Sequence record: NC_041869.1 | Direction: 5' to 3' (one strand) | DNA from: Escherichia phage APECc02 | Length of the DNA stretch: 64,000 nt | Shown here: piece after piece, positions 1 to 64,000 of the stretch | How positions within the stretch are numbered: position 1 is the stretch's first letter | Layout: each line of letters opens with the position of its first letter | Notes under the pieces: model-generated | The model's input: the letters and a program-made list of their open reading frames with translations, nothing else | What the model was told of the DNA's origin: nothing | Databases searched by the model: none | Translations under genes and position numbers: made by a program

Positions 1-561
1 CTCCCAGTTAAAATTGATAACTGTGTTGGAGCACCCTACAAGGATAACCATATCATTGCTCGTAAGAGAAGTCAACAGGTCATACATGTCTGTATACTTC
101 GGAGCTACTTCTCCGAAGAACACCACATTAGGCTTAACCCAGGTATACTTTCCTGCGTCTACCTCAGAGTATCCAATGTCCTTAATGACGTCACTTCCTT
201 CATCGTCCTCATAGACTATTTCTGGCAAATACCCGTGGACATGTAAAATATCTTCATGTTTTACACCAGCACGCTCCAGCAAATCATCTACATTGGTGGT
301 AAGGTTGATCACACGACCAGACCAGCGGGAATACCACTCAGCGATCCGAAGATGTGCAAGGTTAGGCTCAACACTGCCTAAAGCTACACGACGTGCATTG
401 TAAAAGTCATGCACCTTATAGTAGTTCTTGGCAAAGGTGTGGATGTTGCACACCTCATCGATGCTGAAATTCTCCCACATTGCAGTGCTACCAGATCGGA
501 AAGTGGGAATACCAGATTCAGCGCTCAAACCAGCACCGGAGATAATAATCAGTCGTCGCAT
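1..561 (-). CDS. Sir2-family NAD-dependent deacylase/NADase-like protein (C-terminus cut by window edge)
   Basis: Reverse ORF running off window start; ATG at 561..559 with GAGGA upstream; translation MRRLIIISGAGLSAESGIPTFR...TTNVDDLLERAG...HVHGYL...VVFFGE...ILVGCSNTV matches the canonical Sir2 motifs (GAGxSxxSGIPxFR, TQNIDxLhxxAG, HG, VVFFGE); no Zn-ribbon cysteines. Confidence 0.7.
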   Translation of the reverse strand, partial: MRRLIIISGAGLSAESGIPTFRSGSTAMWENFSIDEVCNIHTFAKNYYKVHDFYNARRVALGSVEPNLAHLRIAEWYSRWSGRVINLTTNVDDLLERAGVKHEDILHVHGYLPEIVYEDDEGSDVIKDIGYSEVDAGKYTWVKPNVVFFGEVAPKYTDMYDLLTSLTSNDMVILVGCSNTVINFNWE

Positions 562-569
562 AAGTGTCC

Positions 570-920
570 TCAGTAGATGTTTTGTTTAATCTCTATTCCA
601 AACTTTTTAAACGAGTCAGCTGCAAGCATGAATTTACGAGCCGCTGATGGGTTAGAAGTATGCACGAAAATCTTCACGTTGTCAACTACAGGAGGCTTAC
701 CAAATACAAATTTTTCCTCTAGGATGCAGAAGCAATCGTATCCTTCAAAAATTTCTCCCAAGTCGCTGTCAAAATGCCACTCAGAAACTCGTCTATAAAG
801 CTTTCTCTTGTCATTGATGAAATCCATAAACTCAGAAGAGTTCTTCAGCCAAAGAGCATCTTGGAGCCCGTAATTTGACGGATCTCTCAAGTCATCCAGC
901 CACACAATCAACTTCTTCAT
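570..920 (-). CDS. hypothetical protein (116 aa), translationally coupled between RNA ligase and Sir2 genes
   Basis: ORF from track; start overlaps ligase stop by 4 nt; stop 8 nt before Sir2 start; no motif recognised. Confidence 0.5.
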   Translation of the reverse strand: MKKLIVWLDDLRDPSNYGLQDALWLKNSSEFMDFINDKRKLYRRVSEWHFDSDLGEIFEGYDCFCILEEKFVFGKPPVVDNVKIFVHTSNPSAARKFMLAADSFKKFGIEIKQNIY

Positions 921-1852
921 TGCATATAGTCCTCGTTGTGGAAATAGTAGTCAAGTATCTCGCGGCGTTCCTGCTCAAGGAGACAGTTCCACACATCTTC
1001 TGTGTAATTGCTACGAATGAAGTTTACCATGCCGTAAAACTCTTCGTCAACACGTTTAAAGATATCCTCATCCCAAATCTTCCAAGCTTTACCTCTCATT
1101 ACGGCCTTCCGTGCCAAATAGTACGGAGACTTGATCTTCAGCTGCAGATCATAAGGGTAGTAAGGCTTACGAATCATATACCCTTCACCTCTTGTTTCTG
1201 CAGCTAATTCTTTTGCATAACTGAACGGAATTTCACGCACAGTGTGAGGACGTTTTGCACCAAGGTATTTGGCAATCCCATCTAAAGCTGCCTCTGGTAG
1301 CATTATTCCAGAATCATTATATCTGCAACCTATCAAATATGCGCCATGATCTTCCTGAACAATATGCGGATCTGAAGGGTGACAAATTTCAAACATGAAT
1401 GTCATGTTTTCATTGCCCATAACCTTCTTGATAAGATCTAAATTACCACATTGCTCCTGGATGGTTTCCTTTGCGAGGTTACAATATGGAGAATCAAGAG
1501 ATCCGGTTGTTGAGAACAATAGTTCACCTTTATGAGAGGATACCACACCAAGGAATCCGTTCTTTTTCTCTACCGCCGTCACAAGCTTATTGTCAGGCAG
1601 GTTGGTGGAGTTTTCTCCCAAGTTAAACACTTTTGTGAAGGGCCATGCCACAACATTTCCTTCATTACCGACAACAATGCCTCGGCACTCCAGTAAACGA
1701 GGGGACAAATGCCATAAATTGTTGTAAAATACTTTTCTGGCATATTTATAGATCTTTAACCCAAGATCCGGGTAATATCTACTGGTTACAAGACCTTTGT
1801 CAACTAGGTCGTCTGCATTAAAATACTTCATCATACGTTCCTCATTTGTCAT
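917..1852 (-). CDS. ATP-dependent RNA ligase-like nucleotidyltransferase
   Basis: 311 aa ORF; covalent nucleotidyltransferase motifs in correct order: motif I KxNG (EKKNGF), motif IV EGxxxK (EGYMIRK), motif V LKIK; adjacent to kinase and phosphatase genes. Confidence 0.6.
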   Translation of the reverse strand: MTNEERMMKYFNADDLVDKGLVTSRYYPDLGLKIYKYARKVFYNNLWHLSPRLLECRGIVVGNEGNVVAWPFTKVFNLGENSTNLPDNKLVTAVEKKNGFLGVVSSHKGELLFSTTGSLDSPYCNLAKETIQEQCGNLDLIKKVMGNENMTFMFEICHPSDPHIVQEDHGAYLIGCRYNDSGIMLPEAALDGIAKYLGAKRPHTVREIPFSYAKELAAETRGEGYMIRKPYYPYDLQLKIKSPYYLARKAVMRGKAWKIWDEDIFKRVDEEFYGMVNFIRSNYTEDVWNCLLEQERREILDYYFHNEDYMQ

Positions 1853-1895
1853 TTTGTCAGTCTATCCTGCCACACAAATAACCTAGTGTCAACAC

Positions 1896-1924
1896 TTGAA
1901 ATTAACAAAACAGTTAGGTATACT
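1896..1924 (+). promoter_or_regulatory. sigma70-like promoter TTGAAA-17-TATACT upstream of kinase gene
   Basis: -35 at 1896-1901, -10 at 1919-1924, in divergent intergenic region. Confidence 0.4.
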
Positions 1925-1952
1925 ATCGTTGAAATTAAAACGGAGTATTACT

Positions 1953-2363
1953 ATGTCTAAAATGCTATATATCGTGCGTGGTCTACCAGGGTCTGGCAAA
2001 TCAACACTGGCAAATGCGCTATCTTTAGAAGGTCTGTATCCACATTTTGAGAACGACATGTTCTGGTACGACGATGATGGAAATTACAACTGGGATGCAA
2101 GTAAAGTAACACTTGCAGCAAAATGGTGCAAAGATAACGTAGAAGATATGATGCGTATGGGATACGACCGTATCGTGGTAAGTAATACGTTTACAAAAGA
2201 AAAATATGTGCAAGAATATATTGACATGGCGATCAGTCATGGGTATAGTTATACCGTGATCGTGGTTGAAAACCGCCATGGTAATAAAAGCATTCATGAT
2301 GTTCCAGACAGGGTTGTGGATCGTATGGAACGCCAGCTTAAAAATTGCATTAAACTTAAATGA
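1953..2363 (+). CDS. P-loop polynucleotide kinase-like protein
   Basis: ATG at 1953 with GGAG upstream; Walker A GLPGSGKST near N-terminus; small AAA_33/Pnk-kinase-like size (136 aa). Confidence 0.6.
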   Translation: MSKMLYIVRGLPGSGKSTLANALSLEGLYPHFENDMFWYDDDGNYNWDASKVTLAAKWCKDNVEDMMRMGYDRIVVSNTFTKEKYVQEYIDMAISHGYSYTVIVVENRHGNKSIHDVPDRVVDRMERQLKNCIKLK

Positions 2364-2370
2364 GGAATGT

Positions 2371-2925
2371 ATGAAATACTTTGTAACAAGCGACACACAC
2401 TTTCTCCACCAGCGGGTCATGGAGTTCGACTCATGTCAAAAACACAGATCTCAGTATGATCACAATCTTGACAGTATGAATGCGGGAATCATCACCGAGT
2501 GGAACTCTGTTGTGTCACCTGCAGACACTGTGTTCCACCTGGGAGATATTGCGTGCACTAATGATAAGAATATCAACAAATTGCTCCCAGATGTTCTAAA
2601 TATGTTGAACGGACATATTATTCTTGTTCGTGGTAACCATGACACAAGGACGACTGTCAGAATTATGAAAGAGTTCGGTCATGAGGTTGTAGATTATTAC
2701 GAGCTTCGCCACAACAAGAATTTGATCTGTATGAGCCATTACCAGTTTGCAAAGTGGAACAGAAAGCCTCACGGATCAGTCCAACTGTTCGGTCATGCTC
2801 ACGGAACCACACAGCAGTTGTTTGGCAGGCAGTTTGATGTCGGTTGGGATGTGTGGGGGAGACTCTTACCATTAGAAGAGGCATACCGTATTGCAATGAG
2901 TCTTGCTATTGACAGCGGGGAGTAA
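2371..2925 (+). CDS. calcineurin-like metallophosphoesterase (putative 2',3'-phosphatase)
   Basis: ATG 2371 with GAGG upstream; motifs DTHF, GDI, GNHD typical of metallophosphoesterases. Confidence 0.75.
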   Translation: MKYFVTSDTHFLHQRVMEFDSCQKHRSQYDHNLDSMNAGIITEWNSVVSPADTVFHLGDIACTNDKNINKLLPDVLNMLNGHIILVRGNHDTRTTVRIMKEFGHEVVDYYELRHNKNLICMSHYQFAKWNRKPHGSVQLFGHAHGTTQQLFGRQFDVGWDVWGRLLPLEEAYRIAMSLAIDSGE

Positions 2926-2972
2926 TCCCTGCTATTTTAAAGAAAATTGCCACACAAGGAGAATCAGGAGAT

Positions 2973-3323
2973 ATGAAAGATGGGGATAAGCTGCTATATC
3001 TTAAAGTCCCCCTTGAAATACTGTCTATGTCAAAAGTTTTGAATGACACAACTGGGGAGGTTGTTGTTCTTGACTTGTATGACAAGATCGTATACTGCTA
3101 CCTGCACAACTGGTATAAGCTTGGAGGAAGTTCACGCTTCACACCCAGCACAAGGAAAATTGCAGCAGATGTTGGGATAAAGAAAACAAAAGCAGCAGCG
3201 TGCGTTAAAACTTTAGAATGTGCAGGAGTGGTTGAAATATCCACACAAGGGAGAGGTAAAAGATGCACATTTTCCAAAGTTTTGCCACCAGAAGAGGTTA
3301 TTCGAATGTCAACAACTGGTTAG
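2973..3323 (+). CDS. hypothetical protein, possible DNA-binding (helix-turn-helix-like segment)
   Basis: 116 aa ORF immediately upstream of iteron array; segment TPSTRKIAADVGIKKTKAAACVKTLECAGVVE resembles HTH. Confidence 0.4.
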   Translation: MKDGDKLLYLKVPLEILSMSKVLNDTTGEVVVLDLYDKIVYCYLHNWYKLGGSSRFTPSTRKIAADVGIKKTKAAACVKTLECAGVVEISTQGRGKRCTFSKVLPPEEVIRMSTTG

Positions 3324-3397
3324 ACCAGTAAAAACTTAAATATCTGTACTATAAGGATTCGTATGTTTTATGTTCGCTCTGGAACAGAGGTTAGTAA

Positions 3398-3480
3398 CTG
3401 TCCGTGATACGGACACTACTGTCCGTCACGCGGACACATCTGCCCGTAATACGGACACTAACTGTCCGTGATACGGACAC
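3398..3480. repeat. array of four 17-bp palindromic sites TGTCCGT-N3-ACGGACA at 21-bp spacing (iterons/operators)
   Basis: Copies at 3398-3416, 3419-3437, 3440-3458 (one arm degenerate CTGCCCGT), 3462-3480; followed by an AT-rich tract 3481-3600. Confidence 0.75.
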
Positions 3481-3983
3481 ATAAAGAATATAACTAAAAT
3501 AACTAAATAATAAAAAATAAAAGATCTAGTACTTATGGTACTAAGTACATATACTTAACTTATGTAGAATATACTAGATCCTAAGTACCATGTTTTAAAT
3601 TTATTACTTACTATGGGTAGTGTCGGCCCTTCATTGGCACTCGCCTACGAGGGGCGAGATGCCGGGCCTCCCTGGTGCACACAATAACAGAAGTGCATAC
3701 ATGCAGGTCTGTTAACATGTGTGGGAGCGAAGCGATAGCGCAGGCCAAAGGCCGAGCACTGATGTGGACCACCGACGAAAGCTTGCCAGCGCCGTAAGGA
3801 GTCGGTTGAGAGTCTCCCGCGCGAGCTTGGATGAAGTTTATGTGTGGAAACGGACAAGAAGGCCCCTAAATCGCTCCACAGCTATATAAACTATACCAGG
3901 TAAGGCAATCGCACCAGTTTGATAGAAAAGCTCGTTACAAAGCGATACAGTGAGTTTTTCTATAACTTGAAGAGGAGGTAGTT

Positions 3984-4562
3984 ATGAGTCCACGCAAAGA
4001 TGACCGTGAAAAGATTGCAAAACGTTATCAGAATGAAGAACAGATGGAGAAAACTTTCAAGTGGAAGCCAGGTTTCCAGCGTAATCATTCTAACGCTCGT
4101 GATCGTAAGCATCCGGATAAGTGGTTAACACCGCCAAATGATGGCATTCAGGTTGGTGATGAGAAGGAGCTGTCACCTGGAAAAGATGGCAACTACATTC
4201 GAACTAAGGAAGCAGGTCCAAAGGATGACAGCTATCTTGTAGATAAGGTTCTTGACGGTGTTGATGTAGGTGTTGACACTGTACGAAACCTTTTTCTTGG
4301 TTGGTATCGCACAGGGTTTTTCGACATCAAGGCTATTCGTCGTGTTTGTGATATTAAAAAGTCTGCCTACGATGATGATTCCCTACATCGCACTCTGAGA
4401 CAATACTCAGAGAGATACGGTCATCCAGTTATCACTCTTGACGATATTAACGAAGTTATGTATCATGTAGAGGTTGTTGCAGGTAGGTTCGGTGATGCAT
4501 ATCTCGGTATTCTCTCTGCAAAGGATGAGGTAATGTTAAATAAGATTTACTATGAACGCTGA
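3984..4562 (+). CDS. hypothetical protein
   Basis: 192 aa ORF with GAGGAGG RBS. Confidence 0.5.
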   Translation: MSPRKDDREKIAKRYQNEEQMEKTFKWKPGFQRNHSNARDRKHPDKWLTPPNDGIQVGDEKELSPGKDGNYIRTKEAGPKDDSYLVDKVLDGVDVGVDTVRNLFLGWYRTGFFDIKAIRRVCDIKKSAYDDDSLHRTLRQYSERYGHPVITLDDINEVMYHVEVVAGRFGDAYLGILSAKDEVMLNKIYYER

Positions 4563-4572
4563 GGGGCGATTA

Positions 4573-4761
4573 ATGAACAATCCGGTAGCAAAGAACTGTA
4601 ATAAATTCAACAAGTCTGCGATTCACACTGACAGGAAAAAGAGTTGGTTTCCTGACATTGACGAGGAGCTTGAGAGTTACTTTGAAGATTTAGTCACCAA
4701 TGCAGAGGAGGTTGCGATTAAAGAATACGCAGACAGGAGGGATAAGGCCGGAATCTGTTGA
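4573..4761 (+). CDS. hypothetical protein
   Basis: ATG 4573 preceded by GAGGGG; 62 aa. Confidence 0.4.
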   Translation: MNNPVAKNCNKFNKSAIHTDRKKSWFPDIDEELESYFEDLVTNAEEVAIKEYADRRDKAGIC

Positions 4762-4786
4762 CAAAAATAATGTTACCTGATAAGAT
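4758..4786 (+). promoter_or_regulatory. sigma70-like promoter TTGACA-17-TAAGAT
   Basis: -35 4758-4763, -10 4781-4786, upstream of 4838 gene. Confidence 0.45.
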
Positions 4787-4837
4787 CTGCAATATGATGT
4801 GATACAATTTTAACTTACGAGGTCTACAGGTAATGCT

Positions 4838-5080
4838 ATGTTTAAGGTTAAGCTCGTTTTTCGTTCCATGAATGAGGATTATTTAGAAGATGAAGGTGAA
4901 TTTCGTGCACTGGATGATGCAATAGATTTTGCCAACGACTTAGCTTGTATGAATACGGGTTATGGGCTATGCTGTTGGGATGGTGGTGTTCAGATCGGTG
5001 ATAGCAAGATCTTCTACTTCTACCCTGAGCCCGATAACAAACAAATTAAGTATGTTTTATTTATTTGTGCTTTACAATGA
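4838..5080 (+). CDS. hypothetical protein
   Basis: 80 aa ORF. Confidence 0.45.
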   Translation: MFKVKLVFRSMNEDYLEDEGEFRALDDAIDFANDLACMNTGYGLCCWDGGVQIGDSKIFYFYPEPDNKQIKYVLFICALQ

Positions 5081-5367
5081 GGTTGTTTTCGTGTATCATG
5101 ATGAATATCCAATTTAAAGATGAATTTGATGGCTTTATCTCCGGATGCTTTGAAACAGGGTTCGGAGAAGGCTGAGTTACCCTTAGAGGGCTTGATAGTG
5201 CACCACACTTAAAATGGTAGGGGCAGCCAGCACATGACGATGTGACCCCAGCCAACCTGTAATAAGGTCGAGCCAAAGCGCGGTAATGGGCTCTGGTAAC
5301 CCACTTGTTGGGTCTTGCTGGTCCAGGACGCTGGACAAGTCGCAGGGAATACCACCCTGCGGCGAAC

Positions 5368-5396
5368 TTGACAATCAGTATTTGCTATGATAAAAT
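5368..5396 (+). promoter_or_regulatory. sigma70-like promoter TTGACA-17-TAAAAT
   Basis: -35 5368-5373, -10 5391-5396, 29 nt upstream of ATG 5425. Confidence 0.5.
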
Positions 5397-5424
5397 CCAC
5401 CTATCACGTGATAATGGAGGAAAC

Positions 5425-5763
5425 ATGGCGGATACAACTAAAAAGCGTCGCCGTAGAGGCAGACCTCTGAAAGAGGAGTCCAACGCCATTCAGCTAGAGA
5501 AGAACATCCTTGATATGAAGGAATCTTTTATAGCGATGGTTCCAGAAGCTCACAAAGTTTTAAGAGAGCTGATGTTGGACCCGAAAACCAAACAAAATAT
5601 TCGTCAAAGCATTGCAGAGTATGTTCTTGATAAGGCAGACCGAATGCAGGAAGAATATGATGAGATGTTTGGTGAAGAGGAAGAGGTGGTAGTAGAAGAG
5701 GCTGAAAAACCAGCACCTTTTATGCCATTTACCACAGAAATACAGCCTGTTGGCAATAGTTAA
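5425..5763 (+). CDS. hypothetical protein, basic N-terminus (KKRRRRGRP) and acidic C-terminus
   Basis: ATG 5425 with GGAGG RBS; 112 aa. Confidence 0.5.
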   Translation: MADTTKKRRRRGRPLKEESNAIQLEKNILDMKESFIAMVPEAHKVLRELMLDPKTKQNIRQSIAEYVLDKADRMQEEYDEMFGEEEEVVVEEAEKPAPFMPFTTEIQPVGNS

Positions 5764-5772
5764 AATATTTTC

Positions 5773-5801
5773 TTGACAAACTTTGCTTAACAGTGTAATA
5801 T
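5773..5801 (+). promoter_or_regulatory. sigma70-like promoter TTGACA-17-TAATAT driving tRNA array
   Basis: -35 5773-5778, -10 5796-5801. Confidence 0.5.
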
Positions 5802-5859
5802 TGTAAACATGGTCTCCCACCTTTTCTGGCGGCTAAGGTGTAAAAGAAAGCCACCCAGT

Positions 5860-5934
5860 GCCCTGTTAGCTTAGTGGATAAAGCAGCGGCCTTCTAAGCC
5901 GTTGACACTGGTTCGAGTCCAGTACGGGGTGCCA
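5860..5934 (+). tRNA. tRNA-Arg (anticodon TCT)
   Basis: Manual cloverleaf fold: acceptor GCCCTGT/ACGGGGT, anticodon loop CTTCTAA, T-loop TTCGAGT, encoded CCA. Confidence 0.8.
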
Positions 5935-5938
5935 AATT

Positions 5939-6025
5939 GGGGAGTTATCCCGTAGAGGTAGCGGTGTAGACTGTAAATCTATTGTCATTGCGACTCGGGT
6001 GGTTCGACTCCACCACTCCCCACCA
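5939..6025 (+). tRNA. tRNA-Tyr (anticodon GTA), long variable arm
   Basis: Acceptor GGGGAGT/ACTCCCC, anticodon loop CTGTAAA, T-loop TTCGACT, encoded CCA. Confidence 0.8.
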
Positions 6026-6139
6026 AATTTACATTTTTAAATGCATAAATCATACAGATAATGGCATTGATATTTATCGTCGTTTATACTAGTCACTAAC
6101 TGCTCGAAAATCAGTGTCATTATCAGTATTGTTTATAAA

Positions 6140-6230
6140 TGAGGGTAGGGAGCAATGGTGCTCAAGCGGTCTTGAAAACCGTCCCGTTGAGGATGACTCG
6201 ATGATGGTTCGATTCCATTACCCTCAGCCA
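6140..6230 (+). tRNA. tRNA-Ser (anticodon TGA), long variable arm
   Basis: Acceptor TGAGGGT/ACCCTCA, anticodon loop CTTGAAA, T-loop TTCGATT, encoded CCA. Confidence 0.7.
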
Positions 6231-6328
6231 TATTGTTGACCTTGTAATTAAGCGAAAGCCGGAAGCAGAACCGGATTATCAAATGTTACAGTCGTCATCG
6301 CCGACTAGCAACATGGTCAACATACTGA

Positions 6329-6427
6329 GCTAGGTAAGCCCTTTGGCAAGGGCGAGGATTTTTAATCCTGAAAATAGACGAGGTAGTCGTTGAATACATA
6401 GGTGGTTCGATTCCATCACCTAGCACC
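6329..6427 (+). tRNA. atypical tRNA-like gene (possible tRNA-Lys TTT variant or pseudogene)
   Basis: Perfect acceptor GCTAGGT/ACCTAGC, D-arm GCCC-TTTGGCAA-GGGC, T-arm GGTGG-TTCGATT-CCATC, but anticodon arm is AGGA-TTTTTAA-TCCT (4-bp stem) or 5-bp stem with 5-nt loop, then about 30-nt extra arm; only CC encoded at 3' end. Confidence 0.35.
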
Positions 6428-6432
6428 TTTTT

Positions 6433-6508
6433 GCTGATGTAGCACAATTGGTAGTGCAATTGATTTGTAATCAATAGGTTGCAGGTTCGAGTCCTGCTAT
6501 CAGCACCA
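6433..6508 (+). tRNA. tRNA-Thr (anticodon TGT)
   Basis: Acceptor GCTGATG/TATCAGC, anticodon loop TTTGTAA, T-loop TTCGAGT, encoded CCA. Confidence 0.8.
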
Positions 6509-6509
6509 T

Positions 6510-6584
6510 GGCCCTGTAGCTGGAAGGTTCAAGCAAGCGACTCATAATCGCCAGACGGTGGTTCAATTCCACCCAGGGCCACCA
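6510..6584 (+). tRNA. tRNA-Met/Ile2 (anticodon CAT)
   Basis: Acceptor GGCCCTG/CAGGGCC, anticodon loop CTCATAA, T-loop TTCAATT, encoded CCA. Confidence 0.75.
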
Positions 6585-6595
6585 AATAATAAATA

Positions 6596-6672
6596 CTCCG
6601 CGTAGCTCAGCTTGGTAGAGCGCCTGATTTGGGATCAGGAGGTCGAGTGTTCGAATCACTCCGTGGAGACCA
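6596..6672 (+). tRNA. tRNA-Pro (anticodon TGG)
   Basis: Acceptor CTCCGCG/CGTGGAG, D-stem GCTC/GAGC, anticodon loop TTTGGGA, T-loop TTCGAAT, encoded CCA. Confidence 0.75.
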
Positions 6673-6718
6673 CTTTCAGTTATACTTTAAACATATACAA
6701 ACAAAAGGAACCTTTAAA

Positions 6719-6988
6719 ATGTATACACTTAAAATTGTAGAGCGTGTAAATCCAACCCATACTGTAGATTTTCGTGACGATTTCAATCCTCTGGCTGTAA
6801 ATCTTCGAGAGTCATATCATGAACTCAGCTGCGATGCAGTGGTGGTCTTTTTTGAAGACAACTCTGAAGGGGCAGTAGCTTGTGTTGTTGATAGTGAGCA
6901 GAAGTTTTATATTTACAGAGATGTAGATGCATACTTGATGAATGAAAATGCAGTTACTGTTAGAATCATCCACCGAGTGCCTCGATAA
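6719..6988 (+). CDS. hypothetical protein
   Basis: ATG 6719 with AAGGAA RBS; 89 aa. Confidence 0.45.
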   Translation: MYTLKIVERVNPTHTVDFRDDFNPLAVNLRESYHELSCDAVVVFFEDNSEGAVACVVDSEQKFYIYRDVDAYLMNENAVTVRIIHRVPR

Positions 6989-7044
6989 GTATTAGTCTCC
7001 TTTTAGTTAGTTTCGATCTATTTAGGTTACTCAATTTTAACCCG

Positions 7045-7084
7045 CCCCGTTAGCTGTATAGCTGTATAGCTGCGGGGTTTTTTC
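7045..7084 (+). terminator. rho-independent terminator candidate
   Basis: CCCCG...CGGGG stem followed by T7 run; loop contains AGCTGTAT x3. Confidence 0.5.
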
Positions 7085-7101
7085 GTTTCTGGAGCCTTAA
7101 A

Positions 7102-7500
7102 ATGATTTCAGTTTTAACATGGCTGAGTAGGTATAGAGGGATCATAAAAGGTTTAGTTTTTGCAGCTGCGCTAGGTACAGCTTATCTTGGGGCCGTATAT
7201 TGGTTTAACTCTAAGCTTAATGAAGCCTACCAAGAGGGTGTGTCAGCAACAGAGTTAAAGTGGGAACGGATCCTTGATCAGCAACAAAAGCAGGCCGACA
7301 AAATTAAAATGGGCCACGCAGAGGAGGTTAAAAACCTTGAAAAATCCCTTTCTGATCTGCAGGATAAATTAAATATGGCTGAGAAGGCAGGTAAAGAAAA
7401 GCAGATTATCTACCTCCAGTCACCTGAAGGCAAGAAGTCAACACTTCCTGATCAGCTTATAGATATTTATAATGAGAGTATCAATCAGGAGGATCAATGA
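7102..7500 (+). CDS. i-spanin-like protein (N-terminal TM helix plus coiled coil)
   Basis: Hydrophobic segment LVFAAALGTAYLGAVYWF then charged coiled-coil; followed by overlapping lipoprotein gene. Confidence 0.55.
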   Translation: MISVLTWLSRYRGIIKGLVFAAALGTAYLGAVYWFNSKLNEAYQEGVSATELKWERILDQQQKQADKIKMGHAEEVKNLEKSLSDLQDKLNMAEKAGKEKQIIYLQSPEGKKSTLPDQLIDIYNESINQEDQ

Positions 7501-7784
7501 GAGTTGCTACACTGTTTATTGCGTGCTTGTTATTATGTGGGTGTGCAACCAGCGTTGAGAGAGAATACAAGATTGACCCTCCGGATGTAGGAAGGTTGAT
7601 TGTTAAACCCCCGGAAGGTGCCATGAAACCACCTGCTAAAGCTATGCCTTTGAAGAAAGGTGCTCCAGATGCAGTAAATTCTGGCATTATGAGGGATAAT
7701 AATTTGTCTTGTAGCAATGATAGAGCTAAATTGATCATTTTGCAAGACTATATTAGAACACTGTTTCCAAAGGAGAGAGGTTAA
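7497..7784 (+). CDS. o-spanin-like outer-membrane lipoprotein
   Basis: Signal/lipobox LLLCGC then Pro-rich mature region; start overlaps upstream stop (ATGA). Confidence 0.55.
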   Translation: MRVATLFIACLLLCGCATSVEREYKIDPPDVGRLIVKPPEGAMKPPAKAMPLKKGAPDAVNSGIMRDNNLSCSNDRAKLIILQDYIRTLFPKERG

Positions 7785-8218
7785 TGTCTAAGATTTCTAA
7801 GATTTACGGACCGTGTTCTGAAAAGCAGAAGATGATCCTCGAAAACGATGCAGATATTTTGGTAATCGGCGGTGCCGCAGGGTCTGGCAAGTCGTTCCTC
7901 TTGCAGTTGATGCCGCTTAAAATTATTGATGACCCACACAGCTCTGTGGTTATGTTCCGAAGAACAACCCCGCAGTTGGAAGGTGAGGGTGGACTATGGC
8001 CTAAAGCAGTAGCTATTTATAGTGATCTGCCTGAAAACATTAAGCCAAAGTTTAGAGAGAAGGATCATAAGTTCATTTTTCCACGGTTTGATCCGAGCAC
8101 TGGCAAGTGGGATAGAAGCAAAAAGGGAGCTGTTGTAAAATACTGCCACATGGAGTATGTACAAGATAAGCTTAACCATCAGGGGCTTGAGTACACCATG
8201 GTTTGCTTCGATGAGGGT
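7784..8218 (+). CDS. terminase large subunit, exon 1 (ATPase domain)
   Basis: Walker A GGAAGSGKS, Walker B-like MVCFDE; ORF stops at 8219-8221 immediately after DEG, inside intron. Confidence 0.75.
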
Positions 8219-9101
8219 TAATTTGTAGCTCTCGTAAAACCTCCCTAATTGCGGGGAAATCTTTATTATTGACACCACCAACCTGTTATGGTAACATAAT
8301 AGAGGCTTCGAAGAGAGATCGAAGGTATGGTAACAGTGTGTTAATTTAGATAATCCGCAGCGAAGCATCCGAGAGGATGAACGTTCAACGACTAGTCGAA
8401 AGACGTAGAATCAAGCGATTCGAAACGGGAGGGTGAATGTGTAATACTAAAAAATGTATGGATTGCCAAAGAGTTCTGCCTATTGATGATTTCTTTTTAT
8501 CATCTAAGAGCAAGGATGGATACTCAGGTACATGCAAGGAATGCTATATGTACTACAGGAAGGGTGGATCTCGTAAAAACAAAAATATGGTTAAGAGAGA
8601 TGACGCAGCATTGTTTATTCAAGACTTGCTGAAGAAAGGTGAACTTTTTGAATGCAAATCTTGTCATGAAAGTATGCTCGCTGATAGTTTTTACACAAAA
8701 CGTGACTATGGTAAAGTATATCTGGTTACGAACAGGTGTAAGATGTGTGAAAAGTTTTATCAGATTGAGAAGAAATTTCACATAACAAAAGATGAATACT
8801 ATCGTCTACTCTCAGATCAAGATCATAAGTGTGCCATTTGTAGAATATCTCTTAATGAGTATAGGACGCAAGGGTACAGAGATTTCTTTTGTGTTGATCA
8901 TGACCATAAAACTGGTGCTGTAAGAGGGTTGCTTTGTGATAAATGCAACAGAGCTTTAGGTTTCTTCCAAGAAGATGAGGAAACTATTCTTAGAGCGGCA
9001 GAGTATTTACACATTCATAAGATATAGTCTGGTCTGCATGGAGACATGCAGCTGCCTGAAAATGGCGGGGCAAGACTAGCGACCTTGCCCGAACATAAAC
9101 G
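8219..9101 (+). mobile_element. group I intron with embedded HNH homing endonuclease gene
   Basis: Conserved core elements P (aattgcggggaaatc 8247-8260), Q (aatccgcagc 8352-8361), R (gttcaacgactagtc 8383-8397), S-like (9072-9084); exon 1 ends in T 8218, intron ends in G 9101; flanking exons are in frame. Confidence 0.75.
8437..9027 (+). CDS. HNH (endonuclease VII-like) homing endonuclease, intron-encoded
   Basis: GGGAGGG RBS; Cys-rich N-terminus; motif FCVDHDHKTGAVRGLLCDKCNRALG. Confidence 0.8.
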   Translation: MCNTKKCMDCQRVLPIDDFFLSSKSKDGYSGTCKECYMYYRKGGSRKNKNMVKRDDAALFIQDLLKKGELFECKSCHESMLADSFYTKRDYGKVYLVTNRCKMCEKFYQIEKKFHITKDEYYRLLSDQDHKCAICRISLNEYRTQGYRDFFCVDHDHKTGAVRGLLCDKCNRALGFFQEDEETILRAAEYLHIHKI

Positions 9102-10223
9102 ACACAGTTCGAATGGGAGCAGATAGACTATCTGATGTCTCGTCTGCGATCTCAGTCAAAGTATCCATCAAGAATGGTTATCAGCTGTAACCCTGATTCA
9201 GAACACATGCTTGCCAAACTGGTTAGGTGGTGGTTGGACGATGAAGGGTATCCAGATCCGGAGAAATGTGGTAAGAAAAGGTATTTTATCAGGCGTGACG
9301 GTGAATTTATCTGGGGAGACTCTAAAGAGGAGTTGATAGAGAAATACACCACGGTTAACGGACTGGGTGTGGAGATCAAGCCAAGACCGTTGTCATTCTC
9401 GTTTATAGGCGCAACAATATTCGATAATCCTGTCTGCTTGAGAGACAACCCAGAATACCTTGCTTTCCTTGAAGGTCTGCCTGAGCTTGAAAAAGCCCAG
9501 CTTCTTCATGGTAACTGGTTTGCAAAGCCTGAGGGTGCAAACTATTTTCAAAGATCTTTCCTTCGTGATGCCGATAGAGTACCTCTTGGATCAGTGTCTT
9601 GCAGGGCATGGGATAAAGCAGGAACCGAGAGAACTTCCGGTAATAAATTTCCTGACTTTACCGCCAGTGTCAAGGTAAGTAAAGATAGCGACGGCTTTTA
9701 TTACCTGTCCGGGGATTATTGTCCTGAGAACGTGGATGACGGGAGGTATTCCACAGGTCTGGAAGGCAAGTTCTGTAAAAAGGCTGGTGAACGAGATGTG
9801 ATCATCAGGAAACAGGCGCAGTTTGATGGTGATGATTGTATAATCGTATTCTCTGTGGACCCCGGTCAGGCAGGTAAGAGTGAGTTCTTAACCTCCTCCA
9901 GATCCTTGCTTGCCGAAGGGTTTAGGGTTGAAGAAGACCCAATGCCTTCCAACAAATCTAAACTGACAAGGTTCTCACCTTTTGCCAATCTTGCCCAACA
10001 AGGAATGGTGAGGATTGTAAAATCCAGTTTCCATCCTGATACTCTGGAAGCATTTCTGACTGAACTTGAAAAATTCAACGGGGAAAGATCAACATTTAAC
10101 AGAAAAGACGACTGGGCCGACTGTGTAGCTTCTGCGATTAATTTCCTGGAGAAAGAGGAGGTAGCACTTCCTTGTGTGATTCCATCAATCTCATCACCTT
10201 CTATGTTCAAGCGTTTTATCTAA
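9102..10223 (+). CDS. terminase large subunit, exon 2 (nuclease domain)
   Basis: Same frame as exon 1 when 8219-9101 is removed, giving ...FDEG-TQFEWEQIDYLMSRL...; long ORF directly upstream of portal gene. Confidence 0.7.
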   Translation, partial: TQFEWEQIDYLMSRLRSQSKYPSRMVISCNPDSEHMLAKLVRWWLDDEGYPDPEKCGKKRYFIRRDGEFIWGDSKEELIEKYTTVNGLGVEIKPRPLSFSFIGATIFDNPVCLRDNPEYLAFLEGLPELEKAQLLHGNWFAKPEGANYFQRSFLRDADRVPLGSVSCRAWDKAGTERTSGNKFPDFTASVKVSKDSDGFYYLSGDYCPENVDDGRYSTGLEGKFCKKAGERDVIIRKQAQFDGDDCIIVFSVDPGQAGKSEFLTSSRSLLAEGFRVEEDPMPSNKSKLTRFSPFANLAQQGMVRIVKSSFHPDTLEAFLTELEKFNGERSTFNRKDDWADCVASAINFLEKEEVALPCVIPSISSPSMFKRFI

Positions 10224-10226
10224 GTG

Positions 10227-10255
10227 TTGCCAATCTTAATTAGATGTGGTAGAAT
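10227..10255 (+). promoter_or_regulatory. promoter TTGCCA-17-TAGAAT (TGGTAGAAT extended -10)
   Basis: Between terL and portal. Confidence 0.35.
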
Positions 10256-10273
10256 AGAGTAATCGGAGATACT

Positions 10274-10300
10274 AGCCCTCTAACACGAGGGCTATTTTGT
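10274..10300 (+). terminator. hairpin AGCCCTC-TAACAC-GAGGGCT followed by T-rich tract (attenuator/terminator candidate)
   Basis: Perfect 7-bp stem, then ATTTTGTT. Confidence 0.35.
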
Positions 10301-10325
10301 TATACTGTTTTGAGGGGTAAAGCTT

Positions 10326-11882
10326 GTGTCCAAAAAGAACCGCAGGAAACACAACGCCACAGCCAAAACTGTGAATAAATCTGGGAACGCAGGCGCACCA
10401 ACTCATAATGTTCGTATGAGTGAGATCGGTTCTGGCGCACTTTCCCAAATTATGGCAGAATCGCAATCTATGATGGTTGAGGAATTGCGTTGGCCTCAGC
10501 TGATTGCCACCGTGGAGACTATGAAATGTGATTCCACAGTTGCTACTGCCTTAGATACAAAATATGTTTTCATCACGAAAGCATTCAATGATTTTAAGAT
10601 CCTCTATAATGTTAAAAGTGAAGACTCTAAGAAAGCTGCCGAGCTTATAGAGTATTCTTTGCGTAATTTGGCAAACCAACAAACTCTTCGAGATATTGCA
10701 AGAAGCGCAGCTACCTTTAACGAGTATGGTTTTTCACTGTTTGAGAAAGTATACCGCAGAGAGAAAGAAGGTAAATATGCCGGGATGCTTCTTATTGATA
10801 AAATTGCATTCCGACCTCAGGCCAGTTTGTCCAGATCAGAGCCGTTTGTCTTTGACAAGAATAGTAGAACACTGACAGGTATTTATCAATCACCTAATGC
10901 ATTTCTAAACACTCAGAATGCACGCTGGGCTGGACCTCTTGCTGCAATGCCTTCAAAAGGCTTTAATGAGCCTGAAATTTTCATCCCTGCTAAAAAGCTT
11001 ATGCTCATGACCCTGTCAGGAACAGAATCTAACCCTGCAGGTGTGTCACCGATGATAGGTTGCTACAGATCTTTCCGTGAGAAAGTTCTGATTGAAAACC
11101 TTGAGGTTGTTGGCTGTTCCAAAGACCTTGGTGGTGTGCTTGAGCTGAAAATTCCTTCCAATATTTTGAACAAGGCCAGCATTGACCCGAATTCAATGGA
11201 AGGGAGAATGGTTGCAGACCTTATGCTTGACGCAGCAAACGCCCATAGTGGTGAGCAAAGTTTCTTTATACTTCCGTCTGATAGAGATAAGTCTGGTAAA
11301 GAGCTTTACTCCATGACCCTGAAGGGGGTTGACGGTATGGGTAAGCAGTATTCCACTAAAGATTTGATTGATGCCCGTAAGAAGGCGATTCTTGACCGTT
11401 TCGGTGCTGGCTTTATTAACCTCGGTAACGATAACGTTGGATCCTTCTCTCTGTCTGAGTCAAAACAGTCTATCCATGGTCATTTTGTTCAGCGTGATAT
11501 AGATATTATCACTGAGGCCTTCAATAAAGATCTTATTCCACAGCTTCTGGCATTGAATGGTATCATCCTTGAAGATGATGATATGCCTAAACTGAAACCT
11601 GGTCTGATTGAAGAAGTGGATATGGAGAGCTTCTCCAAGTTTGTCCAGAGGATCGGTGCTGTAGGTTACTTGCCAAAAACTCCTGCAGTAATTAATAAGA
11701 TTCTTGAAGTTGGCGGGTTTGATGAAAGATTTGACGAGGACATGGATCAGGAAGAGCTGATGAAGCTCTTGGGCCAGGACATTAGTAGGGCTGGTGATGG
11801 AATGGCTGCAGGATCCACTGGCAACGGCACTTCTAAGATGTCATCAACCAGAGATAATTCCATATCCAACATGGAAAATTAA
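10326..11882 (+). CDS. portal protein (putative)
   Basis: GTG start; 518 aa; position directly after terminase and before scaffold/capsid genes. Confidence 0.55.
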   Translation: MSKKNRRKHNATAKTVNKSGNAGAPTHNVRMSEIGSGALSQIMAESQSMMVEELRWPQLIATVETMKCDSTVATALDTKYVFITKAFNDFKILYNVKSEDSKKAAELIEYSLRNLANQQTLRDIARSAATFNEYGFSLFEKVYRREKEGKYAGMLLIDKIAFRPQASLSRSEPFVFDKNSRTLTGIYQSPNAFLNTQNARWAGPLAAMPSKGFNEPEIFIPAKKLMLMTLSGTESNPAGVSPMIGCYRSFREKVLIENLEVVGCSKDLGGVLELKIPSNILNKASIDPNSMEGRMVADLMLDAANAHSGEQSFFILPSDRDKSGKELYSMTLKGVDGMGKQYSTKDLIDARKKAILDRFGAGFINLGNDNVGSFSLSESKQSIHGHFVQRDIDIITEAFNKDLIPQLLALNGIILEDDDMPKLKPGLIEEVDMESFSKFVQRIGAVGYLPKTPAVINKILEVGGFDERFDEDMDQEELMKLLGQDISRAGDGMAAGSTGNGTSKMSSTRDNSISNMEN

Positions 11883-11949
11883 AAATTATCAACACAGGGG
11901 GTTGCAAAACCTCCTTTGGCGTGATAAAATAATCCACATGGGGAATAAG

Positions 11950-12369
11950 ATGCCACAGGAAGAAATGATTTCCTACGAAATCATCTACGAACCTGACACT
12001 AAAGATGCTCACGGTGAGTGGATGAGTAAAGACACCATCAAAAAGGCTAAAGATAACTGGGACGCAGCATACGCCGCAGGCCTAGTTTCTGAAAACCTTT
12101 TTCACTTGACCTCTACAGATGCTTTCACTATTGAAAAGACGTGGATTCAAGAAGAGTTTGATGTTGTAGTAATTGGCACTGAGCAGGTCATCAAGGCTGG
12201 CTCTTGGGTTGCTAAAGTTAAATACAATAATCCTGAATTATGGGAAGCTAAGAAGGCTGGCATTGTTGGTGGCCTAAGCATTCAGGCAACAGGTAATGTT
12301 GATGAAGAAACTGGTGAAATTACCAACGTAAACTTCGGGATCAGTGTTGTAGAAGAGGGCAATGAATAA
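11950..12369 (+). CDS. head morphogenesis protein (hypothetical)
   Basis: 139 aa ORF between portal and scaffold. Confidence 0.4.
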   Translation: MPQEEMISYEIIYEPDTKDAHGEWMSKDTIKKAKDNWDAAYAAGLVSENLFHLTSTDAFTIEKTWIQEEFDVVVIGTEQVIKAGSWVAKVKYNNPELWEAKKAGIVGGLSIQATGNVDEETGEITNVNFGISVVEEGNE

Positions 12370-13346
12370 TGTCTGAAAAAACGATTACTATTAAAGAGAA
12401 GGGGATTGCCCTGTGCCATAAGGCGCAAGGCTATAGCGCTAACAACAGACCTGTATCTCTTTTGATGAAGAGTGATCTTAAGCCTGAGCAGTTAACAGAC
12501 GATATTGTTAAGGCACTTCGCCAAGTTACTGTGGAGCTTAGTTTTGAAGAATACCTGCGTCGTTTCTTCGATATGTGGTATGATGATGCTAAAGCACTTG
12601 CACACATGCTCGGTTTTGAGATTGAAGAGGAGGCTTGGGCTAAAGAGCATCCTGATTGGGAATGGGCGCAAGCTGACGCAGAGTCTTGTATTGCATGGCT
12701 GGAAGAGCGTTGTGATAACGTGACCATTCATAAAGCTGCAAAAGAAGGTAAGCAGCTTAGCGTGGTAGATCAGTACAGCCTGTTAAAAACACAACAGATT
12801 TTTGAACAAGTAACCGCTGATCTCTTCGATAAAGAAGGGAACCTGATCAAGGCGGTACAGGAACCCGCTGAGGTGGATAAAACTGCCGAGGTGGATGATG
12901 TTGCAAAATCCGCAAATACCGAGGAGAATCCGGTGGACGTAACCAAAACTAAAGAGTATCTGGATCTGCTGAAGCAAGTAGAAGAGCTGAAAGCAACCCA
13001 GAGTAAAGCTGAAGAAATCATCAAGGCCCAGGTTGAAGTTGAAAAAGCTAAAATGCTGACTAAGGCTCAAGCTTTAAGCTTTGTTGGTGAAGAAGATCAT
13101 GCAACCCTGGTTGACTTCATGCTGGAAAAAGCTAACGAACCTATCGTAGCTATGCTGGAGAAAGCTCAAGCAAAAATTGAAGAGCTGGAAGCAGAGGTGC
13201 ATAAAACCAAAGAAGAGTTTGCCACCACTGAACATGGTAATGATGGCGAACCTGTTGTGGATGATATTGCGAAATCCGCAGAAGAAATTCTTGCTGAAAA
13301 CGTTGCAAAAGCACTTGCTCGTGCACGTGCAGAATCTACCAAATAA
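12369..13346 (+). CDS. capsid scaffolding protein (putative)
   Basis: 325 aa, acidic, long predicted coiled coil, immediately upstream of decoration and capsid genes. Confidence 0.5.
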   Translation: MSEKTITIKEKGIALCHKAQGYSANNRPVSLLMKSDLKPEQLTDDIVKALRQVTVELSFEEYLRRFFDMWYDDAKALAHMLGFEIEEEAWAKEHPDWEWAQADAESCIAWLEERCDNVTIHKAAKEGKQLSVVDQYSLLKTQQIFEQVTADLFDKEGNLIKAVQEPAEVDKTAEVDDVAKSANTEENPVDVTKTKEYLDLLKQVEELKATQSKAEEIIKAQVEVEKAKMLTKAQALSFVGEEDHATLVDFMLEKANEPIVAMLEKAQAKIEELEAEVHKTKEEFATTEHGNDGEPVVDDIAKSAEEILAENVAKALARARAESTK

Positions 13347-13365
13347 GACATTAACGGGGAAATAA

Positions 13366-13755
13366 ATGATTACCGCTCAATATTCTGATATCGTGCTCGG
13401 CAAAGTTGATTCTAGCGATGCTGGCTACAATTTTAAAGAGATGGAAATTACACTGACAGAGCACCATCATGCTGGTACTGTTGTAACAGAAACTGGCACT
13501 ATCGCTAACGATGATGGCTCAGACGTTTATGGTGTTCTTGTAGACCGAGCTCTGGTAAAAGATGCAGGAAAAGTTCATCTCGCTGAGCCTCTGCAAACAG
13601 GTCAGAAATATAAACTGGTTGTTGCAGTTCACGGTGTTACCTTTGCAAAAGATAAGCTGCTAGGGTCTAACGGTGAAGCAGCTAAGCAGGCTGTTCTTGA
13701 AAAGCTGGAAGCTCTGGGTAACAAAGTTCACGTCCAGACTCTTGGTGAAGAGTAA
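13366..13755 (+). CDS. head decoration protein (lambda D-like position and size)
   Basis: 129 aa ORF between scaffold and major capsid gene. Confidence 0.5.
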   Translation: MITAQYSDIVLGKVDSSDAGYNFKEMEITLTEHHHAGTVVTETGTIANDDGSDVYGVLVDRALVKDAGKVHLAEPLQTGQKYKLVVAVHGVTFAKDKLLGSNGEAAKQAVLEKLEALGNKVHVQTLGEE

Positions 13756-13803
13756 GCCCTAAATTGTTCGGGAAAATATTTAAGTTTTACTTTGGAGAAA
13801 TAA

Positions 13804-14811
13804 ATGATTACTCGTAAAGATGAATTTGGCATTGTTGATTTAGGTGCTACTCTGGACCTTGTTCCGCGTCAATTCCGACTGATTACTGGTATGGATCTGT
13901 TCGAAACCCGTCTCGGCACCTCAACAATTGCTCAGATTGAGCGTGTTGATGAAGTTGTAACCGACATTCCGGCACGCCGTCGTGGTGGTGAGCGTAACTA
14001 CGTTGGTAGTGAACGTGCTCAGGTTAAAAACCTGAACATCCCGTTCTTCCCTCTGGACAAAGGCATCACCGCAGCAGATGTTCAGAACTTCCGTCGTTAC
14101 TTCACCCCTGATGCTCCGAAAACTGTTCAGGACGTAGTAACCCGCGTTGTTCGCCGTATCCGTGTTTCTCATGAAGCACTGCGTGAGAAAGCGCTGTTCC
14201 AGGCTATTCTGGGTAAATCCTATGCACCTGGTGACACAACCTGTCAGTATGACTACTACACTCTGTGGGGTGTGTCTCAGAAGTCTGTTGAGATTGACCC
14301 TGCAAAAGCAGATCAGGATCCGATGGAGGTTCTGGAAGAAGCTCGTCTGCACATCGCGCTGCAAGCTGGCGATAACGCAGCTGGCTATCGTATTGTAGCC
14401 CTGTGCTCACCAGAGTTCTTCAGTGCTATTACCCATCACCCTCTGGTAGAACTGGCATACACCTATTACGGCTCTGCTCAGGAACCTCTGCGTCGCCGTC
14501 TGGGTGCTGGCGGTCAAGACAGCGTATACCGTGTGTTTGAGCATAAAGGTATCACCTTTATCGAAGATATCTCTGGCAATATTCCTAAGAAAGAAGCTCG
14601 CATTCTGCCGATGGGTATTGATCAGATGTTCCAGCTGCACTTTGCTCCGGCAGACGATGTTAACGAAGCAAACACTCCAGCACAGGAACTGTACATGTGG
14701 TATAAACACTCTGCATACCTGCGTGAAGAGAAGATTGAATCTGAAACTTCCATGCTGGCAGTTAACACCCGCCCAGAGCTGGTTGTTAAAGTAACTCTGA
14801 AAAGTGAATAA
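13804..14811 (+). CDS. major capsid protein
   Basis: 335 aa; gene order; highly expressed-type codon usage; strong terminator downstream; C-terminal SMLAVNTRPELV resembles lambda E-type ending. Confidence 0.7.
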   Translation: MITRKDEFGIVDLGATLDLVPRQFRLITGMDLFETRLGTSTIAQIERVDEVVTDIPARRRGGERNYVGSERAQVKNLNIPFFPLDKGITAADVQNFRRYFTPDAPKTVQDVVTRVVRRIRVSHEALREKALFQAILGKSYAPGDTTCQYDYYTLWGVSQKSVEIDPAKADQDPMEVLEEARLHIALQAGDNAAGYRIVALCSPEFFSAITHHPLVELAYTYYGSAQEPLRRRLGAGGQDSVYRVFEHKGITFIEDISGNIPKKEARILPMGIDQMFQLHFAPADDVNEANTPAQELYMWYKHSAYLREEKIESETSMLAVNTRPELVVKVTLKSE

Positions 14812-14835
14812 TCACTAAGGTGATTCATCCCATAT

Positions 14836-14866
14836 GGGGAGGGGGTTCTCCCCTCCCCTTTTTATT
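14836..14866 (+). terminator. rho-independent terminator
   Basis: GGGGAGGGGG-TTCT-CCCCTCCCC followed by TTTTTATTTATT. Confidence 0.7.
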
Positions 14867-14891
14867 TATTAGGGTTTACCAGGAGTGTCCC

Positions 14892-15737
14892 GTGAAGAGA
14901 GCTGTATATCCAGTTGAGTATGATCCTCTATTAAGAGTTTTCAACAATCAGTTAAGTTTTTATCAATTTTTAGCACAATATAATCCAGAAATCAATGTTG
15001 GTTTATCAGCCCTGCTGCCACCAACAGAATTCGTTATCGGCAGTGTTCACTATCCATGTAGAACGATTGTAGACTTCTTCGAGAAGATTGCAAAACATAC
15101 AGGCCTGCCAATTGATACTGGTATTTCAACTATCCGTATGGGTGTTATTCTTCTGTTCTTCACAGAGAACCTTGATGAAAGCACTTTAACACTGCAAAGC
15201 GGGGATGTCAATATCACACTCACCCCGTCAGTGTTTAAAGAGGTAGATGCGGCTTTCCAAGTTTCCGTGGCAGAGGGCCATCTATGGGACCCTGTAGGGA
15301 TGCCTAAAAAAGTGACCATAAACGATGAGCAATGCAACATTGTTTATGAAGAAGATACCCAAACTTTCACCATTGAGTGGCCTAAGAAACGTTCTCAGGT
15401 TGTAAATCTTGGGCTGGTTTCTACGATAGCTCCACCGCCTGAACCAGAGCCTGAGCCGCCTGTAGGCCCTACTGAACCCAGTGGTGACGGTGAAGAATCT
15501 CCAGATCCGGCTGCACCGGAAGGCACTGAGCAGGATCCTGAACAGGCACAAGAATCAAGATCTTCTCGCAGTGATGTTGATGCCCTACTACAGCAGGCCG
15601 CAGCTCTTAACAACGAAGATGACAAAAGTGGTTCAAAAGATGCACTCCAAACCTTCGCCAAAGAGTACGGTGTTACCTTAAGTAAGGCAAAAACTTTCCA
15701 AAATATGATGAAAGATTTTGAGGCTGCACTGGCATAA
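14892..15737 (+). CDS. hypothetical structural protein with PEPEPEPP low-complexity linker
   Basis: GTG 14892 with AGGAG RBS. Confidence 0.45.
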   Translation: MKRAVYPVEYDPLLRVFNNQLSFYQFLAQYNPEINVGLSALLPPTEFVIGSVHYPCRTIVDFFEKIAKHTGLPIDTGISTIRMGVILLFFTENLDESTLTLQSGDVNITLTPSVFKEVDAAFQVSVAEGHLWDPVGMPKKVTINDEQCNIVYEEDTQTFTIEWPKKRSQVVNLGLVSTIAPPPEPEPEPPVGPTEPSGDGEESPDPAAPEGTEQDPEQAQESRSSRSDVDALLQQAAALNNEDDKSGSKDALQTFAKEYGVTLSKAKTFQNMMKDFEAALA

Positions 15738-15796
15738 TTTTGTTAAGGCCCCTTCCAAATCAGGAATGGGGCTTTATTTTTACGAGGTATTTTCAA

Positions 15797-16417
15797 ATGG
15801 CATGGTATGAAGATGAAGAGATTATCACGTCCCCGCCTAACCATGATGGTGTAGTTGATACCCCAGAAGAACCACCAAAAGAAGATCCTGTACCTCCGGA
15901 ACCTGATCCAGACCAACCTCTTATTAATATTATGAGGTTGTTGCTTGGCAATGTTGATGAGGAAACCCTCCCTGACGAGGTAATTAAAACATTCCTTGAC
16001 ATGGAGAAGCTGAAACTAAATTATCCGGCAGACCCTGATAAGCTACCTCTGCTTAAGTACAATGTGCTTGTGCAGCTTGTGCGGTGGCTGATGATGCAGG
16101 AAGTGTCCAGCGGTAATGCAAGTATAACTTCCCGTCTGGAAAAAATAGGTGATGAGACCATAGAGATTCGTGGTGGATCTTCCTACGCCCAATGGAAAGA
16201 CTTTCTTGATTGGCTGCTGGCACACCCTGACTATGTAGATTCTGAGCTGGATGCTTACAGCAGAATGATTATCATTGGTGGTGTTCGTGTAGACGAAGGA
16301 ATTCGGGTTAAATTTAATGAAAACAGCAACGGACCGTTCGATGTCCAGGGGATTACACCTATCAGTGGTCTAAATAACCAACCTCCTCGCCACCCAAGAC
16401 GCAAACGCAGTTTTTAA
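15797..16417 (+). CDS. head-tail connector/adaptor protein (putative)
   Basis: 206 aa; position between capsid and tail genes. Confidence 0.4.
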   Translation: MAWYEDEEIITSPPNHDGVVDTPEEPPKEDPVPPEPDPDQPLINIMRLLLGNVDEETLPDEVIKTFLDMEKLKLNYPADPDKLPLLKYNVLVQLVRWLMMQEVSSGNASITSRLEKIGDETIEIRGGSSYAQWKDFLDWLLAHPDYVDSELDAYSRMIIIGGVRVDEGIRVKFNENSNGPFDVQGITPISGLNNQPPRHPRRKRSF

Positions 16418-16423
16418 AAATTG

Positions 16424-16452
16424 TTGCTTTTGATGTATCTTTGTGGTAAAAT
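16424..16452 (+). promoter_or_regulatory. promoter TTGCTT-17-TAAAAT with TGGTAAAAT extended -10
   Basis: Upstream of 16471 gene. Confidence 0.4.
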
Positions 16453-16470
16453 ACATTAGTGAGGGATATA

Positions 16471-16929
16471 ATGCTAAAGGTTAAATGTCAAACAAGGTTC
16501 AACCTAAAGCGCTTAGATCGCTTCTACAAAGACCTTGTGAGACTTGAAAGTAAAACAATAACCTACGGCTTTTATGACGAACCTCACCCGTCAGGCTTAA
16601 ATATGGCAACATTGGCAGCCATTCACAACTTCGGTTGGAACGGGCTGCCTGTTCGCAATTTCATGGAGACAGCCTTTGCATTTCATAGTGCTCAACTGCA
16701 GACTTTGACAGAAAAATTGTTGAGAGCTATGGCTAGAGGATCAAGTGCAGAGGCTATTCTTAAGCAGATGGGGGACACAGGGGCCAAAGCTATCCAGTTT
16801 GTTATTGAGGCTGGGCAGTTTAGTAATCCTACTGTTAGTGAGCAGTGGGCACAAGAAAAGGGCTTCAACGAGGCTATGCGGCATTACGATGTGCTGCTTG
16901 AATCTGCAACCTTTAAAATCGGACAGTAA
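16471..16929 (+). CDS. hypothetical head-tail joining protein
   Basis: 152 aa, GAGGGA RBS. Confidence 0.4.
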   Translation: MLKVKCQTRFNLKRLDRFYKDLVRLESKTITYGFYDEPHPSGLNMATLAAIHNFGWNGLPVRNFMETAFAFHSAQLQTLTEKLLRAMARGSSAEAILKQMGDTGAKAIQFVIEAGQFSNPTVSEQWAQEKGFNEAMRHYDVLLESATFKIGQ

Positions 16930-16944
16930 AAATAAGGGGGTTGA

Positions 16945-17370
16945 GTGGCAGCAGGTTATAAGCTGATAGGAAAGAACAGACTAATACCTCGTAAAACATT
17001 CAAAGGTCGCCACAGAGTGTATAACAAAACAGTTGGTGGCCCTTTTGCCAACGAGGGGTTAGAACTTGAGTATGAAGAGTTCGATGTCTTAGAGTGCGTT
17101 GTGCAGCCGTTGACAGGAAGGGCAGCTAAAGATTACTCCTCTCAAATAAACCCTGAAGGTGACAGACAGTACGAGGCTTTTACAGTTTACTCCTCAACCA
17201 AGTTGTATAGTCCGGATGAAGGAACATATGCAATGGCTGACCAAATTCAGCTGCCCGACATCCGTGGTGACTTGAAATGGTTTACTGTTTTAAAATGCGA
17301 TGCATATGTTACCTCTGGTGGTGGGAGATATAGATTTTTTGTGGTAGAAGAGCCTGAAGGAGAAAACTGA
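16945..17370 (+). CDS. hypothetical head-tail joining protein
   Basis: GTG start, 141 aa. Confidence 0.4.
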   Translation: MAAGYKLIGKNRLIPRKTFKGRHRVYNKTVGGPFANEGLELEYEEFDVLECVVQPLTGRAAKDYSSQINPEGDRQYEAFTVYSSTKLYSPDEGTYAMADQIQLPDIRGDLKWFTVLKCDAYVTSGGGRYRFFVVEEPEGEN

Positions 17371-17921
17371 TGGAAGCTTTCGAAAAAGTTTTTTCTGATC
17401 TTGAAACAACCATTGCTAAGCTCGTCAAGGTTGCCACAGGAAGAACTGTAGTTCTGGCAGAAAGCTTTACCATACCTAAGCCGGAAGGTGAGTTTGTACT
17501 TTTACAAACCTTGGCGATCAATCCAACCACTTGGGAAGATAATGAGTTTCAAGACGCGGAGGGTAATGCCTACGTCACCCACAGTTACACTGTTACTTAT
17601 CTGTTAACAGCTTATCGTGGCAGGGCATATGCTGCACTTAGCAGAGTATTGCAAGCAATAAACCTTCCGATGTTTTATGACAAGTATTTCCCTCTGGGAT
17701 CGTGCTTTGCCTACTCTAACAATTCAACAATCTCACCTCAAAGAGTGCCGTTGAATAAGCAGACGTATGAAAATAGAGCCACTGTGATGCTGACATTTAA
17801 CGTAAGGTTTGTTGAAACAGACATTGGGGCTTTTGAGGATCTTCAGGGAATTAAGGCTGAAATAACCACACACTTCCCTTCACCCAATTCTGGTAAAGCG
17901 GTTACAGACAGTGGTCAGTAA
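17370..17921 (+). CDS. hypothetical tail completion/terminator protein
   Basis: 183 aa, overlapping start/stop with upstream gene. Confidence 0.4.
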   Translation: MEAFEKVFSDLETTIAKLVKVATGRTVVLAESFTIPKPEGEFVLLQTLAINPTTWEDNEFQDAEGNAYVTHSYTVTYLLTAYRGRAYAALSRVLQAINLPMFYDKYFPLGSCFAYSNNSTISPQRVPLNKQTYENRATVMLTFNVRFVETDIGAFEDLQGIKAEITTHFPSPNSGKAVTDSGQ

Positions 17922-17993
17922 TCGTTATAATTGTGTAGTGTAATGATTACACTGCGTGTTTGATATCCGTGCACAGATATTAAGAGGAAACAA

Positions 17994-19370
17994 ATGCCAT
18001 ATTTAGATAAAGTGGTAGATGTTACAGTTAACCTCGGAACCCAGCCTATTGACACTGTAGGTTTCGAAACTCCCCTGTTCATCGCTATCCACAACAACTT
18101 TACTGAGCGAGCTCGCGTATACGCTGAGCTGGATCAGATGGTGGAAGATGGTTTCGCACAAGGCTCTGCAGCGTATGAGTTTGCAGCAAAAGCTTTTGGT
18201 GGTGTATTCCCTCCACAATACGTTATGATCGGCAGACAGGCCAAAGAAAAGACCACTGTAGATTTTAAAGGTATTGCTGCCGCAGCTGATACCGATGTCG
18301 TAATGACTATTGCAAAAGGTAGCTACAATACTTCTTTGATAGTGCCTATCTCTGGTGGAACAGGTGCAACTCAGATTGCAGAGTCAATGAAGACTAAAAT
18401 TGAAGCAGATGATAGCTTGAACGATATCACTGTAGAGGCTGCTGAAGGTGTTCTCACCATCACGGGTGATTGTACTGTTGGTTATCATACTGGCAACTAT
18501 ACAATCAAAAATATCGCCAATGCTGAAAAACCTTCTACAGTAGTTGATAAGATCAATGCTGAGCGTGACAATTGGTACTTCCTGTGCCATGAAGACCACA
18601 CCGACATTGAAGCATGTGCTAAGTGGGCTCAGGCTAACTACAAGCTGCATGTCTACTCTACTGCAGAAGATGTGACTGGTAAAGATAATAACATCGCCAC
18701 CAAACTGATGGCTGCACAATATGACAGTGTTGGCATGTACGATCCTCGTGCTGATAAAGATTTTCCAGAGGGTGGTATCGTAGGCGCTATGGCATCCAAC
18801 GATCCGTCTTACGGTGACAGCTTGCACTTAAAACAGATGCCGGGTGTGATTGCACCATCTCTGACTTTAACTCAGCGTATGGCGATTTGGGAAAACCACG
18901 TTAACTTCTACAGGATGATTAACGGTGTCGGTGCTTTCTGGGAAGGCAAGTGTGCTTCAGGTCAGTATGCAGACGCTATTCGTTTTGCACACTGGATCAA
19001 GTTCAGATCTGAAGAATCCATGTTTGGGTACATGCATCGTCGCTCCAATATGGGTTTAAGCATGAAGATGTCTGATGATGATCTTCCGGTTATCAAGTCT
19101 GTCCTGATGAACAACCCAATCAACACTGGCATTAAGAATGGTGCGATCCTGACAGGTTTCGACGAAGACAATAATGTATTCTACGACCCGATCATCACAG
19201 TTCCTAAACGTGCAGAAATCCCAACCAATCAGTTGGCTGCTCGTGTTCTGGAAGGTGTGAAAGTAGAACTGGTGTATAACAACGCCCTGCACTTCGTTCG
19301 TATCCGGATCAATGTCCTTCTGGACAAAGTTGGTTCTAAATCCACCAATGCTGTTGCAATGACTGAATAA
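17994..19370 (+). CDS. major tail protein (sheath-sized, 458 aa; sheath vs tube not resolved)
   Basis: Large ORF two genes upstream of the frameshifted tail chaperone; strong RBS. Confidence 0.45.
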   Translation: MPYLDKVVDVTVNLGTQPIDTVGFETPLFIAIHNNFTERARVYAELDQMVEDGFAQGSAAYEFAAKAFGGVFPPQYVMIGRQAKEKTTVDFKGIAAAADTDVVMTIAKGSYNTSLIVPISGGTGATQIAESMKTKIEADDSLNDITVEAAEGVLTITGDCTVGYHTGNYTIKNIANAEKPSTVVDKINAERDNWYFLCHEDHTDIEACAKWAQANYKLHVYSTAEDVTGKDNNIATKLMAAQYDSVGMYDPRADKDFPEGGIVGAMASNDPSYGDSLHLKQMPGVIAPSLTLTQRMAIWENHVNFYRMINGVGAFWEGKCASGQYADAIRFAHWIKFRSEESMFGYMHRRSNMGLSMKMSDDDLPVIKSVLMNNPINTGIKNGAILTGFDEDNNVFYDPIITVPKRAEIPTNQLAARVLEGVKVELVYNNALHFVRIRINVLLDKVGSKSTNAVAMTE

Positions 19371-19380
19371 GGAAGCCTAG

Positions 19381-19854
19381 ATGGAAACTCAAATTTTAAC
19401 TCCTTATGCGTATGACCCTAAAAAGGTCAAACTGTATCTGATGCAGCAGCGTGTCACTGGCTTCGCTGCTGACACCAAGATTGTTGTTTCAAGAAACGAA
19501 GACAACATTTACCCTCACGTCGGTGTGGATGGTGAAATGTCTGCGGCTCTGTCTCGTAACCAATCTGGTGTTATGACCGTGTCTTTGCAGAACACTTCTG
19601 TATGGAACGCTTACCTTTCTGACTGGCAGAAACAGGCATCGATTACTGGTCTGGTATTCTTCCCAGTTCTGCTGGAAGGTAGCCAGGGTCCTGGTATTTC
19701 CACAATTGGTTGGATCCAGAAACAGCCTGACCTGACTTACGGAACCGAAGTAGGTCAACTGGACTGGGATATCGGTATTCTGGATGCATGGCTCAACCGT
19801 GATAACATCACTGGTGCTCTTACTGGCCTCGCAGGTCTTGCAGGTATTATCTAA
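19381..19854 (+). CDS. tail tube-like protein (putative)
   Basis: 157 aa ORF immediately upstream of chaperone; followed by strong terminator. Confidence 0.4.
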   Translation: METQILTPYAYDPKKVKLYLMQQRVTGFAADTKIVVSRNEDNIYPHVGVDGEMSAALSRNQSGVMTVSLQNTSVWNAYLSDWQKQASITGLVFFPVLLEGSQGPGISTIGWIQKQPDLTYGTEVGQLDWDIGILDAWLNRDNITGALTGLAGLAGII

Positions 19855-19872
19855 GGGCACACTTTAGCATAA

Positions 19873-19900
19873 GCCTCACCTTCGGGTGGGGCTTTTTGCT
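19873..19900 (+). terminator. rho-independent terminator
   Basis: GCCTCACC-TTCG-GGTGGGGC then TTTTTGCTTTT. Confidence 0.7.
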
Positions 19901-19944
19901 TTTATGGTTTTGACACACGTTCTTGAATTGCTTGGAAGGTTAAA

Positions 19945-19973
19945 TTGACAATGCACCATAATCATGGTAAAAT
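19945..19973 (+). promoter_or_regulatory. promoter TTGACA-17-TAAAAT (TGGTAAAAT)
   Basis: -35 19945-19950, -10 19968-19973. Confidence 0.5.
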
Positions 19974-20016
19974 ACACAAATATGGTGCACAACATGACTA
20001 ATAAGGATGCTATAAA

Positions 20017-20490
20017 ATGGCTATAAACTTTAGACCTACAACAGAGATTGATTTAGCAGGGCACAACTTTGTGATCACCCACTGGGGACCGATGAAAGCA
20101 ATGAAAAACATGCCTAAAATCGGTAAGATTGTGGCTGTCCCGCTAGGTGCTATCGGTGGATCTATTATCTCAGGCGGTCAGAACATGGCAGAGGTCCTTC
20201 CTACAGCTCTGGCTTACCTGTTCCAAGAACTTGATGATAACTCTATCGAAGAGTTATTTAAAATTTTGTTCGAAGATATTACCGTAGATGGTGTGGATAA
20301 GCTTAACCCGGATGTTGTGTTTGCAGGGCATCTGCTGGAGATGATTAAGCTGGCAGGTAAGGTTCTGGAGGTTAACTACGGCTGTTTTTTCACACAAGAC
20401 GGTTTAGGAAGCCTTCTGGAGATGTTACAGCAGATGGGTATGATTCAGCAGGTGAACAACCTGGATCAGACTCCGGAAGAGCAGGAATAA
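20017..20490 (+). CDS. tail assembly chaperone (G-like)
   Basis: 157 aa ORF directly upstream of tape measure with slippery heptamer near 3' end. Confidence 0.7.
   Translation: MAINFRPTTEIDLAGHNFVITHWGPMKAMKNMPKIGKIVAVPLGAIGGSIISGGQNMAEVLPTALAYLFQELDDNSIEELFKILFEDITVDGVDKLNPDVVFAGHLLEMIKLAGKVLEVNYGCFFTQDGLGSLLEMLQQMGMIQQVNNLDQTPEEQE
20385..20391 (+). other. -1 programmed ribosomal frameshift slippery site T TTT TTC
   Basis: X XXY YYZ heptamer in chaperone frame; -1 frame is open from 20376 to 20750. Confidence 0.65.
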
Positions 20491-20750
20491 GCAAGGTTGT
20501 TGTGAGGGCCAGTGAGTGGGCAGCCAAGAACAGTTCACTCAACTGGTTCGACTTTCTTTGGTGTAGGGTGCTCAAGAATTTCAAAGGGGAAAATTTTGAA
20601 TCGCTAAATCTTGCAGATATGGCGTATTTCCTGAAGCTCTGTGAGTATCTTGATATCGAAGAATTCCTAGATACCGTCCAAAACAGGGAAATGGAGCGGG
20701 AGCAGAAGGCTGCCGCAGCTGCTGCGAAAGCTAAGCGCAGGAGAGGATAA
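20385..20750 (+). CDS. tail chaperone -1 frameshift extension (GT-like product with 20017..20390)
   Basis: -1 frame open across the 3' end of the chaperone gene and through ORF 20502..20750. Confidence 0.6.
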   Translation, partial: FFHTRRFRKPSGDVTADGYDSAGEQPGSDSGRAGISKVVVRASEWAAKNSSLNWFDFLWCRVLKNFKGENFESLNLADMAYFLKLCEYLDIEEFLDTVQNREMEREQKAAAAAAKAKRRRG

Positions 20751-20754
20751 TCTA

Positions 20755-20792
20755 AGGGCCGGATTCCTTTTCTGGGATCTGGCCCTTTTTAT
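20755..20792 (+). terminator. hairpin plus T-run
   Basis: GGGCC...GGCCC then TTTTTATT. Confidence 0.45.
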
Positions 20793-20804
20793 TATGAGGA
20801 AACC

Positions 20805-23141
20805 ATGGCTACAAACAAAATAGTTGCCACAACAGTCAACAAGATTGGCTTTGAGATAGAGAACTCCTCCTACAAAAAAGCTGTAGAGAAAATTCGCAGT
20901 ATTGGGAGGGAGTTCAGGAAACTGGGCGAGGATTTTAACTCAGCCAACCCCATGAGTAGATGGCAGGCGGTAGCTGTTAAAACCCAGCAGACAATGCAGC
21001 GGGTTGCCAGACAGCAATCTCAGGCAAATGCTAAACTGCACAGAGAGAGCGTAGCACAGGCCAAGAAAGAGGCTGCAGTAAGGGCTGCAATAGAACGTAG
21101 GGAGAATGCGAGACGTAAACAAGCTGTAGGTAATCTTACCGCTAAAAATCCAGAAATGGCTAGGATGCGTAAGTTCTACCAGCAGCAAGCTAAAGAGGCC
21201 AAAAAGGCTGCCAAATCTGCACCAGTGTCTTACGGTGGTTATAAGGCACCTAAGGCAAGAGTTTTGGCTAATGCCAAATCTTTCAAATATATCCCAGGTA
21301 ACCCTAATATGGGTGGTGTGGCTTCCGACCCTAACCTTGTGAAAGCTCAGACAGCCGCTATGAATCGTTATCATAGACAGCTAAGAAGAGACAGTAAAGC
21401 TGGTATGGATAATAGGCTTATGTCGGATCGTGAGGCAAGGAGAACCCACCTCTACAACTCCGCGATAAGACTTTCTGCCAAGTATGGGGCCGGATTCCGT
21501 GGAAGCTTGCCAGGATACTCAGAGTTAGAGTCCAGGTTTGCTCGCGGGGAGATGAAGAAGTCAACCTTTAACGCCCACCTGTCAGCGCTGCAGTCTGGGT
21601 TTAAAAGCGCCACCAGCCAAACGCTTACACTAGGCGATGCCATGAGAGACTTACGTAGATCTGTTATTAATGCAACAGCTGCGTATACAGCTTTTTCTGG
21701 ATTTGCTGCGGTTAACAGATCCGGTCACATGATGGAGGGGGCAAGTGCTGCTCTTACTGCTGTCACTGGAGATCCAAACAAAGCCAACAGTGAGGTTGCG
21801 TTTGTCCAGCAAGAGGCTATGCGTCTTGGTTTTGATCTCAAATCTGGTCTTCAAGGTTACGCCCAGATGTCGGTAAACGCCAAAAACCAGATGACAAATC
21901 AGGAAGTGCATGAGCTGTTTTCTGCATACTCCCAGTATGCTGCTGCTTATGGTGCCGATGAGGTAAAATACCAGCGCGGTATTATGGCTATCCAACAGAT
22001 GCTTGGCAAGGGACAAGTAATGTCCGAAGAACTGAAGCAACAACTTGCTGAAGCATTGCCTGGTGCATACGAACCTTTTATCAAGGCCACCAAAGAGGCT
22101 TTTGGTCTTTCTGAACTCTCCATGGATCAGTTCATGGACATGATGAAGAAAGGTGAGGTTAAAACAGCCAAGATCATGAAGTATGTGGCTAAGTACATGA
22201 ACGAGGCATCTGCAGCTGGTTATGAAAGAATGCAGAAGTCTAACGTGCTGGCAGAAAACAGACTGAAAACCTTCATCGAACTGACTCGTCAGAAACTGTT
22301 CACCCGTTGGTCTGACGAACTAACAGAGTTCTATTATACACTAATCCGCACTGGTGAGACTCTGCAATTTGTGTGGGATGCCTCTGGTGATTTTGTTAGC
22401 GGGTTTGTGAGAGGCCTTAACTGGGTAGTTGGTGAACTAAACAACACTATAGTCAAGATCCGCATGTTTTTCCTTGAATGGGGGATTAAATGGGGATTCA
22501 TAACAGCTAAGACGAAGGAATATTCTGAAGAGCTTCATGACACCTTTAGCTATGCTAAATGGGCAGGGTTTGCTGCTGCCATCATGCTGGTAGTCAACGC
22601 CCTAACAAAAGGTTTTGTCATGGCATCCATGCTTGTAAAAACCTTTAAATTCCTTAACTCTCTAAGGGGTGCAGCTGGAGCAGCGGGTGCCGCTACTACA
22701 GAAGGATCTGGTGGTGGAGCTCCGGCAGGAAAAGGTGGGGGTGGCCTCAAGACACCTGGTGGCAAAGTTGGTCTGCTCGGTAAGCTGGGCATTATCGGTA
22801 CAATACTAAGCGCCGGGGAATTATTTAATGACCGTTACAACCCACTAAGTGAAAGAAATCAGCAGCTAGATACTATCAGCGATATGATTCGCAAAGATAT
22901 CATATCGGGAGGTAACGGGTTTGTTAATCCTTTGGACACCTTACCTGGCGGGACTCTTCCGTTGCCGGGTGGCCCTGGTTTTGCTTCTCAATTAAGAACT
23001 ATGGAAATGCTACCTTTAGAGATCAGTGATGGGAAAATCACGATTTCAATAGATGAGGGTGAGTTTAACAAAATATTTGATGCAAAACTTGAGTGGGAGA
23101 ACAATAAAGATATCAACTTCATGTCTACCGACCTTTGGTAA
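20805..23141 (+). CDS. tail tape measure protein
   Basis: 778 aa, coiled-coil-rich, Gly-rich stretch GAAGAAGAATTEGSGGGAPAGKGGGG, follows chaperone/frameshift pair. Confidence 0.8.
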   Translation: MATNKIVATTVNKIGFEIENSSYKKAVEKIRSIGREFRKLGEDFNSANPMSRWQAVAVKTQQTMQRVARQQSQANAKLHRESVAQAKKEAAVRAAIERRENARRKQAVGNLTAKNPEMARMRKFYQQQAKEAKKAAKSAPVSYGGYKAPKARVLANAKSFKYIPGNPNMGGVASDPNLVKAQTAAMNRYHRQLRRDSKAGMDNRLMSDREARRTHLYNSAIRLSAKYGAGFRGSLPGYSELESRFARGEMKKSTFNAHLSALQSGFKSATSQTLTLGDAMRDLRRSVINATAAYTAFSGFAAVNRSGHMMEGASAALTAVTGDPNKANSEVAFVQQEAMRLGFDLKSGLQGYAQMSVNAKNQMTNQEVHELFSAYSQYAAAYGADEVKYQRGIMAIQQMLGKGQVMSEELKQQLAEALPGAYEPFIKATKEAFGLSELSMDQFMDMMKKGEVKTAKIMKYVAKYMNEASAAGYERMQKSNVLAENRLKTFIELTRQKLFTRWSDELTEFYYTLIRTGETLQFVWDASGDFVSGFVRGLNWVVGELNNTIVKIRMFFLEWGIKWGFITAKTKEYSEELHDTFSYAKWAGFAAAIMLVVNALTKGFVMASMLVKTFKFLNSLRGAAGAAGAATTEGSGGGAPAGKGGGGLKTPGGKVGLLGKLGIIGTILSAGELFNDRYNPLSERNQQLDTISDMIRKDIISGGNGFVNPLDTLPGGTLPLPGGPGFASQLRTMEMLPLEISDGKITISIDEGEFNKIFDAKLEWENNKDINFMSTDLW

Positions 23142-23153
23142 TAAACTGTGCAA

Positions 23154-23178
23154 GGGGGCTCCGGCCCCCTTTATTTTA
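23154..23178 (+). terminator. rho-independent terminator
   Basis: GGGGGC-TCCG-GCCCCC then TTTATTTTAT. Confidence 0.65.
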
Positions 23179-23184
23179 TCGGTG

Positions 23185-23213
23185 TTGTAAAAACGGCTAT
23201 TTTATGATACAAT
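23185..23213 (+). promoter_or_regulatory. promoter TTGTAA-17-TACAAT
   Basis: Upstream of 23247 gene. Confidence 0.4.
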
Positions 23214-23246
23214 ATCTAGATGGTATCGGAGTGTCCTGGAGAGGTT

Positions 23247-24131
23247 ATGCCAAGCAATATAGTTGATGAAAAAGACCTGTACAAGCCTCAAGAGGTTAAA
23301 TCTCCAAAGGCTGAAAAGGCAGAGCAGCAAACTGAAAGCGATGTAAAGTACACTATGTTTGTCAGCGGTCTTAACTATGGCGGTCGCAATACGGGGATGA
23401 AGGGTAAAAACTTTACTAACGATCTTGCCATTATCTTCGATCAGGTTGAGAATTACTCTTTCAAACATTCTGTTGATAAGACTGGGTTTGCGGTGGAAGA
23501 TAAATCTACCCTGTCAGACCACGCCGTAATTAAAGATGGTGTATTTTCTTTTACTGGTAGGGTAAATACATCCCCACACATAATCTATGAGCAAAACTAC
23601 ATTGATAGGAATACTGACTCTAAAAACCCTGCAGCATCTATGCGACCAGGCGCTGCATTGGAGGCTTTGACTGAGATTATCAATAAGCGACAGTTGGTTT
23701 CTTTGGTTACCGAGGAGAGACTTCTTGAGAACTACATCATAACCAGTCTTTCTGCCAACAAGTCTGTTGGTGAAGGCGCTGCAATGGTGTTTGATGTAGA
23801 ACTTACAGAGTTCCGCACATTCTACTTGAATAAGGTTGTTAATGCAACTGTATACAGCAATCCTAAGAAAGTAGGCAAGACCCAACAAAAAGGCGCTGTC
23901 AACGACTGTAAGAATGGTAGTAACGTAGGTAACAAGAGGGACACAGGAGCATTCGCAGACACTGCATCCACAAACGCTGCAGAGGAGTGGCAGCCATACA
24001 AATCTATGATGTGGACAGATGAAAACGGTGTTACCCAATCGGCTGCGGATTGGTATTATCAGGAATATGGAAGACCTTCTACCATAGTCCCATCTGAGCA
24101 GGGAAACTACAACAAAGTTAACGGGAAATAA
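23247..24131 (+). CDS. hypothetical tail protein
   Basis: ATG 23247 with GGAGAGG RBS; 294 aa. Confidence 0.45.
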   Translation: MPSNIVDEKDLYKPQEVKSPKAEKAEQQTESDVKYTMFVSGLNYGGRNTGMKGKNFTNDLAIIFDQVENYSFKHSVDKTGFAVEDKSTLSDHAVIKDGVFSFTGRVNTSPHIIYEQNYIDRNTDSKNPAASMRPGAALEALTEIINKRQLVSLVTEERLLENYIITSLSANKSVGEGAAMVFDVELTEFRTFYLNKVVNATVYSNPKKVGKTQQKGAVNDCKNGSNVGNKRDTGAFADTASTNAAEEWQPYKSMMWTDENGVTQSAADWYYQEYGRPSTIVPSEQGNYNKVNGK

Positions 24132-24143
24132 GGGGAGCGTATA

Positions 24144-24524
24144 ATGGAGCTTAAAGATTGGTGCATAATCACCTTTGTGTGGGACATTGACGGCTTTCCT
24201 GACCAAACCATGCGTGTTGTTTTAGACAATGAAACGTATGAAATGCGTATGCAATGGAATGAGAGGGATGAGTCCTGGTGGTTATCTCTTGGTCCAGTAG
24301 GTGATAGCCCTTTAGTAACCAGAAAAGTAACAGCTTGTCAAGATATTTTAGACGGGCTGCATTACAGAGATGATTTACCGAAAGGAAGACTGATGGTGCT
24401 GTCGTTTAAAGACGATCAATATTGGGGTAGAGTTGGAAGATATAACCTTGGGGCGAGATCTGAGCTACAACTTGTATACGGCACCCCGGTTGATCTTTAC
24501 AAGGAACAGCAAGGGTTAGAATAA
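24144..24524 (+). CDS. hypothetical tail protein
   Basis: 126 aa ORF. Confidence 0.45.
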   Translation: MELKDWCIITFVWDIDGFPDQTMRVVLDNETYEMRMQWNERDESWWLSLGPVGDSPLVTRKVTACQDILDGLHYRDDLPKGRLMVLSFKDDQYWGRVGRYNLGARSELQLVYGTPVDLYKEQQGLE

Positions 24525-25528
24525 TGGCAGAGTACAGACGTAGAACATGGCGATTATTGTTTGGTCGTCCTGTAGAACATGGCGGCAAATCAAAAACCAA
24601 TATCCCAAAATCTGTTGAAAAGAAAGGGGAGAGTGATTCCGGAGTTTATGAAGTTAGCTCGGACACTGGTGCTGCCAATATAGAGTTTGACATACAAAAG
24701 GACAATACCAAAGAGCCAAACAAAGGTTATGTGACAGTTTACAACCTGTCTGACGATACAGTTAACTATCTGGACATGCATCAGGCTGATGCCCTTGCAG
24801 TTATGTTTGAAGCTGGCTATGATGATGAGAACCAGTTAATATTCTCCGGAACTGTGGAGTTTGTTGAAGACAGATGGGAAGGTCCGACCAGAAAAACTAA
24901 GTTCATCTTCGGGGATGGCACTGAGAACATCATTAAGTGCCAAAGCACAAGATCTTATCAGAAAGGCACACCTCTGAACTCTGTGCTTAATGACCTGCTG
25001 AAGGATATGAACTTGCCAAAAGGTAGGGTTGTTGGTTTTGGAAACCAGACTTTGCAATACTCTATGGCTTTCTCTGGAAACACTGCAGAGAACCTCCGCA
25101 GGTTTGCAAGGCTGACCAACTCCACATTTAGCGTTCAGGATGGGGCTTTGTATTGGACCAAGGTTGGAAAAAGGTTCAAAGACTCTGTGTTTGAAATAAG
25201 TGCAGAGTCTGGGATGCACGGATCTCCTACCCCTAAAAACCCAGAACCTGCTAAAAAACGAAAAGCTAAAGCTGCTGCCAAAGGTGGTTCGACATCTAAA
25301 AAGAAAAAGAAAAACCCGAGAGAGGATGTTGGCCTTACTGTAACCACATGCCTTAACGGAGCTATCCTCCCAGAGTCCACTATTTATCTTAAAAGCAAGC
25401 AATATACAGGCTTCTATAAGGTGATCACGGTGCATCATAAGGGCACCATAGAAGGTGGTGATTACACTACAGAGCTTGGCCTTGGGGAAACAGTGGGTGG
25501 AGTTGTTGACAAAACTGAGGAGGTATAA
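24524..25528 (+). CDS. hypothetical tail/baseplate protein
   Basis: 334 aa; Lys-rich internal linker. Confidence 0.4.
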   Translation: MAEYRRRTWRLLFGRPVEHGGKSKTNIPKSVEKKGESDSGVYEVSSDTGAANIEFDIQKDNTKEPNKGYVTVYNLSDDTVNYLDMHQADALAVMFEAGYDDENQLIFSGTVEFVEDRWEGPTRKTKFIFGDGTENIIKCQSTRSYQKGTPLNSVLNDLLKDMNLPKGRVVGFGNQTLQYSMAFSGNTAENLRRFARLTNSTFSVQDGALYWTKVGKRFKDSVFEISAESGMHGSPTPKNPEPAKKRKAKAAAKGGSTSKKKKKNPREDVGLTVTTCLNGAILPESTIYLKSKQYTGFYKVITVHHKGTIEGGDYTTELGLGETVGGVVDKTEEV

Positions 25529-26205
25529 TGGCAATAAATAGGAAAGATGCTGCTGTAAGATCCTTTATAGAAAAAATAATGAGGGACTACCACACCAGTA
25601 TCAGGGCCAGAGTTGTCAGTGTAGACTACAGTATCCCTTCTGCAGCCGTGCAGCCAATTGCTGAAACCACGTTTGATGACGGGGATGTAGAGAGATACCC
25701 TCTTATCTATGACGTTCCAATTCAGGTGATGTCTGCAAACAGCGGAAAGGCAAGGTTAACACTCCCTATTAAGGCTGGAGATGTTGTAGGATTGCAGTTT
25801 TCAGAGAGAAATGAAAACAATAACGACGATCAACAAACTCACGGTCTGTTTCCGGGGTGGGCAATAACCTCTGTTCATTCAGACTCAAACGCTTTACAGA
25901 TCGATCCTGATAACGTAGAGTTATGGAATGATAGGGTTTATTTTAAACTGACACCTTCTGGAGATTTTGAGCTTCAAACACCCGGTGGGACATTACGGTG
26001 CGACAGCAGCGGGGAGTTTTCTTTCACTAACGGGGCTGCCAATTTGCGAGCTGCTGTGGATGGGAATATCAGAATGAATGGTGCTACAATAGACCCATCT
26101 GGTAGAATTATAACTGCTGCTGGCGTGGATTTGGATTCATTCTATGCAGAATATAAAGGTCATACCCACTCTTGCCCTGATGGCGAGACAAGTGGACCAC
26201 ACTAA
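25528..26205 (+). CDS. baseplate spike-like protein (gpV-like apex motif)
   Basis: C-terminal GHTHSCPDGETSGP resembles the HxH metal-binding apex of P2 gpV-type spikes. Confidence 0.45.
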   Translation: MAINRKDAAVRSFIEKIMRDYHTSIRARVVSVDYSIPSAAVQPIAETTFDDGDVERYPLIYDVPIQVMSANSGKARLTLPIKAGDVVGLQFSERNENNNDDQQTHGLFPGWAITSVHSDSNALQIDPDNVELWNDRVYFKLTPSGDFELQTPGGTLRCDSSGEFSFTNGAANLRAAVDGNIRMNGATIDPSGRIITAAGVDLDSFYAEYKGHTHSCPDGETSGPH

Positions 26206-26217
26206 TAGAGGGCTTTA

Positions 26218-26934
26218 ATGGCTACGCTTTATAGTGATATATTGATGGACCCACAGACAGGCGATTTGGCGATAGACAAAGGTCTTGAGTTGATAGATTC
26301 AAACCAGGTAAGTCTGCGCCAGCGCTTGTGGATGAGGTTTAATACGTGGAAGGGGAGCTGGTACTTTGACGAACTGTTTGGCTTCCCTTATATGGACTTT
26401 CTCAGTAAGAAGGTCATGAAGACTGTTCTTGATAACAAGATCATGGAAGTGGCAAGACAAGAGCCGGATGTGCTAAACATCATAAACTTCCAGTCTACCA
26501 TGGACCGAAGATCGAGAACATACCAAGCGTTCTTTGAGGTTGTTACCAAAGAGAACGAGATTGTAAGGCTGGCTTTCGTAGGTCTTGATCAGTTCACCTA
26601 CCCACAACCTGATTCTGGGACAACCTCTCTCTGTGATGATGAGGGTTGGATTAAGTGGGCTAATAAACTGTACTACCTGATCAACTTCAGATTACCTAGA
26701 ACCGGAGATGCCACATGGTGGAACCAGTATGCTGGTCCTGAGATGGAAAACCCGATCCCTGTAGGCTCTCTGTTGACTCAGGATAAAGATCTGCTGATGA
26801 CTGAGGCAGAACAAACCATTAACCGCAATACCTGGACGCTTGCTCCAGATGAGCGCGAATACTCTGGTGTTATTGCTACCTCCAATGATGAGGCTATTGC
26901 CAACCAGTCTGGTCGTGCTATTGATGTTAACTAA
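26218..26934 (+). CDS. baseplate wedge-like protein (gp25/W-like N-terminal domain, extended)
   Basis: N-terminal pattern GDLAIDKGLELIDSNQVSLRQRLWMRFNTWKGSWYFDELFG typical of small baseplate wedge proteins. Confidence 0.4.
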   Translation: MATLYSDILMDPQTGDLAIDKGLELIDSNQVSLRQRLWMRFNTWKGSWYFDELFGFPYMDFLSKKVMKTVLDNKIMEVARQEPDVLNIINFQSTMDRRSRTYQAFFEVVTKENEIVRLAFVGLDQFTYPQPDSGTTSLCDDEGWIKWANKLYYLINFRLPRTGDATWWNQYAGPEMENPIPVGSLLTQDKDLLMTEAEQTINRNTWTLAPDEREYSGVIATSNDEAIANQSGRAIDVN

Positions 26935-26943
26935 GGAGAAATC

Positions 26944-27612
26944 ATGGCTGTAGCTTATCCTACAATACCAATTCCAGATCTTGAAGATGCAGAAACAGTC
27001 CTGAGTGATGACTTCTTGGTTGTCAACCAGACTGATGGGACAAGAAAGGCTAAGATTGACGATGTTGTCAACGATCTTAGCATTACTAAGATAGTCTATT
27101 TCACAGAAGGTGGTTATCTTAAGAGCAAGAAGGACTTTGCTTATGACCCAGAGACTAAGCGCTACTACACGTGGAACGGGGATTATCCTAAAATAATCCT
27201 ACCAGACTCCACTGTAGAGGGTGCTGGGGGCGTGTCTGCAAATGCCTGGTCTGTTTTTGGTGAGCTTGCTGCAACTTCTTCTGGCAGAATAGTTGATTAC
27301 GGATCTATCGGTGGTCAGCTTGATATGGATCTTGAAGTTGCGGATACCTTTAAGGTTCGACTAACTTCAAATACTACAATCTCTTTTGAAAATCAAACAG
27401 AAGGTCTTGAAGGGGTGGCGAGAACTATAACCGTATGCATTACTCAGACCTCTGGCGGCAACAAAGTCTATTGGCCTGGTAATGTTAAATGGTCCTACGG
27501 AAGAGATCCTATCCTAACATTTACAGCTGGTGCAACAGATATTTTCAAGTTGGAAACCTACGACAACGGGTTAACTTGGTACGGGGCACTGATTATCGCA
27601 GGAGCTATCTAA
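26944..27612 (+). CDS. tail fibre-like protein sharing N-terminal anchor domain with 30247 gene
   Basis: N-terminal 100 aa alignable with N-terminus of the 1479-aa fibre. Confidence 0.45.
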   Translation: MAVAYPTIPIPDLEDAETVLSDDFLVVNQTDGTRKAKIDDVVNDLSITKIVYFTEGGYLKSKKDFAYDPETKRYYTWNGDYPKIILPDSTVEGAGGVSANAWSVFGELAATSSGRIVDYGSIGGQLDMDLEVADTFKVRLTSNTTISFENQTEGLEGVARTITVCITQTSGGNKVYWPGNVKWSYGRDPILTFTAGATDIFKLETYDNGLTWYGALIIAGAI

Positions 27613-27613
27613 G

Positions 27614-30211
27614 ATGCGTATTCAACATAACATTGATAACGTATTTCAGATGATTGAGGGGCACAGGAAGTGCCTCGATAACAACACAGGTATTACCAAC
27701 ACCCCTACACAAAATAAGCTAGTAAACCCTGATGGTCTTATAGCTGCAGGGTGGGCAGGTAATAAGATAAATAATGATTGGGCAATGCATGAGTCCCAAG
27801 CTGTGTTGATTCTGGGATACATTGAAGCATACAGGGCATCGAAAAGCGATTTCTATCTGGATAGGGCAAAAGATGCTTGGGAAGCTTACAATAGCCATCT
27901 TCTGGGTGCATATGCAGTAGAAAGTAAAATGCAAAGATTGTCCCACTACCCTCTATCCACAGATGGGGTTCCATCACATGGTGGGTTTAAAGATGTGGTG
28001 GTGTCTTTTACCAACGGTAGAGGAAAAATCCCAGCTGGATCTCCGACATGGGGGGAATACCTTGACAAGGCATTCCAAGCGTATAACGGTGTGTTAGGAA
28101 GAAACACTGTAGACTCTGATGTTTACGGTGGCACAGATGCTAACCCAGATTGGACAACATCCGGATTAAGTTGGTGGGTTGAGTGGTACATAGCATGGGA
28201 TGGTAACCGCTATTGGGCTAACGGTAGCATAGCCGACAGTGGTCATACGTCTGTAGAGTTCGGCACAATCCAATTACAAGATAAGGGTGTTACAGGAAGC
28301 CACAAGGTAACCTATTGTGTGAGATTACCTCAAGAGCAAGGTGGATCGGTGATACCTGCAGGATCCCCTGTAATTGTAAATCCCATAAACGTGGTTGCAG
28401 ATAATCAGGCCCCAGAGTTGGACGGGGAAGAAATGTGGTGTGACGCTTGTTATCAACTCTACACCTTGACAGGTGAGGAAAAGTATTACACCGCGTTTAA
28501 ACAGTCTTACAACAAATTGCTTAATTTCAGTGATATAAACGCCTACGACAAACTGTTTAGGAAGACCACGTTGATTAAGGCACCGTTTACAGATGGTACT
28601 TGTCTTGTTGCAGGAACAGTTCCTGTCATGAGCAGGGACAGTGACGGGTATATCAATTTTAGAATGAACGCACGCCAGCCTTGCGAAATAATTCAAAAAG
28701 GGACTACATACAAAATAGGCAGAGATGCTGAAATTGTTATGAATTTCGGAGGAGAAGGGGTTCTGTTCCAGCCACATTTCATCCTTAATGATGGCAACAA
28801 TAACAAAAAACAGTACAGGATAGGGGTTCCTTTTGGAGGGGCAGGGGTAACAGAAATAGTTGCCAAGGTTACTGATTTCGTAGAGGTAGTTGGTAAAGAC
28901 GGTAATCCGTATCTCTTACCTAAAGAGGAAAACATTGCCGTAAGCGGTGGTGCTGGTGTTAGTATGCAGTATGATACCGACATCTACAACCACTCTGACA
29001 ACTTCACCCGTTGTAATATAGCAAGAGGTAAAGTAACTTTCAATTTTGGAAGAGAGATTTCTTTAAACTCAGTAACTTATCGATCAGATGATGAGATGGT
29101 AAGGGTCAAATTTCTTGACAAAGATAGGTGGTTATGGTATGCTGATCTATATGCCACTAATGGACAATGGATAACAGAAACTCTTACTCTAGGAGACTTC
29201 AAACTAGATCCGACACAACCTCATCACACCGAAGAAGAGATTAAACCTTTCTTTGCTAATCCTAAGGGGCTCACCTCTGTAGATTTCAGCCTAAGCGACA
29301 GACAGATAGGTAATGGCTTGTTTGATCTATATTGCGTCAACACACTGCCGCAATTTTATATTGCAGATAGGGATGCTTATCTAATCTGGTTTAGCGTATG
29401 GATGGCAAGCAAGACAGAATCAACCGCTAAGGTTGGCGATTGCTATGTCAGAAACTACAAGCAAGGTGCATACAGGCACACACCAGGTGTGTTCCCTGCC
29501 GGAAAGGTGATAGATAAGGAAAACTATCTCTTAGAGGAAAAGCCAAATTGGCCCTACCCTGGCATGCAATACCCAGCAGTATACTGCATGGGTGCAGAAA
29601 ACATAGATCGCCATAGATTGTCAAATACAATAGGCTTTCTGTATGACGCTCAAGTCTGGTATAATAATACATTTAAGACAGAGGGTCCAGTTGCCTCGCG
29701 TTATGTATGGCAGAGAGGTAATGAAGGGCTGACTGGTTGGTGGGAGATGGTAGATAACTCTAAGCTCCAGTCAAGATCTTTTGTTGCTGCGTGCCGCACA
29801 ATCTATGAGCTCAAGAAACATAAAGAACCTGTTGATGAAAGATTATTCCTGTTCTGCCAGAAATGGGCATGGTTCCTCAACAGATTCCAGTCATCTCATT
29901 CAGGAAATCTACCTACAGACTTTAACACCTCTGGGGGATATTCTTATCAGGACAGAGGAGACAGGATGTGGGTGGTAGGTGAATGGCTTGCAGGTTGCTG
30001 CTGGCTAGGTCTGTGCGGGTATTCAGAGACAATACCTCAAATAGATATTGTTGTAGAGGCCTGTGTGAAGCTACTGCAAAAGCACCACTTCATTAATGGG
30101 GATAATGTTTTAAACGGCTGCTGGGCAGTTTCTGATCCGGTTGGCTATCACTCTGGCGAAATCCTTCGCGGTCTGGGCCTTTATGCTCAATACCGTGGAT
30201 TGTACCTTTAA
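27614..30211 (+). CDS. large tail-associated protein, possible glycan-degrading domain
   Basis: 865 aa; no confident motif. Confidence 0.4.
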   Translation: MRIQHNIDNVFQMIEGHRKCLDNNTGITNTPTQNKLVNPDGLIAAGWAGNKINNDWAMHESQAVLILGYIEAYRASKSDFYLDRAKDAWEAYNSHLLGAYAVESKMQRLSHYPLSTDGVPSHGGFKDVVVSFTNGRGKIPAGSPTWGEYLDKAFQAYNGVLGRNTVDSDVYGGTDANPDWTTSGLSWWVEWYIAWDGNRYWANGSIADSGHTSVEFGTIQLQDKGVTGSHKVTYCVRLPQEQGGSVIPAGSPVIVNPINVVADNQAPELDGEEMWCDACYQLYTLTGEEKYYTAFKQSYNKLLNFSDINAYDKLFRKTTLIKAPFTDGTCLVAGTVPVMSRDSDGYINFRMNARQPCEIIQKGTTYKIGRDAEIVMNFGGEGVLFQPHFILNDGNNNKKQYRIGVPFGGAGVTEIVAKVTDFVEVVGKDGNPYLLPKEENIAVSGGAGVSMQYDTDIYNHSDNFTRCNIARGKVTFNFGREISLNSVTYRSDDEMVRVKFLDKDRWLWYADLYATNGQWITETLTLGDFKLDPTQPHHTEEEIKPFFANPKGLTSVDFSLSDRQIGNGLFDLYCVNTLPQFYIADRDAYLIWFSVWMASKTESTAKVGDCYVRNYKQGAYRHTPGVFPAGKVIDKENYLLEEKPNWPYPGMQYPAVYCMGAENIDRHRLSNTIGFLYDAQVWYNNTFKTEGPVASRYVWQRGNEGLTGWWEMVDNSKLQSRSFVAACRTIYELKKHKEPVDERLFLFCQKWAWFLNRFQSSHSGNLPTDFNTSGGYSYQDRGDRMWVVGEWLAGCCWLGLCGYSETIPQIDIVVEACVKLLQKHHFINGDNVLNGCWAVSDPVGYHSGEILRGLGLYAQYRGLYL

Positions 30212-30215
30212 CATA

Positions 30216-30235
30216 GGGGGCTGTTTGCCCCCTTT
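30216..30235 (+). terminator. hairpin GGGGGC-TGTTT-GCCCCC with short T tract
   Basis: Weak T-run. Confidence 0.35.
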
Positions 30236-30246
30236 CAGGAGAAAGA

Positions 30247-33200
30247 ATGGCTGATATTAAAGTTGTCAGAATCGAATCTCTTCCTGCCACTACCGCAGTG
30301 ACAGAGGATGATTACCTGGTTGTTCAACAACCAGACCTGACCCGTCGTGTAAAAATTGGCGATGTTGTCCATGTGGATGGGACTGTTTCTCATGTAATCT
30401 CCTTTAAGGAAGGTGGTAAGTTAAACGGCCCAATGGATTTTGCCTACTTCGAAGAGGAAGACCTCTACCTGCGTTGGAAAGGCGAATTTCCACACACTGT
30501 TCCTGCACTATCTTCACCGTACTCCGATGGTGGGATTACTGACGCTGCATGGATGGTATATACAGATCCGTCCTTAAGGGAGGAGCTGGAATCTACCATT
30601 GGCGCATCTATGATCATGACAGCCGAAGGGCAGTCTGTCCAGGATGTAATGGATGTTACTGTTCAAACAGCTAACGATGCTAAAGCACTTGCACAGCGTG
30701 TGGATTTTGGTACAGTGCACACTGTAGGTGATGTTATTCACCTTGATAACTTTGTAGGTCCTGCAGTTATTGAAGAGGGAAGAACCACCAACTACCCTTC
30801 TGTAGCAGCTGGTGAAAAATTTCTGAACGGTGTGGTATCTCGTCGTGATACTACAACTGTTGATGGTATTTTCCGTGGCGCTACCTCCGGGGCCATGTAT
30901 ACCATTGCAGTAACCAATGGTGTAGCAACAACAAAAAGAATAGCACTTCGTGATGAATTTAAACGCCTGGAGGCAAACAGCCCAACAAGAACAGTTATCC
31001 GTGCTGGAGATGATTTAAACACGGCAGGGTACTTGCAGCTTGATGCAACAGGCCGCTGGGGTATGTGGAACCAACAAACAGCCTCGTGGCAACCTCTTGC
31101 TATAGAGCAAGGCGGTACAGGAGCCAGGGATGCCGCAGGTGCACGTATTAACTTAGGGGCTTTCTATAAGCAACGTGCAGCCCTTGAGCCAAATTTCAAT
31201 ATCAATAACTTGACTGGTAATCAGGATGGTGTATACTACCAGCCGATGACTGCTTATGCAACCGAGGCAAATGGTTACCCTGCAGGTTCTGGTGCTGGTC
31301 ACTTGATTGTTTGGCAGAACAATGCTAACGGCGGTACAGGTTGTCGTCAGGAATACTATCCATTCTCTAACGTAGATGTTTGGTATTTGAGAACCTATCA
31401 AGCCAACACAAACCAGTGGACTGCATGGCAGCCGATGGTCAGACCTCGTAACGATGATACCTTTAGATCGCACATCGGTCTCGGGTCTAGAAATTCCCCT
31501 ACCTTCGGGCACCTTTACCTGTCTCAAAGTTCTGCTGATGTTAAGTCAGCATCAGGTATTGTTAACGGGGACAAATACAGCGCTGACGGTGTCCTTGAGC
31601 ATGGTTATAGGATCTACTCTGAGGTAAGAAACGACAATAAGGCTTGGTTGACAATCCACCTGCACAAAGGTGCAAAAGGATCTGAAACCCATAGATATTT
31701 AGGTTTCCGCGAAGACGGTGTATTAGACTGCCCTAAATACATGCAGGTTGGGGATCTTACTGGTCAGCTGACAAACTGGGGACTTGGAGAGTGGATACGT
31801 AGTTCAGGAGCAGAAAGAGGCTTCTGGGGATCTAAGAAAGCCGCCAAGATGGTTATCTGGGATGGCGGGATGGACGAATCCGGTAACGGCACTCTGGAAT
31901 GGGGTGTTTATAACAACCGGAAGGCCAAGTGGGAACCTCTACCTCAAGCCGCAGGTGGCACCGGGGCTACAACTCTAGTAGATGCTCAGAATCTGTTCAA
32001 AGTTCCTATAGCAGCAGGTGTGAAAGACTTCTTAACACTGCCAAGAACCGCAGGGATGGAAGATGGGAAATACTACCCGATCATCGTTAGAACAGATCCG
32101 TACTATGCTCCAGCAACTGGTACTGATATTACCATAGTTACCAGATCGTCATCTGGAAATGACCCTATGAACTGTGCTACCTTACAGTGTCACTATAGAA
32201 CTGGTGGTTGGACAGACAGAGGAGACTCTTTCTACGGGGTAGTAAATTTCTACCAGAATGAAAAAGCAATTCTTGGGATGGTTGCTCCAACAAGGGGTAA
32301 ACAAGAATATGTTGCTTTCTATGCAGAGGCGCGTGCTTTCCCTGTCAGCATATACGCAAGTAGAAATGTTGTCGAGGTGTTTACCAGGGAGCAAGATTAC
32401 CAGGTTGGCTCTGTAACAGACAATCAGGACGGTGTTAAGTTCGTTGCACCTCTCCAGTCAGCAGATTTGAATCTTGCTGTTCTTGGAGATAATAATACCA
32501 ACACCAGACCTATTGTTGACTTCAAAGGGACTTCAGGGTTCTACACTGGTGGCGGCACACAGTGGCACTATATAGGCACTGCTGAACGCTATGCTGTGAT
32601 GAGCAAAATGAATATGCCAAAAGTCGAGCTATGGGCAGACGGTCTTGACTATTTGTGCTACGGCAGTCCTAGAAAGGCGTTATTCTCTAATGCAGGCTTC
32701 CAGTGTGCATCAGATGGGACAGAGGATCTGACTAACGGTACGTTTACCTCTAAATGCGGTAATGGTGCTGGTCTCAAAGGTCAGGCAGAGTTCAGATCTA
32801 CTCCAGAGGCTGGTCAAGTTATTGTTCGTGATGTTGTAGGTTCTGCTCACAGATTCTACAACTTCAACAAAGATGGCACTTTCTCAGCTCCTGGTGGTTT
32901 TGTATGCCACACAGGTGCAGACTGGAACAACCAGTTCGGGAATAACAACCCTTCTAAAATAATGGCTGGTAACGTCAACGGACCTGAAGGTTCCATGGTT
33001 GTAGCAGGGTTGTCGGTTGGTTTTTCTGGAAACTACGCTTTCCAGATGGCAGGTCGTTTAGACCAGCTGTATACTCGTTCCATAGAGCAGGGAAACCACA
33101 GAGCGTGGAACAAAGTTATTCAGCACCGTGGTCAAGGGTTGGGAACTAATGACCTTAACGACTACAAGGCAGATCGTGAAGGGATTTACCATCAAGAGGC

Positions 33201-34686
33201 AAATGCCAACGCCACAGCGGAAAGAAATTACCCACCAGGACAGCAGATGGCTGGTACGCTGATCGTTCTTAGAAACTCCGCTAACGAAGGAACAGGTTGT
33301 ATCCAGATATATAAAATGTATCTTGGTGGAACATGGGAAAGGTATTACAATAACCTTGGCAGCGGAATGGCTTGGAGTCCTTGGAAGAGAACAAGCTTCC
33401 CAGAAAACACAACTGCTCCAGTTATGCCTGACTTGTGGTTGCCTTTAACCTCTAACCTAAAACCTGCATTGGGTGAAGGTGAGATGGTCTTCTCCAGACC
33501 TTCCACAGCAACCTATTTCACTAAGCGGGGTGTTATGGCTGTTGCACAAGCAAACCAACCACGTTTTGAAAGAGATGGGTTGCTTATCGAGGGGCAAAGG
33601 ACAAACCTCATGCTCAACAGTGAGGACCCAAGCAAGTGGGGTGCACAGCAAGCGATTACTGTCGGTAGCACTGTAACAAATACTAACGGCACAAAAGGCG
33701 CAAGATTTACAGTAAACACCACATCCGGTGTAGAAACAACAGCGTTAAACCTTGCCACTGTTCCAGCCACTAGGGGTGCCGATGTGACAGGTGCTGAGAA
33801 ATTCTGTACTGGGTCTATTATTGCAAGGGGAGGTAAAGCGAACCAGAGATTACGTGTAAGATTCGACATGTATGACGGATCCACCACAGTATTCCAAGGT
33901 GACGCTTATGTTAACCTGTCAACACTTGAAGTTAAAACAACAGGGGATGCAGCTGGGAGAATTAAAGTAAAAGCTGAGAGATGGCAAACAGCCGGACCTG
34001 CTTGGGTAAGGATTGCCGCTACGTTTGAGGCAGCGGCCTCTGACAAGAATATCGGTTGCCAGTTCCAGATTGCCCCGCCGGAGAGTTCTCAACATGCCGT
34101 AGGGGATTGGGTTGACGTTGCAATACCTCAGTTTGAGTTGGGATCTTGTGAGTCCTCGTTTATCCCTACAGGGTCTTCACCTGTAACCAGGGCGGCAGAT
34201 CTTTGTAAATTTCCAATGACGGATAACCTAGCGCCCAGACCGTTCACTATCGCCGCTACGGTTGATGCCAACTGGAGAGGCTGGGGCAAAGCTCCTAACG
34301 CAGCTCCTAGGGTTATTGATACAGAAGGTCATCAATCCGGTGCTGCATTTATCATGGGGTTTGGCTCTGCAACAAATATTGCAGATGATGGTTATCCATA
34401 CTGCGATATTGGTGGGTCAACCAGACGTGTCTATGAGATGGCTAAAGCGCGTAAATTGAAGATTGGGTTCAGGATAAAAGGGGACGGTAAAACATGCTCT
34501 TTTGCTAATGGATTGGTAAGTACGGAAACACAGTCTTCTTGGGAGTTCCTGGCAGGAGGCGCTTTCCTCCGCATTGGTGGTAAAACGGCGACAGGTGAAA
34601 GACACCTATTTGGTCATATTAAGGACATAAGAGTTTGGAACTCTGCGTTGACAGATACTCAACTCATGATGGGGAGTGTTGAATAA
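30247..34686 (+). CDS. tail fibre/tailspike protein (1479 aa)
   Basis: Very long ORF, Gly/Thr/Asn-rich; N-terminal anchor domain shared with 26944 gene. Confidence 0.6.
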   Translation: MADIKVVRIESLPATTAVTEDDYLVVQQPDLTRRVKIGDVVHVDGTVSHVISFKEGGKLNGPMDFAYFEEEDLYLRWKGEFPHTVPALSSPYSDGGITDAAWMVYTDPSLREELESTIGASMIMTAEGQSVQDVMDVTVQTANDAKALAQRVDFGTVHTVGDVIHLDNFVGPAVIEEGRTTNYPSVAAGEKFLNGVVSRRDTTTVDGIFRGATSGAMYTIAVTNGVATTKRIALRDEFKRLEANSPTRTVIRAGDDLNTAGYLQLDATGRWGMWNQQTASWQPLAIEQGGTGARDAAGARINLGAFYKQRAALEPNFNINNLTGNQDGVYYQPMTAYATEANGYPAGSGAGHLIVWQNNANGGTGCRQEYYPFSNVDVWYLRTYQANTNQWTAWQPMVRPRNDDTFRSHIGLGSRNSPTFGHLYLSQSSADVKSASGIVNGDKYSADGVLEHGYRIYSEVRNDNKAWLTIHLHKGAKGSETHRYLGFREDGVLDCPKYMQVGDLTGQLTNWGLGEWIRSSGAERGFWGSKKAAKMVIWDGGMDESGNGTLEWGVYNNRKAKWEPLPQAAGGTGATTLVDAQNLFKVPIAAGVKDFLTLPRTAGMEDGKYYPIIVRTDPYYAPATGTDITIVTRSSSGNDPMNCATLQCHYRTGGWTDRGDSFYGVVNFYQNEKAILGMVAPTRGKQEYVAFYAEARAFPVSIYASRNVVEVFTREQDYQVGSVTDNQDGVKFVAPLQSADLNLAVLGDNNTNTRPIVDFKGTSGFYTGGGTQWHYIGTAERYAVMSKMNMPKVELWADGLDYLCYGSPRKALFSNAGFQCASDGTEDLTNGTFTSKCGNGAGLKGQAEFRSTPEAGQVIVRDVVGSAHRFYNFNKDGTFSAPGGFVCHTGADWNNQFGNNNPSKIMAGNVNGPEGSMVVAGLSVGFSGNYAFQMAGRLDQLYTRSIEQGNHRAWNKVIQHRGQGLGTNDLNDYKADREGIYHQEANANATAERNYPPGQQMAGTLIVLRNSANEGTGCIQIYKMYLGGTWERYYNNLGSGMAWSPWKRTSFPENTTAPVMPDLWLPLTSNLKPALGEGEMVFSRPSTATYFTKRGVMAVAQANQPRFERDGLLIEGQRTNLMLNSEDPSKWGAQQAITVGSTVTNTNGTKGARFTVNTTSGVETTALNLATVPATRGADVTGAEKFCTGSIIARGGKANQRLRVRFDMYDGSTTVFQGDAYVNLSTLEVKTTGDAAGRIKVKAERWQTAGPAWVRIAATFEAAASDKNIGCQFQIAPPESSQHAVGDWVDVAIPQFELGSCESSFIPTGSSPVTRAADLCKFPMTDNLAPRPFTIAATVDANWRGWGKAPNAAPRVIDTEGHQSGAAFIMGFGSATNIADDGYPYCDIGGSTRRVYEMAKARKLKIGFRIKGDGKTCSFANGLVSTETQSSWEFLAGGAFLRIGGKTATGERHLFGHIKDIRVWNSALTDTQLMMGSVE

Positions 34687-35018
34687 TGAATATTTTTACC
34701 CTTGGATTCACTGACAGGGAGGACTTTAACGGTTTCATGGATGAAATCGGCTTTTATGAGAATGAGGTGTTGCAAAACACCCTTCTTGTAGAGGTTGTCG
34801 GGTTCATTTACACAGAGACTGGAGACACTTATGAGGCCGAAGATGAATTTGGCAACATGGTTGTCTACCCGGTTTGCGAGAAAAGTGAATTGTTTTATGT
34901 TAACGTTCTGGCTCTGGACGAGGATGCAGAAAACATCGTCTCTAAAAGCGGAAAAGTTGTAGATCCGATAAGGTTGAACATGTTCGACCCATCAGTATCC
35001 ACCTTGGAAGCACTTTAA
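34686..35018 (+). CDS. hypothetical protein (possible fibre chaperone)
   Basis: 110 aa, overlapping start with fibre stop. Confidence 0.35.
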   Translation: MNIFTLGFTDREDFNGFMDEIGFYENEVLQNTLLVEVVGFIYTETGDTYEAEDEFGNMVVYPVCEKSELFYVNVLALDEDAENIVSKSGKVVDPIRLNMFDPSVSTLEAL

Positions 35019-35025
35019 AGTATTG

Positions 35026-35050
35026 CCCTCGCTTCGGCGGGGGTTTTTTG
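35026..35050 (+). terminator. rho-independent terminator
   Basis: CCCTCGC-TTCG-GCGGGGG then TTTTTTG. Confidence 0.7.
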
Positions 35051-35086
35051 TTTGTATTGCGTATTAACTTAAAATCTGGTAAAATA

Positions 35087-35095
35087 ACTATCATA
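35087..35095 (+). promoter_or_regulatory. extended -10 element TGGTAAAAT
   Basis: Same motif as other late promoters in window; no clear -35. Confidence 0.3.
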
Positions 35096-35116
35096 ATTGT
35101 TTAACCTGGAGGCATA

Positions 35117-35707
35117 ATGTTTTTATGGGAAAGGCCTAGATACCTTCCAGATATTAGATTAGAGTTGCTGGCAGATATTGTCACGTTTAAAAGTCCGTTT
35201 ACAGGTAAAACGCAAAAAGTAACCTATGCCACGCCTAACTGGAAAGGCACTTTGACGGTCTCCAATATCAGCGAGTCACAGTTACTAGAGCTTAAGAGCT
35301 TTGTTGATCAGGTGTATAAAGATGGGAACATCTTTCTTATTAAAACTTACGGTCACTCGGTAACAGCTAACGAGCCAATCGCCCTTGGGCCTACTGGTAA
35401 CGACGATTTTTTGAAGACTGTTGGGTGGGAGCCAAACAGAGACATAGCCAGAGCCGGGGATAAAATATCTGTCAATGATGAATTGAAAGTGGTAACAGCT
35501 CCAGTGCGTAGCGATGGTGTTGGGTCTGCTGTTATAGGCATATCTCCAAGACTTAGAAAACCTATTGCCGCAGGGGACACCATGAAGATAATAACTCAAT
35601 CTCCGAAGGGTAGGTTTCATATCAGAGATATTTATAAAATTAAGCAAAAAGTCGATGCTATGCAAAAAGGTGATAATATAGTTATCAACTTCTTTGAGGA
35701 TTTCTAA
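35117..35707 (+). CDS. tail tip protein (lambda M-like position)
   Basis: 196 aa; first gene of L/K/J-like block. Confidence 0.35.
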   Translation: MFLWERPRYLPDIRLELLADIVTFKSPFTGKTQKVTYATPNWKGTLTVSNISESQLLELKSFVDQVYKDGNIFLIKTYGHSVTANEPIALGPTGNDDFLKTVGWEPNRDIARAGDKISVNDELKVVTAPVRSDGVGSAVIGISPRLRKPIAAGDTMKIITQSPKGRFHIRDIYKIKQKVDAMQKGDNIVINFFEDF

Positions 35708-36260
35708 GATGATCAGAGCGCCATTAGATAATTTATTTCTTGAAAAGCTGGAGCTTGATGGTGTTGAGATCTTAATTGCTGCAAAGCTGGAGCTACCGAC
35801 AGGAACTGTCAGGGTGTGCTCAGGCACTGGTGTTGTAGTAATTGAGGGGCAACATTTTATAGGGATAGGTGGATCAGCAACATTAACCGCTGTGTCTGAG
35901 AAAGATGCCACCAACTTCGGATCTGTGGTAGCGACATTGAACGGGTTTGATCCTAAGTATGTGGGTGATCTGCTAAAGACTGAGTATTCTGGTTGTCGTG
36001 CCACGTTGTACATTACCGCTATGGAGAATGGTCTGCCTGTTACAACTAATGGCTTGTTTGACGGCCTTATAACAGATATGGCTATTCAGACAGGTGAGAA
36101 TAGCGCTTTGTCCATATCCATCTCTTCCATCTTTAACAGTTGGTTAAGAGGTTTTCCTTATCGGTACACGGAGGAAAGCCACAGCTCAAGAAACGATAAT
36201 GACAGATTTTTTAAATATGTGGATCAGGTGGCGAGCCGCCCGATCATTTGGGAGGTTTAA
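35694..36260 (+). CDS. minor tail protein L-like
   Basis: 188 aa; N-terminal pattern LFLEKLELDG...VRVCSGTGVVVIEGQHFIGIG resembles lambda gpL family. Confidence 0.45.
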   Translation: MRISKMIRAPLDNLFLEKLELDGVEILIAAKLELPTGTVRVCSGTGVVVIEGQHFIGIGGSATLTAVSEKDATNFGSVVATLNGFDPKYVGDLLKTEYSGCRATLYITAMENGLPVTTNGLFDGLITDMAIQTGENSALSISISSIFNSWLRGFPYRYTEESHSSRNDNDRFFKYVDQVASRPIIWEV

Positions 36261-36685
36261 TGAGCACACACCCTCGTTTAGTGGATTGGCAAGAAAGATT
36301 GTGGAAAGTGTTTGACGAAGAGGCCACCATACCTTTTGAATGGGGATTCCACGATTGTTGCACCTTTGCAGCTAAGTGTGTTGATGCCCAATACGGAACA
36401 GATTTTCTTTCTAACTTCGAAGGAACGTATAAAACAGAGTTGGAAAGCAAAAGATGGTGCATGCTTCGTTTCAAAACTACACACCTGCCTACTATTTTTG
36501 ATCTCTTTATGACTCGACTGGATACTCCTAAACAGGTTCAGCGTGGCGATATTGTTATTTTCGAAGGTCTGAACGGGCTCACCGCTGGTGTGTTCTGGAA
36601 CAACCAGATTTGGGCGAAAGGTGATAAAGGGGTCTTTATGTTCGACATGAAAGATTCTATCGTTGTTGATGTCTGGAGGTATTAA
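36260..36685 (+). CDS. tail assembly protein K-like (NlpC/P60-like Cys motif)
   Basis: ATG 36260 with GGGAGG RBS; HDCCTF and GDIVIFEG motifs. Confidence 0.45.
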   Translation: MSTHPRLVDWQERLWKVFDEEATIPFEWGFHDCCTFAAKCVDAQYGTDFLSNFEGTYKTELESKRWCMLRFKTTHLPTIFDLFMTRLDTPKQVQRGDIVIFEGLNGLTAGVFWNNQIWAKGDKGVFMFDMKDSIVVDVWRY

Positions 36686-39600
36686 TGCCAATTGCAATGA
36701 TTGATAACATCGTTGCTTCTGCAAGATCTTCAAGTTATGACTGGAACGCATCCAAGGCAGCTCTGGCTGACAGCCTGAACACTGTGACCACCAGAACTTT
36801 GGATAAGATTTTTGAGGGCAACAAATCTTACAGAAGTCAGCAAGATAGACAAAAGCTTCTCAGATCTTCTGCTGCACCTTGCTCTGTAGTGTATGGAAAG
36901 ACACGCACATCTGGATTGCTTGCGTTTTTGGAGCAGGATAGCGACAGAACCCTCCATTGTGCTATTGTTCTTGCCAATCACCCTCTGGAAGGTATAGAAG
37001 ATATACTTATCGACGGTAATCCTATTTCCTCGTATGGAGATCTGGTATCGTGGGAGCTACATAACGACAGAAAAACATCTGATCCTTTCATGGGTACACA
37101 CTGCCCATCATGGTCACCTGACATGATAGGTAGAGGGATCAGTTGGCTACGTGCCAGCTTCAGGTTTGACCCTAACAAGTTTCCTTTTGGGTTGCCAAAC
37201 GTTACACTCGTTAAGGTTGGTAAAAAATGCTATGATCCTCGCATCAGTAAAGAGGTGTATACCAATAACGCGGCCTTGGTGATTCTAGACTATTTAAGAA
37301 CGTACCTTAAATGTCCTGACGAAACCATCAACTGGGAGTCCTTCAAGGAGGCTGCTAACATATGCGACGAGGCGGTAAAAAACGCAGACGGAACCAGTGA
37401 GCGCCGATACACCATTAATGGCGAGTTTGACATGGACGAGGCTCCGGCAAGCATTATGGCAGAAATGCTGAAAGCTTGTGGCGCAGATCTCAGCTATGTA
37501 GCTGGTAAGTATGGTTTGCTGGTTGGTGCATACTATGGCCCGGCAACAATGACGCTGAGTGAGGATTGTGTCTGTGGTGAGGTCAAGATCTATCCGGAAG
37601 CCTCATTTGACAAAAGATCCAACACAATAACTGGCAGATTCACTAGTCCGACCAAAGGGTATTCTGAAACAGATTTTCCATCAGTGTTTGTCCCAGAGTG
37701 GATAGAGAAGGATGGAGAAAGAAAGATAATCGATATAGACTATCGCTTTGTTACCAGTCCTTATCAAGCTCAGCGTGTTTCTGCAATCTTCCTAAGACGT
37801 GCCAGAGCTGGCAGGATTATTGAAGTCACCTGCAATATGCGAGGTTTCAAATTTAAACCTGGTCGTTACGTTACAATGGACCTCCCAAGTATTGGTATAG
37901 TGGGCCAAGAAATGAGAGTTCTTGAATGGGAGTTTACCAAAAAGGGTGGTGTCAAGGTAAAACTTCGTCAAGATGCTAAAGAGTGGAATGATGCCACAGG
38001 ACAACTTCCGGATTCTGGCGATGTAGATATTCCAATATCTCCATCTGGTGTAGCTCAACCGCAAAACTTCAGATATTCCGTTCTCCAAGCTGGAGAAGTA
38101 ACTCACGGTGTTTTGGCTTGGGACAACGTTGGGACCTACGCTCAAAATATTGTGCAGGTAAGAAAGAACGGAGAGATTGTTTGGACAGCACAAACAGTTG
38201 AGCAGTTTGTCCGAGTAGAAGGCTTGACCAAAGGGTCATACACAGCAACCGTGGTTGCAACATCTTATAAAGGTGGCGTATCTCCGGAAGCATATTGTGA
38301 GTTCAACATTCAGGCACCTGAAGCTCCTGTTTCTGTGGAGGTTAAACAGGGATACTTTGCTATTACCCTGATCCCGCACAGCAGAGACTTGGCTAGTGTA
38401 AGCACCCAGTACGACTTTTGGACATCTGGGATGACAAGATTGCCAGATACCAGTGATGCAACCGTTACTTCAAAAGCCACTCGTATGGGTGTTGGTTCAA
38501 CTTGGACATCTGAAGGTCTGCAGAACGATAAGATTTATTACTGGTATATCAGGACAACAAATGCTTTTGGTTCATCTGCTTTTGTGGAGTGTGCAGCCCA
38601 CTGTTACACATCCATAGAAGATCTTATGCCACAGATTGATGCTGAGTTCAAAAAGACAGAGACTTATAAAGAGCTTACCGCCAATCTTGATAATGCAGTC
38701 AAGGAAATGGATAAAAATGTTGGTGCAGTCAATGACCGTGTTACTAGCATTTTTGAAGAGCTTGGGGATACAATAGAGGGTGTTGTCAGAGAGACGACAG
38801 AAAAATTTACAGGGGTTAATGGAGAAATTTCTGCCCTTAACAGTAAGCTGGTAGCAGCTCAGCAATCCTTTGACGATAAACTTGCAGCAGAGTCTGGTAG
38901 GCTTGGGTCACTAATCGAGACAACAAATAGATCAACCGTTGATCTTGTTAATCGTAAAACTCAAGCATTGAGTGAGCAAATAACTGCAACGCAAGGTACT
39001 CTGCGGGAAGAGTTGAAGAACACTGAGAGCAAACTTAACTCCTCTATTCAAGAAACCAACAAGGCAACAACCGATCTGCTAAATAAGACAACGGAAGCTA
39101 TTAAGCAGGATCTGGTGGCAGCTACAGGGAAGATCACCAAGCTGGAAGATGATGTGCAGAAAGAGGTTGCCAATCTGCAAGCATCTATTCAAGAAACTAA
39201 TAGTACAACAGTTGATCTTGTTAATAATACAGCCACAGCGATCCGTCAAGAACTTACCTCTGCAAAACAAGAAATTGTTGACGAAATGGGTAATATTGAT
39301 GAGCTCAGGGCTACAGTATCTAATACCTCTAAAGCTGTAACAACACTTGAGGGTAAAATAGATGCTCAGTGGGGAGCTAAGATTCAGGTAGACTCCGCAG
39401 GGAATAAATATGTTGCAGGTATCCAGCTGGGGATGGAAGGATCTGGGGGCCAAGTTCAATCCTACTTCATGGTTAGTGCAAACAATTTTGCGGTATACAA
39501 CCCCGGAAATGGAACAGCAACCCTTGCTTTCGCAATCAAGAACAACCAAGCGTTCTTGAAAGACGCTTTTATAGAGAATGGCACGATCTCCTCTGCCAAG

Positions 39601-40284
39601 ATCGCACAAGAAATTTCGTCAAACAACTACGACGGCAACGGGTACCATAAATACGGTTGGTATATTAACAAGAACGGGCACGCCCAATTCATGGATGTGT
39701 GGGTGAAAGGCAACATCAACGCCAGTTCTGGTAACTTCACAGGGGCAGTTAACGCCACTAGTGGTACCTTCCGTGGGGATGTTTATGCCAATAATGGTAG
39801 CTTTAGAGGCACCATAGATGCAACCGGAGGTACCTTCCGTGGTCGTGTAGAGGCTTCTGTTATCCGCGCTAACCAGTTCGAAGGTGCAATTGTTGCACAC
39901 AGGACTTACGGGGATTGTGCCCCAGTATATAACTCCCAGCAAAGGGTTTGCCGTTGGAGGTGGAGATACGTAGATAACGTTTCAGGTCAGGGTAAGAACG
40001 TAACATTCTTCTTTAAACTGAATGGTACTCTTGCCAGCTCCCAACTGAATGCATGGATAGCTGGTCATCAGATCCTTGCTGGCAAGAAGTATTTTAACGA
40101 CAACAACGGCATGTGTGCGGTAGGGATAACAGGTCTGGGTGAACAAACTATAGACATTGTTATCGAGATTTACACACCGTGGTCAACGTCGAGCGTGACA
40201 GGTGTCACAATCTCCTGTCCTACTGTGATAGTAAGTCGTTCAAACTCTAGCTTCCAGGGACCTTGGAACGAGTCTCACGACTAA
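36685..40284 (+). CDS. host specificity protein J-like central tail fibre
   Basis: 1199 aa; segments QGYFAITLIPH, IYYWYIRTTNAFGSSAFVE, KYVAGIQLGMEG align with lambda gpJ (recalled from memory, not searched); C-terminal G(S/T)FRG repeats. Confidence 0.65.
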   Translation: MPIAMIDNIVASARSSSYDWNASKAALADSLNTVTTRTLDKIFEGNKSYRSQQDRQKLLRSSAAPCSVVYGKTRTSGLLAFLEQDSDRTLHCAIVLANHPLEGIEDILIDGNPISSYGDLVSWELHNDRKTSDPFMGTHCPSWSPDMIGRGISWLRASFRFDPNKFPFGLPNVTLVKVGKKCYDPRISKEVYTNNAALVILDYLRTYLKCPDETINWESFKEAANICDEAVKNADGTSERRYTINGEFDMDEAPASIMAEMLKACGADLSYVAGKYGLLVGAYYGPATMTLSEDCVCGEVKIYPEASFDKRSNTITGRFTSPTKGYSETDFPSVFVPEWIEKDGERKIIDIDYRFVTSPYQAQRVSAIFLRRARAGRIIEVTCNMRGFKFKPGRYVTMDLPSIGIVGQEMRVLEWEFTKKGGVKVKLRQDAKEWNDATGQLPDSGDVDIPISPSGVAQPQNFRYSVLQAGEVTHGVLAWDNVGTYAQNIVQVRKNGEIVWTAQTVEQFVRVEGLTKGSYTATVVATSYKGGVSPEAYCEFNIQAPEAPVSVEVKQGYFAITLIPHSRDLASVSTQYDFWTSGMTRLPDTSDATVTSKATRMGVGSTWTSEGLQNDKIYYWYIRTTNAFGSSAFVECAAHCYTSIEDLMPQIDAEFKKTETYKELTANLDNAVKEMDKNVGAVNDRVTSIFEELGDTIEGVVRETTEKFTGVNGEISALNSKLVAAQQSFDDKLAAESGRLGSLIETTNRSTVDLVNRKTQALSEQITATQGTLREELKNTESKLNSSIQETNKATTDLLNKTTEAIKQDLVAATGKITKLEDDVQKEVANLQASIQETNSTTVDLVNNTATAIRQELTSAKQEIVDEMGNIDELRATVSNTSKAVTTLEGKIDAQWGAKIQVDSAGNKYVAGIQLGMEGSGGQVQSYFMVSANNFAVYNPGNGTATLAFAIKNNQAFLKDAFIENGTISSAKIAQEISSNNYDGNGYHKYGWYINKNGHAQFMDVWVKGNINASSGNFTGAVNATSGTFRGDVYANNGSFRGTIDATGGTFRGRVEASVIRANQFEGAIVAHRTYGDCAPVYNSQQRVCRWRWRYVDNVSGQGKNVTFFFKLNGTLASSQLNAWIAGHQILAGKKYFNDNNGMCAVGITGLGEQTIDIVIEIYTPWSTSSVTGVTISCPTVIVSRSNSSFQGPWNESHD

Positions 40285-40292
40285 CCTTTAAA

Positions 40293-40318
40293 GCCCCGCT
40301 TCGGCGGGGTTTATTTTT
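40293..40318 (+). terminator. rho-independent terminator
   Basis: CCCCGC-TTCG-GCGGGG then TTTATTTTTAT. Confidence 0.7.
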
Positions 40319-40327
40319 ATGCTCAGA

Positions 40328-40356
40328 TTGACTATTGTTACAAAATTTGGTAAAAT
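40328..40356 (+). promoter_or_regulatory. promoter TTGACT-17-TAAAAT (TGGTAAAAT)
   Basis: -35 40328-40333, -10 40351-40356. Confidence 0.5.
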
Positions 40357-40389
40357 ACCTTGTAGAGATTTTCATACCGGAGGAGTGAC

Positions 40390-41880
40390 GTGGCTAAGTA
40401 TGGATTGACAGAGGCTGGTTTCGTTATACCAACCCTAAATGACCTAATCGTTGAAACTAAGCAAAGCCTGATCCGTGCTTTTGGCGAAAACTTCAACGTA
40501 CAGAGTAACTCCGTTGCAGATAAGCTGACCACTATCTTCAACGAGCGAGAGTATCAACTTATTCTTATGGCAGCATCTGTATACGCATCACAGACGCTGT
40601 ATGGGGCAGAAGGTATTTATCTGGATGAGCTTCTTGGAAGACAGGGTATTTACCGAAGAGGCCGTTCTAAATCATCAGGTACCTGCCAGTTGACGATCAA
40701 CACAACTGTGCCGTACAATATGATTTATGATTCCAAAACTTATACGCTGGATAGTGGCAACTTTGTTCTTAGCAATGATGTGCAAGTGGCAGGGAATCTT
40801 ATTGCTCACAGAATAAATGCTCCAGACCTGAGGATTGGTAAATACAACTTTCAAATTACCAACCAGACAGATGGAAGTATCAAAACAAAAAGTTTGGTTT
40901 TAACAGATAAGGCTCTGGACTCTTCTGATCTGCCAAGCTTTTACGGAGAGATTAAGCAATTCATTGTCGATAATACAACCCTGTTGAACGACGATTTGAT
41001 TCAGATCGATATGTTGACAGGAACGTTGTGGATAGGGTACAATTCGAATCTTGATCAAGTTGGACTTAATAGTAGGGTAGATTTCAGAGTATCCCCGATT
41101 GTAGGGGAAAGAACTATCACCCTGGATGTTATCGCTAACGAGGCTGGTGAGCTGTCAAGAGAGGCAGAAACCGTGACAACAATGTCACCTACTCCCAGTG
41201 GATTTATCAAGCTTACCAACAGAGAAAGATTCAATGAGGGCAGGGATGTTGAGAAAGACTCAGAGTATCGCTTAAGAGCTTCCAGCACAAAACAGTTAAC
41301 ATCTAAGGCTACCCGTCCTGCAATCCTTAGCGCTGTAAGCGAGGTGAAAGGTGTTGAGAAAGTGAGAGTGTTCTCTAACAATACCGATAAAACTGATGCT
41401 AAAGGTATACCTCCTTACAAGTTCCAAGTGGTTGTGTTTGGTGGTGCAACGGAGGACATTTGCCAAGCACTTTACCAAACTATAGCCTGTACGAACAGGA
41501 CTTATGGTAATATTTTCTACGATGTCACTACATCTGACGGTCAAACTGAAAGAATTTATTACTCCAAGGCAAATACCTACCGCTTGGATGTAAGAATTAC
41601 CTACTCCGGTGCTGCGCTTTCCACAACCGAAAAAGATGCCATTGTAGAGGCTCTTTTGCAGGTTGTTAACGGACTGGATGTTGCAGATACGTTATACAAT
41701 ATCCAATTGGTCGGTGCTGCATCCGCTGCTGTGTCAATAGGCAGATTTAATAGACTGGTAATTCAAGTTAAATCCGTAGGAGCTTCTGATGAAGCTTACA
41801 CTACAAACGATATTGTTGCGAACATGACCGAGGTGTTTGACCTCGACGAAAGTAATATAACTTTCCAACAAACTATTTAA
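40390..41880 (+). CDS. baseplate J-like/tail protein (putative)
   Basis: GTG start; segment GIYLDELLGRQGIYRRGRSKSSGTCQLT resembles baseplate J family signature. Confidence 0.4.
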   Translation: MAKYGLTEAGFVIPTLNDLIVETKQSLIRAFGENFNVQSNSVADKLTTIFNEREYQLILMAASVYASQTLYGAEGIYLDELLGRQGIYRRGRSKSSGTCQLTINTTVPYNMIYDSKTYTLDSGNFVLSNDVQVAGNLIAHRINAPDLRIGKYNFQITNQTDGSIKTKSLVLTDKALDSSDLPSFYGEIKQFIVDNTTLLNDDLIQIDMLTGTLWIGYNSNLDQVGLNSRVDFRVSPIVGERTITLDVIANEAGELSREAETVTTMSPTPSGFIKLTNRERFNEGRDVEKDSEYRLRASSTKQLTSKATRPAILSAVSEVKGVEKVRVFSNNTDKTDAKGIPPYKFQVVVFGGATEDICQALYQTIACTNRTYGNIFYDVTTSDGQTERIYYSKANTYRLDVRITYSGAALSTTEKDAIVEALLQVVNGLDVADTLYNIQLVGAASAAVSIGRFNRLVIQVKSVGASDEAYTTNDIVANMTEVFDLDESNITFQQTI

Positions 41881-41891
41881 GGCGGCGAGAT

Positions 41892-42578
41892 ATGGCAGAG
41901 ATTAAGTCGGATGTTAACCACATCCACACTCTGCCAGATTTTGTTCAGGGGGGTCTTGACTACCTGCCTGGAGATTTTCTGGCTGAGAAGGTTAATTTAG
42001 TCACATTCTTAACCGTATACCTTAAAAGGTTGGAGGATGTTGATAAGATGCTGGTAGGTTTGGCTGAAGGAAGATTGCTTAACAATGCCAGCGGAAGATA
42101 CCTTGACGAAGTTGGTAATCAACTTGGTATTCTTAGGAATGGACTTTCAGATGCTGATTTTCGTGCCACACTAATTATTCAGCAGGCCGCAGCATCAAGG
42201 GGCGGGACTCGCGAAGATGTCATCTCCACCTTGCGACAATTGTTCGGAAGAGACAATTTCGATACGTGGAAAGGAGACAACTTCAGGTTTGACATAAATA
42301 TTAGAAAAACTTGCTTTGACATATTGCAGTCTATAGATCAGATCTTAGATATGCTACCATTGCCTTGTCATTTGCGTCTTACAGAATCGCAAGGGCAAGC
42401 TTTTGGTTTTGAAGGGGACTCTACAGCTCTTGGCTTCGGATCAGTGTGGGAAGAAAACCAATTCGGAGTTGGTGGGCTGGCTACTTTGCTATATGTTCCT
42501 GACGTAAGACCTGATTGGGACACCACAACCATTTATTGTGAAAGTATTACAGTAAACGCAACTAGACAGGAGGGTTAA
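41892..42578 (+). CDS. hypothetical tail protein
   Basis: 228 aa. Confidence 0.35.
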   Translation: MAEIKSDVNHIHTLPDFVQGGLDYLPGDFLAEKVNLVTFLTVYLKRLEDVDKMLVGLAEGRLLNNASGRYLDEVGNQLGILRNGLSDADFRATLIIQQAAASRGGTREDVISTLRQLFGRDNFDTWKGDNFRFDINIRKTCFDILQSIDQILDMLPLPCHLRLTESQGQAFGFEGDSTALGFGSVWEENQFGVGGLATLLYVPDVRPDWDTTTIYCESITVNATRQEG

Positions 42579-44650
42579 TGGCAACAGCTGTTTTTAAACC
42601 TTACCGTGATTACTCTACAATGGCTGCACAGTTTCACTACCGAACAGTTCAGGATACTGCCGTTCCTGGTAGGGATTATAATCATGTTGAGGGCGATGTA
42701 ACTATCCCAATTGGGGCAACCAGTATTGAGATCCCCGTGGAAATTGTTGACAAATTACCCAACAGGTTACCAAGAAGCTTCTTTATGGAGTTTTCATCAA
42801 AATCTCAAGGGGTGATGATTGGGACACAAAGGGCGAAATGTACAATAGTTTCAGATGAGAATCTTGACAGGATATCCTGGGATACTGTTGAGGAGAGAAT
42901 GTTTCACCCAAGATATTGGGTTACAACCACTCAGCAGACTGAAAGTACCTGTATTGTTGCAGATGACAACTGTTGTATTAACCGTTTAGTGTCAAGAACA
43001 TATGGAGGTATGGCTGGGTGCATTTGGGAAACAGTTGACAAGTATGACCATTTCGGTATTGGGTTTGATGATCACTATGAGATGAGAAACACCAAGCTTT
43101 GGTTCAGAATGTCAATAACCAATGCCAGCAACTTCTCCACTCCTGAAAAGATGATTATGACTGTAGACCTTGTTGATGGCACAATCATCTATGTTCCTTT
43201 AGCTCAATATGCTGTCAGCATCTCAGAGGATAAGAATGTTGCAGAGATTCATATTGATTTCGAGGACTGCGTCGGGATGGATCAGAACAACAACATGATG
43301 GGTGTTGATCCTCGGCAGGTGAGAAGGATTTTAATACCGCTTATGCCTAAAGACTGGGTAAGTAATAGCACAGACCCGAGAACGGAAAATGTAGAGTGTG
43401 AGTTGCGCCTAGATCTGCTTCAGCCAGACACGGGCTGGAAAATGATGCAACTTAACAATATTCAGGTTAAAGAGCACGACGTCGGGATCTGCACCGCATA
43501 TGACGATATGTGGAACGTATCTCCTTTAAGGGTGTTGAACAATATCAAGCGTCTGGGCTATACCGGAACCATAAACCACTATGTTGGTATGAGTCATTAT
43601 TATGACTACACATGGTCAGGAACCCAATGGTCTATAAACAGAACAGGGGCGCTAAACGCTGCAGCTTATAAATGGCATGATGATTTTATGTACAATGCCA
43701 AACGACACAACTTCGACGTTATGCAGTCTGTAAGTTTTGAGCTTTACAGCGATGCCTGTCCGTTGGAATGGACCCAAAGAGACTGGAACGATAACTACGC
43801 TAAAACAGGGTATACACCTTGTAGCTACCTCCTGTCTCCAACCATTGAAGAGGGTATGAATTTCCTTACGGCAGTATTTAAGAATTTTGCATCAGCCGCT
43901 ATGAGAAACAACCTGCCAGTGATTATGCAGGTTGGTGAACCGTGGTGGTGGTTCAATACCGATACTCGTAGACCTTGTATTTATGATTACCCTACAAAAC
44001 AGGCGTTTTATGATGAGACAGGTGAGTATGCATTAGATATTGGGACTATTGACGATCCTAAAACTGGCGGTGTTTACGACAAGTATGTAGCATTTTGTCG
44101 TGGTAAGCTTGGCGCTCGTATTGCGGCTATTTCAAAGGCAATAAAGGCACACGCTGCATCAGCTCAGATGACAGCTTTACTGTTTTTCCCAACTATTATG
44201 GAAACCGAGCTTACGCAAAAGCTGAACCTTGCCGACCAATATAAAAAAGAAGCAGGTGCTCTTGATTTCTTCTGCACCGAGTGCTACGATTGGGTGATGC
44301 AGGGAGGTATTGAAAAGGCAAAAGAGTCTGTAAACATACCTATCGTTAAGTTAGGTTGGCAACCGTCTGAAATACAATACCTTGCAGGGTTCGTTCCTAG
44401 TAAAGAGCTTGCTCCGGTATATGGCTACGACCCAACCAGGAATTACCAAGAATTTTTATGGAGATGTATTTGCGGAAACATGGCAACTATAGAGTATAGA
44501 TATCCTGAGGTAAAACAGTATGTGTGGGCATACCCGCAAGTAATGTCTGACAGCATCACTGTTACCGCTAGAGATTCTACCGTGCTTCATATGGGGCAGG
44601 TTGCTCTGAAAGGGTATGTAGAAGATGTTGTCCCGCCAGACTTCTCATAA
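42578..44650 (+). CDS. tail fibre/tailspike protein, possible glycosidase-like C-terminal domain
   Basis: 690 aa, aromatic-rich C-terminal half. Confidence 0.4.
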   Translation: MATAVFKPYRDYSTMAAQFHYRTVQDTAVPGRDYNHVEGDVTIPIGATSIEIPVEIVDKLPNRLPRSFFMEFSSKSQGVMIGTQRAKCTIVSDENLDRISWDTVEERMFHPRYWVTTTQQTESTCIVADDNCCINRLVSRTYGGMAGCIWETVDKYDHFGIGFDDHYEMRNTKLWFRMSITNASNFSTPEKMIMTVDLVDGTIIYVPLAQYAVSISEDKNVAEIHIDFEDCVGMDQNNNMMGVDPRQVRRILIPLMPKDWVSNSTDPRTENVECELRLDLLQPDTGWKMMQLNNIQVKEHDVGICTAYDDMWNVSPLRVLNNIKRLGYTGTINHYVGMSHYYDYTWSGTQWSINRTGALNAAAYKWHDDFMYNAKRHNFDVMQSVSFELYSDACPLEWTQRDWNDNYAKTGYTPCSYLLSPTIEEGMNFLTAVFKNFASAAMRNNLPVIMQVGEPWWWFNTDTRRPCIYDYPTKQAFYDETGEYALDIGTIDDPKTGGVYDKYVAFCRGKLGARIAAISKAIKAHAASAQMTALLFFPTIMETELTQKLNLADQYKKEAGALDFFCTECYDWVMQGGIEKAKESVNIPIVKLGWQPSEIQYLAGFVPSKELAPVYGYDPTRNYQEFLWRCICGNMATIEYRYPEVKQYVWAYPQVMSDSITVTARDSTVLHMGQVALKGYVEDVVPPDFS

Positions 44651-44662
44651 TCAGGAGATAAA

Positions 44663-45703
44663 ATGTCAAAACCTAGTTTTCCATTAGAGATTTGGGCAGA
44701 GGAGGATCAGGTTCTGCCTAACACCCACAGACAGAACAGGCTACGCCCGATTGATGATTTGTGGAGAAAAGGTTGGGATCTTGGTCAAAAGCCCTCATGT
44801 GAAGAACTTAACTATATTTTCAATATGCTCGGGACTTGGGCAAAATACATTGCTGACGAGCAGATCCCCGCTCAAGAAGGCCGTTATCTGGTACGTGATA
44901 ATAACTTGAGCGATCTTTTGAACATCCCTGTTGCCCGTAGAAACCTTGGGATTATCACTAAGGAAGAGGCAGACGCCAGGTATGTAAAAGTTACAGGTGA
45001 TACAATGACAGGCCCCTTGGGGTTGCAACGTATCAACTTTAAAGCTGCCGAGACAGATAAGGCTTGGATAGAGACAACTATTGGCCCAGATAAGACAACT
45101 CTCGACTTTGGGTTAAGTGATAATACCGGGTCGTTTGATGATGGTGGTACATCTACAGTGGATGCGTTCCGTTGGAGATTCCAGCCAACTCAGCCGGATA
45201 TTAATCCAGAGTTCACTTTGATGTACCTTAACGCGATCACGGCTAACCGTGCGCTGTTGAAAGTGGTAGGCAATGTTGAAGTTGTCGATAACATGAGGTG
45301 CAATAACCTTACTATCAGCAATACAGCGACATTCACCAACTGTAATGTGGCTAGTCAGTTGACGGCTGGGTCAGTGTATGTTAATGGTGGTGCAAGTTGT
45401 GACAGTATGGTTGTAAGAAGCCAGCACTGTGTTGTCGGTAACAGAAATGTGGTTCGCTCTGTGAACGGAGTGACGGCTAACGGTAACGGTGATGTAACGA
45501 TCACTATCCCGCAGACAGGTGTGCAAGACATCAGAATCGGTGCAAGACTTGTGGACGGAGTTTCTGAATCTCCAATCCGCAACGGCTACGTTGTCACAGG
45601 CTGGCATTTCGGTGACAAAAAAGAGATGCGTGGTTCAACCTACTGGGCAGGACCTTTACAAAAACTTGTAAATGGTCAATGGATCACTGTTAATTATGCA
45701 TAG
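44663..45703 (+). CDS. receptor-binding tail fibre protein (paralog A)
   Basis: 346 aa; termini conserved with 46718 gene (ends GPLQKLVNGQWITVNYA). Confidence 0.55.
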   Translation: MSKPSFPLEIWAEEDQVLPNTHRQNRLRPIDDLWRKGWDLGQKPSCEELNYIFNMLGTWAKYIADEQIPAQEGRYLVRDNNLSDLLNIPVARRNLGIITKEEADARYVKVTGDTMTGPLGLQRINFKAAETDKAWIETTIGPDKTTLDFGLSDNTGSFDDGGTSTVDAFRWRFQPTQPDINPEFTLMYLNAITANRALLKVVGNVEVVDNMRCNNLTISNTATFTNCNVASQLTAGSVYVNGGASCDSMVVRSQHCVVGNRNVVRSVNGVTANGNGDVTITIPQTGVQDIRIGARLVDGVSESPIRNGYVVTGWHFGDKKEMRGSTYWAGPLQKLVNGQWITVNYA

Positions 45704-45717
45704 ATCGGAGGACTAGC

Positions 45718-46302
45718 ATGAAAATACTTCAAGAGTTTAAACTTTACCAACCGGGATCTGGCGAATACCGCACCAACAAGGAAACCAAGGAGCTGACCCC
45801 TCAAGAGGTTGAGGATTACACAGCATACACTGGGTATTTTTTACGTAATGATGATGGCGATTGGTATGTGCAGTCACGAACATTGCGACAAGAAAATCCG
45901 GGTTGTATCTTCCTACTTGTTGACGAGAAGGGAATTCTTAAGACATCTACAGAAGAACCTGATGCCTTATGGCCTGCTCCAGGTCTTCGTGTGGTTATCG
46001 CCAAAAAAGAAGAGGTACCAGAAAACATTATGCTTCACCACGACGCTTTGCGTTTAGTTGGTGATGAATTTGTCACAGATAATGAATTCTTTGTTCAACA
46101 GGCAGAGGGTGTCATAGAGACAGAACTTGCTTGGGCTACTGCTAGAATTGGTGCCTATCAAGACGTGATTGACCTTGAATATGATCTTACTGATGACCAG
46201 AAACGTAACATCAGAGATTTGAAAATGTACAGGGTAAAACTTCTTGAAATAGATACATCTAAAGCCCCTGACATTTTCTTCCCGGAGCGACCTACCCTCT
46301 AA
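45718..46302 (+). CDS. tail fibre assembly protein (Tfa-like)
   Basis: 194 aa; C-terminal DDQKRNIRDLKMYRVKLLEIDTSKAPDIFFPERP matches the conserved Tfa ending. Confidence 0.7.
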   Translation: MKILQEFKLYQPGSGEYRTNKETKELTPQEVEDYTAYTGYFLRNDDGDWYVQSRTLRQENPGCIFLLVDEKGILKTSTEEPDALWPAPGLRVVIAKKEEVPENIMLHHDALRLVGDEFVTDNEFFVQQAEGVIETELAWATARIGAYQDVIDLEYDLTDDQKRNIRDLKMYRVKLLEIDTSKAPDIFFPERPTL

Positions 46303-46313
46303 GAGGAGGTGTT

Positions 46314-46628
46314 GTGGAGTTGGATTTGGCGGCATTGTACGGTATCTGCATGGGTACCGTTGTCCCGATCTGTGTATGGGCTTTCAACCAGTGGCACACC
46401 AAATGGAAAGGCATTTCCAAGAGGTTGGATGAACTGGAGAAAGACCTCATCTTAGTGAAAAACAGTATGGTTACAAAAGATAAACTTGATTCCGTTATCG
46501 AGACCCGGTTAAGCAAGCTAGAGGCCGATATTAACGACCTTAAGCAGGATGTCAGGACAGATGTCTCCGGTATCCGAGCTGATGTACAAAAGATTTTGCA
46601 CATGCTCGTAGAGCATAGTAAAAGGTAA
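46314..46628 (+). CDS. hypothetical membrane-anchored coiled-coil protein
   Basis: GTG start with AGGAGG RBS; N-terminal hydrophobic helix LAALYGICMGTVVPICVWAF. Confidence 0.45.
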   Translation: MELDLAALYGICMGTVVPICVWAFNQWHTKWKGISKRLDELEKDLILVKNSMVTKDKLDSVIETRLSKLEADINDLKQDVRTDVSGIRADVQKILHMLVEHSKR

Positions 46629-46717
46629 ACAAAGGTCAGAACGGAAAGGACTCCGTTCTTGCATTTTGTTCTCTAAAGTGTTAAAATAGTCCTAAGGAAT
46701 TTTCTCAGGAGAACGCG

Positions 46718-47761
46718 ATGACTAAACCAGTTATCCCTCTTGATATTTGGGCCAATCAGGATGTTGTGCTTGAAAATACGGGAGAGTTGAATAAGTCTCA
46801 ACCAAAAAAAGAAGAGAGATTGAAAGGTTGGGATATGGCACAAAGAGTGGCATGTGAAGTTGTTAACTTTGAACTTCACATGCTTTCTGCGTGGTTAAAG
46901 CATCTAACAGAAGATGTTGTCCCAGGATGGGATAATAGATTCTTAAGGGTCACTAATAATCTAGCAGACGTTCCAGACAAAGCTGCTGCACGTCAAGTTC
47001 TCAATGTATACTCGCCTGAAGAAATGGACGATTTGTATGTTGACAAGTCTGGAGACATAATGACTCAGACTCAAACTTTAGGTCTTCAAAGAATCGAGTT
47101 TGCATCTGCGTCAACAGACAATGCGGCAATATATACCACCATAACTCCAGACAAGACGACGATGGATTTCTGGATTATGGACAACATCGGTGGTGCTGAC
47201 GGCACAGACCTTGATGATCCTTCTCACCAAATAGACGGGTTCCGTTGGAGATTTCAACCTTCTGGTGGGCAGCCTGTGTTTTCGGCTATGAAGCTCAATG
47301 CTATAACTGCCAACCGTGCAAGACTGGCCATCCAAGGAAATCTTGAATGCAACGATGCAAAAAGTTCCTCTGCAAATGCCAATGCGGTCACGATACCAAG
47401 AGCCACTGTTAACGGACAACAATCCTGCGGAAGCGCTCAAATAGGTGGAAGAGTTGATTGTAACGATGAAACAGTCAGGGGTCAATATGCAACAGTTGGT
47501 GGAAGAAACGTGGTCCGCAGGGTAAATGGTAACGGCGCAGACAGTAGTGGTAACCTTACTATCCCTATGCCCAGCAGAGGGGTTGATGATGTAAGGATAG
47601 CAAACCGTTTCAAAACCACCTACAGAGAGTCAAGAGTCTACCCTGGACATGTGATGTGCTCTGGTAACTACGCTTATAAACACCCTTATCAAGGTGATTA
47701 CTGGACAGGTGCTATCCAAAAACTTGTAAATGGTCAATGGATCACTATATCTTATGCTTAA
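46718..47761 (+). CDS. receptor-binding tail fibre protein (paralog B)
   Basis: 347 aa; ends GAIQKLVNGQWITISYA; N-terminus similar to paralog A. Confidence 0.55.
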   Translation: MTKPVIPLDIWANQDVVLENTGELNKSQPKKEERLKGWDMAQRVACEVVNFELHMLSAWLKHLTEDVVPGWDNRFLRVTNNLADVPDKAAARQVLNVYSPEEMDDLYVDKSGDIMTQTQTLGLQRIEFASASTDNAAIYTTITPDKTTMDFWIMDNIGGADGTDLDDPSHQIDGFRWRFQPSGGQPVFSAMKLNAITANRARLAIQGNLECNDAKSSSANANAVTIPRATVNGQQSCGSAQIGGRVDCNDETVRGQYATVGGRNVVRRVNGNGADSSGNLTIPMPSRGVDDVRIANRFKTTYRESRVYPGHVMCSGNYAYKHPYQGDYWTGAIQKLVNGQWITISYA

Positions 47762-47772
47762 AAAGAGGGTAA

Positions 47773-48039
47773 ATGAAACTAACTCAGTTTTTATGGGGAC
47801 TGGTTGCGGCATCTGATGACCCTACGAAAGTGTCCCAAACTAAGCTATGGTCGAACATAGGCATGGCGGTGATGACTGGGGTGTTTATTCATATGGGGTA
47901 TAATGATACGCTTCCTGAATGGTATGCGTGGATATACGCGCCTTCAGTAGCTTGCCCCCAGCTTATTAGCAAATTCATCTCGCTCCGGTGGGGTTGCCAG
48001 CACCCTGACCACGTTAAAAACGAAGAGCAAAAAGCTTAA
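47773..48039 (+). CDS. hypothetical small membrane protein (two predicted TM segments)
   Basis: 88 aa; hydrophobic segments FLWGLVAASD and IGMAVMTGVFIHM, charged C-terminus. Confidence 0.4.
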   Translation: MKLTQFLWGLVAASDDPTKVSQTKLWSNIGMAVMTGVFIHMGYNDTLPEWYAWIYAPSVACPQLISKFISLRWGCQHPDHVKNEEQKA

Positions 48040-48048
48040 GGAGAAATC

Positions 48049-49809
48049 ATGGCGCAAGACATGACAAGCTTTGAGCAGGCGGTAGATCAAGTAATTGTTG
48101 ATTCTGAACGTTTGCACTTGGTTGTCAACGGTAACGCTGTGGATGAAGTTGTCGTAGAGGATGGGACCACCATCCCTACGGTACGAAAAGCCATGCTTGA
48201 CAACCTTTATTTTAAAACGCCACCGATCCCTTGGGCGTATGGTGCATCCACAACAGTTTTTAACCAGCTGTACGAGTTTAAAGGGGACACAGGCCCTCAG
48301 TGGTGGTACGCTCCCGCAGCATCAAAATCTAACCCGGTTAGAATGCCAGCAGATCCTTCACAATCTCCAAACTGGAGATTATATACCGACTCTGCAGTAA
48401 TGGCAAAATACTACGCAAAACTTAACAGCCCGAGGTTCGAAGGTGACCCACGAGTACCTACACCTCCAATGGACGATAAGTCAGAGTCCATAGCAAACAC
48501 AGAGTTTGTTGTTGACTATGTTGATAGCATATTTAAAGCCATGGAGGGGATGAAAGTTACTGTAGGGTCTTTGGTGGTAAAAGGTCTTACAGAACTCGCT
48601 AACACTATAGTTGGTGGCACCCTTACCTTACATGGACCTGTTAATGGGGCAGATTCTACTGCACGCTTTAGGAATCTAATCCTCACGGCAAATACTTCTA
48701 CACTTACTTTTGCGTGGAGCGATCCTAAGCATGCAGACTGGAGAAGTACAGAGCTGCAACCTCATGAAGTGTCCACCCACAGGGTTATAGCTGACAGGGT
48801 TATAGCTGACACTATAACTTCTGGGAAACCAGTGGCTAATAATAACGATGTGCATTTTGATGGTCTGGGTAATAACTTTTTTGACTACGTGTACATTCGT
48901 GGTAATGCCATGAAGGCAGCAACCGAACCGACATTGCAGGTCGATGGGACCACCAGGGTTAAGAACCTTGAGGTGACAGGTACCGTTACAGGGATAACAT
49001 ACTCTGTCGATGGCACCATGATCTACCCTAGCTATATTGAAAGCACGGGTGATGCATTGATAAATGGCGATTTGGAGGTTGGCGGGTCTGTAGTTATTCG
49101 AGGTACAGCCTCTATCCAAAATATAGCTCTGAATACTCTAAGAGTCAATGAGCGTGCAACTTTTGAAGGAGAAGGGCTTACAGCCAATAAAGGTACAATT
49201 ACCGAGCTAACCACCACCACTTTAACTGCAACAACTGCAAACTCTGAAAACTGCAACATTACCAGAAACTTGCAGGTAAATGGAGATGTTAGTTTAAACG
49301 CCGCAGGGACTGGCACCACCCACCTTCACAACCTTGAAATATCCGGCACAGTGACCGGGTGGCTGCCAGACTTCTCTAATGTCAACTTTGTCTGTAATGG
49401 CATTAACTCCAGTGGTAAGATAACCACCTCTCAAGAAATTGAGGCGGGTAAAACCATTACTGCCCCTACTTTCCACGCAGGAAAGGTAGATTTTGACTTA
49501 GAGGAGGTTGACGCGTCCAGTGGGACATGGACACCTAACGGGCAGGCCAGCATGTATGTTGTCCACGCGAAAGGGGATTTTACAATAGGACAGTGGCCTG
49601 GGACATCAGCGGAAGATAAACCTTATCCATTCACTGCAGTTATCTATGTCATTCAGGATGCTGTAGGTCACAACGTGACTTTGCACGATAAGTATGCTAT
49701 CCTGTCGGCAACACCTGTTATTAACAACAAGGCTAACAGTGTTACCTTGCTGCAATTAACGTATTGTGGTGTTGGTGATATTGTAGACGTAGTAATTGCA
49801 CAACGTTAA
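48049..49809 (+). CDS. tail fibre protein
   Basis: 586 aa, Thr/Gly/Asn-rich repetitive beta-type sequence. Confidence 0.5.
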   Translation: MAQDMTSFEQAVDQVIVDSERLHLVVNGNAVDEVVVEDGTTIPTVRKAMLDNLYFKTPPIPWAYGASTTVFNQLYEFKGDTGPQWWYAPAASKSNPVRMPADPSQSPNWRLYTDSAVMAKYYAKLNSPRFEGDPRVPTPPMDDKSESIANTEFVVDYVDSIFKAMEGMKVTVGSLVVKGLTELANTIVGGTLTLHGPVNGADSTARFRNLILTANTSTLTFAWSDPKHADWRSTELQPHEVSTHRVIADRVIADTITSGKPVANNNDVHFDGLGNNFFDYVYIRGNAMKAATEPTLQVDGTTRVKNLEVTGTVTGITYSVDGTMIYPSYIESTGDALINGDLEVGGSVVIRGTASIQNIALNTLRVNERATFEGEGLTANKGTITELTTTTLTATTANSENCNITRNLQVNGDVSLNAAGTGTTHLHNLEISGTVTGWLPDFSNVNFVCNGINSSGKITTSQEIEAGKTITAPTFHAGKVDFDLEEVDASSGTWTPNGQASMYVVHAKGDFTIGQWPGTSAEDKPYPFTAVIYVIQDAVGHNVTLHDKYAILSATPVINNKANSVTLLQLTYCGVGDIVDVVIAQR

Positions 49810-49818
49810 TATATCTAA

Positions 49819-49844
49819 CCGCTCCTGACGGGGCGGTTTTCTTA
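49819..49844 (+). terminator. rho-independent terminator
   Basis: CCGCTCC-TGAC-GGGGCGG then TTTTCTT. Confidence 0.6.
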
Positions 49845-49857
49845 TCTGGAGAACACA

Positions 49858-50295
49858 ATGCTTCCAATCCCTTTGCTAAAACTTGGTCGTCATTTCCTCG
49901 ATAAGAGGGGTGGAATTAAGGAACTTGCTGTTCTGTCATACCCAATAGACAACAGTGATGGTACAAGCAACACAGTATCCTATGTAAATAGCTTAGCTAT
50001 ACTTTTTGATGATGGTCAGCTTAATATTACTGGCTATAATAGGTTCGGAGAGTGTCGGACTGGAGATCTTGATACAATAAACTATCCTAATGAGGCAGCT
50101 TGGAACGTAGACCATGTTTGGAGAGCTGACCGTGCATTTGTAATCCGCACATTCGATAATAAATTTTTCTATATTGGTTGCACAGCTGGTCTTATCGGGA
50201 TCGGAGGCAGCAGGTGGAAACGATGTTTGTGTCAGAGAGTGGGCACCTTTGCCGGAACAGATCGTAACAGGGTTGCATTTGGACACCCATCCTGA
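49858..50295 (+). CDS. tail fibre-like protein, N-terminal segment (frame 1)
   Basis: GGAG RBS; overlaps open frame 2 from 50144. Confidence 0.4.
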   Translation: MLPIPLLKLGRHFLDKRGGIKELAVLSYPIDNSDGTSNTVSYVNSLAILFDDGQLNITGYNRFGECRTGDLDTINYPNEAAWNVDHVWRADRAFVIRTFDNKFFYIGCTAGLIGIGGSRWKRCLCQRVGTFAGTDRNRVAFGHPS

Positions 50296-51223
50296 GAGAC
50301 TTGTTGAAGTAATGGGTGGCGTAAACAATACAGTGTGGGTAATTGCTGCACCAGAGGCTGATGGTATGCTTCACCTGTACGGCTCTGGCAATAATACTTA
50401 CGGCTCTCTTCATGTTGACAAAAGTCAACACGCTACTCCAGTTAAGATCGGTGAAACATCTGAAAGTCCAGAGACAGGTCCTTGGAAAAATCCAAGAATT
50501 AATTGTGAAGTTCATGACAACTCGGTTATTTTTGGTGGTCCTAACGGATTCTGGATTGCAGGTTACGATTTCTTAAGAAATAACAGCAAAAACACACTAG
50601 TTTATCCAGCCGAGCATGTGACTCTTGACCAGTTTAAAGGCATCCCGGTGGGCGAGACATGGAAAGGGTTCATGTGTGGACCTAATGGTGCAATTATAGC
50701 CACAGAAAGGATGCACAAACCTGATGACCAACAGCTTGTTAATGTGTTTTATGGTCAGGATGTTTGGGGTGACGACACGTGGAGAAGCCTTAACATCACC
50801 TATACCCATGAAGTAATTATGGCTCGCGGGTACGGGACTAGTGGAATTTTCTTCAATAATGGTACAAAACAGTACCGTGGTTTCTCCAGAAACCTGTGTA
50901 ACGATATTGGTGCTCAATCTGCTAATAATAGTCCTAGGGCCAATTTTATTCATTACAGAGCGCTGGCAACAGCTAAGTTTGTTGAACAGACAGAGCCAGT
51001 AAGCTGGACAGAAAGCGTTTATTTTCAAGGGATCCACAGGGAAGGTTTCTTAGGCACATTCTGTGTGGTAAATGGAAAGCTTTGGTGGTCAGGAATACCA
51101 CGTGGTAGTTTTTCAGGATCTAATAACCTCTTTAGCGGCAGACTTAACAGCCAAGGGTTGCTAAAGTTTTCTCAGGTATTAAATGGAATCTACCTGTCCA
51201 AAGTATTTCATGGAAGCAAATAG
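50174..51223 (+). CDS. tail fibre-like protein, middle segment (frame 2; no ATG/RBS, likely continuation)
   Basis: 349-codon ORF; first in-frame start candidate is TTG without RBS. Confidence 0.4.
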   Translation: MVAQLVLSGSEAAGGNDVCVREWAPLPEQIVTGLHLDTHPERLVEVMGGVNNTVWVIAAPEADGMLHLYGSGNNTYGSLHVDKSQHATPVKIGETSESPETGPWKNPRINCEVHDNSVIFGGPNGFWIAGYDFLRNNSKNTLVYPAEHVTLDQFKGIPVGETWKGFMCGPNGAIIATERMHKPDDQQLVNVFYGQDVWGDDTWRSLNITYTHEVIMARGYGTSGIFFNNGTKQYRGFSRNLCNDIGAQSANNSPRANFIHYRALATAKFVEQTEPVSWTESVYFQGIHREGFLGTFCVVNGKLWWSGIPRGSFSGSNNLFSGRLNSQGLLKFSQVLNGIYLSKVFHGSK

Positions 51224-51324
51224 GTGATAACAAGCTGCTGGTTACCCCTGCCTGTCAGTTCAACGCAACTCTTAACGTTGATCCTGCTGTTGCGGCAAAC
51301 TCAGCTAAAGCTTCTGACTTCTCT

Positions 51325-52530
51325 GTGTCTAACACTGCTATGGCAGATGTGAGGAAGATTGACACGCTGAACGCCAGAATTACCTGTAAAAACACTTATG
51401 GCACATTCCAAATCATCAACAACTTCACAGATGCTGATTCTAAGGTAGTGAGGACAGCAAGCCAGACTCTGAGTTTAGGGACTCTGGCCTATGCGGCCCT
51501 GATCACCGAACAGTCGGCAACACTCCAAGGAGGCGGTGTAGGCAAGTCCATTGCAACACCTGTGTGGAAGCCGAATGAGTGGGTTGTGTTTGATTTGACT
51601 GTGGACTTCTCCAGTGATAATAACTGGACATGGGTAAGGAATTGTTTGTCACAGTTGATGGGCGGTCCAAGCTCCGTTAGTGATAGTCACGACTCTACTG
51701 ACCCGAGTGTGTTCCAGGTAGGTAAAACTCACCCAGAGACTGGAGAAACGTTGCCTGACAGGAAGTATGCGTTGGTTTGCATCTCTTACGGGAAGGCAGA
51801 TGTCACCTTCTCAGGGACACACACTTATAACGGAACCTACAATTTCTCAAGGAAGTATAGTCTCAAAGCAGGGAACATTATAGACGAGGTTGGTGCACTG
51901 TATAATCCTGGCAACGGCATAGGGATTGTGGGTGGTCAACTGCAGATGCAGGAACCTTCTATTACCCCTTCCAACGTATCTGGGATTAGAAAGACTTGGG
52001 AAAGTAGCAATACCAACATTGCAACAGTGGATGCTACCACAGGACTGGTAACATTTAAAGCTACTGGGAATGTCACCATAAAGTTTGTAGTTACAGATGA
52101 TGCAGGCCGCAAAACGTCCTCAACATCATTCACTGTCAAACAGATGGCACCTCAGTGGTTTATTTGGGAAGGAAATCCTCTTGACGGGGCCTACCCTAGA
52201 CCTGCAGGAACGTCTAATATGAGGGTCTTTACCGGTCCGGTAATGAACAATCCGACCACAACCACCAACCCTACATTTTTTGGTGCTTACATACCTGAAA
52301 TTATTGGCCTACCAAGGAACCAGATACAACTGCTTTTCGGAGCAGGTGTTGATGGTCTAGCCACTTTTGGGTACAGTGACAACATTGATGCAGCCAGAAG
52401 CTCGGGTTGGATTGGATTTAAGTTTCAGTGGAACCCTGGTGGTAGAACATTAGGTCTTGCAAGCATAGGTGTTATGCTACCTGGTAACCAGCAATACCAT
52501 CTCGAAGCTTATACAAACTTCCCTAGTTAA
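51325..52530 (+). CDS. tail fibre-like protein, C-terminal segment with bacterial Ig-like (BIG2-type) domain
   Basis: Frame 1 is open from 51148; Ig-like segment ITPSNVSGIRKTWESSNTNIATVDATTGLVTFKATGNVTIKFVVTDDAGRKTSSTSFTV. Confidence 0.45.
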   Translation: MSNTAMADVRKIDTLNARITCKNTYGTFQIINNFTDADSKVVRTASQTLSLGTLAYAALITEQSATLQGGGVGKSIATPVWKPNEWVVFDLTVDFSSDNNWTWVRNCLSQLMGGPSSVSDSHDSTDPSVFQVGKTHPETGETLPDRKYALVCISYGKADVTFSGTHTYNGTYNFSRKYSLKAGNIIDEVGALYNPGNGIGIVGGQLQMQEPSITPSNVSGIRKTWESSNTNIATVDATTGLVTFKATGNVTIKFVVTDDAGRKTSSTSFTVKQMAPQWFIWEGNPLDGAYPRPAGTSNMRVFTGPVMNNPTTTTNPTFFGAYIPEIIGLPRNQIQLLFGAGVDGLATFGYSDNIDAARSSGWIGFKFQWNPGGRTLGLASIGVMLPGNQQYHLEAYTNFPS

Positions 52531-52540
52531 CAGGAGGAAA

Positions 52541-52572
52541 ATAAAAAGGGGCCAAACGGCCCCTTTCTTTTT
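52541..52572. terminator. bidirectional rho-independent terminator between convergent operons
   Basis: A-run, GGGGCC-AAAC-GGCCCC, T-run. Confidence 0.7.
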
Positions 52573-52576
52573 ATAA

Positions 52577-52777
52577 TTAGTAATATTCCCAACACGACCC
52601 ATCTTCAGACGGCTGGACACGCTTACCTTCATGATCGACATAGGTGTAACCACAGCCTTCACAGATAACAGGTGCCGCATAACCTTCCTTCCACTGCTTC
52701 TCCGTGATCAATCCTTTCAGATCTCCGCAGTCACGACCAAACAACTCTTCAGAACAGTCTTTACAAAAATCAGCCAT
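52577..52777 (-). CDS. hypothetical Cys-rich (zinc-ribbon-like) protein
   Basis: 66 aa; CKDC...CEGCG. Confidence 0.4.
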   Translation of the reverse strand: MADFCKDCSEELFGRDCGDLKGLITEKQWKEGYAAPVICEGCGYTYVDHEGKRVQPSEDGSCWEYY

Positions 52778-52843
52778 CTCTATCAGTCTCCATATTTAAC
52801 CAATCTATATTACATATTGCCGAAGAAACAGTATTTCATTTCA

Positions 52844-53062
52844 TCACAGATCTCCAACAACTTCCCAAATACCCCAGTGAGCATCTATATCCTTGATAAA
52901 GTATCTTTCTCCACGGTTTGTCCACACACCTATCCCAACTTTACCATCTATCCCATTGTATACATCTGCCTCATACTCTTTGCCCGGTGTAAAGTGTACA
53001 CCCATCATAAGGGCTGTTATTCCGTTAGGATTTTTAAATTTAACAAATTTTACTTTGCTCAT
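52844..53062 (-). CDS. hypothetical protein
   Basis: 72 aa. Confidence 0.4.
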   Translation of the reverse strand: MSKVKFVKFKNPNGITALMMGVHFTPGKEYEADVYNGIDGKVGIGVWTNRGERYFIKDIDAHWGIWEVVGDL

Positions 53063-53063
53063 A

Positions 53064-53393
53064 TTACTTAATCCTTGCAGTTACAGTAGCGCTATACCCC
53101 ATGTAGTTATGAGACATAAAGAATGTAAGCCCTTTAAGTTCAGGATTCTTTCTAAGAAATCGTTTCAATTTTCGAATGCAATTAACACCATGATCATAGT
53201 TTGAGAAATTAAATTTAATACCCTGCTCCATCATAGTGCACACTTCTTCATGGGTATGCCATTGTCTATCGTGGTCACAAAACCAGTAACCAATACCTTC
53301 TTTTTCTTGGATATGCAATCCCCAAAATACTTTATGCATTGGATATTTTGGTTTTCTACCATGATAATGTAGTTTAATATTCACATGTGCCAT
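53064..53393 (-). CDS. hypothetical protein
   Basis: 109 aa. Confidence 0.4.
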   Translation of the reverse strand: MAHVNIKLHYHGRKPKYPMHKVFWGLHIQEKEGIGYWFCDHDRQWHTHEEVCTMMEQGIKFNFSNYDHGVNCIRKLKRFLRKNPELKGLTFFMSHNYMGYSATVTARIK

Positions 53394-53562
53394 TTTTTGT
53401 TACTCCGTTCTGTATCTGTGATAATGAGAATAGCAAACTGGGGTGTGTGCTGTCAACAACATTTTTTAAGCGTTTTGGGGAAGTTTTTTGAAAGGTGGGT
53501 GTAATCACAAGAGAGGGTGGAGTTATTGAAGGCACAGGCCTCTTTTGAGGCCTTAAAATCGA

Positions 53563-53943
53563 TTATGACACTTTGACGTAGCGCTCTGACAGAGCTGGAA
53601 AGCCAAAAGCAGTACCTACACTGCCGTACGCTATCCACCATTGAAGTTCATCGTGACACCATTTTCCGATCAGAAAGGTGCTTGGGTAGCGGGTCAGTAT
53701 TTTGGCATAAGCTTTAGGGTCTGCATCCTCTGGGATAATGATGCTTGGAACATCTTTGTTATGACCACAGCAGCAGTTTAGAGTTTTCAATCCTGCCGCC
53801 CATAGACTCATGATAGGCTTAGCCATGCACTTATCAAGGCACACACGTTTTTTGCCGTCTCGAAGTTTTTTAGGCACATCGACGATAACATTTGGATGCT
53901 TGGCACCTTTCACTTTCCAATTATAGGATTTACACTTGCACAT
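53563..53943 (-). CDS. hypothetical Cys-rich protein
   Basis: 126 aa, CxC...CCCGH. Confidence 0.4.
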   Translation of the reverse strand: MCKCKSYNWKVKGAKHPNVIVDVPKKLRDGKKRVCLDKCMAKPIMSLWAAGLKTLNCCCGHNKDVPSIIIPEDADPKAYAKILTRYPSTFLIGKWCHDELQWWIAYGSVGTAFGFPALSERYVKVS

Positions 53944-54150
53944 TTAATCAGTCTCCGTCTAGAAAGCAATACTTTACTTAAAATCTTTGTCACCTATTAC
54001 GATTGCACGAATCCACTCATTGTGATGTTCAATGGCGGTAAGGTGTAACATAATGCAGTGATTGTCATTACTAAACACGGTGCGGTAAGCTTTGGCAGCA
54101 CCATGATATAACTTCCACATCAGGTAATGATATCTTCGCCTCATGACTCT

Positions 54151-54621
54151 TTACTCCGGTTCAGGGTCTGGGTAATCTTCAATAATAAAGGGCCATCCGT
54201 TCCGCTTAGCCTCAGACTTATACTCAATCTCCTTCATTGCAAACTCTAACTGATTCTTAGCCGGAATACATGCCGGAGAATCATCAATCCAGATATCTGG
54301 GTAGATATCAAACTGCGCCAGATAGGCTGCCTTCTGAACACCACCAGTATAAAACACACCAACATCAAGCTCCTTGCGCCAATACTCAATGTCTACATTG
54401 TCTTGAGTAATGAATCGGAAAGTCACAAGGTAGACTGTCCACCCCTCCTTCTTCAGATCCCTGGTCAGGCGGGAGAAGATGAAAGGGCTCGCATTAAACG
54501 TTCCATCAAAGTCAATGGCAATGATGTGCGTGCCGTGGCGAGTCTCATATGGATTGCTCGTGGTAAGATTGCTGTAATTAAAAGGGACTTCTTCCCCGCA
54601 GTAGCTGTAGTCCATATTCAC
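54151..54621 (-). CDS. HAD-superfamily phosphatase
   Basis: Motif I IAIDFDGT (DxDGT). Confidence 0.6.
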   Translation of the reverse strand: MNMDYSYCGEEVPFNYSNLTTSNPYETRHGTHIIAIDFDGTFNASPFIFSRLTRDLKKEGWTVYLVTFRFITQDNVDIEYWRKELDVGVFYTGGVQKAAYLAQFDIYPDIWIDDSPACIPAKNQLEFAMKEIEYKSEAKRNGWPFIIEDYPDPEPE

Positions 54622-54893
54622 ACCTTCTCGTTGATAAATTTACGGGCGGTTTGGTGAGTTGTTTCTGCTGTCTTCAGAATGATATTAATTTTATTGTCAA
54701 GATCATTCATCTCTGCAGTTAATTCAGGAATCTCTCCGGCATGCATGGTAAAATCATACATAGACATGCCCAGAATCTCATTGATGCGGCGGTTGCATTC
54801 TGCAGCACGCTGGTTCATTTTCCAAGCTAACACCAAAGCCTCCTGCGTAGCCTCTAGTGCAAAATCTAATACGTCGGCCTCTTCTTTCGTCAT
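54618..54893 (-). CDS. hypothetical protein
   Basis: 91 aa, overlaps downstream start by 4 nt. Confidence 0.4.
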   Translation of the reverse strand: MTKEEADVLDFALEATQEALVLAWKMNQRAAECNRRINEILGMSMYDFTMHAGEIPELTAEMNDLDNKINIILKTAETTHQTARKFINEKV

Positions 54894-54952
54894 CTCAGTC
54901 TCTCCTGTTGTATTGTTGTTGGTAGGTGCATGAATACCTTATAACTCACCTT

Positions 54953-55519
54953 TTATTCAAACTGTAATAGCAAGTCCACTACCGCGCTAGGTCTGTCAAC
55001 AAATTCCCCAGGTCCACATGCCCACAGAGGGTATCCGTCTACATACCGCCAAATCCAACCTGCGGTGTGGAGTTCGAGCAGGGCAGTGCCGTCCTTACTG
55101 TCAACCACTCTTTCCCACAGTGTTGGGCAGCGAAGCTTGAGAATCGGATCACCCCCCTTATACCCGTCCATGTAGATACCCATTGCAAAGTTCAGCATCA
55201 TCTTTTTGTGCACTGATCTCTTACTGAGGGTGCTCATCACTTCCTCTTTGTGAATGTTTGTAAGCTTCTCTTTGGCTACCCGCAGATCGTTGCAACCATT
55301 GTTCAGCAGATCTTCCAAACACTTAATCCGAAGGTCGTGAATGTCTTTGTCGTGTACCGTTGGCACAGGGTCGTAGCGGTATAGCACTGTTGATACGAGG
55401 TTGCTCGGGTGTGGGTCTGACAGCAACCCATAGCCCCAATACTCTTCTGTATCTGAAAGGACAAGACACCCAATGTCTCTGTCAAGCTTTCCTGTGTTGT
55501 AAGCCACATTGACCGCCAT
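54953..55519 (-). CDS. hypothetical protein
   Basis: 188 aa. Confidence 0.45.
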   Translation of the reverse strand: MAVNVAYNTGKLDRDIGCLVLSDTEEYWGYGLLSDPHPSNLVSTVLYRYDPVPTVHDKDIHDLRIKCLEDLLNNGCNDLRVAKEKLTNIHKEEVMSTLSKRSVHKKMMLNFAMGIYMDGYKGGDPILKLRCPTLWERVVDSKDGTALLELHTAGWIWRYVDGYPLWACGPGEFVDRPSAVVDLLLQFE

Positions 55520-55521
55520 GA

Positions 55522-55767
55522 CTATAGCTCCACTAGCAAAGTGCTTTCAAAGTGACGTTCATGCAGACCGTTGTAAGGGACCACTTCCACAACGCCATCA
55601 CGGACATATGGGGCCATCATGGTGGTATAATCTCCAAACGGGTTGGTATTGTCACTAACCACAACCACCTTCTGCCCTTCCTTGGCAGAGTGCCAAATAG
55701 ATCTGCACTTCATCAGGTGTTCGAGAGCCCCAGGTAAAATTTTGTTACGTTCTTTACGGGTCTTCAT
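55522..55767 (-). CDS. hypothetical protein
   Basis: 81 aa. Confidence 0.4.
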   Translation of the reverse strand: MKTRKERNKILPGALEHLMKCRSIWHSAKEGQKVVVVSDNTNPFGDYTTMMAPYVRDGVVEVVPYNGLHERHFESTLLVEL

Positions 55768-56213
55768 AACAGGTATAGCTCCTTATGAAAGTGATCTTTT
55801 AATTTCTCACTGAGAAACTTCTTGATACCTTCCTCTAAAGTGTTTTCGATGTAGTCCAGCTTAACTGCTTCGATGGACATATCATAGATCGCCAGCTCTA
55901 AGCTGTCAAGTCCCATCATAGCATGAACCATAAGATTTTCATCTTCAGATACATTCAGGGGACTTCCTATGACATCTGGAGGCAGAATAGTTTCCCAATT
56001 ATTCTGGGTGGTAGTTCTCCCTCCCTCTGCTTTACGGCGCAGTTCGAATGTGTTCTTAGTGTAGAACACTTCATAAGAAACGATACGACTGTCGCTCTCA
56101 TAATAAACGAAGTTCAGGTAGGAGCCTAGCCGCAGTCGGCAAACTTCCACCCCAAACCATTGTTTCTTATAAGAATTTAGGCTAATGCTGTCGCATTCAC
56201 GTTTGCTCAACAC
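55764..56213 (-). CDS. hypothetical protein
   Basis: 149 aa. Confidence 0.45.
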   Translation of the reverse strand: MLSKRECDSISLNSYKKQWFGVEVCRLRLGSYLNFVYYESDSRIVSYEVFYTKNTFELRRKAEGGRTTTQNNWETILPPDVIGSPLNVSEDENLMVHAMMGLDSLELAIYDMSIEAVKLDYIENTLEEGIKKFLSEKLKDHFHKELYLL

Positions 56214-56229
56214 GGCTCTCTCCTTTTTG

Positions 56230-56463
56230 TTAATCTTCGTAAATCAAGATTTCTGCTTTAGGTTTTCGTGCTTTCAGGTCCAGCTCTATCCAGTGCACCA
56301 TAGCTGTTTCAAGAAAAACAGCTTGGATGCATCCGTCCTCAGCGTGCCCTACCAACATAACAAGATCTTCACCTTCGTCATCTGCATCACGAACATAAAG
56401 AATCTCTCCAGATTCAAAGTCTTTCACAACCTGATTGTTGGATAATTTACGAATTTTTGCCAT
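56230..56463 (-). CDS. small paralog family member D (77 aa)
   Basis: Shares G-E-(I/V)-h...D...V core with upstream paralogs. Confidence 0.5.
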   Translation of the reverse strand: MAKIRKLSNNQVVKDFESGEILYVRDADDEGEDLVMLVGHAEDGCIQAVFLETAMVHWIELDLKARKPKAEILIYED

Positions 56464-56464
56464 A

Positions 56465-56728
56465 TCAGAAACCCTCTAAAAAGCTCTTGTAGAAAACAAT
56501 CTCAGTATCCACACCAGTCACGATCTTGTCGTTCCTGATTTCATCGGTAAGATAGGTGTCAAAACGCAGAACCTGTGTGGTGTTGTCACACATCCACTCT
56601 GCTGTGACCATGGCGAAAATCTTAGCATCTTCATTATCTGGTGTGAATGTTACCACCTCACCGCATTTAAACTTTTCGATAGGTTGAGTGTTAGCTTTCG
56701 GTTCTGCGATAGTGATTTTTGTGGTCAT
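56465..56728 (-). CDS. small paralog family member C (87 aa)
   Basis: KCGEVVTFTPDNEDAKIFAMV aligns with PCGTVVSCDGDGIQNIVMIV of member B. Confidence 0.55.
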   Translation of the reverse strand: MTTKITIAEPKANTQPIEKFKCGEVVTFTPDNEDAKIFAMVTAEWMCDNTTQVLRFDTYLTDEIRNDKIVTGVDTEIVFYKSFLEGF

Positions 56729-56991
56729 TATTCTCCTCCTTCTTTTGAATAGCTTGTCTCTCCAAGGATGGTAATTTTGGTGTCAAGCTCTGTAACTTTC
56801 ATGTTTGGTGGCAGATCGTACAACTCATTATTTTCTAAATCAAACCCCCACACACAATGTTCTCCTGTTTTGACAATCATAACTATGTTTTGAATGCCGT
56901 CTCCGTCACAACTTACCACGGTCCCACACGGGAAGCTGTCTGCACGCTTTTTGTTCTTCACCTTAGAATTGAATACAATGCTAGTAGCCAT
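56728..56991 (-). CDS. small paralog family member B (87 aa)
   Basis: About 40 percent identical to member A by eye (MAT..F.S..K.KK, GTVV, VK, FDL, LP..VTE.D..I.ILGE). Confidence 0.55.
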   Translation of the reverse strand: MATSIVFNSKVKNKKRADSFPCGTVVSCDGDGIQNIVMIVKTGEHCVWGFDLENNELYDLPPNMKVTELDTKITILGETSYSKEGGE

Positions 56992-57254
56992 TATTGTTCC
57001 TCCACCATAACTTCGCCAAGAATTTCTATGCAGGCATCCATTTCTGTAACAACCAAACTGTGAGGTAGTTCTACAAACACCTTTCTGAACAAGTCAAATA
57101 CCCCAACATATATGTTTGCAGGATGTGATTTTACAACAAGTGCTGTATTCACATCCCCAAGCTCATCAACAAACATCACCACAGTGCCTGGAGCTACGGA
57201 AGACAGATACTTCTTAGTTTTACGGTTTGATGCAAATTTTAACTCTGTTGCCAT
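56991..57254 (-). CDS. small paralog family member A (87 aa)
   Basis: Identical length to B and C; TAATG stop/start overlaps. Confidence 0.55.
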   Translation of the reverse strand: MATELKFASNRKTKKYLSSVAPGTVVMFVDELGDVNTALVVKSHPANIYVGVFDLFRKVFVELPHSLVVTEMDACIEILGEVMVEEQ

Positions 57255-57269
57255 AAATAATCTCCTCCT

Positions 57270-58751
57270 TTATTTAGCGTACTCGATTAATTCCACAGTT
57301 TTCCCAAAGCTCGGGATATAATTTTTATTATACCCCTCGGTGAGAACCCATAAAGTATCGTACTTTTTCCACTTGTTGTCAACAGCCTTTTGTTCAAAGT
57401 TATGCTCAAAGTATAGGTCGGTCAGGACGATGACATCTTTTGCATTCGGTATATTGGCATCCAGATACTCGAACACGCAAGCAGCTGTTGTGCCCCATGT
57501 TGAGTGGACCTCATAGTTGATCATCTCGTCTATGTTGCCGCGAGTGTATACTTTGACCTCTCCAACCTCGGTTGACCAACAGAACATTGTAACCTTAAAC
57601 TCTTTATACAGATTGCACAATCCGGTGATTTCATTGAACATTTTCTTTAAAGTTCTTTGAGAGATCGAGCCAGAAACGTCTAAAGCCACCACAATATCTA
57701 TAGTGTTTTCAGGATTACGACCGGGAACAATAACGTGCTGGTTCTTGTTTATAGCCCCAACTTTTCGCATTGTGCTGGTCAAAGAACCAGATCGGCGACC
57801 AGGTTTTCTGTAGGTCAGTTCAGCCTTTCGTTTAGACAACATGCGTTGCTTAATAATGTCTATATAGTTGATTACAGGCTTACCCCTGTTCTTGACAAAC
57901 TCACGCACCGCCTCAGGGCAACGGCCTCCGGAAGCTTGCATTGCTGCCTCCAGCATGTCACCAGAGTCCTGCATGGCCTGATCTTTATCAGATTGGCTGA
58001 TTACAGGTTGTGGCTGATCATACCCCATAGCCTTTCCAAGATCATCGCTGGTGCCACCGTTCCCACTCATGTGATCATCGGTTTGTCGCTTATCTCCTTG
58101 AGAGTTCTCACCTTTACCGCTCTTACTTTTACCGTTATTCTGATCTCTTTGCTTATCAAGAACTGCATAGACGTTCTCAGCAATCCATCCATGAAACTTC
58201 ATGTCACAGTAGCAGCTGGCTAAGAAGCCAAAAGGCTTACCTTTTACGAACGTAGTGCTTTTCCCTTTCGGGAAGAAAACACAAGGTGGCTTGCTAAAGT
58301 CAACCACAAGACCTGTGTTGATAACGTGATCACAAGCAATATTGAACAGTTCCGGCTCAAAGCTTTTACCACGGACCAGGTGATCACAGATAATATGACC
58401 CACCTCATGTGACAGAAGAAAGGCTACCTCTTTCACAGATTTGGGGGAATAGAAAACTTCAGCCATCTCAAACTGCTCGTCAGTTAGAGAAGCCTTAAGA
58501 ATAGCCTTGCGTTCATCAGCCAACCCCATAATGAACTCAGGACTGTAATAGATGCGTTTATGGTCGGTTGCCATGGTGGAGCACCATGTGTGGTTTTCTA
58601 CGAACTGCAACCCTGACAGCAGTGTGCCATAAAACGGCAGCTTTTCAAGGAGATACATACGTGCAGCCTGCAACATTCTCAGGGCATCATCTTTTTGTGA
58701 GGCAATGATTTCTGAACTTCTGCTATCCATTAAAACTCCAGAAGGGGCCAT
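57270..58751 (-). CDS. metallopeptidase-vWA fusion protein (HExxH N-domain, von Willebrand A C-domain)
   Basis: HEVGH zinc-binding motif; MIDAS-like VVALDVSGSIS. Confidence 0.65.
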   Translation of the reverse strand: MAPSGVLMDSRSSEIIASQKDDALRMLQAARMYLLEKLPFYGTLLSGLQFVENHTWCSTMATDHKRIYYSPEFIMGLADERKAILKASLTDEQFEMAEVFYSPKSVKEVAFLLSHEVGHIICDHLVRGKSFEPELFNIACDHVINTGLVVDFSKPPCVFFPKGKSTTFVKGKPFGFLASCYCDMKFHGWIAENVYAVLDKQRDQNNGKSKSGKGENSQGDKRQTDDHMSGNGGTSDDLGKAMGYDQPQPVISQSDKDQAMQDSGDMLEAAMQASGGRCPEAVREFVKNRGKPVINYIDIIKQRMLSKRKAELTYRKPGRRSGSLTSTMRKVGAINKNQHVIVPGRNPENTIDIVVALDVSGSISQRTLKKMFNEITGLCNLYKEFKVTMFCWSTEVGEVKVYTRGNIDEMINYEVHSTWGTTAACVFEYLDANIPNAKDVIVLTDLYFEHNFEQKAVDNKWKKYDTLWVLTEGYNKNYIPSFGKTVELIEYAK

Positions 58752-58763
58752 TGGCCCCTGTCA

Positions 58764-59804
58764 TTATTTAACGTGTTTGAAAATACCTGCCAACTCGGTC
58801 ATTGTCATGCGGGTGGTCTTCATAAGATCTGTCATAGCTTTCTCCATAATTGGAGATACTACCATAAAGTTTCCTTTAGTGAAACCTTTATTCCAGTCGG
58901 TCACCAGTAGTGGTTTAAGTCCAGCTCCGAGACGTTCACCAGTTAAAGCACAGCATTTGCGAATATACGAACTCTTAAACTGGCTGAACGACAGATCAAC
59001 TTTCATACCTGCATCGTAGAACGTTTGACAATAGAAAGTGTAAGCCTTAGCAACCTCAACATCATCAGGCAGTGCAGGAACCTCTTCTGCAATCTCCTCT
59101 TCGACCTTCTGAGGCTCTTTTTCCTTTTCAGAGTTCTGTTCTTCAATTTCTTCTGTCACAGTTTCGTTTACGATGTCTGAAATGTGTTTGTTGGCTGCAC
59201 GATCAGCCATGAAATTTTTAAAGTCCTGCATTGGTGACATATCTTCTTCCTCTTCGTCAAAAAGTGCTAGTTTATCTTCTTCTGTCCCGTATTGCAAGAT
59301 GAAATCTTCAAAAGTATAATCACCTTTCAACTTCTCCATACGCTCTTCGCTCAGGTGGAGCATCATCTGCTGGACAATTTTTCGATCAGTTTTGTCTTTA
59401 ATCAGGATTGCAGTCTTTTTATCTACCAGACAGTCCTTCAGAGAGTTGCACCTCAATCCTACCACACAACAATTATCAATTGCGTAAGGACCTTCATCAT
59501 CTATCCGCTCCAGAGATGGATAGAAAGGATTTCCCAGCCCGTTTTCATCTGTGTGCATGTCGAAAGGTATAAGAGTGTAGTCGCATACCCCTTCTCCTAA
59601 AAGTTTTTTACCAAATAGGAGGTATTCTTCCCACGACAGGTCGAACTCTATATCTCGTTTCCGTGCATTATTCTGTTTGCGTCTATATTTTTTGAGCAGG
59701 CGCTCTAACTCTTCTGGTGTATAATATTTTTCAAGATTCATGAGTTGTTTCTCGTGCTCTGTAAGTGAAGAAATCGTATCAACTGTCCCAACAGATGTCA
59801 ACAT
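58764..59804 (-). CDS. hypothetical protein with acidic linker
   Basis: ATG at 59804 (track uses TTG at 59807); first gene of leftward operon. Confidence 0.45.
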   Translation of the reverse strand: MLTSVGTVDTISSLTEHEKQLMNLEKYYTPEELERLLKKYRRKQNNARKRDIEFDLSWEEYLLFGKKLLGEGVCDYTLIPFDMHTDENGLGNPFYPSLERIDDEGPYAIDNCCVVGLRCNSLKDCLVDKKTAILIKDKTDRKIVQQMMLHLSEERMEKLKGDYTFEDFILQYGTEEDKLALFDEEEEDMSPMQDFKNFMADRAANKHISDIVNETVTEEIEEQNSEKEKEPQKVEEEIAEEVPALPDDVEVAKAYTFYCQTFYDAGMKVDLSFSQFKSSYIRKCCALTGERLGAGLKPLLVTDWNKGFTKGNFMVVSPIMEKAMTDLMKTTRMTMTELAGIFKHVK

Positions 59805-59814
59805 CAAAAACGTG

Positions 59815-59843
59815 TTGACTTTACGCTAAATCTCCGATATAGT
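59815..59843 (+). promoter_or_regulatory. sigma70-like promoter TTGACT-17-TATAGT
   Basis: In divergent intergenic region 59805-59883. Confidence 0.5.
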
Positions 59844-59883
59844 GCACCCATTCGAAAGAAAACTAACATAGGAGCACTTACTC

Positions 59884-60783
59884 ATGGCAAATCTTAACAG
59901 TTTTAGCACCAGGTGGCAACAGGATATAACAACCAATCTCTCAGCTGGAGATATCCTTTCTGCAATTTACGAAGCTCTGGATGATAAAGCTACTTCAAAA
60001 GCGGTTTGTACCAACCCACTAATTCCTATAGTGATGAAGGTGATTGAGCGTAGATTGGTATCTGGGTCTGATAAGTGGACATATTTAGATAATGAAGGAC
60101 ACACCTATTCCAACGGGTATGTCGATATAAAAGTAGAATACGCGGTATCATACCGCCGGAGCGGTTCTGTAACTTTCAACTTCTCTGGAGGTTTTCGATC
60201 TCTGGCTACTTCACCTTTTGTTTCCTCAGAGGAGAAGTATGAGCTGCCATTTCTTTGGATGATGGCTAACGCGACAGGAAAAACCCCCGTTAGCATCCGA
60301 GTAAAATACAACTACAACGGATCTAGTAAGATCTATGCCGAAAGTGCCTCAGCAAGTTTTTATTTTGTGATGGGAGATGGAATCCTCAAACATATAAAGA
60401 TGTGTGATATGCATGATGTTATAAATGAAGTGACTGATAAGAATGTTCTGGTGAAGGATCTCAACAATTTTTATACACCGGGAGACTATTACGTCAACCG
60501 TCCACTGTGCATCTTTAATGCTGCACACCCTTTAGGTGAGTATTTGATTGCCAATAGTGATATTGCCAATAACCGCTTCGAGGTAGCAAGAGTACAGAAT
60601 GAGGTATTGACATCTTGCAAGAGCGGTGATAAGTTCACCGAAGAAGAGATGGGCGTTTTAGAAATGATGGGATATAAGTGTAGCCTTTGGGTAGATGAGG
60701 TGTTTAATGACGGCATCTATGGACAGGATATTTACCCGTTAAAGAAGTATACTGATTCCAGTTTAATTTGCGCGGAGATTTGA
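59884..60783 (+). CDS. hypothetical protein
   Basis: 299 aa. Confidence 0.5.
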   Translation: MANLNSFSTRWQQDITTNLSAGDILSAIYEALDDKATSKAVCTNPLIPIVMKVIERRLVSGSDKWTYLDNEGHTYSNGYVDIKVEYAVSYRRSGSVTFNFSGGFRSLATSPFVSSEEKYELPFLWMMANATGKTPVSIRVKYNYNGSSKIYAESASASFYFVMGDGILKHIKMCDMHDVINEVTDKNVLVKDLNNFYTPGDYYVNRPLCIFNAAHPLGEYLIANSDIANNRFEVARVQNEVLTSCKSGDKFTEEEMGVLEMMGYKCSLWVDEVFNDGIYGQDIYPLKKYTDSSLICAEI

Positions 60784-60785
60784 CT

Positions 60786-61058
60786 ATGATGAAGGCATGT
60801 GGTAGTGTATACTATGTGGGTGAGAATGTTCAGGCAGATAGCGTGTGGAAATCTATTAAGTCTACCACCGACGATGCCTTCTTGAGCGGACTATGTTTCC
60901 CCAACCCGGGAGACATCCTCCCTCACCCTGGAGATTTTGTTGTTAACAAGATGGACGGTTATACCGTGTGCCTGATGGTTGAAAAAATCTTTTTAGACAC
61001 TAGACACAATCACCGTCTTGTGTTAAAATTTCAAGAATGTAAAATGACAATTGCCTAA
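60786..61058 (+). CDS. hypothetical protein
   Basis: ATG 60786; 90 aa. Confidence 0.4.
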   Translation: MMKACGSVYYVGENVQADSVWKSIKSTTDDAFLSGLCFPNPGDILPHPGDFVVNKMDGYTVCLMVEKIFLDTRHNHRLVLKFQECKMTIA

Positions 61059-61071
61059 GGAGGCCTTACCT

Positions 61072-61428
61072 ATGTCTAAAGTTACTTATCGTGCAGCTAT
61101 TTACTGCAATGAACACCCAATCAATAATGATGGTCACTGTCTTTTTAAAGAAAATCAGTTGGGCTGTATTGTCCTCCCTGATGAAGGGAAAGGTTATCTG
61201 ATTGCATTGACAGGGTTTGAGCCTGAAGCTTTGGAAGCCAACCTGGACTACCTGGTAGAAGAGGGTGCTGCAGACCTGGTTGCCAATGGCCTCTCCATAA
61301 ACCTCGACGAAGTGGAGCGCTTCATGGGCAATTACCGTGTAGTGCGTGAGTTTACTATCGAGGTGGAAACTCCAGAGTGGGGTAGCACTGAAACTAACGC
61401 CGAAGAAAAAGAAGAGGAGGTAGAATAA
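61072..61428 (+). CDS. hypothetical protein
   Basis: ATG 61072 with AAGGAGG RBS. Confidence 0.5.
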   Translation: MSKVTYRAAIYCNEHPINNDGHCLFKENQLGCIVLPDEGKGYLIALTGFEPEALEANLDYLVEEGAADLVANGLSINLDEVERFMGNYRVVREFTIEVETPEWGSTETNAEEKEEEVE

Positions 61429-61685
61429 TGAAAGTGCAGATTTTGACTAATGCCGAGAAGATGTTTATTGAAGATACGCCTTTTGAAGCTGGTGAGCTAC
61501 AGTTCGTTTATTTTGTTGACTTAGATAAGGTGTTCCCTGCACTGAATCTGGGTCTGGATGAAGTTCCTCATAAGGTTTTGTGCCAAGTTGTTCGTGCTTT
61601 AGCGGCAGATGGGGAGTTCCACACTCTTGAAGATATCCAGACCTACGGGTATCTTGAACTACAACGAGAAGAAGAGGTGGATTGA
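61428..61685 (+). CDS. hypothetical protein
   Basis: 85 aa. Confidence 0.4.
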   Translation: MKVQILTNAEKMFIEDTPFEAGELQFVYFVDLDKVFPALNLGLDEVPHKVLCQVVRALAADGEFHTLEDIQTYGYLELQREEEVD

Positions 61686-61687
61686 TA

Positions 61688-62068
61688 ATGGCCCGATGGA
61701 AGACAACAGTTGACCTTCATGATCAGTGGTTAGGACGCATCGCTGAAGACGGGAAACTAGTAGAGTGGGACAATAAGCATGTTAGCGAGTTGGCAAGCAT
61801 TGTGGCTGGCAAGTTACGCTCCAAGTTCCCTGAACAACTGGATCCTGATAATTCAAAGTTCGATCCTGAGTTGGAGGATGTTGTATACTACTTCGATACC
61901 GTGGATGACTACGATGCGTGGCTTGCAGCACGGGAGCTTTACCCACAAGGCTCCGCTATGCGCCAGATGGAAGAAGATTATCCTCCGTGTGAGCAATTCA
62001 ATAGCGCAATGACTTGCCTCTATGATTGGGCAGATAAGAACCTTGTCTGGATTCGAACTGCATTCTAG
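61688..62068 (+). CDS. hypothetical protein
   Basis: ATG 61688. Confidence 0.4.
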   Translation: MARWKTTVDLHDQWLGRIAEDGKLVEWDNKHVSELASIVAGKLRSKFPEQLDPDNSKFDPELEDVVYYFDTVDDYDAWLAARELYPQGSAMRQMEEDYPPCEQFNSAMTCLYDWADKNLVWIRTAF

Positions 62069-62083
62069 TAGGTGGTGGCAGGG

Positions 62084-62377
62084 ATGCCGCTTAGAAGAGT
62101 AATAAACATGTTATACCAGAAACACGAACTTTGTGCAGAAAAAGAGTTAAATTTTGACAAAGTTATCCACAGATATTGTTACGGGAAACCCGGAAGATAC
62201 CTAAAAAGGTGCACTCCAGCATTCTTTCACCCCAGCAGGCGACTAAGCCCTGAAGAAGCAACAGCAGAAAGGGTTGCATACAACTGGGAAGTTGTGTACG
62301 ATATTGACAGATCCGATGTGACATCTGTTTTGGAAAACTTCGAAAACACTTACACACAAGTAGAGGACTTTTACTAA
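62084..62377 (+). CDS. hypothetical protein
   Basis: ATG 62084. Confidence 0.4.
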   Translation: MPLRRVINMLYQKHELCAEKELNFDKVIHRYCYGKPGRYLKRCTPAFFHPSRRLSPEEATAERVAYNWEVVYDIDRSDVTSVLENFENTYTQVEDFY

Positions 62378-63561
62378 TGTCAAGAAACGTATTTGAAAGT
62401 GGTCAAATCACTGTCCGTGAGTTGCCAGCTATCATTCAGTTTGCCCAGCGTCATAACCGATCTGTCCTGATTTTAGGACCAATGGGCGTGGGAAAGAGCC
62501 AGGTGATGAAGCAGATCGCCGATAATATGTTCGGTGAGCGAGATGACAACCTGGTTGACGTGCGGCTGTCAGATAAAGATCCTGCCGACTTATCTGGGCT
62601 ACCTATCCCTGTAGAAGCTGATGGAACTACACGTACAGTGTTTGCAATTCCAGAATTTTGGCCTGCAGATCCGAACTGGAGTGGAATTATCTTTCTGGAT
62701 GAGCTTACTCATGCAGATAACTATCTGCAAAAGGTTGCAATGCAGATTATGCTCGACCACAAGTGCGGCACCTATGCATTCCCTAAAGGCTCTGTTTTTG
62801 TGGCTGCGGGTAACCGTTCTACAGATGGTGCTGTTCTTTCGGCGCTCGAAGCTCCTCTGGCTAACCGCTTTATCATTGTAGAGGTTACAAGCAATGCAGA
62901 GGTGTTTATTGAGGACTACGCATTCCTCAATGGGGTGCACTCCTCTGTAATTGGGTATCTGAAAAGAGTTCCATCAGCTATCGATAATTATGAGGCTATG
63001 GCTGAGATTAATTGTCCATCTTTTGCCACACCGCGATCTTGGGTTGCTGCATCTGACATCTTGCACGATTTTGACAGCGGTATTATTTCTGACGCTATGG
63101 CCCGTGTTCTTCTGCAAGGTGCTATTGGTCACACTGCAGCGGTAGAGATCTGGACCTACCACACCAAGAAACGCAACTTACCGGAAATCGGTCGGATTAT
63201 GGCAGGGGGTTGCAAAGAATACATAGGTCCTAAACAGCCAGACATCTTGTGGATTCTTGGGTCTGAAGGTTGTATCGCTATTCGTAATATGATGGAAAAT
63301 GCAAGTATCTCCGACGAAGATCTTGTTAGCTGTGTGGCAAACTTCCTCGATTTCCTTTGGGAAAATTTCAAGGACGAGAACCGAGATTTTGTATTCTCAG
63401 TCTTTATGGCGATGATGAAACCTAATGCCTTAGGAAATGCCTTGCTTATCGGTAAAGGGCGTGACAAGATTGTTGCTCAGCTGATTAAAGCATACCCAAA
63501 CCTGATGAAGATTGTAAAAGAGTTTGGTGAAGAGTTTAGCGCCATTTTGGCTAAAGCTTGA
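62377..63561 (+). CDS. AAA+ ATPase (MoxR/CobS-like)
   Basis: Walker A LILGPMGVGKS, Walker B IIFLDELTHA. Confidence 0.7.
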   Translation: MSRNVFESGQITVRELPAIIQFAQRHNRSVLILGPMGVGKSQVMKQIADNMFGERDDNLVDVRLSDKDPADLSGLPIPVEADGTTRTVFAIPEFWPADPNWSGIIFLDELTHADNYLQKVAMQIMLDHKCGTYAFPKGSVFVAAGNRSTDGAVLSALEAPLANRFIIVEVTSNAEVFIEDYAFLNGVHSSVIGYLKRVPSAIDNYEAMAEINCPSFATPRSWVAASDILHDFDSGIISDAMARVLLQGAIGHTAAVEIWTYHTKKRNLPEIGRIMAGGCKEYIGPKQPDILWILGSEGCIAIRNMMENASISDEDLVSCVANFLDFLWENFKDENRDFVFSVFMAMMKPNALGNALLIGKGRDKIVAQLIKAYPNLMKIVKEFGEEFSAILAKA

Positions 63562-63570
63562 GGAGGTTGT

Positions 63571-63951
63571 ATGGCTAAAGTAGGTAAGCGGGGAAACTAC
63601 CTGGTAGTATTGACCGAAGAGCCGGAGAAGGAGTACGAATGCAGCTCCACTTGCGTGATCGATATCCGAGAAAAAGATGTAGATGAAATCTGGTTTGAAA
63701 TATTGGACGCTTGCGATAGCAGTGATTATTTCTTCATCTATGTCAACGATAAGGCTGGGTTCTTCCATGACGACGGAGAGTTGCCGTATGAAATCTATGA
63801 ACTTGTAGAGGCTTGCCATCGTGGAGATGCGGAGTTGTTTGGCTTACGGCTGAAAAGCGGTAAATTCTTCTATCAAGATGAGTGCATGAATCTTCATAAC
63901 TTTGTAGAGGGAACTTGCAACGATGGAGAGATTTTGGCACACTACGATTAA
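63571..63951 (+). CDS. hypothetical protein
   Basis: 126 aa, GGAGG RBS. Confidence 0.45.
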   Translation: MAKVGKRGNYLVVLTEEPEKEYECSSTCVIDIREKDVDEIWFEILDACDSSDYFFIYVNDKAGFFHDDGELPYEIYELVEACHRGDAELFGLRLKSGKFFYQDECMNLHNFVEGTCNDGEILAHYD

Positions 63952-63963
63952 TTTCTAAGACCT

Positions 63964-63986
63964 CCCCCGCTTCGGCGGGGATTTTC
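63964..63986 (+). terminator. rho-independent terminator
   Basis: CCCCGC-TTCG-GCGGGG then ATTTTCT. Confidence 0.6.
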
Positions 63987-64000
63987 TATTTGGAGTTATT

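Follow-up and report, generated by a model that had tools for sequence, protein, structure and literature searches.

Organization of the array and its operon

The DNA analysed here is a stretch of 64,000 nucleotides (the window) from Escherichia phage APECc02 (NC_041869.1), in which four small genes, A to D, follow one another on the minus strand (Table 1). A preliminary description of this DNA had given their lengths and coordinates, which agree exactly with the list of open reading frames. Inspection of the sequence also bears out its account of the first three genes: A, B and C span 264 nt apiece and are joined by TAATG overlaps at 56991 and 56728. The C/D junction reads TGAtATG, and start-to-start distances along the array are 263, 263 and 265 nt. 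Every junction carries a GGAGGA-type Shine-Dalgarno sequence, encoded within the acidic C-terminus of the gene before. The region is 100% identical to that of Escherichia phage rV5_ev147 and 97-98% identical to that of many Vequintavirus genomes; the array of rV5 has three genes, ORF14-16. All four genes are hypothetical in the annotation of every record.

The array begins directly downstream of a metallopeptidase-vWA gene, as first proposed, and Pfam recognizes both DUF2201_N and DUF2201 in the upstream product. Its assignment to an early leftward operon gains support from a conserved, near-consensus sigma70 promoter, P11, with the timing read from the promoter sequence. P11 is annotated in the rV5 record, and its sequence is kept between rV5 and the window. 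A scan of the minus strand from P11 to at least 54600 returns no terminator-like sites. In the rV5 paper, genes 11-26 are described as one transcription unit, and the paralogs are not mentioned (PMC3606486). The array genes would thus share a host sigma70 promoter with the Srd-like and DUF2201 genes, which suggests that they are early genes.

Table 1. Genes and other features in and around the array, in window coordinates.
Feature	Positions	Strand	Remarks
Promoter P11, sigma70-type	59773-59801	minus	TTGACA-N17-TACGAT, extended -10 TG; 10/12 positions in scan
Srd-like 'anti-sigma / sigma70 decoy' homolog (rV5 gp11)	58764-59741	minus	first gene of the operon; phrog_4592, phrog_1400, record annotations, PMC3606486
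DUF2201_N metallopeptidase + DUF2201 VWA-like protein, 493 aa	57270-58751	minus	upstream gene; Pfam E 3.5e-28 and 3.6e-11
Gene A, 87 aa	56991-57254	minus	family clade A; opens the variable slot
Gene B, 87 aa	56728-56991	minus	clade B; second gene of the slot; ATG overlaps TAA of A
Replaceable cassette A+B	56731-57245	minus	from just past the A start codon to the C start codon
Gene C, 87 aa	56465-56728	minus	distant paralog; core gene, nearly invariant; phrog_12861
Gene D, 77 aa	56230-56463	minus	probable most divergent member; core, nearly invariant; phrog_12046
rV5 gp17 homolog, 149 aa	55764-56213	minus	neighbour downstream of the array
rV5 gp18 homolog, 81 aa	55522-55767		same operon as the array
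rV5 gp19 homolog, 188 aa	54953-55519		same operon as the array

Relationships among the four proteins

The preliminary description called the products recognizably homologous by eye, which holds for A and B but not for C and D. A and B are 37-39% identical (E 1e-11), their local alignment scores 103 against 23.7 ± 4.2 in 1000 shuffles (z=19), and both match phrog_10698 in the PHROG search. The motifs listed for the whole set (MAT, K.KK, GTVV, FDL, ILGE) are essentially those of this pair. Compared pairwise with A, neither C nor D reaches significance (z 1.4 and 0.6), and comparisons of either with B, or of C with D, are marginal (z 4.0-4.7). Profiles recover C: an A/B profile built from four distinct A/B-type variants aligns with the C profile in hhalign over the full length and in register (85.6%, E 5.6e-6). 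The corresponding values for D are 3% and E 0.015.

A rank test, in which each subfamily's HMM was run against 689 six-frame segments of the window, adds to this picture. The A/B HMM has C as its best non-self match (E 5.6e-4), the A/B/C HMM has D as its best non-member match (E 0.004), the C HMM finds B and then D, and the D HMM places C first; each subfamily HMM puts other array members at or near the top of its non-self matches. Additionally, the AlphaFold2 models of A and D show an identical strand order with a constant -4 offset, and this four-residue shift agrees with a gap in the sequence alignment. Foldseek targets common to the two models are weak. Judged by sequence, A and B are clear paralogs beyond doubt, and the assignment of C as their distant paralog is supported. 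D is probably the most divergent member of the family, on weak statistics together with the modelled strand order. The PHROG database treats the corresponding groups 10698, 12861 and 12046 as three unrelated ones, matched by A/B, C and D at E 1e-41 to 1e-62, whereas the profile, rank and structure evidence joins them as one family.

The same HMMs find no further family copies among the 689 segments of the window. The downstream ORF18 (81 aa) was considered as a fifth member and is unsupported (hhalign 0.2%, HMM E 3.9). BLAST in a tiny database aligns C weakly with the VWA part of the metallopeptidase (E 0.05), which is taken as chance.

Limits of the family

The preliminary description did not recognize the family, and neither do Pfam, NCBIfam or PDB sequence searches. 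Together with PADLOC, these give nothing significant for the array proteins; the PDB search has no match below E 0.26, and Rfam places no RNA family in the array region. Searched exhaustively with the A/B/C profile in HMMER, 1.84 billion representative proteins yield six matches, five of which are members of this phage group or fragments of them. The 867-aa repeat protein P0031 was considered as a distant homolog; its similarity consists of a weak 30-residue piece repeated four times and is judged spurious. With A-D as tblastn queries and an E limit of 1, matches among 50,697 phage records occur in 116 Vequintavirus records only. Within the protein and phage records scanned, the family is thus confined to Vequintavirus and a few metagenomic relatives. 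Sixteen of the records that match the array region at high identity are named 'Campylobacter phage' (MG0656xx, host C. jejuni), and these host labels are probably wrong.

The metallopeptidase is found far more widely, in 669 phage records, most of which do not carry the small-gene family. In Seunavirus (GAP31) and in Klebsiella-phage relatives, the gp17 homolog comes directly after the metallopeptidase, which points to the A-D array as a Vequintavirus-specific insertion. In two of these relatives, a gene for an 86-aa protein immediately precedes the metallopeptidase (L004, 3168-3428; L005, 3197-3457), and the two copies are 51% identical.

Predicted fold and charge

Each protein is predicted to be a single domain of 77-87 aa that folds into a five-stranded, SH3/Tudor/LSm-like small beta-barrel. 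The AlphaFold2 models of A (pLDDT 80, pTM 0.67) and D (pLDDT 73, pTM 0.60) rest on shallow alignments of 8 sequences. That of A shows a strongly bent, five-stranded antiparallel barrel of the SH3/Tudor type that superposes on known members, and D would probably share this fold. In both models, a long basic N-terminal strand precedes the barrel. Charge follows one pattern in all members: the N-terminal 20 residues carry +1 to +4 and the barrel -4 to -12, with a pI of 4.4-5.7, a combination that favours protein binding over general nucleic-acid binding. Small beta-barrels of this type are generic and occur in proteins that bind RNA, DNA, peptides or other proteins. The fold therefore does not fix the ligand of the array proteins.

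A variable slot at the head of the array

Among the 116 Vequintavirus genomes, the first position of the array is occupied by A+B in 42. The other 74, rV5 (ORF14) and FFH2 among them, have a single gene there, E, which encodes 85 aa and belongs to a third clade. E is about 40% identical to A and about 40% identical to B. Between the window and rV5, identity drops exactly between the A start codon and the C start codon. On either side, 24-30 of 30 bases match per 30-nt window, mostly at least 28, and the lowest values fall in the 3' half of C. Compared with FFH2, the flanking genes are 94-98% identical in nucleotide sequence, and the slot is unalignable. An origin of E (rV5 ORF14) as an A/B fusion by unequal crossover was considered and rejected: the clade-informative sites are interleaved and show no breakpoint, which makes E a third clade.

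The slot varies through whole-cassette replacement and copy number, not through point diversification. The description of the genes as diversifying is therefore correct in one respect, that the A/B position varies, and does not extend to C and D, which are nearly invariant in the 116 genomes. Mechanistically, whole cassettes, either A+B or E, would be swapped at this first position by recombination.

Age of the duplications and selection

The genes had also been described as locally duplicated and diversifying, which comparison with the divergent relative on contig L007 does not bear out. Its flanking proteins are 55-82% identical to those of the window, and it nevertheless carries orthologous A' (58%) and B' (64-70%), so the A/B duplication is ancient. 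Synonymous sites between the paralogs are saturated. Moreover, dN/dS is about 0.01-0.06 for C and D. Between the window and L007, C retains 97.7% protein identity (dN 0.015, dS 0.50, dN/dS 0.029) and D 96.1% (dN 0.017, dS 0.51, dN/dS 0.032), against dN values of 0.13-0.38 for neighbouring genes. A and B, with dN 0.27-0.31, evolve no faster than these neighbours. Compared with rV5, C is 98.9% identical at the protein level (dN 0.005, dS 0.55, dN/dS 0.009), and D ranges from 0.03 to 0.06 in dN/dS across comparisons. Values for all four minus-strand frames lie between 0.009 and 0.17, which indicates strong purifying selection.

Across the Vequintavirus genomes, C is at least 95% identical in 115 of 116, D is present in 116 of 116, and the two together keep at least 90-95% identity throughout. 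Purifying selection on these two core genes is extreme, and C and D are far more conserved than their surroundings. Part of this near-invariance could come from recent recombination, since their dS is 0.5 and the flanks are saturated. Against rV5, C differs by one amino acid at a dS of 0.55, compared with dS values of about 0.08-0.10 for D, gp17 and gp19. The 3' half of C (56465-56599) forms a second small recombinant patch relative to rV5.

The distant lineage represented by contig L011 extends this pattern. Its metallopeptidase is 47% and its Srd-like protein 37.5% identical to those of the window, and its lone C-type gene is still 81% identical. That gene lies upstream of the Srd-like gene, three genes from the metallopeptidase. 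On L009, from the same distant lineage, an E-type gene (P0030) lies in an unrelated context. Family members travel as independent cassettes, given these lone C-type and E-type genes elsewhere. A 237-nt segment of L009 (2070-2307) matches Krischvirus (RB49-like T-even) phages at about 84% identity, which suggests mosaic exchange between unrelated coliphage groups. Just upstream of the lone C-type gene, L011 (2580-3486) carries two adjacent 142-aa genes, one of which also adjoins the E-type gene of L009. The pair has no BLAST similarity at E up to 0.1, so the equal length is no sign of paralogy.

Truncated 58-aa forms of D and E occur on metagenome contigs and were considered as pseudogenes. They arise from single-base indels, one of them in a poly-A run, with intact frames downstream, and are therefore probably assembly errors.

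Comparison with known systems

By analogy, the closest described counterpart is the GoF/MotB.1/Frd.2 family of phage T4, early proteins with N-terminal halves that form SH3/LSm-like barrels despite dissimilar sequences (Kim et al. 2025, PMC12152347). Both sets comprise small proteins of large E. coli myophages, early in T4 and probably early here. Each is restricted to one phage group, with paralogs too divergent for BLAST to link, and both share a predicted five-stranded SH3/LSm-like barrel, a fold matched by description. In the T4 proteins, the barrel takes up roughly the first 82-91 residues and is followed by an additional C-terminal domain, whereas the array proteins consist of one domain. 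In addition, the array genes are tandem and translationally coupled, an arrangement that the consulted sections of the T4 paper do not describe. Laboratory tests showed the T4 genes to be dispensable (PMC12152347), whereas C and D are core and nearly invariant. No sequence link to GoF, MotB.1 or Frd.2 is recognized among the six matches from 1.84 billion proteins or in the tblastn search of 50,697 records. Given this lack of a sequence link, one domain instead of two and the tandem coupling, the array is not a member of the T4 family.

Similar barrels are also found among Tudor, SH3 and KOW domains, including the C-terminal Tudor domains of UvrD and PcrA, SMN Tudor, EF-P domain I and the SH3-like domain of uL2. 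These share 7-20% identity with the array proteins, which differ in their additional long N-terminal strand and have no Pfam match, the KOW and CarD_TRCF_RID models included. In BFVD, the model of A matches dozens of uncharacterized phage proteins of 70-90 aa (TM 0.5-0.65, Foldseek probability 1.0), among them N4 Gp21 and ORFs of N4-like, phiEco32-like and T4-like phages; matches of the D model are weak. These phage barrels equal A in size and predicted fold, but at 9-22% identity they give no evidence of common descent. We know of no tandem four-gene array for such ORFs.

Possible roles of the array proteins

The array genes are real and functional, and we infer a binding role and early timing for them. 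Acidic SH3/Tudor-like barrels, an early operon and a Srd-like first gene best support the reading that the products are small protein-binding modules for host takeover. As a whole package, including family, fold and operon and with its mechanism inferred, this reading is offered tentatively, at somewhat under even likelihood. The genes are translationally coupled and would be expressed early from the host sigma70 promoter. Each of C and D would bind a partner that does not vary, be it part of the core host machinery or a conserved protein of the phage itself; for the exchangeable A/B/E slot, the partner would be one that varies from host to host. The whole surface of C and D appears constrained, which fits tight binding to an invariant partner. 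A sharper version, in which C and D are near-invariant Tudor/SH3-like effectors, each clamped onto a conserved machine of the E. coli cell in early infection, and A/B/E are interchangeable specificity modules, is rather improbable in that exact form. Such a machine could be RNA polymerase, the ribosome or the RNase E degradosome, with the Srd-like protein alongside; the paralogs may also assemble with one another. A search of the literature returned no functional data for any array member.

Alternatively, the A/B/E slot, and possibly C and D, might inhibit host immunity, with alternative cassettes conferring different spectra. Such an anti-defence role, raised in the preliminary description, would suit the replacement and copy-number variation of cassettes inside 94-98% identical flanks, the early sigma70 operon, the small acidic proteins and the accessory status of the array within the subfamily, as it is absent from Seunavirus and Klebsiella-phage relatives. 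It appears unlikely all the same. C and D are core and nearly invariant, unlike arms-race genes, the slot holds three clades only, and the rate of change in A and B does not exceed that of adjacent genes. Searches through PDB, Pfam, NCBIfam and PADLOC give no sequence match to characterized anti-defence proteins, many of which are among the solved structures. According to the BASEL study, Vequintavirinae are exceptionally sensitive to restriction-modification and are often hit by abortive-infection systems. As a basis for comparing haplotypes, sensitivity to restriction-modification is confounded by site counts. In the accessible portion of the BASEL raw data, three phages are all Fun/Z-sensitive and Old/Tin-resistant; they include the A+B phage MaxTheCat and the E phage JeffSchatz, and the haplotypes do not differ for Fun/Z, Old or Tin. 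To the extent of that portion, the BASEL data give anti-defence no support, and nothing favours it over generic host takeover.

An RNA-directed role, in which LSm/Hfq-like proteins tune mRNA stability or translation at the start of infection as proposed for T4 GoF/MotB.1/Frd.2, is less probable again. The predicted five-stranded SH3/LSm-like barrel and the basic N-terminal arm would permit it, and the operon is shared with a Srd-like protein. T4 Srd reportedly stimulates RNase E. Sm/LSm/Hfq proteins are marked by an N-terminal alpha-helix, Sm1/Sm2 motifs and a ring oligomer. The models of A and D have no N-terminal helix, Pfam gives no significant match for A-D, LSM included, and the proteins are acidic overall (pI 4.4-5.7). 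The T4 precedent itself cuts both ways, as wild-type GoF has no RNA effect (PMC12152347). Slightly further down the scale, the proteins might work with the neighbouring DUF2201 metallopeptidase/VWA protein, whether as its substrates, as regulators or as accessory subunits. The array lies directly downstream of that gene in the window, rV5, LL12, FFH2, L007 and L013, its members are translationally coupled to each other, and even the distant C-type gene remains within a Srd-like/DUF2201 operon. However, the metallopeptidase occurs in 669 phage records and the small genes in 116, the gp17 homolog takes the array's place directly after it in Seunavirus and Klebsiella-phage relatives, the C-type gene of L011 lies at a distance of three genes, ahead of the Srd-like gene, and the E-type gene of L009 has an unrelated context. 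That the frames are chance ORFs or functionless, decaying duplicates is effectively refuted by the selection analysis and has a negligible probability. Such a view could draw on the lack of functional annotation in any record and on the truncated forms in some metagenome contigs, but all four genes have dN/dS values far below 1, they are conserved across 116 genomes, and the truncations are most likely assembly errors.

Implications

Phages of the genus Vequintavirus turn up among the most frequent isolates on E. coli and serve in cocktails for biocontrol and therapy. To our knowledge, their early operons are essentially unannotated. This analysis newly joins three "unknown" PHROGs as one predicted beta-barrel family and sets a nearly invariant core, C and D, apart from an exchangeable A+B/E slot with precise boundaries. 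The strongest candidates for conserved effectors of host takeover are C and D, and the A+B/E polymorphism offers a natural allele swap for tests of host range or defence. After T4 GoF/MotB.1/Frd.2, the array would provide a second example of cryptic SH3/LSm-like early protein families in large coliphages. On the sharper version of the host-takeover reading, these genes would represent a new family of phage host-takeover proteins.

Annotation of neighbouring genes

The program-called start of the Srd-like ORF, a TTG at 59807, overlaps promoter P11 (59801-59773). The true start is most likely the ATG at 59741, which gives a 978-nt gene as annotated in phage LL12. Two PHROG labels in this region look like propagated mis-annotations: 'HNH endonuclease' (phrog_1314) on the DUF2201 metallopeptidase/VWA gene and 'tail protein' (phrog_6790) on the gp17 homolog. 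Several GenBank records carry these wrong names. In the rV5 record DQ832317 (L003, 1257-2718), the metallopeptidase is split into ORF12 and ORF13 where other genomes show a single ORF of 493 aa. The split in this 2006 record is therefore probably a frameshift or sequencing error. Further downstream, the gp18 and gp19 homologs are 100% identical to rV5 at the protein level with about 2% nucleotide divergence, and are thus strongly constrained genes of the same operon as the array.

What the first reader, a model, noticed from the sequence alone, without database searches (positions are those of the whole stretch)
57270..63561. Metallopeptidase-vWA protein and separate AAA+ ATPase in divergent early operons
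Seen in sequence: the 493-aa minus-strand protein has an N-terminal HEVGH zinc-peptidase motif and a C-terminal MIDAS-like vWA motif (DVSGS); a MoxR/CobS-like AAA+ ATPase (GPMGVGKS, DELTHA) lies at 62377..63561 on the other strand. Established knowledge: MoxR-type ATPases usually work with vWA partners. Inference: a split ATPase/vWA-peptidase pair of unknown target; its position next to the tandem paralog array may be functionally meaningful.
Basis: partly seen in the sequence, partly recalled or inferred. Interest (0 to 1): 0.55.

Follow-up and report, generated by a model that had tools for sequence, protein, structure and literature searches.

The report
Split phage MoxR ATPase–vWA-peptidase pair
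Two genes of an rV5-like coliphage, a MoxR-type AAA+ ATPase and a zinc-peptidase/vWA fusion protein, belong to a widespread two-gene module that sits side by side in most other phages and bacteria; here a rearrangement has separated them, and what the module does is still unknown.

Summary
The window is an rV5-like Vequintavirus. ORF 57270-58751(-) is a Pfam DUF2201_N + DUF2201 protein: a zincin with an HExxH motif, a disordered linker and a vWA domain with a complete MIDAS. ORF 62377-63561(+) is a divergent AAA+ ATPase. Its model is closest to the MoxR ATPases NorQ and CbbQ, and the vWA half is closest to NorD-VWA bound to NorQ.

The pairing inference is strongly supported. Of 79 related loci carrying both genes, 77 have the DUF2201 gene immediately downstream of the ATPase gene on the same strand. 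The same order holds in a bacterial chromosome, N4-like phages (gp24/gp25, both core genes), Bacillus phage AR9 and Certrevirus, a sister genus. Only the Vequintavirus lineage has the genes 3.5-3.8 kb apart on opposite strands. Each gene is single-copy, and both are under very strong purifying selection (dN/dS 0.014 and 0.018).

Expression data from AR9 and N4 point to early/middle expression, not late, which argues against the published virion-assembly proposal.

The suggested link to the neighbouring "tandem paralog array" is not supported.

This kind of pair was already described computationally (Iyer et al. 2021), and both genes are already annotated in GenBank. It is a new, rearranged member of a known kind. 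Target and function remain untested.

The parts
57270..58751 (-). DUF2201-family protein (rV5 ORF12): N-terminal zincin-like metallopeptidase domain (aa ~1-205 plus helices 253-306), disordered G/D/S/Q-rich linker (aa ~206-250), C-terminal vWA domain (aa ~350-493). The likely true start is the ATG at 58730 (486 aa).
58380..58409 (-). Zinc-binding/catalytic motif HEVGHIICDH (aa 115-124)
   Evidence: H115, E116, H119 and H124 are invariant in 41 family members; positions. Family members give weak hits to Peptidase_M48, SprT-like, DUF5700 and M78 and to minigluzincin MJ1213 and BepA.
57666..57680 (-). MIDAS motif DVSGS (aa 358-362). The remaining MIDAS residues are T421 and D445.
   Evidence: D358, S360, S362, T421 and D445 are invariant; positions.
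62377..63561 (+). MoxR-type AAA+ ATPase (rV5 ORF4): AAA+ core (aa ~10-265) with a beta-hairpin insert at aa 75-90, plus a C-terminal helical extension (aa ~270-394).
   Evidence: Model with pLDDT 82.9. Top PDB fold hits are NorQ (9qh7_E, E=1.8e-8) and CbbQ2 (6l1q). 33% identity, E=3e-37, to the AAA_5 ATPase next to a bacterial DUF2201 gene. The protein itself scores below Pfam cut-offs, while about half of its aligned relatives match bpMoxR, AAA_5 or AAA_3 at E<=0.01.
62476..62499 (+). Walker A motif GPMGVGKS (aa 34-41)
   Evidence: G37, G39, K40 and S41 are invariant; position.
62698..62715 (+). Walker B motif DELTHA (aa 108-113)
   Evidence: D108 and E109 are invariant; position.
59773..59883 (.). 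Divergent control region (the intergenic gap itself is 59808-59883). It holds sigma70-like sites on both strands: + strand TTGACT-17-TATAGT at 59815-59843, and - strand TTGACA-17-TACGAT with TG at 59801-59773, which is the promoter annotated as 'P11' in rV5.
   Evidence: Consensus scan, sequence, rV5 record annotation and the rV5 paper. These are predictions only. The region as a whole holds no more promoter-like sites than shuffled sequence (17 against 14.6).
58764..59807 (-). Srd-like 'anti-sigma factor' gene (rV5 ORF11), the first gene of the operon that also carries the DUF2201 gene. It is context, not part of the pair.
   Evidence: PHROG hits to Srd and sigma70-decoy families. It lies next to the DUF2201 gene in L016 too but is absent in Certrevirus.

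Best explanation
The two genes encode the two halves of one conserved machine. One half is a MoxR-class AAA+ ATPase, presumably a hexamer. The other is its dedicated vWA partner, which carries an N-terminal zincin metallopeptidase joined by a flexible linker. The ancestral arrangement is a two-gene operon, ATPase then DUF2201. In the Vequintavirus lineage and a sister lineage, a rearrangement moved the DUF2201 gene to the other side of a divergent promoter region. The partners are therefore now 3.5 kb apart on opposite strands, each still single-copy and tightly conserved. By analogy with the solved NorQ-NorD complex, the vWA domain would dock on the ATPase ring, its MIDAS metal would capture an acidic residue of a target protein, and ATP hydrolysis would remodel the linker or the target so that the zincin domain can act on it. 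That action is most likely cleavage. The module is made in the early/middle, non-structural phase of infection. Its target is therefore more likely a host protein or an early phage protein than a virion precursor. Shown: homology, domain content, intact catalytic, MIDAS and ATPase residues, conserved adjacency elsewhere, co-retention and purifying selection here. Inferred: physical interaction, peptidase activity, timing in this phage, and the target.
For: Adjacency. Of 90 loci fetched by ATPase similarity, 79 contain a DUF2201 gene. In 77 of these it lies immediately downstream on the same strand (gap -58 to 548 nt). The other 11 loci end 0-1067 nt after the ATPase gene. DUF2201-seeded look-ups all found an ATPase homolog upstream on the same strand: gammaproteobacterial chromosomes, N4-like contigs and another phage contig, Bacillus phage AR9 g028/g029 and Certrevirus PBES 02 of the same subfamily.

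The split is lineage-specific. It is seen only in the window, L001, L015 and L016. In the 10-kb neighbourhoods compared between the window and Certrevirus or L017, only these two proteins are conserved.

Each gene occurs at one place per genome, in about the same number of close relatives: 117 and 116 records at 95% identity or more. dN/dS is 0.014 and 0.018, against 0.07-0.15 for neighbouring genes.

Structure. The ATPase model best matches NorQ and CbbQ. The vWA half best matches NorD-VWA bound to NorQ. The domain order of N-terminal domain, disordered linker and vWA parallels NorD.

All catalytic, MIDAS and ATPase residues are invariant.

Timing. AR9 g028 has a mapped primary transcription start with the early-promoter motif. 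g028 and g029 are already at 88 and 77 FPKM at 5 min, whereas virion genes are near 0 at that time. N4 gp24 and gp25 are both among the 14 N4-like core genes and are reported as middle transcripts. In the large environmental phage group the pair sits beside genes whose sequences I read as a FEN-type exonuclease and a QueE-like enzyme; these identifications were not checked with a family search. In rV5 the genes lie outside the late unit, genes 27-66, and neither protein is among those the paper's text names from virion mass spectrometry.
Against: There is no direct evidence of interaction, ATPase activity or proteolysis for any member of this family. The N-terminal domain has no significant solved structural relative, and its similarity to known peptidase families is weak. 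The window's ATPase itself scores below Pfam cut-offs. Timing evidence comes from distant homologs (21-29% identity). For this phage there are only promoter predictions, and promoter-like sites in the region are no more frequent than in shuffled sequence. Most of the 80 viral loci belong to one syntenic phage group, so the 77/79 count is not 77 independent events. Independence rests on about six separate lineages. The rV5 virion proteomics was shallow.
Confidence: 0.7

Rival explanations
1. Virion-assembly chaperone plus processing protease. The MoxR-vWA pair would fold or assemble structural proteins and the fused peptidase would trim them, as proposed for group 2.2 jumbo phages by Iyer et al. 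2021 by analogy with the Acidianus two-tailed virus MoxR-vWA system.
For: A published proposal for the same architecture. MoxR/vWA systems are generally maturation chaperones. In some N4-like roseophages a 'second structural module' lies near the gp24/gp25 homologs.
Against: AR9 g028 and g029 are transcribed from an early promoter and are abundant at 5 min, when virion genes are near zero. N4 gp24/gp25 are middle genes. In the window and in rV5 the genes lie outside the late structural unit, next to rIIA/rIIB and helicase genes. Neither protein is named among the virion proteins in the rV5 text or the RPP1/RLP1 passages read.
Confidence: 0.13
2. Metal-cofactor insertion or enzyme-activation chaperone, as with NorQD, CbbQO, CoxDE and CobST. 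In this reading the HExxH domain is a metal-binding or target-recognition module and not a protease, and it activates a phage or host metalloenzyme such as one for nucleotide metabolism.
For: The best structural relatives, NorQ/NorD and CbbQ, are of exactly this type. 20 of 41 family members give weak VWA_CoxE hits. In N4-like phages the pair sits next to dCMP deaminase/dUTPase and ThyX genes.
Against: The invariant Glu of HExxH (E116) is the hallmark of a hydrolytic zincin and not of a mere metal site. No client enzyme is conserved next to the pair across lineages. The ferrochelatase neighbour in one bacterium is not conserved in a related bacterium. No CobS, CobT or CobN signatures were found.
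Confidence: 0.1
3. A phage-borne conflict system (superinfection exclusion or abortive-infection-like), related to the MoxR-vWA ternary conflict systems of bacteria, with the peptidase as effector.
For: Half of the ATPase relatives give weak hits to the bpMoxR family of MoxR-vWA-beta-propeller systems. Peptidase effectors fused to vWA occur in such systems.
Against: There are no PADLOC hits. No third component (VMAP or beta-propeller) is conserved nearby. Both genes are core genes of all N4-like phages and are under very strong purifying selection in a strictly lytic phage. This fits a basic propagation function better than an accessory defence.
Confidence: 0.05
4. The two proteins are functionally unrelated in this phage, and their co-occurrence is a leftover of ancestry.
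For: They lie on opposite strands, 3.5 kb apart and in different operons. No interaction data exist.
Against: The split arrangement has persisted down to about 43-53% protein identity (L016) with both genes retained. Each gene is single-copy in about the same set of genomes. Both have dN/dS below 0.02. No alternative vWA or MoxR partner was found (one place per record).
Confidence: 0.02

Closest known systems
MoxR AAA+ / (metallopeptidase-vWA) pair of group 2.2 jumbo phages (Iyer et al. 2021, Viruses 13:63, PMC7824862)
   Same: The same two-protein architecture: a MoxR-type ATPase plus a vWA protein with an N-terminal zincin domain. RaK2/121Q/GAP32-type jumbo phages are hit by both window proteins.
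   Different: There the genes are adjacent (for example MT939488.1: 122182-123462 and 123556-124710). Here they are split onto opposite strands. That paper proposes a virion-assembly role, which the timing data gathered here do not favour. Identity is only about 25-29%.
Phage N4 gp24 (AAA ATPase) / gp25 (vWFA protein), core genes of N4-like phages (Schitoviridae)
   Same: Homologous to both window proteins: ATPase 26-29% identity with E=2e-17 to 3e-21, and DUF2201 domains in the partner. Function is unknown. They are not late genes.
   Different: They are adjacent, on the same strand, directly after the RNAPII genes and before nucleotide-metabolism genes. They are shorter, lacking the inserts of the rV5-type protein.
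[quoted passage not shown]
   Same: The same pair (HMM E=2.8e-26 and 1.9e-49). This is the only member with transcription data: an early promoter and co-varying expression.
   Different: Adjacent genes in a very distant phage (jumbo, uracil-DNA, Gram-positive host).
NorQ-NorD (also CbbQ-CbbO, RavA-ViaA, CoxD-CoxE): bacterial MoxR AAA+ / vWA chaperone pairs
   Same: These are the best solved structural matches of both halves. They share the partner layout of N-terminal domain, disordered linker and vWA with MIDAS. They supply the general mechanism: a vWA finger in the ATPase pore, with the MIDAS binding the target.
   Different: The N-terminal domain here is a zincin with HExxH and not a NorD/CbbO-type domain. 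The ATPase has an extra C-terminal helical extension of about 120 aa. No metalloenzyme client is evident. Sequence identity is only 9-22%.
Bacterial DUF2201 + AAA_5 operons (for example Sulfurivermis fontis AP018724)
   Same: The closest cellular relatives: ATPase 33% identity with E=3e-37, and the same domain content.
   Different: They are chromosomal, adjacent and follow a thioredoxin gene. They are shorter (348 and 415 aa). Their function is equally unknown.

Membership tests
Pfam DUF2201 architecture (PF13203 DUF2201_N + PF09967 DUF2201) | Both domains score above Pfam gathering thresholds, in N-to-C order | tested here: met
   99.4 bits (cut-off 23.2) and 43.7 bits (cut-off 26.4). All 41 aligned relatives match both.
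vWA domain with functional MIDAS | DxSxS...T...D metal-coordinating residues | tested here: met
   D358, S360, S362, T421 and D445 are invariant in 41 sequences.
vWA domain with functional MIDAS | vWA (Rossmann-like alpha/beta) fold | tested here: met
Zincin metallopeptidases | HExxH on a helix plus a third zinc ligand | tested here: met
   HEVGHIICDH: H115, E116, H119 and H124 are invariant. The motif lies in predicted helix 106-121. Calling H124 the third ligand is an inference.
Zincin metallopeptidases | Zincin fold similar to a characterised peptidase family | tested here: inconclusive
Zincin metallopeptidases | Zinc-dependent peptide-bond hydrolysis | not testable with these tools
   A biochemical assay is required.
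MoxR-class AAA+ ATPases | Walker A, Walker B, sensor 1, arginine finger and sensor 2 intact | tested here: met
   G37/G39/K40/S41, D108/E109, N146, R147/R164 and R220 are invariant. Assigning individual residues to sensor or finger roles is an inference.
MoxR-class AAA+ ATPases | Closest structural relatives are MoxR members; beta-hairpin insert after helix 2 | tested here: met
   Top 14 Foldseek PDB hits are NorQ and CbbQ2 (E of 1.8e-8 to 7e-7, TM of target about 0.6). A predicted hairpin lies at aa 75-90, between beta2 and the Walker B strand.
MoxR-class AAA+ ATPases | Match to a MoxR-type Pfam model (AAA_3, AAA_5, bpMoxR) above threshold | tested here: not met
   The window protein scores 16.8 bits for AAA_5 (cut-off 22) and does not hit AAA_3. 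15-18 of 36 aligned relatives match AAA_3, AAA_5 or bpMoxR at E<=0.01. It is a divergent member reachable only through intermediates.
MoxR-class AAA+ ATPases | Genomic association with a vWA-domain partner | tested here: met
   Adjacent in 77 of 79 related loci and in at least six separate lineages. In this window the partner is 3.5 kb away on the other strand.
CobS/CobT aerobic cobaltochelatase subunits | CobS- or CobT-specific domains and a CobN partner | tested here: not met
   No CobS or CobT family appears among the Pfam hits of either protein or of their relatives. One relative gave a single weak Mg_chelatase hit. CobN was not searched genome-wide.
MoxR-vWA ternary conflict systems (Kaur et al. 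2020) | A third component (VMAP or beta-propeller) encoded with the pair | tested here: not met
   No conserved third gene is shared across lineages. There are no PADLOC hits.

The most novel reading that the evidence does not exclude
The pair is a new class of phage host-takeover or counter-defence machine. It would be an ATP-driven, MIDAS-guided protease, made early by very different lytic phages (Vequintavirinae, Schitoviridae, RaK2-like and AR9-like jumbo phages, abundant environmental phages), that captures a specific host protein through an acidic residue and cleaves or dismantles it. That would explain why both genes are core genes of N4-like phages and among the most constrained genes of the rV5 early region.
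Probability: 0.3. Interest if true: 0.7.

Novelty: new member of a known kind. Interest (0 to 1): 0.35.

Why it matters
The DUF2201 family is large: 15,136 clusters at 50% identity match with E<=1e-30. With its ATPase it forms a two-gene module that is core in N4-like phages and present in many unrelated lytic phages and some bacteria. No member has a known target or a tested activity. Showing that the rV5-type genes are a rearranged copy of this module gives a tractable E. coli model, the rV5/BASEL Vequintavirus phages alongside N4, for finding out what the module does. The early/middle timing evidence redirects the search from virion assembly toward host takeover or replication-phase functions. 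It also flags a widespread misannotation, 'HNH endonuclease', that hides the family in phage genomes.

Tried and rejected
- The search for related loci with the DUF2201 alignment failed because no conserved 7-10-column stretch was available. The ATPase alignment was used instead.
- A sequence search of the PDB with the peptidase protein found nothing. The family profile gave only vWA hits and marginal M48/minigluzincin hits.
- Both fold searches with the full-length model were dominated by the vWA half, so the zincin domain could not be placed.
- NCBIfam and PADLOC gave no meaningful hits.
- Literature searches for COG3864 and for rV5 with MoxR returned nothing. DUF2201 appears in four papers, none functional.
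- A conserved third gene or client was looked for and not found. The neighbours shared by 50-59 loci belong to one syntenic environmental phage group. Nothing but the pair is shared between the window and Certrevirus or L017.
- The idea that rV5 ORF3 (63571-63951) corresponds to the gene downstream of DUF2201 in Certrevirus, which would have mapped the rearrangement breakpoint, was rejected: no similarity.
- A ferrochelatase link seen in one bacterium was rejected because it is not conserved in a related bacterium.
- The predicted 'P4' promoter just upstream of the ATPase in the rV5 record is weak in the window sequence and was not relied on.
- The link to the tandem paralog array was rejected.

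Full report
**What the window is.** The 7-kb region is 99.5% identical to Escherichia phage rV5 isolates and 95-96% identical to many other Vequintavirus genomes. In the orientation of the window, a minus-strand gene block ends at 59807 and a plus-strand block starts at 59884. This is the junction between rV5 genes 11 and 10. The rV5 genome paper reports bidirectional promoters there and places both blocks outside the late unit, genes 27-66. The ATPase is rV5 ORF4, annotated 'MoxR ATPase'. The peptidase-vWA protein is rV5 ORF12, a 'conserved hypothetical' with a DUF2201_N hit.

**Checking the observation.** They are not chance motifs.
- The 493-aa protein scores well above Pfam's gathering thresholds for DUF2201_N ('putative metallopeptidase domain') and DUF2201 ('VWA-like domain').
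- In an alignment of 41 relatives down to about 20% identity, the invariant columns are the zinc motif (H115, E116, H119, H124, plus D141) and the complete MIDAS set (D358, S360, S362, T421, D445).
- The 394-aa protein falls below every Pfam AAA cut-off on its own. In an alignment of 36 relatives the Walker A and B residues, N146, R147, R164 and R220 are invariant. About half of those relatives match AAA_3, AAA_5 or bpMoxR at E<=0.01.
- One refinement: the peptidase probably starts at the second ATG (58730, giving 486 aa). It has a GGAG 5 nt upstream, the first ATG is buried in a hairpin, and relatives are annotated at 486 aa.

**Structures.**
- The AlphaFold model of the ATPase (pLDDT 82.9) finds NorQ and CbbQ2, both MoxR AAA+ ATPases, as its best 14 solved matches. 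It has a beta-hairpin insert at aa 75-90 and an extra C-terminal helical region of about 120 residues.
- The model of the DUF2201 protein (pLDDT 84.1) shows an N-terminal helical domain carrying HExxH, a disordered G/D/S/Q-rich linker (aa 210-235, pLDDT below 50) and a C-terminal vWA domain.
- The two window proteins therefore most resemble the two partners of one solved MoxR/vWA complex. The layout of N-terminal domain, disordered linker and vWA also parallels NorD.
- The zincin domain found no solved structural relative. It has only weak profile similarity to M48/minigluzincin, SprT-like and M78 families.

**Are the two genes a pair?** This is the main result.
- Look-ups seeded with DUF2201 relatives found an ATPase gene directly upstream in a Sulfurivermis chromosome and in N4-like phage contigs. 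Those ATPases are homologous to the window's ATPase: 33% identity with E=3e-37, and 26-29% identity.
- Ninety loci were then fetched by ATPase similarity (10 from genomes or MAGs, 80 from viral contigs) and scanned with HMMs of both families.
  - 79 contain a DUF2201 gene. In 77 of these it lies immediately downstream on the same strand (gap -58 to 548 nt).
  - The 11 loci without one end 0-1067 nt after the ATPase gene.
  - The two exceptions, L015 and L016, are rV5-like and show the split arrangement, as does isim (L001): opposite strands, 3.6-3.8 kb apart, against 3.5 kb in the window.
- Most of the viral loci belong to one syntenic environmental phage group, so they are not independent events.
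- Adjacency also holds in separate lineages:
  - gammaproteobacterial chromosomes;
  - N4-like phages;
  - another phage contig, with three small genes in between;
  - RaK2-like jumbo phages (coordinates);
  - Bacillus phage AR9 g028/g029;
  - Certrevirus PBES 02, a member of the same subfamily Vequintavirinae, and L017.
- The adjacent operon is therefore ancestral and the split is a lineage-specific rearrangement.
- The split has persisted down to 43-53% protein identity (L016) with both genes kept.
- Each gene occurs once per genome, in nearly the same number of close relatives.
- Between the window and phage isim, dN/dS is 0.014 for DUF2201 and 0.018 for the ATPase, against 0.15 and 0.07 for the genes between them.
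- In 10-kb neighbourhoods compared with Certrevirus and L017, these two are the only conserved proteins.

**Timing.** There are no expression data for rV5-like phages. Sigma70-like sites exist on both strands of the divergent region, and one coincides with the promoter annotated as P11 in rV5. These are predictions, and such sites are no more frequent here than in shuffled sequence. Distant homologs give experimental hints.
- AR9 g028 has a mapped primary transcription start with the early-promoter motif. g028 and g029 run in parallel: 88 and 77 FPKM at 5 min, 464 and 595 at 20 min, 378 and 465 at 40 min. Virion genes are near zero at 5 min.
- N4 gp24 and gp25 are both among the 14 core genes of N4-like phages and are reported as middle transcripts.
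- In the environmental phage group the pair sits beside genes whose translated sequences I read as a FEN-type exonuclease and a QueE-like enzyme; I did not check these with a family search.
- In N4-likes it sits between the RNAPII genes and the dCMP-deaminase/ThyX genes.
- In the window it is near the rIIA/rIIB and helicase genes.
- Neither protein is among those the rV5 paper's text names from virion mass spectrometry, although that survey was shallow.

[quoted passage not shown] The MIDAS metal binds an acidic residue of a target. ATP-driven movement acts through the flexible linker. The zincin domain, with its invariant catalytic Glu, then cleaves the target. Given the timing evidence, the target is more likely a host protein or an early phage protein than a virion precursor. 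Everything from 'engages' onward is inference. I put 0.7 on the combined statement: about 0.85 that the two are functional partners, and lower that the output is proteolysis in the early/middle phase.

**Rival explanations.**
- Virion-assembly chaperone/protease, proposed by Iyer et al. 2021 for the same architecture in jumbo phages: 0.13.
- Metal-insertion or enzyme-activation chaperone, like NorQD or CbbQO: 0.10.
- A phage-borne conflict system: 0.05.
- Unrelated functions: 0.02.

**Comparison with what is known.** The pair type is not new.
- Iyer et al. (2021) described a MoxR AAA+ plus metallopeptidase-vWA pair in group 2.2 jumbo phages.
- N4 gp24/gp25 have been listed as conserved genes of unknown function since 2009-2014.
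- GenBank records of rV5-like phages already carry 'MoxR ATPase' and 'metallopeptidase' labels.
- In the searched library no paper links the two genes in rV5-like phages.
- What is added here: the rV5 genes are a split copy of the module; the split is specific to part of the Vequintavirinae; both halves stay tightly constrained; and timing data from homologs argue against a late role.
- 'CobS-like' is not supported, and neither is the proposed link to the neighbouring paralog array. Only ORFs 56991-57254 and 56728-56991 are detectably paralogous (38% identity, phmmer about 1e-7). L015 has a single copy. No homolog lies near the DUF2201 gene outside Vequintavirus.

**Verdict.** The feature is a rearranged member of an already described but functionally uncharacterised phage module. 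The family is large, with 15,136 clusters at 50% identity matching at E<=1e-30, so finding its function would matter. This window adds a useful E. coli-phage model and a timing argument, not a new kind of system. Interest 0.35.

Noticed in passing
window 57270-58751 and 58764-59807; many phage records: PHROG families phrog_1314 (the DUF2201 zincin-vWA protein) and phrog_3118 (the Srd-like protein) are labelled 'HNH endonuclease'. This label has spread into many GenBank phage records for DUF2201 proteins, for example PBES 02, RaK2 and GAP32. The protein has HExxH and MIDAS motifs and no HNH motif. One homolog is even named 'DNA repair ATPase'.
   Followed up: partly
window 57000-64000: Sixteen records named 'Campylobacter phage' (15 of them with host C. 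jejuni) match this coliphage region in the near-identity DNA search. The two sampled carry these proteins at 99.7-99.8% identity. They look like mislabelled or contaminant rV5-like genomes.
   Followed up: no
L101 (DQ832317.1) 7756-9217, equivalent to window 57270-58751: The rV5 reference record splits the DUF2201 gene into ORF12 (441 aa) and an overlapping ORF13 (81 aa). The window and phage FFH2 have one intact 493-aa ORF. This is probably a frameshift or sequencing error in the reference that removes the C-terminal part of the vWA domain from the annotation.
   Followed up: partly
window 56230-57254: The 'tandem paralog array' amounts to one duplication. 56991-57254 and 56728-56991 are 38% identical (phmmer about 1e-7). 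The next two small ORFs (56465-56728, 56230-56463) are not detectably related to them. The close relative L015 has only one copy of the duplicated gene.
   Followed up: yes
window 59741-59807: A good sigma70-like promoter (TTGACA-17-TACGAT with an upstream TG, 59801-59773, minus strand; the rV5 'P11') lies inside the 5' end of the 347-aa Srd-like ORF. The real start is therefore probably further downstream. Candidates are the ATG at 59741, just before the point (residue 25) where the PHROG profile match begins, or the rV5 ORF11 start, which gives 311 aa.
   Followed up: partly
window 62072-62377: The stop codon of the 101-aa ORF just upstream of the ATPase overlaps the ATPase start codon (TAATG), which suggests translational coupling. 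The ORF is labelled 'ATPase' or 'MoxR ATPase' in PHROGs (phrog_13164) and in some records, yet it has no P-loop. It is not conserved in L016 or Certrevirus.
   Followed up: partly
window 58743-58759: A perfect 7-bp GC-rich hairpin (AGGGGCCATTGGCCCCT) sits between the Srd-like gene and the DUF2201 gene and includes the first ATG of the long ORF. It was flagged as terminator-like on the plus strand. On the coding (minus) strand it could modulate translation or transcription read-through into the peptidase gene.
   Followed up: no
KX889068.2 (Vibrio phage pVa5) 52782-53876 and 60610-61317: In this N4-like vibriophage the DUF2201 and ATPase genes appear to lie about 6.7 kb apart on the same strand, a possible second, independent separation of the pair.
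   Followed up: no
L002 4314-4685; L097 and L098 4324-4692: In the gammaproteobacterial chromosomes a thioredoxin gene immediately precedes the ATPase-DUF2201 pair, while the downstream genes differ. NorQ was reported to be redox-regulated through a P-loop disulphide, so a redox link might be worth a look.
   Followed up: no
window 59884-60783: The 299-aa ORF annotated 'putative alpha 1-3 fucosyltransferase' in rV5-like records has no Pfam, NCBIfam or PADLOC hit and only a function-unknown PHROG. The annotation rests on an old weak similarity and looks unreliable.
   Followed up: no
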